In this document: positions 1-15,435 of the stretch, one piece after another
How the letters are laid out: every line of letters begins with the position of its first letter
Position numbering within the stretch: position 1 is the first letter of the stretch
Virus record (IMG/VR): IMGVR_UViG_2778261395_000001
Length of the DNA stretch: 15,435 nt
Strand: one strand, 5' to 3'
From: a virus
Lineage: Duplodnaviria; Heunggongvirae; Uroviricota; Caudoviricetes
The notes under the pieces: model-generated
What the model was told of the DNA's origin: nothing
What the model saw: the letters and a program-made list of their open reading frames with translations, nothing else
The model's database searches: none
Translations under genes and position numbers: made by a program

Positions 1-77
1 AGCTGATAGAAACAGAAGCCACTGGAGCACCTCAAAAACACCATCATACACTAAATCAGTAAGTTGGCAGCATCACC
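1..77 (-). mobile_element. insA: IS1 left end (IRL plus first codons of insA), continuing beyond the window start
   Basis: Reverse complement of 1..77 reads GGTGATGCTGCCAACTTACTGATTTAGTGTATGATGGTGTTTTTGAGGTGCTCCAGTGGCTTCTGTTTCTATCAGCT, which I recognise as the IS1 terminus; GTGGCTTCTGTTTCTATCAGC encodes MASVSIS, the InsA N-terminus. The inverted repeat lies at 55..77. Confidence 0.8.
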
Positions 78-431
78 CTGAACGGCATGAAAAATATCAT
101 TCTGATCATTGCATTTACTGACAAAACCGTTAGCACCAGCTTGTATCGCTCTGCCAGCATAAAAGCATTCTGATTTCGATGATAAAAATAACACTTTCAC
201 TGTGCTCTGGATTTGTTTGATCCTTTTCAGGAAGGTAAAACCGTCTGTTCCGGGCAAGTCTATATCCATAATGATTAAATCAACAGGACGGGTTCGGAGA
301 TAATCGATGGTTATGCGGTAATCATCCGTTTTCAGGACAATCTGCAATTCACTGTTTTTTTGCAACGGAACTTCAATAGACATTCTGATGATAGGATGAG
401 TATCCATAATGATCACCGACGTTGGTTTCAT
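51..431 (-). pseudogene. fimZ: fimZ response regulator, receiver domain only (codons 1-118 at 78..431), 3' part displaced by IS1; frame runs 8 codons into IS1 to a stop at 51..53
   Basis: Translation from the ATG at 429..431 gives MKPTSVIIMDTHPIIRMSIEV...DIFHAVQ, a CheY-like receiver domain matching FimZ from memory. No LuxR-type HTH domain follows; the sequence switches to IS1 at position 77. Confidence 0.75.
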
Positions 432-614
432 AGTTGCCAGTCTCATAGGAGCGGACAATTTTCCGTTAGGGCGGTAAATTGTACTTTGATACATGAAAAT
501 ACGGGTTTTCTTGATTCAGACGCGCAGCGGTGTGCGTTTGTTTGCCACTATAGCGAAATAAATCAGAAAATCAGACGCGGTCGTTCACTTGTTCAGCAAC
601 CAGATCAAAAGCCA

Positions 615-642
615 TTGACTCAGCAAGGGTTGACCGTATAAT
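615..642 (+). promoter_or_regulatory. Candidate sigma70 promoter for argU (TTGACT, 16-nt spacer, TATAAT)
   Basis: Consensus -35 at 615..620 and -10 at 637..642, about 30 nt upstream of the mature tRNA 5' end. Confidence 0.5.
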
Positions 643-673
643 TCACGCGATTACACCGCATTGCGGTATCAAC

Positions 674-750
674 GCGCCCTTAGCTCAGTTGGATAGAGCA
701 ACGACCTTCTAAGTCGTGGGCCGCAGGTTCGAATCCTGCAGGGCGCGCCA
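674..750 (+). tRNA. argU: tRNA-Arg, anticodon UCU
   Basis: GCGCCCTTAGCTCAGTTGGATAGAGCAACGACCTTCTAAGTCGTGGGCCGCAGGTTCGAATCCTGCAGGGCGCGCCA: 7-bp acceptor stem GCGCCCT/AGGGCGC, anticodon loop CTTCTAA with TCT at positions 3-5, T-arm GGTTCGAATCC, 3' CCA encoded. Confidence 0.9.
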
Positions 751-765
751 TTACAATTCAATCAG

Positions 766-1929
766 TTACGCCTTCTTTATATCCTCCATAATTCCAGAGT
801 GGGACATATTTGGGACATTATCACCAAAAATGTCGTCTATTTTCCTCGCATGCTCTGTCAAATGATTAGGCGCAAGGTGAGCATACCTACGAACCATTTC
901 TATGGACTCCCATCCGCCCATTTCCTGAAGCACTGATAATGGGACGCCTGACTGAATCAGCCAGCTTGCCCAGGTGTGTCTGAGGTCATGGAAACGGAAA
1001 TCTTCAATTCCTGCACGACGACAAGCTGATAGCCATGATGTCTTGCTGTCGATGCGCATCTTCCTGACCGCAGGCGTTGATGTTCCATCTGCTCGCTTAG
1101 CCGCCTTGGTATGTACAAACACCCATTTGTGATGCTTGCCTATTTGATCACGCAACACTTTACAGGCGGTATCGTTCAGCGCCACACCAATGGCGCGGTT
1201 TGATTTGCTCTCTTCTGGATTCACCCAGGCAACTCGTCGCTGCATGTCGATTTGTTGCCATTCCAGATTTATGATGTTCGACTTTCTCAGACCAGTTGCC
1301 AGCGCAAACTTGACGACAGATTTCAGTGGTTCGGGGCACTCATCAATAAGGCGTTTTGCTTCCTCCTTTTCCAGCCATCTGACTCGCTTGTTTCTGACCG
1401 CTGGTATCTTGATGACAGGCGCTTTTTCCAGCCACTTCCAGTCGCGTTCTGCAGCACGGAGAATGGCCTTTATCATGGCAAGATGCTTTGCCTTTGTCTG
1501 AGTTGATACTGGCTTTGGTTCATAAACAGGCAGTTCTTTACCTTTCCTGATGGCGGCCTGAACTTTCTGTTTCCATATTTCTTTCGTCTTTCTGTTATGC
1601 ATTCTGCTTACAGCAGAGTAAATCTTTGCCTCCGAGATATCTTTAAGCCTTATACCCTCAAAATGTTCAAGCCAGAACTCAATCCGGCTTTTATCTGAAT
1701 CGAGAGATTTTTTATCAGCTTTTTCCTCAAGCCATCTTAGGCAGGCCTCTTCAAAAGTGACATCAGGTAAATCCCCTAGCTTTTCTACTCGCCAGAGTTC
1801 TGCTTTTCGCTTGTCGTGCAACTCCTGAGCTTGCCGCTTGTCCTTTGTGCCAAGAGATTCCTTAATTCGTTTCCCGCCCGGGAGCGAATACGAGGCATAC
1901 CATATTTCATTTCTGCGGAAGAGTGACAT
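766..1929 (-). CDS. intD: Tyrosine-recombinase prophage integrase, 387 aa
   Basis: Complete ORF directly next to the tRNA 3' end; C-terminus carries the catalytic signature [11 protein letters not shown]...VRRYAHL (R..H-x-x-R..Y). Confidence 0.9.
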
Positions 1930-2156
1930 TTTCTTTCCTCTGTTATGCCATCACCCGCGCTCACCTGGACAGTATGCAGCGGAGACTGAAGCGCCGCAAT
2001 GCAGGCTTGCCGTGTTGTGAGGTAAGGAGATTTTGGCTTGGTTGGATCTTTACGTGTTGCCTGTAGGCGGCCTGTTCGTATCCAGTTGGTGGCGGTTGGT
2101 CTGGATATCTTAAGAAACTGACAGGCCTCATCGAGTGTGAGGCTGTATGATTCCAT
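1785..2156 (-). CDS. xisD: Excisionase-like HTH protein (Xis/AlpA-like); the 3' extension overlapping int is of doubtful significance
   Basis: [31 protein letters not shown] has a helix-turn-helix character; ATG at 2156 follows an AGAGGT ribosome-binding site; sits immediately upstream of int. The frame stays open 145 nt into int, so the functional length is uncertain. Confidence 0.5.
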
Positions 2157-2406
2157 GGTTACCTCTGCTTTTTGAACGCATGTCACGTAACTTCTTAATG
2201 TGTTCTGCCGTTTCGATCTCTTCTGCTATCCGATCTGCATCAGCTTTATTCACAGGTTCAAAGTCATGATTAAAGCGGAACATGCTGGCGATACATGTTC
2301 TGCCTTTTCGGATGTAGTGAACTTTGTTGTGGGTAGAACGCAGGATTTTGCAGGGAGTGCCGTGGTGGTCGACGTACCAGGTGTTAGGCAAAATGATTCT
2401 GAACAT
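2128..2406 (-). CDS. Hypothetical prophage early-left protein, 92 aa
   Basis: ORF with a GAGGTG ribosome-binding site 6 nt upstream of the ATG; same strand and tight spacing with neighbours. No motif recognised. Confidence 0.45.
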   Translation of the reverse strand: MFRIILPNTWYVDHHGTPCKILRSTHNKVHYIRKGRTCIASMFRFNHDFEPVNKADADRIAEEIETAEHIKKLRDMRSKSRGNHGIIQPHTR

Positions 2407-2453
2407 TTTTACACCTCAGTTGGACGATGTTGAAATTTGCTGCTTTGAGGCCA

Positions 2454-2672
2454 TCACAATCCCCATTGTTTGTTCTTAAGTTCGATCTCCTCCTGGCAGC
2501 TTGCACAAGTCCGACAACCCTGAACGGCCAGGCGTCTTCGTTCATCTATGGGATCGCCACACTCACAACAATGAGTGGCAGATATAACCTGGTGGTTCAG
2601 ACGACGCATTTTTATTGCTGTATTGCGCTGTAATTCTTCGATTTCTGATGCTGAATCAATGATGTCTGCCAT
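2454..2672 (-). CDS. TraR/DksA-family C4 zinc-finger protein, 72 aa
   Basis: Cys pairs CxxC ... CxxC in ...THCCECGDPIDERRRLAVQGCRTCASCQEE..., typical of phage TraR-like proteins. Confidence 0.55.
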   Translation of the reverse strand: MADIIDSASEIEELQRNTAIKMRRLNHQVISATHCCECGDPIDERRRLAVQGCRTCASCQEEIELKNKQWGL

Positions 2673-2770
2673 CTTCCATTAATCCCTGAATTGTTGGTTA
2701 ATACGCTTGAGGGTGAATGCGAATAATAAAAAAGGAGCCTGTAGCTCCCTGATGATTTTGCTTTTCATGT

Positions 2771-3085
2771 TCATCGCTCCTTAAAGACGCCGTTTAACAT
2801 GCCGATCGCCAGGCTTAAATGAGTCGGTGTGAATCCCATCAGCGTTACCGTTTCGCGGTGCTTCTTCAGTACGCTACGGCAAATGTCATCGACGTTTTTA
2901 TCCGGAAACTGCTGTCTGGCTTTTTTGATTTCAGAATTAGCCTGACGGGCTATGCTGCGAAGGGCGTTTTCCTGCTGAGGTGTCATTGAACAAGTCCCAT
3001 GTCGGCAAGCATAAGCACACAGAATATGAAGCCCGCTGCCAGAAAAATGCATTCCGTGGTTGTCATGCAGCCTCCCGACGGGCAA
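2771..3085 (-). CDS. Hypothetical small phage protein; start uncertain (ATG at 3085, or internal ATG at 2986 giving 71 aa)
   Basis: Open frame on the early-left strand; no recognisable motif; upstream part overlaps the 3' end of the Dam-like ORF. Confidence 0.35.
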   Translation of the reverse strand: MPVGRLHDNHGMHFSGSGLHILCAYACRHGTCSMTPQQENALRSIARQANSEIKKARQQFPDKNVDDICRSVLKKHRETVTLMGFTPTHLSLAIGMLNGVFKER

Positions 3086-3428
3086 GAATCCTTGAGCCGA
3101 ACGCCATCAACTCTCCACGATCAACGGTCGTAAAGTGGCAGTGTGTACGGGGGTATGGGTGCCAGATAATGAGCATCGAGCCTTTATTATTTCCACTGAC
3201 GTGTTTCCCGGTGAGTGGGTTAATAAATGCCAGTCGTCCTGCCGTGATGAATCTGACCTCACTGGCGGTTTGTATCGCTTCATGAAACCATCCGACAGAT
3301 GTGTCAGCAGGTAATAACATTACACATCCCACACTGCTGAATTTGTTTTCAGTGGCTGCCTTTTTCACAAAAGGGGAAATATTGCTGTATGGTGGATTCA
3401 ACCAGACATAACCAGAGGCATATCCCAT
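3063..3428 (-). pseudogene. Phage Dam-like DNA N6-adenine methyltransferase, 5'-truncated fragment
   Basis: NPPY catalytic motif (WLNPPY, nt 3387..3398) followed by LLPADTSVGWFHEAI and EVRFITAGRLAFINPLTG, resembling the phage Dam family. An in-frame stop lies two codons upstream of the first ATG, with no ribosome-binding site or expected N-terminal region. Confidence 0.55.
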
Positions 3429-3438
3429 TGCTTACTGG

Positions 3439-3675
3439 TTGGTTACCAACTTGTACCAGAACATGCGGGCCAATGCGCTGACTGACGCGGAATTACGGCG
3501 CAAGGCTGCCGATGAACTGTCCTGTATGACCGCGCGAATTAACCGTGGTGAGGCGATACCTGAACCAGTAAAACAACTTCCTGTCATGGGCGGTAGACCT
3601 CTAAATCGTGCACAGGCTCTGGCGAAGATCGCAGAAATCAAAGCTAAGTTCGGACTGAAAGGATCAAGTGTATGA
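3439..3675 (+). pseudogene. C-terminal fragment of a lambda P-like replication protein (P')
   Basis: Frame opens after a stop at 3409..3411 with no ATG; ends ...LAKIAEIKAKFGLKGSSV, overlapping the ren start (ATGA), as lambda P does. Identification is from gene order and recalled C-terminal similarity. Confidence 0.5.
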
Positions 3676-3974
3676 CGGGCAAAGAGGCAATTATTCATTA
3701 CCTGGGGACGCATAAGAGCTTCTGTGCACAGGACGTTGCCGCGGTAACAGGTGCAACCGTAACCAGCATAAATCAGGCTGCGGCTAAAATGGCGCGGGCA
3801 GGAATCCTGGTCGTTGATGGTAAGGTCTGGCGAACGGTGTATTACCGGTTCGCTACCAGAGAAGAACGGGAAGGAAAGGTGAGCACGAATCTGATTTTTA
3901 AGGAGTGTCGCCAGAGTGCCGCGATGAAACGGGTACTGAGGGTATATAAAAGAACATCAATGGGAACACAATGA
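3672..3974 (+). CDS. renD: Ren-like protein (lambda Ren homolog), 100 aa
   Basis: MTGKEAIIHYLGTH..FC..DVAA.TGATVTSINQAAAKMARAG..V..GKVWRTVYYRFATREEREGK.STNL.FKECRQSAAMKRVL is close to lambda Ren as I recall it. Confidence 0.8.
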   Translation: MTGKEAIIHYLGTHKSFCAQDVAAVTGATVTSINQAAAKMARAGILVVDGKVWRTVYYRFATREEREGKVSTNLIFKECRQSAAMKRVLRVYKRTSMGTQ

Positions 3975-3991
3975 TGAAACAGGTGAGTTGA

Positions 3992-4026
3992 GTTCAAACT
4001 GTAGTACAATTCTCTCCAGTTTGAAC
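3992..4026 (+). promoter_or_regulatory. Perfect 10-bp stem hairpin (GTTCAAACTG, 15-nt loop, CAGTTTGAAC) immediately upstream of the emrE ribosome-binding site
   Basis: Read directly; lies at the ren/emrE boundary. No T-run follows, so not a classic intrinsic terminator. Confidence 0.4.
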
Positions 4027-4041
4027 AGGAAAGAATATGCT

Positions 4042-4374
4042 ATGAACCCTTATATTTATCTTGGTGGTGCAATACTTGCAGAGGTCATTGGTACAACCTT
4101 AATGAAGTTTTCAGAAGGTTTTACACGGTTATGGCCATCTGTTGGTACAATTATTTGTTATTGTGCATCATTCTGGTTATTAGCTCAGACGCTGGCTTAT
4201 ATTCCTACAGGGATTGCTTATGGTATCTGGTCAGGAGTCGGTATTGTCCTGATTAGCTTACTGTCATGGGGATTTTTCGGCCAACGGCTGGACCTGCCAG
4301 CCATTATAGGCATGATGTTGATTTGTGCCGGTGTGTTGGTTATTAATTTATTGTCACGAAGCACACCACATTAA
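4042..4374 (+). CDS. emrE: Small multidrug resistance (SMR) efflux transporter EmrE, 110 aa
   Basis: MNPYIYLGGAILAEVIGTTLMKFSEGFTRLWPSVG...LLSRSTPH matches EmrE; conserved membrane-embedded Glu14 present; four hydrophobic segments. Confidence 0.9.
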   Translation: MNPYIYLGGAILAEVIGTTLMKFSEGFTRLWPSVGTIICYCASFWLLAQTLAYIPTGIAYGIWSGVGIVLISLLSWGFFGQRLDLPAIIGMMLICAGVLVINLLSRSTPH

Positions 4375-4404
4375 AATAATTTGTTTCTAAACGACTAAAA
4401 TATG

Positions 4405-4447
4405 GAGGCTCTTATATTTATATGAGCCTCGTTTTATGCTTTTTGTT
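4405..4447 (+). terminator. Intrinsic terminator after emrE
   Basis: Stem GAGGCTC / GAGCCTC with an AT loop, followed by GTTTTATGCTTTTTGTT. Confidence 0.55.
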
Positions 4448-4628
4448 AATGTCTTTATTTTTTATGTATTCTTTTGTGCTTTCAAGATTATGGCGTAAGA
4501 AAATTGCAATACGATTATTGTTGTATATTCAAGATAATGTGACCTTAATTGTCTTTTTAAATAAAAATTAAACAAAAATTATATCCCACCACTAAGGTTT
4601 ATAAAAGCATACGTTAGCAGGTGTCACC

Positions 4629-6155
4629 ATGAAAAAAGCCATAGCATATATGCGATTTTCATCACCAGGTCAGATGTCTGGCGACTCATTAAACCGACAG
4701 AGAAGACTTATTGCTGAATGGTTAAAGGTAAATAGTGATTATTATCTTGATACCATAACATATGAAGATTTAGGATTAAGTGCATTCAAAGGAAAGCATG
4801 CACAATCAGGAGCTTTTTCGGAATTTTTAGATGCTATAGAGCATGGTTATATATTGCCAGGAACTACATTGTTAGTTGAAAGTCTGGACAGACTTTCAAG
4901 AGAAAAAGTCGGTGAAGCGATTGAACGTCTGAAATTGATTTTGAATCACGGTATTGATGTTATAACTCTTTGCGACAATACAGTCTATAATATTGACTCT
5001 TTGAATGAGCCATATTCATTAATAAAAGCCATACTTATAGCACAAAGGGCAAATGAAGAAAGCGAGATAAAGTCAAGTCGGGTTAAATTATCATGGAAGA
5101 AAAAACGGCAGGATGCACTGGAATCAGGTACGATTATGACGGCGTCTTGTCCGAGATGGCTCTCCTTAGATGACAAAAGAACGGCTTTTGTTCCAGACCC
5201 CGACAGGGTGAAAACTATTGAGCTAATTTTTAAACTCAGGATGGAAAGGCGCTCATTGAATGCAATAGCCAAGTATTTAAATGATCATGCTGTAAAGAAT
5301 TTCTCAGGAAAAGAAAGTGCATGGGGACCTTCTGTAATTGAAAAATTATTAGCGAATAAAGCTCTGATAGGTATATGCGTACCTTCATATCGTGCAAGAG
5401 GGAAAGGGATAAGTGAAATCGCTGGCTATTATCCCAGAGTCATATCAGATGATTTGTTTTACGCTGTACAGGAAATTCGGTTGGCACCTTTTGGTATTAG
5501 CAATAGTAGCAAGAATCCTATGCTAATAAATCTACTTCGAACAGTTATGAAGTGTGAGGCTTGTGGTAATACCATGATTGTTCATGCGGTATCTGGAAGT
5601 TTGCATGGCTATTATGTTTGTCCGATGAGAAGATTACATCGATGTGACAGGCCATCAATAAAAAGAGATTTGGTTGATTATAATATCATTAATGAATTGC
5701 TTTTTAATTGTAGCAAAATTCAACCAGTTGAAAACAAGAAAGATGCTAATGAAACTTTAGAGTTAAAAATTATTGAGCTTCAGATGAAAATTAATAATTT
5801 AATCGTTGCATTGTCTGTCGCGCCTGAAGTTACCGCTATAGCAGAGAAAATAAGACTATTAGATAAGGAATTACGAAGGGCTTCGGTATCATTGAAAACT
5901 TTGAAGAGTAAAGGTGTAAATTCATTCAGTGATTTTTATGCTATTGACTTAACCAGTAAAAATGGACGAGAGTTATGCCGTACACTTGCCTATAAAACAT
6001 TCGAAAAAATCATAATTAATACGGATAATAAAACCTGTGATATCTATTTTATGAATGGCATTGTTTTTAAACACTATCCTTTAATGAAAGTAATATCCGC
6101 CCAGCAGGCGATAAGTGCTCTCAAATATATGGTTGATGGTGAGATTTATTTCTAA
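4629..6155 (+). CDS. ybcK: Large serine recombinase (resolvase-type catalytic domain, recombinase domain, zinc ribbon), 508 aa
   Basis: N-terminal AYMRFSSPGQ...R motif typical of serine recombinases; C-terminal CEACGN...YYVCP Cys cluster; AGGTG ribosome-binding site; AT-rich codon usage. Confidence 0.8.
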   Translation: MKKAIAYMRFSSPGQMSGDSLNRQRRLIAEWLKVNSDYYLDTITYEDLGLSAFKGKHAQSGAFSEFLDAIEHGYILPGTTLLVESLDRLSREKVGEAIERLKLILNHGIDVITLCDNTVYNIDSLNEPYSLIKAILIAQRANEESEIKSSRVKLSWKKKRQDALESGTIMTASCPRWLSLDDKRTAFVPDPDRVKTIELIFKLRMERRSLNAIAKYLNDHAVKNFSGKESAWGPSVIEKLLANKALIGICVPSYRARGKGISEIAGYYPRVISDDLFYAVQEIRLAPFGISNSSKNPMLINLLRTVMKCEACGNTMIVHAVSGSLHGYYVCPMRRLHRCDRPSIKRDLVDYNIINELLFNCSKIQPVENKKDANETLELKIIELQMKINNLIVALSVAPEVTAIAEKIRLLDKELRRASVSLKTLKSKGVNSFSDFYAIDLTSKNGRELCRTLAYKTFEKIIINTDNKTCDIYFMNGIVFKHYPLMKVISAQQAISALKYMVDGEIYF

Positions 6156-6619
6156 ATAATGATCTCGGATTTTAAGTTATGCTATGGTGATAAAGTGCAA
6201 GACAGAATTAATTATCTTTGACGAAACTTAATGGGTAATTACTTTGTTTGCTCCCACAAGCGAGTTTTGTACGGCTGTATTGGGGTAGTAAATGAGCTAT
6301 ACAATCTTAATCATTTGTTAGGTGAGAACTCTTGGTCGCAGATTCAAATACTGAAAATACGTGACAAATTATTATGAGCAAAATGGTGTATGTCACGTAT
6401 TTTGAATGGTAGGTTAAAAAATAACACCGACTTTCGTAGGTATTACTAATAATAAAGCAGAGTTTTTAGATAGTATCAATGTGCTTTGTGTATATTGTGG
6501 CAAATAATTGGGTTGGGGGTACAATTGTGATTGCTTTTGCATGAACATTGCGCCTTTATGCATAATGAGATAAAGGAATATCAAATAAAATAACGATAGG
6601 TCATAACAAAGAGGTTTTT

Positions 6620-7171
6620 ATGAAAACACTTATCGTTTCAACTGTATTGGCATTCATAACATTTTCTGCGCAGGCTGCAGCATTTCAGGTCACTAGTAAT
6701 GAAATAAAAACAGGAGAGCAACTTACAACGTCTCATGTCTTTTCTGGATTTGGGTGTGAAGGTGGTAATACATCGCCCTCATTAACCTGGTCTGGTGTTC
6801 CTGAAGGTACCAAAAGCTTTGCCGTAACTGTATATGATCCAGATGCACCTACAGGCAGTGGTTGGTGGCATTGGACTGTTGTTAATATTCCAGCAACAGT
6901 AACATATTTGCCCGTTGATGCAGGGAGACGTGATGGAACAAAACTGCCGACTGGTGCTGTTCAAGGCCGAAATGATTTTGGCTATGCTGGGTTTGGTGGC
7001 GCATGTCCTCCTAAAGGAGATAAACCACATCATTACCAGTTTAAAGTATGGGCTCTAAAAACTGAAAAGATTCCTGTAGATTCTAACTCCAGCGGAGCGT
7101 TAGTTGGTTATATGCTTAATGCTAATAAAATCGCAACCGCTGAGATAACACCAGTTTATGAGATAAAGTAG
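6620..7171 (+). CDS. ybcL: Periplasmic PEBP/RKIP-family protein (YbcL-like) with signal peptide, 183 aa
   Basis: Signal peptide MKTLIVSTVLAFITFSAQA; PEBP-like core motifs DPDAP and HHY; AGAGGT ribosome-binding site. Confidence 0.8.
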   Translation: MKTLIVSTVLAFITFSAQAAAFQVTSNEIKTGEQLTTSHVFSGFGCEGGNTSPSLTWSGVPEGTKSFAVTVYDPDAPTGSGWWHWTVVNIPATVTYLPVDAGRRDGTKLPTGAVQGRNDFGYAGFGGACPPKGDKPHHYQFKVWALKTEKIPVDSNSSGALVGYMLNANKIATAEITPVYEIK

Positions 7172-7180
7172 GGTGAGAGT

Positions 7181-7978
7181 ATGCTGGCAAGAGGTAAGAC
7201 TAACTTAAAGATCGAAGAAATACGGATGCATAAACATCATGAGATTCATAGGGTTAAGCCTCTTATGCCAGCTTTGTGTCGTATCCGTCAGGGAAAGAAA
7301 GTTATCAATTGGGAGACGCATACTTTAACTGTTGATAATAATCAAATAATATTATTTCCTTGTGGTTATGAATTTTATATTGAGAATTATCCTGAAGCAG
7401 GGCTTTATCTTGCAGAAATGCTTTACTTACCCATTGATTTAATTGAGAGTTTCCAAAAACTTTATACGGTAACTGATCAAATACGTAACAAAACAAGTTT
7501 CTTTTTACCTCAGAATCCTGAGTTAATATATTGTTGGGAGCAACTAAAAACATCTGTTTCCCGAGGCTTCTCAACTAAAATTCAGGAGCACTTAGCAATG
7601 GGCGTTCTACTATCGTTAGGAGTGAATCATGTTAATCATTTACTTTTATCATATAGTAAACAATCATTGATAAGTCGTTGTTATAACCTGCTGCTATCCG
7701 AACCCGGCACAAAATGGACAGCAAACAAGGTTGCTCGATATCTCTACATTTCTGTTTCTACATTACATCGCCGTCTAGCAAGCGAGGGGGTAAGTTTCCA
7801 AAGTATACTGGACGATGTGAGGTTAAATAATGCGTTGTCTGCTATACAAACGACGGTAAAACCTATAAGCGAGATTGCCAGAGAAAATGGTTATAAGTGT
7901 CCTTCTCGTTTTACTGAAAGATTTCATAATCGTTTTAATATAACACCAAGAGAGATAAGAAAAGCTTCCAGAGAGTAA
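7181..7978 (+). CDS. ybcM: AraC/XylS-family transcriptional regulator, 265 aa
   Basis: C-terminal AraC-type HTH region (...[33 protein letters not shown]...[15 protein letters not shown]); starts 10 nt after ybcL, so probably co-transcribed. Confidence 0.75.
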
Positions 7979-8042
7979 AAGTGTTTTAAGAAGGAGCAAT
8001 TCTATCGATTTTGATTTTGGGAAATCAACACGGCATAATTAT

Positions 8043-8080
8043 GTCACCGGAGCCTGAACAACTCCGGTGACTTCTGCGCT
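8043..8080 (+). terminator. Hairpin with perfect 10-bp stem (GTCACCGGAG / CTCCGGTGAC) followed by TTCTGCGCT; possible terminator after ybcM
   Basis: Read directly; the T-tract is weak, so terminator function is uncertain. Confidence 0.4.
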
Positions 8081-8094
8081 AAACGGGGACGTTT

Positions 8095-8196
8095 ATGCGC
8101 ACATACAATCCAAACTCTCTTCTCCCTTCACAGATGCAGAAATGCACCTGCAATTCTTTGCATCTAGCGTTTGACCTCTGCGGAGGTGAAGCGTGA
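8095..8196 (+). CDS. ylcH: Small ORF, 33 aa (ylcH-like), stop overlapping the ybcN start
   Basis: [33 protein letters not shown]; coding status not demonstrable from sequence alone. Confidence 0.3.
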
Positions 8197-8648
8197 ACCT
8201 CTCACAAGACGGCATCAAATTACATCGCGGCAACTTCACCGCTATCGGTCGGCAGATCCAGCCTTATCTGGAGGAGGGCAAATGCTTTCGCATGGTGCTT
8301 AAACCGTGGCGTGAGAAACGCAGTCTTTCCCAGAATGCACTCAGCCACATGTGGTACAGCGAAATCAGTGAATACCTCATCAGCAGGGGTAAAACGTTCG
8401 CCACTCCAGCTTGGGTAAAAGATGCTCTCAAACACACATATCTCGGTTATGAAACCAAAGACCTGGTTGATGTCGTAACCGGTGATATCACCACTATCCA
8501 GTCGTTACGCCATACCTCCGACCTTGATACCGGAGAGATCTATGTCTTCCTGTGTAAGGTTGAAGCCTGGGCGATGAATATTGGCTGCCACCTGACTATT
8601 CCGCAGAGCTGCGAGTTCCAGCTGCTGCGTGATAAGCAGGAGGCGTAA
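8193..8648 (+). CDS. ybcN: NinB-family phage protein (YbcN-like), 151 aa, GTG start
   Basis: Complete ORF starting at a GTG after GGAGGTG; first gene of a tightly overlapping nin-type operon. Confidence 0.75.
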
Positions 8649-8818
8649 TGGCTACACCGCTTATTCGTGTCATGAACGGACACATCTACAAAGTACCAAA
8701 TCGTCGTAAGCGTAAGCCTGAGCTGAAACCATCCGAAATACCAACACTGCTCGGATATACCGCCAGCCTGGTTGATAAAAAATGGTTGCGACTGGCAGCA
8801 AGGAGGAATCATGGCTGA
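8648..8818 (+). CDS. ninE: NinE-like small protein, 56 aa
   Basis: [37 protein letters not shown]...; start overlaps the ybcN stop (TAATG). Confidence 0.65.
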   Translation: MATPLIRVMNGHIYKVPNRRKRKPELKPSEIPTLLGYTASLVDKKWLRLAARRNHG

Positions 8819-9101
8819 TTTGAGAAAAGCAGCGCGTGGTCGGGAATGCCAGGTAAGAATCCCTGGCGTATGTAATGGCAATCCTGAAACGTCTGTACTG
8901 GCACATATCCGGCTGGCTGGATTGTGCGGTACCGGTATCAAACCGCCAGACCTGATTGCCACCATTGCATGTTCTGCCTGTCACGACGAGATCGACCGTC
9001 GCACGCATTTTGTTGACGCTGGATATGCAAAAGAATGCGCGCTGGAAGGTATGGCGAGAACGCAGGTTATCTGGCTGAAAGAGGGGGTAATTAAGGCGTG
9101 A
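8811..9101 (+). CDS. ybcO: Cys-rich nin-region protein (YbcO-like, putative nuclease), 96 aa
   Basis: [42 protein letters not shown]...[13 protein letters not shown] with conserved Cys/His cluster; AGGAGG ribosome-binding site. Confidence 0.7.
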
Positions 9102-9460
9102 ATACCTACAATATCACATTACCCTGGCCGCCGAGCAATAATCGCTATTACCGCCATAATCGCGGGCGCACGCACATCAGCGCAGAGGGGCAGGCATACC
9201 GCGAAAACGTCGCCCGAATCATTAAAAACGCAATGCTGGATATCGGCCTGGCTATGCCTGTGAAAATCCGCATTGAGTGTCACATGCCGGATCGCCGTCG
9301 CCGTGACCTGGATAATCTACAAAAGGCCGCTTTTGACGCACTCACCAAAGCAGGTTTCTGGCTGGATGATGCTCAGGTCGTTGATTACCGCGTTGTGAAG
9401 ATGCCGGTTGTCAAAGGTGGAAAGCTGGAACTGACCATCACTGAACAGGGAGATGAATGA
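9098..9460 (+). CDS. rusA: Holliday junction resolvase RusA, 120 aa
   Basis: [36 protein letters not shown]...[31 protein letters not shown] matches RusA with catalytic Asp residues. Confidence 0.9.
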
Positions 9461-9597
9461 TGTTTGAGTTTTATATGGCAGAACTTCTTCGCCACCGCTG
9501 GATGCGCCTGCGCTTATATCGTTTCCCCGGTTCTGTTTTGACCGATTACCGAATACTGAAGAATTACGCCAAAACACTGACAGGAGCAGGAGTATGA
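9457..9597 (+). CDS. ylcG: Small nin-region ORF, 46 aa (ylcG-like)
   Basis: [46 protein letters not shown]; start overlaps the rusA stop. Confidence 0.4.
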
Positions 9598-9682
9598 AGT
9601 CAGAGATAACAATCAACTAATACTGTTTTGTTGATTTTTGCTTGTAATTGGCGTTCTGGTCTGAGTTTTGTGGAGTAAGTTG

Positions 9683-10066
9683 ATGCGTGATATTCAGATG
9701 GTTCTTGAGCGTTGGGGAGCGTGGGCGGCTAATAATCATGAAGATGTGACCTGGTCGTCCATTGCCGCCGGTTTTAAGGGATTAATTCCTTCAAAAGTAA
9801 AATCTCGCCCACAATGTTGTGACGATGACGCGATGATCATTTGCGGGTGCATGGCCCGTCTGAAAAAGAACAACAGCGATTTGCATGATTTATTAGTAGA
9901 TTATTATGTAGTCGGTATGACATTCATGTCACTGGCAGGTAAGCATTGCTGCTCTGATGGTTATATCGGGAAAAGGTTACAGAAGGCTGAGGGCATAATT
10001 GAAGGGATGTTAATGGCATTAGATATCCGGTTAGAGATGGATATCGTTGTTAATAACTCTAATTAA
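9683..10066 (+). CDS. quuD: Late-gene antiterminator Q-like protein, 127 aa
   Basis: [24 protein letters not shown]...[16 protein letters not shown]... with Cys-rich zinc-binding region; GGAGTAAG ribosome-binding site; sits at the end of the nin region where Q is expected. Confidence 0.8.
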
Positions 10067-10255
10067 TATGCCAATTGTTTACTAAAAATTATTAAAAATG
10101 GGGCGTTGAGACGCCCCCAAAAATAAAGGGTAATATATAACAGAAGGTTTATATAGTTAGAAGCAAGGTTGTGCTTCTAAAGGAAGTGGCTTGAGGGAGC
10201 CACTTATATGTTGGGGAGGCAAAGCCTCCCGCAACATATCTTTTTCGTAATCAGA
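10067..10255 (+). promoter_or_regulatory. Hairpin-rich region downstream of Q: candidate late promoter/qut/terminator, including a near-perfect ~15-bp palindrome (10208..10241) followed by CTTTTT
   Basis: Stems GGGGCG/CGCCCC (10098..10115), GTGGCT/AGCCAC, and ATATGTTGGGGAGGC-AAA-GCCTCCCGCAACATAT, then a T-run. Functions are inferred from position only. Confidence 0.35.
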
Positions 10256-11338
10256 TTAGAACTGATACACCAGACCTACAGCGACGATGTCGTCGGTATC
10301 AATACCAGCTGTTTTGGTAAACTTACTATCGTCAATTAAGTTGATTTTGTAATCAACAAAAGTGGACATGTTTTTATTAAAGTAGTAAGTAGCACCGACA
10401 TCGACATACTTGACTAAGTCTCGGTCACCATGAACACCAAGGTCTTTACCTTTTGACTGAAGGTAAGCAACAGATGGTCGCAGACCGAAGTCAAACTGAT
10501 ATTGTGCTACTGCTTCAAAGTTTTGTGCTTTGTTTGCAATATGGTTATTACCAAAAACGGTCATATTCTGAGTTTCAGAATATGTGGTAGCCAGATAGAT
10601 ATTGTTCGCATCATATTTCAGGCCTGCAGCCCATACTTCCGCATTTTTGCCGGAGGCATTGAATTTGCTCTTACCATAGGCGACCTGACCGTCAGTGCGA
10701 TCTGATTTAGCATAGGTTGCACCCACGCCGAATCCTTCATACTCATAAGTAGTGGAGAAACCGAAACCATCACCATTGGCTTCAGTTACGTCAGTGCGGT
10801 CATTTTTACCCTGATACTGAGCAGCAAAGTTCAGGCCATCGACCAGACCAAAGAAGTCGTTGTTACGATAGGTTGCAACACCAGTGGTGCGACCAGTCAT
10901 GAACACATCTGTTTGGGTCCAGGTATCGCCACCGAATTCTGGCAGAACGTCAGTCCACGCACCGATGTCGTATGCTACACCGTAGTTACGGCCGTAATCG
11001 ATTGAGCCGTAGTCACCGAATTTCAGGCCTGCAAATGCAAGACGGGTTTTGTCTTTGGAGGAACCTTGAGATTCAGCGCGGTTGCCTTTGAATTCATATT
11101 CCCACTGACCGAAACCAGTCAGTTGATCGTTGATTTGGGTTTCACCTTTGAAGCCAAGACGGGCATAAGTAGTATCACCATCATCTGCATCGTTAGAGGA
11201 AAAGTAGTGCTTGGCATTAACTTTCCCGTACAGATCCAGCTTGTTACTGTCTTTATTATAAATTTCAGCTGCCTGAGCAGACATCGCCATCAGTACTGAT
11301 GCAGCTACAGCAGAAATTGCCACTGTTAATTTTTTCAT
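10256..11338 (-). CDS. nmpC: Outer-membrane general porin (OmpC/OmpD/NmpC family), apparently intact, 360 aa
   Basis: Signal peptide [23 protein letters not shown], then [17 protein letters not shown]...; ends with the porin C-terminal signature ...VAVGLVYQF. Confidence 0.9.
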
Positions 11339-11926
11339 CGTGAGCCCTTTTTTTTGAACTATTATTAAAAAATGATGTCACTGCGCGATAAATATTCATC
11401 TAATCAATGTGATTATTTCAAGATGTAAGTTTTAGTTTCTCATTTAATTTGTGAAGTAGATCTCTATTTTTATCTGAACTTTTTCTATCGAAACCTATTT
11501 ATGGCTCTTATTTGAACAAAAATAAACCTATTAGCTAATTTATATTAATGGCTGTTATTTATGGGGGTTCTATAATTCAGTGGTTTAATTTAAATCAACT
11601 AAAAATAACGCCGGAAATTATTTATTGGTTATTTGTTGAGGTTTTCTTATATATTTGTGGTGGTGTTTTGAACACTCGGTAGCATTCTCATAAATATCAT
11701 TCAGTGGTTTACGTACGTAAAAAATTGGTTATGCTGTTAAGAGTGGTTACTTCGTCACACAGCTTAAACCCGCCGTCGAGCTGGTTTTTCCATTTTTTGA
11801 GTCTCGATATTAGCTGATAACTCAATACCTGAGTTATTCACTGACTCCGAGTCTGTTACGTTTCTGCTTTTTTGCGATACGTTGTATTCCCTCAATTTAC
11901 ACCCGCTTTGTCTGCGAGGTGGGGTT

Positions 11927-12142
11927 ATGAAATCCATGGATAAGTTAACAACGGGTGTCGCCTATGGCACCTCAGCAGGTAGTGCCGGTTACTGGTTTTT
12001 ACAGCTGCTCGATAAAGTCACGCCCTCACAGTGGGCAGCAATAGGTGTGCTGGGTAGCCTGGTATTTGGCCTGCTGACGTACCTGACAAACCTTTATTTC
12101 AAGATTAAAGAAGATAAGCGCAAGGCTGCGAGAGGTGAATAA
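11927..12142 (+). CDS. essD: Phage 21-type pinholin (S21-like) with dual-start motif MKSM, 71 aa
   Basis: [71 protein letters not shown]: two transmembrane segments; Met1 and Met4 give antiholin and holin starts; GAGGTGGGG ribosome-binding site. Confidence 0.85.
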
Positions 12143-12639
12143 TGCCTCCATCATTACGAAAAGCCGTTGCTGCTGCTATTGGTGGCGGAGCAATTGCTAT
12201 AGCATCAGTGTTAATCACTGGCCCAAGTGGTAACGATGGTCTGGAAGGTGTCAGCTACATACCATACAAAGATATTGTTGGTGTATGGACTGTATGTCAC
12301 GGGCATACAGGAAAAGACATCATGCTCGGTAAAACGTATACCAAAGCAGAATGCAAAGCCCTCCTGAATAAAGACCTTGCCACGGTCGCCAGACAAATTA
12401 ACCCGTACATAAAAGTTGATATACCGGAAACAACGCGCGGCGCTCTTTACTCGTTCGTTTACAACGTGGGCGCTGGCAATTTCAGAACATCGACGCTTCT
12501 TCGCAAAATAAACCAGGGCGATATCAAAGGCGCATGTGATCAGCTACGTCGCTGGACATATGCTGGCGGTAAGCAATGGAAAGGTCTCATGACTCGTCGT
12601 GAGATTGAGCGTGAAATCTGTTTGTGGGGTCAGCAATGA
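12142..12639 (+). CDS. rrrD: SAR (signal-arrest-release) endolysin / lysozyme, 165 aa
   Basis: Gly/Ala-rich weakly hydrophobic N-terminal domain ([20 protein letters not shown]), then lysozyme catalytic region ...[23 protein letters not shown]...; start overlaps the essD stop (TAATG). Confidence 0.85.
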
Positions 12640-13096
12640 ACAGAGTAACCGCGATTATCTCCGCTCTGGTTATCTGCATCATCGTCTGCCTGTCATGGGC
12701 TGTTAATCATTACCGTGATAACGCCATTACCTACAAAGCCCAGCGCGACAAAAATGCCAGAGAACTGAAGCTGGCGAACGCGGCAATTACTGACATGCAG
12801 ATGCGCCAGCGTGATGTTGCTGCACTGGATGAAAAATACACGAAGGGTTAGCTAATGCGAAAGCTGAAAATGATGCTCTGCGTGATGATGTTGCCGCTGG
12901 TCGTCGTCGGTTGCACATCAAAGCAGTCTGTCAGTCAGTGCGTGAAGCCACCACCGCCTCCGGCGTGGATAATGCAGCCTCCCCCCGACTGGCAGACACC
13001 GCTGAACGGGATTATTTCACCCTCAGAGAGAGGCTGATCACTATGCAAAAACAACTGGAAGGAACCCAGAAGTATATTAATGAGCAGTGCAGATAG
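12636..13096 (+). pseudogene. rzpD: Rz-like inner-membrane spanin interrupted by a -1 frameshift near 12845..12850
   Basis: N-terminal part ([21 protein letters not shown]...DEKYTKG, stop at 12849..12851) is in frame 0; the remaining Rz-like sequence (..[29 protein letters not shown]...INEQCR, ending 13096) is in frame 2. Confidence 0.7.
12855..13037 (+). CDS. rzoD: Rz1-like outer-membrane lipoprotein spanin, 60 aa, embedded in the Rz region
   Basis: MRKLKMMLCVMMLPLVVVGCTSK... with lipobox VVGC and Pro-rich mature part (PPPPPAW..PPPDW). Confidence 0.7.
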   Translation: MRKLKMMLCVMMLPLVVVGCTSKQSVSQCVKPPPPPAWIMQPPPDWQTPLNGIISPSERG

Positions 13097-13121
13097 AGCT
13101 GCCCATATCGATGGGCAACTC
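13095..13121. terminator. Hairpin between convergent Rz and borD (GAGCTGCCCAT-ATCG-ATGGGCAACTC)
   Basis: Stem of about 11 bp with one mismatch, positioned between the two convergent stop codons. Confidence 0.45.
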
Positions 13122-13127
13122 ATGCAA

Positions 13128-13421
13128 TTATTGTGAGCAATACACACGCGCTTCCAGCGGAGTATAAATGCCTAAAGTAATAAAACCGAGCAATCCATTT
13201 ACGAATGTTTGCTGGGTTTCTGTTTTAACAACATTTTCTGCGCCGCCACAAATTTTGGCTGCATCAACAGTTTTCTCCTGTCCAATTCCCGAAACGAAGA
13301 AGTGATGGGTGATGGTTTCCTTTGGTGTTACTGCTGTCGGTTTGTTTCCAACAGTAAACGTCTGTTGAGCACATCCTGTAATAAGCATTGCCAGAGCGGC
13401 AGAAAACAACATTTTTTTCAT
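13128..13421 (-). CDS. borD: Bor-family outer-membrane lipoprotein (lambda Bor / Iss homolog), 97 aa
   Basis: MKKMLFSAALAMLITGCAQQ... with lipobox LITGC; start taken at the internal Met that begins the signal peptide. Confidence 0.85.
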   Translation of the reverse strand: MKKMLFSAALAMLITGCAQQTFTVGNKPTAVTPKETITHHFFVSGIGQEKTVDAAKICGGAENVVKTETQQTFVNGLLGFITLGIYTPLEARVYCSQ

Positions 13422-13781
13422 CTTATTATCCTGCATTGTTAAAAACGGCAGAATCCTATGTGACAACAATTAAACGATAGTTAAATGGATTGATGAAAAT
13501 TAAAACTATATAGGTGGATGCTCAGCCTATTGGAGGAGGGGGGGCACTCAGAATCCTGTGGAATGAAATAAACCGCTCTTTCTGTCCATTACCCTTTTAG
13601 CTGCGCTGTATCGTCGCCGTATTCCCGCATTAACCATGACCGTAGCCCGACGGGGAATTCCTTCTGCGTGAGTGTGCGGGAATAATCAAAAACGATGCAC
13701 ACCGGGTTTTACTGTGCTGACAGACGCAGGGTTACCCTCATAGTCGCTTTTCCGGTGCGATGGTGGAAGAAACCGGGATGT

Positions 13782-13976
13782 TTATTCATCATCACTCTGG
13801 ATTGATGTATATGCTCTCTTTTCTGACGTTAGTCTCCGACGGCAGGCTTCAATGACCCAGGCTGAGAAATTCCCAGACCCTTTTTGCTCAAGAGCGATGT
13901 TAATTTGTTCAATCATTTGGTTAGGAAAGCGGATGTTGCGGGTTGTTGTTCTGCGGGTTCTGTTCTTAGTTGACAT
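13782..13976 (-). CDS. Small basic protein with ribbon-helix-helix-like pattern, 64 aa (ylcI-like)
   Basis: MSTKNRTRRTTTRNIRFPNQMIEQINIALEQKGSGNFSAWVIEACRRRL...: a short beta-strand then amphipathic helices, as in Arc/CopG-type folds. Fold assignment is inference. Confidence 0.45.
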   Translation of the reverse strand: MSTKNRTRRTTTRNIRFPNQMIEQINIALEQKGSGNFSAWVIEACRRRLTSEKRAYTSIQSDDE

Positions 13977-14139
13977 GAGGTTGCCCCGTATTCAGTGTCG
14001 CTGATTTGTATTGTCTGAAGTTGTTTTTACGTTAAGTTGATGCAGATCAATTAATACGATACCTGCGTCATAATTGATTATTTGACGTGGTTTGATGGCG
14101 TAGATGCACGTTGTGACATGTAGATGATAATTATTATCA

Positions 14140-15435
<1,296 letters not shown>

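Follow-up and report, generated by a model that had tools for sequence, protein, structure and literature searches.

An IS1 end truncates fimZ after codon 118 beside argU in an Escherichia coli contig with a DLP12-like cryptic prophage

Does the shortened fimZ frame at the left end of this DNA encode a receiver-only regulator, or is it what is left of a gene broken by IS1, and how did the allele arise? We addressed these questions in the window, the whole 15,435-nucleotide stretch of DNA analysed here, which is a complete short-read contig with repeats at its bounds. The window encodes a fimZ remnant and not the FimZ regulator. The kind of lesion is commonplace and the allele itself is private: IS1-mediated pseudogenisation of a cryptic regulator.

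Translation and base-by-base comparison showed that the minus-strand frame beginning at the ATG at 429..431 matches K-12 FimZ for 118 codons. Over the corresponding nucleotides (fimZ nt 1-354, window 431..78), 352 of 354 positions were identical to K-12 fimZ; the two differences were a T to C change at nt 65, giving L22P, and a synonymous change at nt 114. IS1 sequence begins at fimZ nt 355, window position 77. Read in reverse, window 1..77 matched nt 1-77 of the complete 768-bp IS1A of strain B19374 at 77 of 77 positions (blastn E = 6.7e-36). This minus-strand segment is the left end of an IS1A-type element, with the terminal inverted repeat IRL, GGTGATGCTGCCAACTTACTGAT, at 77..55. Past the junction the fimZ frame reads eight IS1-coded codons, GDAANLLI (77..54), and stops at a TAG at 53..51, giving a truncated ORF at 51..431 (minus strand) with a product of 126 aa. 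The earlier note had described a fimZ frame normal for 118 codons, an IS1 terminal inverted repeat reached at position 77 and eight IS1-derived codons ahead of the stop; each of these points held, and its coordinates were all correct. The last nine fimZ base pairs before the element, CTGAACGGC (78..86; fimZ nt 346-354, codons 116-118), are an IS1 target that flanks a full IS1 on both sides in B19374.

IS1 is 768 bp long, makes its InsAB' transposase by a -1 frameshift, and carries a weak promoter, PIS1, that overlaps IRL (PMC12428005). A promoter-like match to the IS1 hexamers was seen on the minus strand of the window at 70..43. A twin contig, NNZA01000061.1 (GCA_002487245.1), was identical to the window across all 10,431 bases compared. 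Its IS1 tail runs 8 nt further and matched nt 1-85 of the complete IS1A at 85 of 85 positions; the two contigs thus break inside IS1 at nt 77 (window) and nt 85 (twin), as expected of a multicopy or collapsed repeat.

Orthology to FimZ is indicated by nucleotide identity to K-12 and by synteny, the latter on the argU side only. The fimZ-argU intergenic region (432..673), which lies upstream of fimZ, was unchanged by comparison with HCM-26C-1, a genome with intact fimZ; from 78 to 2644 the window was identical to HCM-26C-1 except at position 367. Beyond this region lies argU (674..750, plus strand; ARAGORN and K-12 annotation), the tRNA-Arg(UCU) gene and attachment site of DLP12-type prophages. 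It is followed by intD (766..1929, minus strand; ORF list and annotation of the closest genome), the integrase and first gene of a DLP12-like cryptic prophage. The prophage takes up the remainder of the window, whose right end lies in a lambda-J-like tail gene. Identity to K-12 was 99.6% over 78..2024. Leaving the IS1 end aside, window 78..15435 shared 99.97% identity with E. coli PCP07083 over 15.3 kb, with four differing positions, and identity to HCM-26C-1, E. coli B, E. coli C and ATCC 8739 was approximately 99.9-100%. These matches mark the source as an ordinary E. coli.

K-12 MG1655 fimZ (b0535) is intact and encodes a 210-aa orphan NarL/FixJ-family regulator of the sfm cluster with a GerE helix-turn-helix (HTH) domain. 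The window retains 117 of its 118 N-terminal residues unchanged and, on the argU side, shares the argU/DLP12 neighbourhood of K-12. Pfam comparison placed the receiver domain Response_reg (PF00072) at residues 6-118 of the 126-aa product (95.4 bits, profile positions 1-111 of 111). The LuxR-type HTH domain, GerE (PF00196), was found at residues 149-204 of the intact allele only, and Pfam returned no GerE/LuxR-type HTH in the 126-aa product. This finding and the stop at 53..51 bear out the earlier proposal that the C-terminal LuxR-type DNA-binding domain is missing. The accompanying description of a receiver-only FimZ fragment stood in part: a full Response_reg match without an HTH is present, but the cut lies inside the putative helix alpha5 and the receiver carries L22P.

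The placement of that cut comes from an alignment with EvgA, in which the conserved segment extends past the last Pfam profile position, where the product is cut. We infer that the segment beyond the cut is helix alpha5 and that the cut falls inside it. The substituted leucine, L22, aligned with a conserved leucine of EvgA and lies in predicted helix alpha1. Loss of the end of alpha5 together with L22P indicates, at the sequence level, that the receiver is compromised. An AlphaFold2 model of the 126-aa fragment, made from the single sequence without an alignment, had a mean pLDDT of 38.6, and no structural conclusion was drawn from it. A further in-frame ATG (492..494) lies 63 nt before the annotated start of fimZ and opens a mechanical ORF of 147 aa (51..494, minus strand), for which no gene was on record in the public collection; the start at 431 is the one used in the K-12 annotation of fimZ.

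The allele is strain-specific, as the earlier note had held by comparison with K-12. A 60-mer spanning the junction was found in 0 of 5,426 complete E. coli genomes, while the uninterrupted fimZ site was present in 4,216 of them, with two places on plasmid records, and the K-12 gene is whole. By exact-product look-up, the 126-aa product was found on only two public contigs, one of 15,435 bp, taken to be the window itself, and the twin NNZA01000061.1. The base change behind L22P (window position 367, minus strand) is also private when compared with K-12 and HCM-26C-1: the exact 60-mer containing it was absent from every one of the 4,206 complete genomes in which this segment is present. Exact-pattern scans of species-representative genomes and JGI metagenomes did not find the junction, a result of little weight, as these collections are unlikely to hold the strain. 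The predicted opposite junction (IRR, then 0-20 nt, then the fimZ 3' flank) was likewise absent from species-representative genomes and JGI metagenomes, again with little weight. A search for the displaced 3' half of fimZ through its 92-aa ORF was not diagnostic, since this ORF occurs on 177-223 contigs of many strains. The presence of two hits in one gene was considered as a sign of selection and rejected; with four differences from PCP07083 in 15.3 kb, one in fimZ is unremarkable.

What such a lesion can affect depends on what fimZ controls in E. coli. The suggestion that type 1 fimbrial regulation is affected was not upheld: E. coli fimZ belongs to sfmACDHF, and the type 1 fimbriae of E. 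coli are encoded elsewhere and switched by fimB/fimE (PMC3604780, PMC2408971). The sfmACDHF cluster is the orthologue of the Salmonella fim cluster and is patchy and partly inactivated in E. coli; it is present in about 65% of surveyed genomes, absent from phylogroup B2 and partly inactivated elsewhere, and sfmA carries a donor-strand deletion (PMC3604780). The fimZ locus of Salmonella enterica is orthologous, with the same gene order next to tRNA-Arg, fimU corresponding to argU (PMC3604780). In that species FimZ activates type 1 fimA together with FimY and FimW. The Salmonella cluster encodes functional type 1 fimbriae, whereas E. coli sfm is cryptic or defective (PMC3604780, PMC2408971).

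For K-12, Ogawa 2022 (Genes Cells 27:657), as relayed in PMC12711010 and PMC12471899, describes two roles of FimZ: activation of the sfm operon, which depends on phosphorylation, and an effect on cell elongation that is independent of phosphorylation and runs through contact with the ATP synthase alpha subunit. The same relayed account calls FimZ the only orphan response regulator in E. coli, and it has no known kinase (PMC12471899). A product lacking the DNA-binding domain cannot be expected to activate the sfm fimbrial promoter. Judged from its coding sequence, the allele is null for transcriptional activation under any of the structural scenarios considered below, and its effect would be that a cryptic fimbrial operon is no longer inducible. 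Given that sfm is, in E. coli, a cryptic cluster already in decay, we assume that the lesion is probably neutral.

IS1 has struck this gene repeatedly. In complete genomes other than the window's, with insertion points mapped onto K-12 coordinates, at least 10 independent IS1 events were found in fimZ. The mapped alleles are IS1-associated matches in complete E. coli genomes to a 700-bp query that includes the IS1 end. Among the comparable alleles inside fimZ, 7 of 10 were simple insertions with 8-9-bp duplications and 3 of 10 were deletions of the sfm operon. Simple insertions were seen in 2EC1 (fimZ nt 25-33, target duplication AGTATCCAT), N9 (nt 70-77, TTTTTTTG), FAHZZU6014 (IS1F; nt 272-280, TGCCAGCAT), JCC-EE7 (IS1B; nt 277-285, CGCTCTGCC), the ETEC1703 group (nt 392-400, AGTTAAGCG) and 14EC047 (nt 490-497, GATAATCC); another, in LR-21-1, lies in the fimZ-argU spacer (GCCACTATA). 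A match on NZ_CP137697.1 (128.8 kb) equalled that of JCC-EE7 (NZ_CP101922.1) in span, identity, score and listed features, the latter including the IS1B transposase, the split fimZ and tRNA-Arg.

The deletion alleles showed no duplication. In PCP07083 fimZ nt 383 is joined to the folD-sfmA spacer, in TUM9757 nt 484 is joined to the same spacer, and in the 63-2 group nt 599 is joined just past sfmA; in EC2641 sfm is lost, also without a duplication, and fimZ is intact. In PCP07083, TUM9757 and the 63-2 group an IS1 end adjoins the 5' fimZ remnant near argU, as in the window, but the break points (nt 383, 484 and 599) differ from the window's and the operon is gone beyond IS1. The PCP07083 element (L012, 1704..2471) lies in the opposite orientation to the window's and 29 bp further into fimZ, and the whole sfm operon is deleted.

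Two genomes, B19374 (NZ_CP142915.1) and ECSD228 (NZ_CP150075.1), have a full 768-bp IS1A at the same target as the window, CTGAACGGC. This sequence is duplicated on the two sides of the element and both fimZ halves are kept. Their 5' remnant also ends at codon 118, in a gene that RefSeq labels as a 'response regulator' pseudogene. The element is oriented oppositely, with IRR facing the 5' half where the window has IRL, and the event is therefore independent of the window's. Unlike the window, neither genome carries L22P or a DLP12-type prophage at argU, and envY follows the tRNA gene.

FimZ fragments of 73-199 aa were numerous in the same 90%-identity clusters, from Shigella sonnei and from E. 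coli drafts, which points to frequent disruption of fimZ or contig breaks within it. These fragments have other end points, and none carries the fusion tail ...HAVQGDAANLLI. The GC content of fimZ is 36.7%, and in 100-nt windows it ranges from 0.26 to 0.43, compared with 0.45-0.62 in the adjacent sfmF. IS1 is said to prefer AT-rich DNA, a preference attributed to Galas, Calos and Miller in 1980 and to Zerbib et al. in 1985. Some independent IS1 ends in fimZ form close pairs, at nt 272/277, 346/346, 383/392 and 484/490. An IS1 hot spot was considered and rejected: four pairs within 10 nt compare with about 1.8 expected, which is not significant (p about 0.1) by a rough Poisson estimate on a sample biased by the query.

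How, then, did the window's allele arise? The event would have been transposition of an IS1A-type element into the 9-bp fimZ target CTGAACGGC, with the IRL end towards the 5' half. On balance we favour a simple insertion of a full IS1, for which we infer the full length, the duplication and a retained 3' half. This is our best guess because simple insertions outnumber deletions by seven to three among the mapped alleles and because B19374 provides a precedent at the same site. A full 768-bp element would then be followed by a second copy of CTGAACGGC on its far side, and the fimZ 3' half and sfmACDHF would be retained on another contig. That far side is predicted to read from sfmF through the fimZ 3' half, ...GGAGAGGATCAT, to CTGAACGGC and then GGTAATGACTCCAAC..., with the IRR end of IS1 joined to ...GGATCATCTGAACGGC. 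The lesion may be one more step of pseudogenisation, helped by an AT-richness of fimZ that IS1 favours.

An IS1-flanked deletion is a serious rival, though a less likely one. It would have removed the fimZ 3' half with some or all of sfmACDHF, leaving neither a duplication nor a displaced 3' half; either an adjacent deletion made by IS1 or recombination of one IS1 copy with another could have produced it. Three independent alleles of this kind exist in complete genomes (those of PCP07083, TUM9757 and the 63-2 group), EC2641 has lost sfm with fimZ intact, all these alleles, like the window, retain the 5' part of fimZ that lies nearest argU, and one of them belongs to PCP07083, which is nearly identical to the window over 15.3 kb. 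However, the mapped alleles include roughly two simple insertions for every deletion, and the same 9-bp site was taken by one in B19374. Direct derivation from the PCP07083 allele was rejected: its IS1 has the wrong orientation for an adjacent deletion, and an inversion route is implausible. The latter consideration also weakens the improbable case of a rearrangement, in which IS1 recombined with another copy, or transposed intramolecularly with inversion, and the other half of the gene was displaced or inverted. Partners for such an event would be plentiful, as the median number of places matched by the 700-bp query with the IS1 end was 10 in the genomes of the E. coli collection; large IS-mediated rearrangements are documented (PMC11708052), and in PCP07083 an IS1 of opposite orientation lies just 29 bp from the window's site. 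Inversion from a PCP07083-like state would nevertheless need inverted IS1 copies about 30 bp apart, an arrangement expected to be unstable. An assembly artefact, with a chimeric IS1 tail on the contig and a fimZ that is really intact, is scarcely credible. Mis-joins can arise at the extreme ends of short-read contigs, which is where the junction lies, but it is present on two NCBI contigs (15,265 and 15,435 bp), and the break coincides exactly with the first base of IRL and with a 9-bp site used by IS1 in B19374; a chimera is unlikely to respect an IS terminus.

A functional receiver-only protein is a very doubtful alternative to a plain remnant. The 126-aa fragment would be expressed and act without DNA binding; it is equally doubtful that it serves as a phosphate sink, as a dominant-negative partner or in the ATP synthase alpha subunit-linked activity of FimZ. 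Its upstream region is identical to that of the intact allele, the entire Pfam receiver profile is kept, including the region of the phospho-acceptor Asp, and FimZ is described as having a second, phosphorylation-independent protein-protein activity (Ogawa 2022, as relayed in PMC12471899). Against this, the cut probably falls inside alpha5, a boundary taken from the EvgA comparison, L22P puts a proline at the conserved alpha1 leucine, and FimZ is an orphan without a known kinase (PMC12471899). The allele is also confined to two contigs, with no sign of spread or selection, and does not represent a conserved family. We give as little credence to a reading in which the fragment keeps a DNA-binding-independent activity, in which CTGAACGGC is a true IS1 hot spot with repeatedly selected loss of the regulator, or both. 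If true, a fragment made from an untouched promoter would titrate a phosphodonor or partner, or would retain the phosphorylation-independent cell-elongation activity.

As a plain remnant, the allele may be seen as a single strain-specific step in the decay that the cryptic sfm/fimZ fimbrial locus is undergoing in E. coli. For annotators, the relevant point is that the 633-bp, AT-rich fimZ has been struck by IS1 at least 10 times, through insertions and through deletions that remove the operon. Given these recurrent lesions, pieces of fimZ that lie at the edge of a contig should be taken neither for novel single-domain regulators nor for a defect in type 1 fimbriation.

The prophage in the window differs from K-12 DLP12, which has IS3 in renD and IS5 in nmpC; both elements are missing here. 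A ren ORF (3672..3974, plus strand) and a 360-aa NmpC/OmpC-type porin (10256..11338, minus strand) are accordingly intact. The segment at 2025..3431 is absent from K-12 DLP12 and encodes a DUF4222 protein, a TraR/DksA zinc-finger protein, a truncated Dam-type methylase and a truncated replication protein P. The window also departs from PCP07083 by a single base in ybcM (7612) and another in ybcN (8540). K-12 and PCP07083 have the same base at 7612, which sets the window apart from both; comparison with K-12 returned no match at 8540. The Rz-type spanin gene rzpD (12636..13097, plus strand) has a 1-bp deletion at about 12846 relative to PCP07083, and the resulting frameshift leads to a stop after 70 aa, which reflects either a real pseudogene or a sequencing error. 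At the right end (14882..15435) the window stops inside the lambda-J-like 'phage tail tip' gene, of which a further 1.2 kb is present in PCP07083. The tail tip region is probably a repeat common to prophages, which would explain the end of the contig.

Follow-up and report, generated by a model that had tools for sequence, protein, structure and literature searches.

A head-to-head junction of truncated Dam and P genes, very probably a deletion scar, in a DLP12-type cryptic prophage at argU

Introduction

How do the remains of a gene for a phage N6-adenine methyltransferase (Dam) and of a gene for a lambda P helicase loader come to lie head to head, with no immunity region between them? The question is raised by a locus in a 15,435-nt viral sequence (IMG/VR record IMGVR_UViG_2778261395_000001), the whole of which is called the window here. 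An initial annotation, made from the sequence alone, explained the arrangement by a single deletion. We found that the window represents a DLP12-type cryptic lambdoid prophage, DLP12 being a textbook cryptic prophage, and that the site is very probably a deletion scar, a conclusion that holds alike for one deletion event or for several. It should be noted that the feature is already known, as both fragments are marked as partial pseudogenes in the NCBI annotation of Escherichia coli ATCC 8739, where the PGAP labels read 'DNA N-6-adenine-methyltransferase, incomplete, missing N-terminus' and 'replication protein P, incomplete, missing N-terminus'.

Results

The element was identified by its site and by its gene content. 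It adjoins tRNA-Arg(UCU) argU, beside which the intD integrase gene is found (Table 1), and its chromosomal context is fimZ-argU-int ... appY-ompT. Over its whole length, the window is 99.94% identical to ATCC 8739, with two exceptions, its first 77 nt and a difference of 1,053 bp close to the right end; the segments common with the DLP12 of K-12 are 99.6-99.8% identical. Window positions 2700-4400 matched ATCC 8739 and others with 100% identity in a megablast search of 5,426 complete E. coli genomes. The right arm was recognized by the cargo genes emrE, ylcJ, ybcK, ybcL, and ybcM (PGAP, with Pfam for ybcK, ybcL, and ybcM), and the gene order 3' of ren is emrE, ybcK, ybcL, ybcM, ybcN, ninE, ybcO, rusA, ylcG, quuD, porin, essD, rrrD, rzpD, and bor/iss. 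This is the DLP12 gene set, as annotated by PGAP on the 99.9%-identical ATCC 8739 locus and, for ybcK, ybcL, ybcM, and quuD, as detected by Pfam. Beyond the window, the element consists of tail-fibre remnants reaching appY and ompT. To the left of the junction, the early-left block (2128..2986, minus strand) is collinear with the intact phage PhiR30_1, with 98.5% identity.

Table 1. Features of the window around the junction of the Dam and P fragments
Feature	Position	Strand	Description and basis
tRNA-Arg(UCU), argU	674..750	+	Attachment-site side of the prophage; ARAGORN; tRNA-Arg in ATCC 8739, argU in K-12
intD integrase	766..1929	-	387 aa, left end of the prophage; ORF list; PGAP 'intD integrase'; 99.6% identity to K-12
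DUF4222	2128-2406	-	Early-left gene, kept; Pfam; PGAP
TraR/DksA zinc finger	2454-2672	-	Early-left gene, kept; Pfam; PGAP
orf61	2771-2986	-	Early-left gene, kept; Pfam; PGAP
Dam', putative pseudogene	3063..3433	-	Residues 64-185 and stop of a 185-aa phage N6-adenine methyltransferase
Probable deletion junction	3432..3434	.	TT at 3432-3433 common to both parents; break at 3433/3434
P', putative pseudogene	3434..3675	+	Residues 154-233 and stop of a 233-aa lambda P helicase loader; no native start
ren	3672..3974	+	Intact, 100 aa, overlaps the P stop codon; ORF; PGAP 'protein ren'; alignment with intact phages
emrE	4042..4374	+	First DLP12-specific cargo gene; PGAP annotation, near-identical ATCC 8739 locus

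The Dam fragment holds a minus-strand ORF of 121 aa (3063-3428) with an ATG start, which reads AMGYASGYVWLNPPY. Alignment with two intact 185-aa proteins places this ATG (3428-3426) at the internal Met65 of the intact protein. Over residues 64-185, the stub and the intact members share 98% identity, and residues 1-63 are missing. The ORF had been described as beginning 10 codons before its NPPY motif with an in-frame stop just upstream, and this is what we observed: the Met lies exactly 10 codons before the Asn of the motif, which is kept as LNPPYS (NPPY at 3398-3387, minus strand), and a TAA is found two codons upstream of the Met. Read across this stop, the minus-strand Dam frame gives ...VTNQ, then the stop, then AMGYASGYVWLNPPYSNIS....

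Profile searches supported the assignment to the Dam family. The stub matched Pfam PF05869 with an E value of 4.8e-35 and 121.2 bits (cut-off 28.1), covering profile positions 60-168 of 169. Against NCBIfam TIGR01712, it reached 96.8 bits, just below the cut-off of 97.05, over positions 63-165 of 165; an intact relative reached 165.6 bits over positions 3-165. A complete Dam domain is not present, as the N-terminal third, including the WRTP...LDAAAS block of intact members, is gone. The role of this block was assessed from profile coverage, and no relative of the Dam family with a solved structure was found by sequence (best E 0.28). The Dam stub is best read as a pseudogene that would not qualify as a functional Dam.

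On the plus strand, the P fragment reads YWLVTNLYQNMRANAL... up to its natural stop at 3675, its frame running through ...AYWLVTNLYQNMRANALTDAELRRK... before that stop. It had been noted as a C-terminal fragment without a start codon, and residues 154-233 are indeed all that remains, with no native start; the sole in-frame start-like codon is TTG at 3439. The stub is 93% identical to P of PhiR30_1 over these residues and matched the Phage_lambda_P profile (PF06992) with an E value of 6.2e-10 and 39.5 bits (cut-off 26), over positions 117-162 of 162. Lambda P is made of domains I (residues 1-29/40), II (to 118), III (119-192), and IV (193-233), and the C-terminal lasso formed by domain IV binds DnaB and is likely the first part to bind stably (PMC12661323). 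With domain limits based on the lambda P structures PDB 8v9t, 8v9s, and 6bbm, the stub contains the C-terminal half of domain III and all of domain IV. It is not a full four-domain P, and its upstream neighbor is the Dam stub, not O. Cut inside the folded domain III, it too is best read as a pseudogene, which on its sequence would not count as a functional P.

We then asked where each homology ends. In a megablast search of 50,697 phage records, the left homology (PhiR30_1, 98.5%) covered window positions 2700-3433, ending at 3433, while the right homology, to the P-ren region of many lambdoid phages (up to 98.9%), began at 3432-3433; no record among the 50,697 spanned both sides. In three-way alignments, using PhiR30_1 for the Dam side and either PhiR30_1 or the DLP12 of strain P13-6 for the P side, the window agrees with the Dam side up to ...CCCATTGCTT and switches to the P side at ACTGGTTGGTTACC...; taken together with the megablast end points, the right homology starts at 3432-3434. 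One homology meets the other at 3433/3434, where the sequence is GCTT/ACTGG, with 0 nt between them and no filler DNA. The gap of about 10 nt seen in the initial annotation is correct as the distance between the mechanical ORF starts, but it does not separate the homologies themselves. The TT shared by the two parents is a 2-nt microhomology as measured against the closest intact P, that of the DLP12 of strain P13-6. Bases 3432-3434 give, on the minus strand, the TAA (3434-3432) that closes the Dam frame, and this stop lies upstream of the Dam ORF because the junction turns Dam codon E63 (GAA) into TAA.

An IS-mediated deletion was considered and ruled out, as the homologies abut without foreign bases and no IS end lies nearby. 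An antisense ORF at 3432-3713 (93 aa) and the other unannotated ORFs gave no Pfam hits and were set aside as spurious.

The material missing between the two stubs can be read from intact relatives. The layout in PhiR30_1 is int-DUF4222-TraR-orf61-Dam-orf60a-exo-bet-gam-kil-(three ORFs)-cI-cro-cII-O-P-ren, and the same module is intact in the thrW prophage of strain 98221. The lost interval corresponds to PhiR30_1 positions 2708 to 10134, or about 7,425 bp, a size taken from a mosaic relative because no direct progenitor was found that combines the exact left arm (Dam) and right arm (emrE-ybcK) with an intact middle. The genes lost are orf60a, exo, bet, gam, kil, cI, cro, cII, O, and two thirds of P.

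The six frames of the window were searched by tblastn with 18 proteins from two intact relatives (exo, bet, gam, kil, orf60a, three hypothetical proteins, two sets of cI/cro/cII/O, P, and Dam). Just two of them matched, both at the junction: Dam over residues 64-185, with an E value of 8e-81, and P, with an E value of 9e-47. None of the other 16 proteins of the missing region gave a match below E = 0.1 anywhere in the window, and the best E value for O was above 1. The reported absence of cI, cro, cII, and O therefore stands, as does that of the immunity region, but the loss is wider than had been described: the whole Red/gam/kil block is gone too. Between the early-left and early-right genes there is no repressor, Cro, cII-type activator, or O. 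An intact repressor/operator module or an O homologue was likewise found neither in the window nor in the remainder of the element; PGAP annotates no repressor anywhere along the element, the part beyond the window included, and Pfam detected none in the other ORFs.

We also looked for signals that might drive expression of the stubs. The predicted anti-Shine-Dalgarno duplex is -2.9 kcal/mol upstream of the Dam ATG at 3428, compared with -4 to -12.5 kcal/mol for 12 annotated genes of the window, in agreement with the earlier remark that this ORF has no ribosome-binding site. The value upstream of the P TTG is -0.9 kcal/mol, this codon having no Shine-Dalgarno sequence. A promoter/terminator scan of positions 2900-4100 did not support a new promoter at the join, as two promoter-like sites were found against 1.4 expected from shuffles; both are on the plus strand, inside Dam antisense.

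Of the 5,426 complete E. coli genomes, 35 carry the complete 160-bp junction, among them E. coli C and ATCC 8739. At least 80% of window 2700-4400 is covered in 65/5,426 genomes, and the junction is present in about 65; coverage suggests that the other 30 or so would carry a second deletion of the BL21 type, for which one strain (BAP1) was examined. In BAP1, which is BL21-derived, the window junction is accompanied by a further deletion of 274 bp (window 3474-3747, AA microhomology), by which P' is mostly removed and ren is deprived of its first 25 codons. The K-12 junction is found in 315 complete genomes, and Dam'/P' is a minority DLP12 allele.

Alternative junctions observed among DLP12-like prophages are exo/O', bet'/P', exo/P', exo'/P', Dam'/P', and DUF1317'/ren. 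In LD27-1, a nearly full-length exo (675/681 nt) is joined to 606 nt of P, and in E200086, bet' is joined to the same P position. Z217-2 has an exo/O' join in a DLP12-like prophage at icd, and IAL7255 has a DUF1317'/ren join.

Three pairs of DLP12-family variants coincide at one break point, to within 1-5 nt, and are joined there to different partners. P13-6 (bet'/gam') and E200086 (bet'/P') have a bet break point in common; E200086 (bet'/P') and LD27-1 (exo/P') have a P break point in common; and the Nu1 break point at window 14869/14870 is that of the Nu1/J join of ATCC 8739, the J partner of which lies 1,053 bp further upstream. By a rough estimate, without a computed statistic, each coincidence would occur about once in 100 to once in 1,000 cases under random end points. 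This suggests either that deletions are anchored at older junctions or that there are local hot spots. The scar could then be a snapshot of a non-random erosion in which old junctions or particular sites are re-used as later end points, a reading that we regard as doubtful; if true, prophage decay would have a mechanistic directionality rather than being a random loss. The Dam'/P' junction itself shows no such re-use.

Discussion

We propose that the ancestor of this element would have had the order int - DUF4222 - TraR - orf61 - Dam - orf60a - exo - bet - gam - kil - ... - cI - cro - cII - O - P - ren, and that the interval from Dam codon 63 to P codon 153 (about 7.4 kb) was probably removed, the ends being joined by illegitimate recombination at the TT microhomology, for which one event is the simplest account. 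The early operons run leftward and rightward away from the removed immunity region, and such a loss would therefore leave their distal parts head to head. A single deletion with its junction near 3430..3440, as first suggested, is borne out in its position (3433/3434) and in the loss of about 7.4 kb; that it was one event is not demonstrable, as sister lineages have eroded stepwise. A single event is nevertheless the most economical reading, and we consider it rather likely.

The main competitor, which we judge possible but clearly less likely, is a stepwise history in which an earlier and smaller deletion (for example, bet-to-P or exo-to-P) inactivated the prophage, and Dam'/P' was then produced by at least one later deletion that crossed the first junction or began there. 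Erosion in steps is documented for sister lineages: the K-12 exoD'/peaD' junction equals the LD27-1 form once another 668 bp have been taken out across the join, the BL21-type copy is the window form minus 274 bp, E200086 and LD27-1 combine one P break point with different left partners, and P13-6 and E200086 share their bet break point. The intermediates that this history calls for were not seen, however. Among the 60 records sampled from 3,350 matching ones, no Dam was truncated elsewhere and no intact Dam lay beside an older junction; in the same sample, Dam-orf60a-exo was either complete (244 genomes) or ended exactly at the window break point. Furthermore, the bet'/P' lineages have DUF1382 in place of Dam, so they are not direct ancestors.

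Domestication of the stubs is a different possibility, in which the 121-aa Dam ORF or a P peptide of 78-80 aa would be expressed and useful; for example, the P lasso might bind DnaB and thereby act against superinfecting lambdoid phages. The Dam stub is still an uninterrupted ORF of 121 codons with an ATG, the P stub retains the entire DnaB-binding lasso of domain IV (PMC12661323), and ren is intact downstream. Nevertheless, we find this very improbable, as Shine-Dalgarno pairing is absent at both starts (-2.9 and -0.9 kcal/mol) and promoter signals are not above chance, the Dam stub is without profile positions 1-59 and scores just below the TIGR01712 cut-off, and the break in P falls within domain III. 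In addition, the BL21-type copy is without most of P' and the start of ren, and ren of K-12 holds an IS3, which is the opposite of conservation. Both stubs are best read as drifting and as eroded further in other strains.

It is equally hard to credit that two different prophages were joined here by illegitimate recombination between elements, with the intervening chromosome lost or inverted. The best match of the left arm (PhiR30_1, 98.5%) and the best matches of the right arm (P13-6 and PhiR34_1, about 99%) do come from different genomes, and right arms of the DLP12 type are found in a prophage at icd as well. Against this, the order, the orientation, and the context (fimZ-argU-int ... appY-ompT) are those of one prophage at one site, PhiR30_1 alone has both arms in the same order and orientation, and the mosaicism that is normal among lambdoid phages needs no chromosomal rearrangement. 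Finally, an assembly chimera can practically be discounted: the window looks like a draft contig, as it opens with exactly 77 nt of an IS1 end, in an IS1/fimZ join that no complete genome has in just this form, and closes inside a repeated tail gene, but the identical 160-bp junction is present in the 35 complete genomes, ATCC 8739 and E. coli C included, and a modified form of it in one BL21-derived strain.

If the site is a deletion scar, the consequences for the element would be considerable. From gene content, we infer that it is unable to set up immunity, to be induced, or to replicate. The early promoters and operators, the repressor, Cro, the cII-like regulator, and O would have been removed with the interval, together with the regions of P that contact other P subunits. 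The lambda replication origin sits inside O, and the origin would have gone along with this gene. The kept early-left genes and ren would be left without their normal upstream promoters, and kil and the Red genes would no longer be carried by the element. Its late structural genes are missing as well.

Taken alone, the junction is of little importance, being an ordinary scar in a well-known cryptic prophage. It does bear on annotation: the 121-aa 'Dam' and 78-aa 'P' ORFs should not be called genes, and the element should be listed as unable to be induced or to replicate. The junction at 3433/3434 is also a clean lineage marker that differs from the K-12 allele and is found in E. coli C, in ATCC 8739 (Crooks), and in at least one BL21-derived strain. 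The alternative junctions at one locus are good material for studies of prophage decay.

The closest known system is the DLP12 of K-12 (exoD'-peaD'-renD; b0539/b4508/b0542), which resembles the window in its argU site, its integrase, its right arm from ren to quuD, and its lysis genes, and which also has an early-left stub head to head with a P stub and no immunity region. The break points differ. In K-12, an exo stub is joined to P codon 131 (312 nt of P), whereas in the window, Dam codon 64 is joined to P codon 154 (243 nt). K-12 has a second join, xisD'/orf60a', and the window has neither of the K-12 reference junctions (xisD'/exoD' and exoD'/peaD'). The K-12 element is without DUF4222, TraR, orf61, and Dam, and it carries an IS3 inside renD; its homology to the window breaks at 2024 and resumes at 3432.

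The complete phage genome record of PhiR30_1 (PV340558) agrees with the window in its integrase, in the order int-DUF4222-TraR-orf61-Dam, and in the orientation of P-ren. It retains the 7,425 bp missing from the window, including full Dam and full P, and its cargo 3' of ren is an acyltransferase and a lipoprotein, not emrE-ybcK-ybcL-ybcM. The DLP12 of E. coli O141:H4 strain P13-6 (NZ_CP080223) has the argU site, the integrase, and the ren-emrE-ylcJ-ybcK-ybcL right arm of the window, and its P-ren is the nearest intact match to P'-ren of the window, being identical over 40 nt after the break. Unlike the window, this prophage retains kil, an S24-type repressor, cro-like and cII-like genes, O, and full P; it has a small bet'/gam' deletion and has DUF1382 in place of TraR-orf61-Dam.

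DLP12 has been reported at its locus in 74% of 638 genomes and described as a widespread grounded prophage (PMC6379469), and its lysis and terminase genes still work once recombined into lambda (PMC3945230). The window follows the same pattern as the grounding, or domestication, of prophages by deletion, in which regulatory, replication, and lethal early genes are lost while cargo and some late genes are kept. It does not differ from this general pattern in kind, and its Dam'/P' junction is one among many alternatives.

A less decayed allele and other routes of immunity loss

The DLP12 prophage of E. coli O141:H4 P13-6 is a far less decayed allele of the prophage in the window. It retains kil, a repressor gene of the S24 family, cro-like and cII-like genes (the latter with a YdaT domain), O, and a full-length P, all of which sit upstream of ren-emrE-ybcK. 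The P13-6 allele provides a natural reference for the genes that DLP12 has lost. The immunity region of DLP12-like elements has also been lost in further independent ways, as in strains Z217-2 and IAL7255 (see table).

Some break points recur among the DLP12 variants. The break in bet is common, within 1 nt, to the bet'–gam' join of P13-6 and the bet'–P' join of E200086 (primes denote truncated genes), while the break in P is common to this E200086 join and to the exo–P' join of LD27-1, with GGTAC microhomology. This re-use points to either serial deletions anchored at existing junctions or deletion hot spots.

Features of the window and of the comparison loci (strand given for window features)
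Feature	Location	Strand	Remarks
ORF overlapping the integrase start	window 1785-2186	-	partial excisionase-type HTH_17 match
93-aa ORF, ATG start	window 3432-3713	-	on the strand opposite P' and the 5' end of ren
274-bp deletion in BAP1	window 3474-3747 (vs L005, BAP1, 2620)		AA microhomology
Porin gene, annotated ompC, at the nmpC position of DLP12	window 10256-11338	-	intact 360-aa ORF
DLP12 at argU	L011 (P13-6) 14183-20889		E. coli O141:H4 P13-6
Break-point re-use regions	L011 (P13-6) 15620-15760; L009 (E200086) 5334-5474; L004 (LD27-1) 3145-3265		
exo–O' join, P intact	L010 (Z217-2) 4527-7070		E. coli Z217-2 prophage at icd, with ren-emrE-ybcK
DUF1317'–ren join	H260 (IAL7255)		

Further erosion of P' and ren

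The BL21-derived strain BAP1 carries the same Dam'–P' junction as the window plus a 274-bp deletion. This deletion takes out most of P' as well as codons 1-25 of ren, which shows that neither of them is being maintained by selection. The antisense 93-aa ORF has no Pfam match and is most likely a chance ORF.

Putative excisionase, porin, and left end

The HTH_17 match of the ORF overlapping the integrase start covers positions 2-32 of the 51-position profile, and PGAP calls a 66-nt pseudogene at 2091-2156 ("HTH, missing C-terminus"). Judged by CDS coordinates, the genes here line up with those of PhiR30_1, a complete phage record, at a constant offset of 725 nt, so the pseudogene call may be an annotation artefact rather than a real loss of Xis.

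The prophage porin ORF is intact; in K-12, nmpC is interrupted by IS5.

Positions 1-77 do not match fimZ of ATCC 8739 or K-12, and homology runs from 78 onward. These 77 nt look like the terminal inverted-repeat end of IS1, which indicates that fimZ of the source strain carries an IS1 insertion. An annotated IS1 neighbours fimZ in other genomes; the exact IS1–fimZ join of the window was found in no complete genome. Overlaps of 77 nt are typical of contig ends in draft assemblies.

A second deletion scar

Besides the Dam'–P' junction, another large deletion scar was observed at 14869-14881. Homology to the terminase small subunit Nu1 stops there, ending in ...GAACTGAT, and homology to the tail-tip protein J starts at the same scar with GCCGACGTTGC...; therefore, all of the head genes and most of the tail genes are missing. 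In ATCC 8739, by comparison, the Nu1 break lies 3 nt beyond that of the window (...GATACC, then CGAACACGG across the break), and J is 1,053 bp longer than the remnant in the window.

What the first reader, a model, noticed from the sequence alone, without database searches (positions are those of the whole stretch)
3975..8090. AT-rich cargo block with a large serine recombinase inside the prophage
Between ren and the nin region sits a markedly AT-rich 4-kb block (emrE, ybcK, ybcL, ybcM) that is not part of lambdoid phage gene order. It contains its own serine recombinase (ybcK), separate from the prophage tyrosine integrase. The block is bracketed by two perfect 10-bp stem hairpins (3992..4026 and 8043..8071) and has long AT-rich intergenic stretches (4375..4628, 6156..6619). 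This is consistent with a separately acquired element or moron cluster, possibly mobilised by YbcK. It is the least-characterised part of the window and the best place to look for function not explained by phage biology.
Basis: partly seen in the sequence, partly recalled or inferred. Interest (0 to 1): 0.5.

Follow-up and report, generated by a model that had tools for sequence, protein, structure and literature searches.

The report
Mosaic cargo cluster in DLP12 prophage
The AT-rich block is the known emrE-ylcJ-ybcK-ybcL-ybcM accessory gene cluster of the E. coli DLP12-type prophage, a patchwork of separate cassettes in a variable cargo slot rather than an element moved by its serine recombinase YbcK, whose function is still unknown.

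Summary
Window 3944-8009 is AT-rich (GC 0.363 against 0.47 in the flanks). It carries emrE, ylcJ, ybcK, ybcL and ybcM, and both 10-bp hairpins are at the stated coordinates.

The block is accessory cargo ("morons") between ren and the nin genes of a DLP12-type defective prophage at argU. It is at least three independent cassettes, not one element:
- emrE: 3944-4376
- ylcJ-ybcK: 4377-6464
- ybcL-ybcM: 6465-8009

Other E. coli prophages fill the same slot with different cargo.

The two hairpins are unrelated. One is the emrE leader. The other is a repeat in the conserved nin leader, already annotated in phage 82 and present whatever the cargo.

YbcK is an intact large serine recombinase under purifying selection (dN/dS about 0.08). 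It occurs in prophages with different tyrosine integrases at different attachment sites. No att-like ends were found. None of 5,426 complete genomes carries a precise empty site for the whole block, and none shows recent loss of ylcJ-ybcK.

Across Enterobacterales, YbcK relatives relocate as single-gene cassettes between the two classical prophage cargo hotspots.

The block is ordinary and largely known. What YbcK does remains open.

The parts
3672..3974 (+). ren, the last backbone gene before the cargo slot. Homology with prophages lacking the block ends at about 3934-3943, inside its 3' end.
   Evidence: Annotation of matching records; breakpoints from blastn against L006-L008.
3944..4376 (+). 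emrE cassette: leader, emrE (4042-4374) and stop codon. It occurs with ylcJ-ybcK in prophages and without them in the fliE-yedK chromosomal island, where homology starts at 3966.
   Evidence: Pfam Multi_Drug_Res E=1.9e-34; dN/dS 0.01-0.02 against the island copy.
3992..4026 (+). Perfect 10-bp stem hairpin in the emrE 5' leader. It travels with emrE. There is no covariation, and the island copy has one uncompensated mismatch.
4405..4430 (+). Hairpin followed by GTTTTATGCTTTTTG, an intrinsic-terminator-like structure after emrE. It overlaps the start of ylcJ and is absent from the fliE island copy.
   Evidence: -13.6 kcal/mol, z -4.0; breakpoint at 4376-4381.
4377..6464 (+). ylcJ-ybcK segment (2088 bp, GC 0.342), absent from the fliE island copy. 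It is flanked by CATTAAAATAAT (4369-4380) and TATTACTAATAAT (6442-6454).
4422..4571 (+). ylcJ, a 49-aa hydrophobic small protein. It does not accompany YbcK homologues in other genera.
   Evidence: Pfam YlcJ-like E=2.4e-35; tblastn negative in L012, L014 and L016.
4629..6155 (+). ybcK, a 508-aa large serine recombinase with an intact catalytic set and zinc ribbon, under purifying selection.
6197..6464 (.). Spacer specific to the ybcK-ybcL configuration. It is found only in the 675 genomes with the full block.
6354..6403 (.). Perfect 13-bp inverted repeat with a 24-bp spacer (AAAATACGTGACA...TGTCACGTATTTT). Its function is unknown. The spacer is not symmetric by my reading of the sequence (3 of 12 positions), and there is no counterpart near YbcK homologues.
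   Evidence: (-18.9 kcal/mol, z -3.8).
6465..8009 (+). ybcL-ybcM cassette: ybcL 6620-7171 (periplasmic PEBP/RKIP-like) and ybcM 7181-7978 (AraC-type regulator). Other ybcK-bearing prophages have different cargo or nothing here.
   Evidence: dN/dS 0.08-0.13 against the island copies.
8010..8196 (+). Conserved nin-leader backbone: promoter-like -35 (8011-8016) and -10 (8034-8039), the 29-bp hairpin/repeat 8043-8071, and the small ORF ylcH/orf33 (8095-8196), which overlaps the start of ybcN (8193). It is present in all compared prophages whatever their cargo, and is duplicated on both sides of the cargo in L008.

Best explanation
The block is a composite moron cluster: accessory genes that are not needed for phage growth. 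It sits in the variable cargo slot between ren (or P) and the ninB-like gene ybcN of a DLP12-type lambdoid prophage.

It was assembled stepwise from at least three cassettes: emrE; ylcJ-ybcK; and ybcL-ybcM.

The joins are of two kinds. The first is homologous exchange through the conserved flanks, namely the ren 3' end and the 190-bp nin leader starting at 8010. The second is illegitimate joining. Assembly by these routes is inferred from the junction anatomy.

In this window the phage early promoters are deleted, so I infer that the genes run from their own signals. emrE has its own leader and a terminator-like hairpin. ybcK is reported to be silenced by Rho-dependent termination in its 5' untranslated region.

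emrE, ybcL and ybcM are kept by the host when the prophage decays: they survive in the fliE-yedK island of about 2,580 genomes. ybcK is not kept there.

YbcK is a functional large serine recombinase gene that travels as a single-gene cassette. It does not define or move the block, and it is not the prophage integrase. Its DNA substrates are unknown.
For: Slot variability. Between ren/P and ybcN, E. coli prophages carry:
- the full block (668 genomes at >=80% coverage)
- emrE-ylcJ-ybcK with a truncated antirepressor gene, with an esterase, or with nothing more
- an inverse autotransporter plus esterase
- a DUF4041 protein
- an antirepressor plus a HEPN protein
- hypothetical proteins

Different breakpoints for each comparison: 3934-3943 and 8009-8011 against prophages without the block; 6196 against other ybcK prophages; 4376 and 6465 against the fliE island.

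Illegitimate junction: in L003-L005 the ybcK module is fused to the middle of a P22AR-like gene.

Recombination through the flanks: the nin leader is conserved in all configurations and is duplicated around the cargo in L008.

fliE-yedK island: it equals window 3966-4376 + 6465-8195 + 9968-11667 at 87-92% identity.

All four genes are under purifying selection.

YbcK is not the integrase. The same protein (97-100% identity) occurs in prophages and complete phages at argU (IntD-type integrase) and at icd (a different tyrosine integrase plus excisionase).

No precise excision products. 0 of 5,426 genomes carry a whole-block empty site. The only emrE-ybcL junctions without ybcK are 80-91% identical, which marks an old lineage.

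Family behaviour. Close YbcK relatives in different contexts share only the gene plus short flanks. No terminal repeats were seen at the ends of three of these pairs. Their neighbours are typical cargo: umuDC-like genes, lom/ail, an autotransporter, an esterase, a porin.

Rho-dependent silencing upstream of ybcK is reported in PMC4150792.
Against: - A weak direct repeat flanks the 2088-bp ylcJ-ybcK segment (CATTAAAATAAT / TATTACTAATAAT).
- In the esterase configuration (L005) a 30-bp copy of the emrE stop region recurs after ybcK (score 40 against a null maximum of 27). This could mark a site-specific insertion at the emrE stop codon.
- A perfect 50-bp dyad (6354-6403) lies 200 bp downstream of ybcK and is unexplained.
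- Strong purifying selection on ybcK means it does something. I did not identify what, so a role in rearranging this region under conditions not sampled by genome sequences cannot be excluded.
- Promoters for the cargo genes were not demonstrated. The consensus scan was at chance level (17 found against 15.8 expected).
Confidence: 0.75

Rival explanations
1. One reading: the whole 4-kb block is one discrete integrative element that was acquired as a unit and is excised or integrated by YbcK, with the two hairpins marking its ends.
For: - The block is compositionally distinct.
- It contains an intact large serine recombinase.
- It is absent from some related prophages.
Against: - The sub-cassettes occur independently, with different breakpoints.
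- The hairpins are unrelated in sequence. One is backbone, present without the block and annotated in phage 82. The other is the emrE leader.
- No empty site exists in 5,426 genomes.
- There are no inverted or direct repeats at the block ends.
- The block is never found as a unit outside the ren-ybcN slot.
Confidence: 0.04
2. The 2.1-kb ylcJ-ybcK segment is a minimal self-inserting element (IS-like, with a large serine transposase) that integrated at the emrE stop codon. The family spreads between prophage cargo hotspots by its own recombinase activity.
For: - The segment is cleanly absent from the fliE island copy, with short similar sequences at both junctions.
- L005 has a significant 30-bp repeat of the emrE stop region after ybcK.
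- Family members relocate as single-gene units of 1.6-2.0 kb.
- The gene is under purifying selection.
Against: - There are no inverted half-sites at the unit ends. The ends differ between pairs (-222/+56, -62/+405, -127/+4, -68/0 relative to the ORF).
- The right-hand part of the segment (6197-6464) is replaced by an antirepressor gene fragment in other ybcK prophages.
- The junction repeat is AT-rich and short, and is equally explained by a microhomology deletion in the heavily deleted island lineage.
- The emrE-end repeat test was not significant in the window, L003 or L004.
- No recent empty sites were found.
Confidence: 0.1
3. YbcK with the 50-bp dyad at 6354-6403 is a second, alternative integration module. 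The dyad would be an attP-like site that lets the phage use a secondary attachment site.
For: - Serine integrase genes commonly lie next to their attP (established knowledge).
- The dyad is 50 bp long, with perfect 13-bp outer arms.
- Four of the six diverged homologue loci with gene annotation are at or near prophage ends next to host genes or another prophage.
Against: - Only the outer arms are symmetric. By my reading of the sequence, the inner 24 bp match at 3 of 12 positions, unlike known attP sites.
- The dyad is absent from the other ybcK-bearing prophages and phages, so it is not required with ybcK.
- There is no comparable dyad next to the homologues.
- The arm sequence is not concentrated at junctions.
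- Near-identical recombinase genes lie at the ends of different prophages with different downstream flanks, in Ewingella and E. coli.
Confidence: 0.07
4. ybcK is a decaying relic of a former integration module, with no present function.
For: - It is transcriptionally silenced by Rho in K-12 (PMC4150792).
- It was lost from the domesticated fliE island.
Against: - dN/dS is 0.07-0.2 with intact ORFs in all copies examined.
- 1,398 of the 1,424 E. coli genomes with a match carry a place covering at least 80% of the gene.
- Catalytic and zinc-binding residues are invariant in homologues down to 29% identity.
Confidence: 0.03

Closest known systems
Phage morons in lambdoid prophages (extra genes inserted between conserved backbone genes; concept of Juhala, Hendrix and colleagues, from my own knowledge)
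   Same: Extra genes lie between two conserved backbone genes. Their composition differs from the backbone. They are variably present among close relatives. Hairpins or terminators sit at cassette edges. The genes benefit the host, as lom, bor and the DLP12 porin elsewhere in this window are held to do.
   Different: Here several cassettes are stacked in one slot, and one of them is a recombinase rather than a host-fitness gene. Promoters of the cassettes were not demonstrated.
DLP12 cryptic prophage of E. coli K-12 and B (emrE, ylcJ, ybcK, ybcL, ybcM, ylcH, ybcN...)
   Same: The window is this locus. It matches E. coli B REL606 at 99.9% over its whole length and matches K-12 apart from IS insertions.
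   Different: In the window the porin gene is intact, and ren is not interrupted by IS3. The comparative dissection into cassettes and the link to the fliE-yedK island were worked out here. I found no paper describing them.
Large serine recombinases that act as phage integrases (A118/LI Int, SPbeta SprA, TP901-1 Int, phiC31, Bxb1)
   Same: YbcK has the same domain order: catalytic domain with the serine nucleophile, recombinase domain, and zinc ribbon with an embedded coiled coil. Profile matches: A118 Int 1.9e-16, SprA 4e-15, TP901-1 1e-4.
   Different: YbcK is not next to a recognisable attP, attL or attR. It coexists with a tyrosine integrase that accounts for the integration site. It sits inside the early-right operon. 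No directionality factor is known for it.
Large serine transposases of small mobile elements (TnpX of Tn4451, TndX of Tn5397, CcrAB of SCCmec; from my own knowledge)
   Same: Each is a large serine recombinase carried on a small mobile unit inside a larger genome.
   Different: Those elements have defined ends and a dinucleotide crossover, form circles, and occur as presence/absence polymorphisms with constant boundaries. None of this was found for the block or for the ylcJ-ybcK segment.
nin-region leader of phage 82 (GenBank X92588: putative -35/-10, 29-bp 'possible regulator-binding site', orf33, orf151)
   Same: Window 7995-8198 is 97.5% identical to it. The annotated repeat is the 8043-8071 hairpin.
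   Different: None. It is the same feature. Its function is still only putative.

Membership tests
Large serine recombinase (YbcK) | N-terminal resolvase-type catalytic domain with the serine nucleophile and conserved Arg/Asp/Glu residues | tested here: met
   Pfam Resolvase E=5.5e-19. R9, S11, D87, R88, R91, E143 and E144 are invariant in 20 homologues at 29-61% identity. The profile aligns with the TP901-1 catalytic domain.
Large serine recombinase (YbcK) | C-terminal recombinase domain plus zinc ribbon domain with four cysteines and an embedded coiled coil | tested here: met
   Pfam Recombinase E=2.3e-14 and Zn_ribbon_recom E=7.9e-8. C309, C312, C331 and C339 are invariant. The profile aligns over profile positions 247-475 with the A118 integrase C-terminal domain and SPbeta SprA.
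Large serine recombinase (YbcK) | Cognate att or res sites with dyad symmetry around a central dinucleotide | tested here: inconclusive
   The only candidate is the 6354-6403 dyad. Only its outer arms are symmetric, it is absent from other ybcK-bearing phages, and there is no analogue near the homologues.
Large serine recombinase (YbcK) | Catalytic activity (strand exchange) and a directionality factor | not testable with these tools
   Needs in vitro or in vivo recombination assays.
Integrative element mobilised by its own serine recombinase (applied to the whole block) | Constant element ends in all carriers | tested here: not met
   The breakpoints differ with each comparison, and the sub-cassettes occur separately.
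Integrative element mobilised by its own serine recombinase (applied to the whole block) | attL/attR half-sites or terminal repeats at the ends | tested here: not met
   No inverted or direct repeat links the two ends. The two hairpins differ in sequence and belong to the emrE leader and the nin leader.
Integrative element mobilised by its own serine recombinase (applied to the whole block) | Precise empty sites in related genomes | tested here: not met
   The synthetic junction 3943|8010 is contiguous in 0 of 5,426 genomes. The junction 4376|6465 occurs only at 80-91% identity, in the old island lineage.
Integrative element mobilised by its own serine recombinase (applied to the whole block) | Occurrence of the unit at more than one kind of genomic site | tested here: not met
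   With ybcK, the block is found only in the ren-ybcN slot of lambdoid prophages. The fliE-yedK copy lacks ybcK and is a collapsed prophage.
Phage moron cluster | Lies between backbone genes that are adjacent or differently filled in related phages | tested here: met
   At least nine different fillings of the ren/P-ybcN interval were seen.
Phage moron cluster | Base composition distinct from the backbone | tested here: met
   GC 0.363 against 0.47.
Phage moron cluster | Own promoter and terminator, and expression from the repressed prophage | tested here: inconclusive
   A terminator-like hairpin follows emrE. The promoter scan was at chance level. Phage early promoters are deleted in this window, and transcripts are reported in the literature, but no promoter was mapped here.
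Small multidrug resistance transporter (EmrE) | Roughly 110-aa protein matching the SMR family over its full length | tested here: met
   Pfam Multi_Drug_Res E=1.9e-34, residues 3-94 of 110; annotated emrE in RefSeq.
Intrinsic terminator (applied to hairpin 8043-8071) | GC-rich stem followed directly by a run of T | tested here: not met
   The stem is strong (-22.2 kcal/mol), but the tail is TTCTGCGC and the loop is 9 nt. The terminator scan did not call it.

The most novel reading that the evidence does not exclude
YbcK-type proteins form an uncharacterised clade of 'orphan' large serine recombinases in Enterobacterales. The gene behaves as a stand-alone cassette. It moves between the two cargo hotspots of temperate phages: after P/ren, and after the tail-fibre genes. 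It is kept under strong purifying selection, yet does not serve as the prophage integrase. That would imply a new job for a serine integrase-like enzyme. It might act in trans on host or rival-phage DNA, for competition or exclusion, or it might spread as a gene-sized selfish element by a mechanism that leaves no classical att scars.
Probability: 0.2. Interest if true: 0.65.

Novelty: already known. Interest (0 to 1): 0.25.

Why it matters
For the block itself, little changes. It is the annotated DLP12 cargo region, and the right-hand hairpin was already annotated in the phage 82 record.

Three points are useful:
- The ren-ninB interval is a stacked, highly variable cargo slot in E. coli lambdoid prophages. 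Such slots are good places to look for host-fitness and anti-phage genes: a DUF4041 protein, a HEPN protein, an inverse autotransporter and an esterase all occur here.
- emrE, ybcL, ybcM and the porin have been domesticated into a chromosomal island in about half of E. coli. That says which cargo the host values.
- ybcK is a maintained serine recombinase, present in 1,424 of the 5,426 genomes searched, that apparently does not integrate its phage. It is a cheap, well-defined target for experiments on what else such enzymes do.

Tried and rejected
- Looked for the emrE 3' end recurring downstream of ybcK as an attL/attR signature. It was significant only in L005 (0 of 300 shuffles), not in the window, L003 or L004.
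- Looked for a shared palindrome or att-like dyad next to YbcK homologues in six other loci. None was found.
- Looked for terminal inverted repeats at the ends of the recombinase units shared between contexts. None was found.
- Tested whether ylcJ accompanies homologues, as a possible partner or directionality factor. It does not.
- Rfam search of 3600-8400 for a riboswitch or leader RNA at the emrE hairpin. The only hit was a chance-level lncRNA match.
- PADLOC scan of all block proteins. No defence family matched.
- phmmer of YbcK alone against PDB found nothing. The family profile was needed.
- Considered the emrE leader as unusually conserved: 2 differences in about 71 nt against the island copy. 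By my own rough estimate this is within chance at about 8% divergence, so I dropped it.
- Considered YbcK as a tail-fibre invertase, because homologues follow tail-fibre assembly genes. Rejected, because no inverted tail-fibre gene copies are present there.
- Literature searches found no mechanistic work on ybcK or on this slot. They returned only a sabinene-tolerance phenotype (PMC7181518) and Rho-dependent silencing (PMC4150792).
- I could not see the far ends of the prophages that carry terminal homologues, because flanks are limited to 10 kb. So I cannot say whether those prophages have a tyrosine integrase.

Full report
**Identity of the window.** The window is the DLP12-type defective lambdoid prophage at the argU tRNA gene of E. 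coli. It matches E. coli B REL606 at 99.9% over its whole length. Positions 3600-8500 are 100% identical to strain WP4-S18-ESBL-08, and match K-12 apart from an IS3 insertion.

Gene positions, from the matching annotated records and my own ORF list:

| Feature | Window coordinates |
|---|---|
| intD | 766-1929 (minus strand) |
| truncated methyltransferase gene abutting a truncated P gene | junction at about 3430 |
| ren | 3672-3974 |
| emrE | 4042-4374 |
| ylcJ | 4422-4571 |
| ybcK | 4629-6155 |
| ybcL | 6620-7171 |
| ybcM | 7181-7978 |
| ylcH/orf33 | 8095-8196 |
| ybcN (NinB-like) | 8193-8648 |

After ybcN come ninE, ybcO, rusA, ylcG, quuD, an intact porin gene (10256-11338, minus strand) and the lysis genes. 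The immunity and replication region is deleted, so the phage early promoters are absent here.

**Check of the observation.** The block is AT-rich: GC is 0.363 for 3944-8009 against 0.47 on both sides.

Both hairpins exist at the stated coordinates with perfect 10-bp stems. 3992-4026 folds at -13.4 kcal/mol (z -1.3). 8043-8071 folds at -22.2 kcal/mol (z -5.4). Perfect inverted repeats of 10 bp or more are enriched: 4 in the block against 0.21 expected.

The stretch 4375-4628 is not purely intergenic. It holds a terminator-like hairpin after emrE (4405-4430) and the small gene ylcJ.

**The block is a mosaic, not a unit.** A search of 5,426 complete E. coli genomes, followed by inspection of representative loci, showed many fillings of the interval between ren (or P) and ybcN:
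- The full block, in 668 genomes at >=80% coverage.
- emrE-ylcJ-ybcK followed by a truncated antirepressor-like gene plus a hypothetical gene (L003).
- emrE-ylcJ-ybcK followed by nothing more than an antirepressor remnant (L004, a prophage at icd).
- emrE-ylcJ-ybcK followed by an esterase on the opposite strand (L005, and phages 4A7 and 1W).
- An inverse autotransporter plus the esterase (L017, L018).
- A DUF4041 protein (L007).
- An antirepressor plus a HEPN protein (L008).
- Two hypothetical genes (L006).

The breakpoints differ with each comparison:
- Against prophages lacking the block, homology ends at 3934-3943, inside the 3' end of ren, and resumes at 8009-8011.
- Against other ybcK-bearing prophages, it ends at 6196.
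- Against the ybcK-less form, the window-specific segment is 4377-6464.

In L003-L005 the ybcK module is fused to the middle of a P22AR-like gene. Only the C-terminal roughly 100 codons of the 203-aa L008 version remain. This is an illegitimate join.

**The ybcK-less form is a domesticated prophage remnant.** About 2,580 genomes carry emrE-ybcL-ybcM without ybcK between fliE and yedK. That island equals window 3966-4376 + 6465-8195 + 9968-11667 at 87-92% identity. It still includes the nin leader up to the ybcN start codon and the region downstream of quuD with the porin gene.

It is therefore a collapsed DLP12-like prophage. It has kept only emrE, ybcL, ybcM and the porin, and has lost the phage genes and ybcK. 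emrE, ybcL and ybcM are under purifying selection between the two lineages (dN/dS 0.01-0.13).

**The two hairpins are unrelated features.** The left one lies in the emrE leader and travels with emrE to the island. It shows no covariation, and the island copy has one uncompensated mismatch.

The right one lies 34 bp inside the conserved backbone, which starts at 8010. It is present in every prophage examined, whatever the cargo. Its loop core TGAAC is invariant, and stem changes are mostly compatible with G-U pairing.

The phage 82 record X92588 is 97.5% identical over window 7995-8198. It annotates a putative -35 (window 8011-8016), a -10 (8034-8039), this 29-bp repeat as a 'possible regulator-binding site', orf33 and orf151. 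The phi80 record annotates an inverted repeat at the same place.

In L008 a second copy of this leader lies on the other side of the cargo. That is what exchange through this conserved sequence would leave behind.

**YbcK is a real, maintained large serine recombinase.**
- Pfam finds Resolvase, Recombinase and Zn_ribbon_recom domains. PHROGs places it in the serine integrase family.
- In 20 homologues at 29-61% identity, R9, S11, D87, R88, R91, E143, E144 and the four zinc-ribbon cysteines are invariant.
- The family profile matches the A118 integrase C-terminal domain (1.9e-16), SPbeta SprA (4e-15) and the TP901-1 catalytic domain (1e-4).
- Among E. coli copies, the most diverged pair has 39 synonymous and 12 nonsynonymous differences (dN/dS 0.08). 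All copies examined are intact.
- 1,424 of 5,426 genomes carry the gene. In 1,398 of them a match covers at least 80% of it.

**YbcK does not define or move the block, and is not the prophage integrase.**
- The same protein (97-100% identity) is found in complete phages and prophages with different tyrosine integrases at different sites: argU with IntD (PhiR34_1, this window) and icd with another integrase plus excisionase (4A7, strain 143).
- No inverted or direct repeat links the block ends.
- A synthetic whole-block empty site (3943 joined to 8010) is contiguous in none of the 5,426 genomes.
- A synthetic ylcJ-ybcK empty site (4376 joined to 6465) is contiguous in 2,582 genomes, but only at 80-91% identity. 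That is the old island lineage. None reaches the >=95% identity expected of a recent excision.
- The 268-bp stretch 6197-6464 exists only in the 675 full-block genomes.

**Behaviour of the YbcK family.** Full-length homologues (41-61% identity) occur across Enterobacterales. Gene maps of 6 loci with Pfam annotation and 16 further loci show two recurrent positions.
- After P/ren in the early-right operon: E. coli, Atlantibacter L024, Pantoea L016, and Pantoea alvi L038 in inverted orientation.
- After the tail-fibre and tail-fibre assembly genes at the prophage end: L012 next to the tmRNA gene, L014, L019 next to lepA, L021, L026/L027 after umuDC-like genes, L028, and L033 after lom-like genes.

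A few further loci are in plasmid-like contexts. The two positions are the classical cargo hotspots of lambdoid phages (established knowledge).

Where close relatives sit in different contexts, the shared DNA is only the gene plus short flanks:

| Pair | Identity | Shared length | Extent relative to the ORF |
|---|---|---|---|
| L029/L038 | 93.9% | 1808 bp | -222 to +56 |
| L021/L026-27 | 87% | 2.0 kb | -62 to +405 |
| L016/L035 | 83% | 1649 bp | -127 to +4 |
| L012/L024 | 76% | 1602 bp | -68 to 0 |

The ends differ between pairs. The three pairs whose ends I examined carry no terminal repeats. The gene therefore behaves as a single-gene moron cassette.

**Residual clues for a site-specific origin.**
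- The 2088-bp ylcJ-ybcK segment is flanked by CATTAAAATAAT and TATTACTAATAAT.
- In L005 a 30-bp copy of the emrE stop region recurs after ybcK (0 of 300 shuffles reach its score).
- These fit an insertion at the emrE stop codon. They also fit a microhomology deletion in the island lineage, or recombination between two emrE-bearing phages. The same test is not significant in the window, L003 or L004.
- The 6354-6403 dyad is 50 bp long, but only its outer arms are symmetric. It is absent from other ybcK phages and has no analogue near the homologues.

I keep these as minority rivals.

**Other checks.** No block protein matches a known defence family, and no Rfam family matches the region.

The literature offers only two things: Rho/NusG-dependent termination in the ybcK 5' untranslated region (PMC4150792), and a sabinene-tolerance phenotype on overexpression or deletion (PMC7181518). 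I found no mechanistic work on YbcK or on this slot.

**Verdict.** The finding describes a real but ordinary and largely known feature: a stacked cluster of accessory cassettes in the ren-ninB slot of a DLP12-type prophage. The proposal that YbcK mobilises the block is not supported. The one open question is what a maintained, orphan large serine recombinase does in these phages.

Noticed in passing
window 3966-4376, 6465-8195, 9968-11667 (compare L002 8001-11849): About 2,580 E. coli genomes carry a chromosomal island between fliE and yedK. It is a collapsed DLP12-like prophage retaining only emrE, ybcL, ybcM and the porin gene, at 87-92% identity. The nin genes ybcN to quuD and ylcJ-ybcK are cleanly missing.
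   Followed up: yes
window 6354-6403: Perfect 13-bp inverted repeat with a 24-bp spacer (50 bp in total), 200 bp downstream of ybcK. It is the strongest inverted repeat in the window, found only in the full-block configuration. Function unknown.
   Followed up: partly
window about 3063-3675: A truncated adenine methyltransferase gene (minus strand) abuts a truncated replication gene P at about 3430. The whole immunity/replication region (exo to O) is deleted, so this prophage is defective and has no early promoters.
   Followed up: partly
window 10256-11338 (minus strand): The DLP12 OmpC-like porin gene (nmpC type) is intact here. In the closest matching genome, REL606, it is split by IS1. From memory, it is split by IS5 in K-12.
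   Followed up: no
window 4876-4899, 10562-10584, 14288-14336: Three further perfect inverted repeats (stems of 10, 10 and 12 bp). One is inside the ybcK coding sequence, one is inside the porin gene, and one is near the 3' end of the window. None has been examined.
   Followed up: no
L008 4827-4955 and 7123-7315: In strain 07_3636 the conserved nin leader, hairpin included, occurs twice and flanks that prophage's cargo (antirepressor, HEPN protein, hypothetical). This looks like a footprint of cassette exchange through this sequence.
   Followed up: partly
L005 about 7839-7869 (also phage 4A7): A degenerate second copy of the emrE stop codon region and 3' untranslated sequence lies between the antirepressor remnant and the esterase terminator. 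It could be the remnant of a second emrE-like gene or an insertion scar.
   Followed up: partly
L021 9939-9957; L026 9936-9954: A TGTTCA-N5-TGAACA palindrome lies exactly at the left edge of the recombinase cassette shared between different Ewingella prophages, about 60 bp upstream of the start codon. It may be an operator.
   Followed up: no
L020 8145-11530: In a Citrobacter koseri plasmid- or ICE-like context (TraD, MobA/MobL nearby), the YbcK homologue is divergently adjacent to a 555-aa protein with a faint Shufflon_N match. That hints at a DNA-inversion role in that setting.
   Followed up: no
L026/L027 8148-9865; L012 7337-7684; L021 9453-9845: Several terminal YbcK homologues lie directly downstream of UmuD-like (S24 peptidase) genes. 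In Ewingella they follow UmuD/UmuC-like gene pairs, another common cargo of mobile elements.
   Followed up: no
window 14400-15300: GC rises to 0.55-0.66 at the right end of the window, in the terminase small subunit and truncated tail-tip gene region. This contrasts with the rest of the prophage.
   Followed up: no

Follow-up and report, generated by a model that had tools for sequence, protein, structure and literature searches.

A single-base deletion splits the Rz spanin gene rzpD of a DLP12 prophage and leaves the embedded Rz1 coding sequence complete

The lysis cassette of the prophage described here raises the question of how an Rz inner-membrane spanin gene came to be divided between two reading frames, with the Rz1 gene embedded in it open from start to stop. 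An initial annotation had attributed the division to a 1-nt frameshift and had named a sequencing error as the alternative. Comparison with related prophages, complete genomes, phage records and public contigs indicates that a recent and real deletion of one A very probably pseudogenised rzpD of DLP12 in one small lineage, as ordinary decay of a cryptic prophage gene.

The DLP12 prophage and the two parts of rzpD

The window, the whole stretch of 15,435 bases that was analysed, is the defective lambdoid prophage DLP12 of Escherichia coli at the argU site. Positions 78-15435 are collinear with the annotated DLP12 of PCP07083 at an identity of 99.97%, and E. coli B REL606 also matches the window except for insertions in REL606. 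From left to right the window carries an interrupted fimZ (fimZ′), tRNA-Arg, intD, emrE, ybcK-ybcO, rusA, quuD, a porin gene on the minus strand, essD, rrrD, rzpD/rzoD, bor/iss on the minus strand, ylcI and a tail-tip gene remnant, and it is the tRNA-Arg neighbour together with the genes from intD to bor that identifies the element as DLP12. The porin, a protein of 360 aa of the NmpC/OmpC family (10256-11338, minus strand), is intact in the window and in PCP07083 and split by IS1 in REL606. At the right end, REL606 has about 1,054 extra bases at window position 14870, between the end of the terminase small-subunit gene and a partial tail-tip gene that lacks its N-terminus, whereas in the window and PCP07083 the ylcI region runs directly into the tail-tip gene. 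A 372-aa ORF antisense to the tail-tip gene (14266-15384, minus strand) is probably spurious. At the left end, positions 1..77 are an IS1 end that is 100% identical to an IS1 end in REL606 (locus L002:11883-11959) and that interrupts fimZ after codon 118 (window 1-77 and 78-431). The fimZ gene of PCP07083 carries a different IS1 insertion, which suggests recurrent insertion of IS1 in fimZ within this strain group.

The lysis region has the expected composition, with essD, rrrD and rzpD/rzoD following one another in this order through overlapping stop and start codons. The essD gene (11927..12142, plus strand) encodes a phage-21-type class II holin, or pinholin, of 71 aa (PF04971, E=2e-35) and shows no difference from the annotated essD of PCP07083 and REL606, while rrrD (12142..12639, plus strand) encodes a lysozyme-family endolysin of 165 aa with an N-terminal hydrophobic, SAR-like segment (PF00959, E=1.3e-45) and is identical to the annotated rrrD. 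The region ends with the bor/iss lipoprotein gene (13128..13421, minus strand; PF06291, E=6.4e-31), annotated as iss in PCP07083 and REL606. EssD, RrrD, Rz1 (PF06085) and Bor are all intact and identical to annotated proteins of reference strains, in agreement with the initial annotation, which had read the pinholin and the SAR endolysin as undamaged.

The exception is rzpD. Translation in frame 0 from the ATG at 12636 yields a 71-aa Rz N-terminus that ends in ...ALDEKYTKG before the TAG stop codon at 12849-12851, so that the 5′ fragment occupies 12636..12851 on the plus strand. The last 82 Rz codons (residues L72-R153) lie out of frame at 12848-13096 on the same strand; their frame 2 is open from 12833, after the TGA at 12830-12832, and encodes the Rz C-terminus ...YINEQCR up to the TAG at 13094-13096. 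These frames, their stops and the position of Rz1 are as the initial annotation had placed them. The Phage_lysis/Rz family profile PF03245, which has 126 positions, matches the 71-aa fragment over its positions 1-42 (E=6.9e-10) and the 82-codon remnant over positions 44-126 (E=1.1e-38), and this collinearity of the two fragments excludes chance resemblance to Rz.

Alignment locates the lesion to a single base. Relative to every close relative, one A is absent from the motif AAGGAG between window positions 12846 and 12847 (plus strand), leaving AAGGG, and the resulting change from AAGGAGTTAG to AAGGGTTAG is the sole gap of the window in a multiple alignment with PCP07083, REL606, 13P484A and phage PhiR30_1, as the frameshift proposal had anticipated. 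When one A is put back, the gene encodes a 153-aa Rz that occurs without any difference as RzpD on at least 1000 public contigs. As it stands in the window, the gene is 99.8% identical in DNA to annotated rzpD. With the base missing, a ribosome starting at the ATG at 12636 would enter the Rz1 frame and meet a TAG that already existed just upstream of the Rz1 start.

The closest known counterpart is the B/C-type rzpD/rzoD pair of E. coli DLP12 (RzpD WP_001301134.1), with which the window shares the locus, the neighbouring genes, 461 of 462 bases and the common 60-aa Rz1/RzoD protein, and from which it differs in the missing A, in an RzpD that ends at residue 71 of 153 and in an Rz1 Shine-Dalgarno sequence of AGGG instead of AGGAG. 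This counterpart corrects one detail of the initial annotation, in which the ancestral sequence was given as K-E-L-A-D-A (GCTGATGCG), a lambda/K-12-type allele. The immediate ancestor is AAGGAGTTAGCTAATGCG, encoding K-E-L-A-N-A; its GCT AAT GCG (Ala-Asn-Ala) is that of the E. coli B/C-type DLP12 allele, where lambda has GCT GAT GCG, and only the lost A belongs to the event. What the window carries is a presumptive null allele of rzpD, a familiar gene of a familiar cryptic prophage, and its truncated product is already in RefSeq.

Predicted consequences for the spanin and for Rz1 translation

In lambda, Rz is composed of a transmembrane domain (TMD, residues 1-24), coiled-coil 1 (CC1, 27-87), a linker, coiled-coil 2 (CC2, 121-150) and a short C-terminal domain, and nonsense alleles at 34 positions across the periplasmic domain are lysis-defective, as are stops at 151 and 152 (Cahill et al., PMC5295617). 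The window shares with the Rz/Rz1 genes of lambda and phage 21 the embedded +1 architecture, the TMD-CC1-linker-CC2 layout, the Rz1 lipoprotein and the position after the endolysin. It differs from them in its split i-spanin, which matches the lambda Rz nonsense alleles inside CC1, a lysis-defective class (PMC5295617), and in that the element is a non-inducible prophage remnant and not a phage. The 71-aa stub comprises the TMD and the first two thirds of CC1, and the 3′ remnant encodes the rest of CC1, the linker, CC2 and the cysteines C99 and C152. The spanin of the window thus has the homology, the embedded architecture and the position of its family and is not a single i-spanin polypeptide spanning the periplasm from a TMD to Rz1, as the ORF ends after residue 71, within CC1.

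A stub of this kind would lack everything from the remainder of CC1 onwards, including the linker, CC2, the two cysteines of the periplasmic domain and the C-terminus through which Rz touches Rz1. The 82 downstream codons contain no ATG or GTG start, Shine-Dalgarno sequence, membrane anchor or export signal, and their sole in-frame start, the TTG at 12911, is not preceded by a Shine-Dalgarno sequence; they would not be expected to complement the stub, and a working Rz made of two separate pieces was rejected for the same lack of a start, a Shine-Dalgarno sequence and a TMD or signal that could direct export. No complex of Rz and Rz1 would then bridge the periplasm, and the pinholin and the SAR endolysin would still degrade the murein, with the outer membrane not efficiently ruptured. 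By analogy with lambda genetics, in which the Rz gene used for the comparison is about 98% identical in DNA to the gene considered here, a stop within CC1 suggests that spanin function is lost, and the cassette would be expected to behave like that of a lambda Rz mutant, with no active breaching of the outer membrane. A 61-aa C-terminal ORF beginning at the TTG at 12911 was also considered in relation to database protein P0032 and set aside, since the gene behind that record belongs to a different prophage allele (93% identity), is truncated where its contig stops and does not represent the frameshift of the window.

The effect of the deletion extends to the gene embedded in rzpD. The rzoD gene (12855..13037, plus strand; PF06085, E=2.9e-20) encodes Rz1, the o-spanin lipoprotein, as a complete ORF of 60 codons whose exact sequence is found on at least 1000 contigs under the name RzoD, and it has the characteristics of an o-spanin embedded in the +1 frame, with the PF06085 match, a lipobox VVG/C and Thr-Ser after the Cys in comparison with the SpaninDB entry. 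The lost A belongs to an AAGGAG that precedes the Rz1 ATG by 7 nt, and AGGAG is the predicted Shine-Dalgarno sequence of phage-21 Rz1 in SpaninDB, the curated spanin table of Kongari et al. (PMC6139136). For the 20 nt upstream of the start codon paired with the 3′ end of 16S rRNA, the predicted anti-Shine-Dalgarno duplex weakens by 3.7 kcal/mol, from -8.3 to -4.6 kcal/mol. The new Rz stop codon, in turn, lies 3 nt before the Rz1 ATG, an arrangement that could permit termination-reinitiation. The loss of a Shine-Dalgarno base together with the placement of a stop 3 nt before the start codon suggests that the synthesis of Rz1 is probably altered as well. The statement in the initial annotation that Rz1 stays intact thus holds for the coding sequence and leaves out that the predicted Shine-Dalgarno sequence AGGAG is hit by the deletion. 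Where one gene is embedded in another, a change of a single base can strike one partner in its coding sequence and the other in its ribosome-binding site.

Escherichia phage PhiR30_1 (PV340558.1), a close relative with E. coli C as its recorded host, also has a 1-nt deletion in its Rz/Rz1 pair. That deletion, which has no connection with the one in the window, shortens a C6 homopolymer to C5 further downstream (locus L005, about position 1846, corresponding to window 12982-12987). It fuses Rz(1-116) to the C-terminus of Rz1 and shortens Rz1, with an annotated Rz of 402 nt. This homopolymer deletion may be a sequencing error; if real, it would describe a phage with neither spanin subunit.

Distribution and inheritance of the deletion

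The short form of Rz is not the conserved state of the phage family, a possibility that the initial annotation had considered. The junction created by the deletion is absent from 5,426 complete E. coli genomes (0/5,426), in which the best matches to the 461-bp region all have 462 bases and 99.8% identity. Among the same complete genomes, an 80-bp query across the junction finds no match of at least 99% and a 32-mer centred on the deletion, which seeds megablast only if the deletion is present, finds no megablast match. The junction is likewise absent among phage records, where the best match, mEp332 (99.6%), keeps the extra base, and exact scans for the junction with a 39-mer, a 31-mer and a 17-mer in GTDB species representatives, JGI metagenomes and IMG/VR returned nothing real. 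The 17-mer matches were discarded as chance occurrences in unrelated MAGs without any other similarity to the cassette.

The allele is found in a narrow set of public assemblies. Its exact 71-aa product is deposited as WP_425401441.1 / EPY2159632.1 on three contigs, two of which were recovered, namely NNZA01000061.1 (15,265 bp, GCA_002487245.1) and ABTTQN010000051.1 (20,983 bp, GCA_040969395.1), and over the deletion each of them matches the window at 100% identity. A marker for this lineage is provided by YbcN M116I, a G-to-C change at window position 8540 in codon 116 of ybcN, which yields a protein present on only seven public contigs. All three of the M116I contigs that reach rzpD carry the deletion. 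In another member of the YbcN-I116 lineage, GCA_025292515.1, the dinucleotide TG is missing inside ybcL (locus L018, position 1171, corresponding to window 7004-7005) and no ybcL is called, a loss that represents either another DLP12 frameshift or an assembly error.

E. coli strain 13P484A (NZ_CP019280.1, locus L006, 1331-1795), in which rzoD is annotated and rzpD is not, was considered as an independent disruption of rzpD and rejected. Its Rz ORF is intact (...RERLVMMQAQLEGAQQYITEQCLK) with a mosaic C-terminus, and its omission from RefSeq is an annotation gap.

Selection, error and recoding as alternatives

The preferred reading takes the loss of rzpD to be neutral, and its best-surviving competitor is that spanin loss is adaptive, either limiting explosive lysis or altering envelope turnover and vesiculation through a domesticated DLP12 module. 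Such a role has some basis in K-12, where the DLP12 lysis operon is transcribed, its genes modulate the production of outer membrane vesicles (OMVs), and deletion of rzpD/rzoD gives a modest, approximately 1.7-fold rise in OMV-associated porin (Pasqua et al., PMC7918800), and every member of the lineage in which rzpD can be assessed carries the deletion. Clonal fixation is, however, expected of any neutral mutation, and the allele is confined to a single tiny lineage set against an intact protein on at least 1000 contigs, and neither this lesion nor a comparable one was found to have arisen independently in the 5,426 complete E. coli genomes. The ybcL deletion of the sister contig also fits general decay. 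From these observations, on three contigs, an adaptive origin appears unlikely. As a natural DLP12 allele that is Rz-null with an intact Rz1 coding sequence, the locus could serve as a control in work on the host roles of the cassette in OMV formation, peptidoglycan turnover and biofilm formation.

A more specific proposal concerns the altered start region of Rz1. In it, Rz1 production is shifted from internal initiation driven by the Shine-Dalgarno sequence to termination-reinitiation, and the orphan Rz1 and the 71-aa Rz stub are kept because they temper DLP12-driven lysis or vesiculation to the benefit of the host. This arrangement is very unlikely, and a version in which low-level -1 slippage supplies a trickle of full-length Rz is still less likely.

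An error of sequencing or assembly, with a true rzpD intact at 153 codons, is an even poorer account and must be considered highly improbable. In its favour are the absence of the allele from the complete genomes and the short G run (GGG) that the deletion leaves behind, the locus being judged from assemblies. Against it, the missing A is the sole indel over 15,358 aligned bases in the comparison with PCP07083, the closest complete genome, which otherwise shows three substitutions; one indel in 15.36 kb indicates that the assembly is not indel-noisy. The lost base is moreover not part of a homopolymer in the ancestral GGAG, and the 77 bases of IS1 at the end of the contig suggest that short reads were assembled with a de Bruijn graph, a method in which consensus indels would be rare. 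The identical deletion recurs in the two recovered contigs, whose ends differ from those of the window, which identifies them as separate assemblies. One of these, GCA_040969395.1, has an uninterrupted fimZ of 210 aa with sfm genes beyond it where the window has the IS1 end, and since the window carries IS1 in this gene, no fewer than two isolates that can be told apart genetically have the deletion in common. It is conceivable that all three assemblies go back to closely related cultures and a single sequencing platform. The sequencing-error alternative of the initial annotation is thus disfavoured by a deletion that is present in three contigs or assemblies, two of them from distinguishable isolates. 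Apart from fimZ, GCA_040969395.1 is 100% identical to the window over 15,358 bases.

Recoding by a -1 slip, for instance at the A5 run (12832-12836) or at the G GGU that precedes the TAG, so that some full-length Rz is restored, has a probability close to nil: the shift needed is indeed -1, and the A5 run and the G GGU UAG context fall within the 17 nt between the TGA at 12830-12832 and the TAG at 12849-12851, but positions 12833-12851 contain no X XXY YYZ heptamer, shuffled sequence folds as well as the RNA downstream (z = -0.20), conservation of the junction was seen in none of the collections searched, and a private and recent mutation allows no selection for a programmed recoding signal. 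Sites of this kind usually show very little spontaneous slippage, and the site has none of the marks of programmed -1 frameshifting, namely the heptamer, a stimulatory structure downstream and conservation among relatives.

The preferred reading of a recent deletion inherited within one lineage has small importance outside annotation. There it implies that the 71-aa ORF WP_425401441.1, named 'lysis system i-spanin subunit Rz', is better annotated as a pseudogene fragment.
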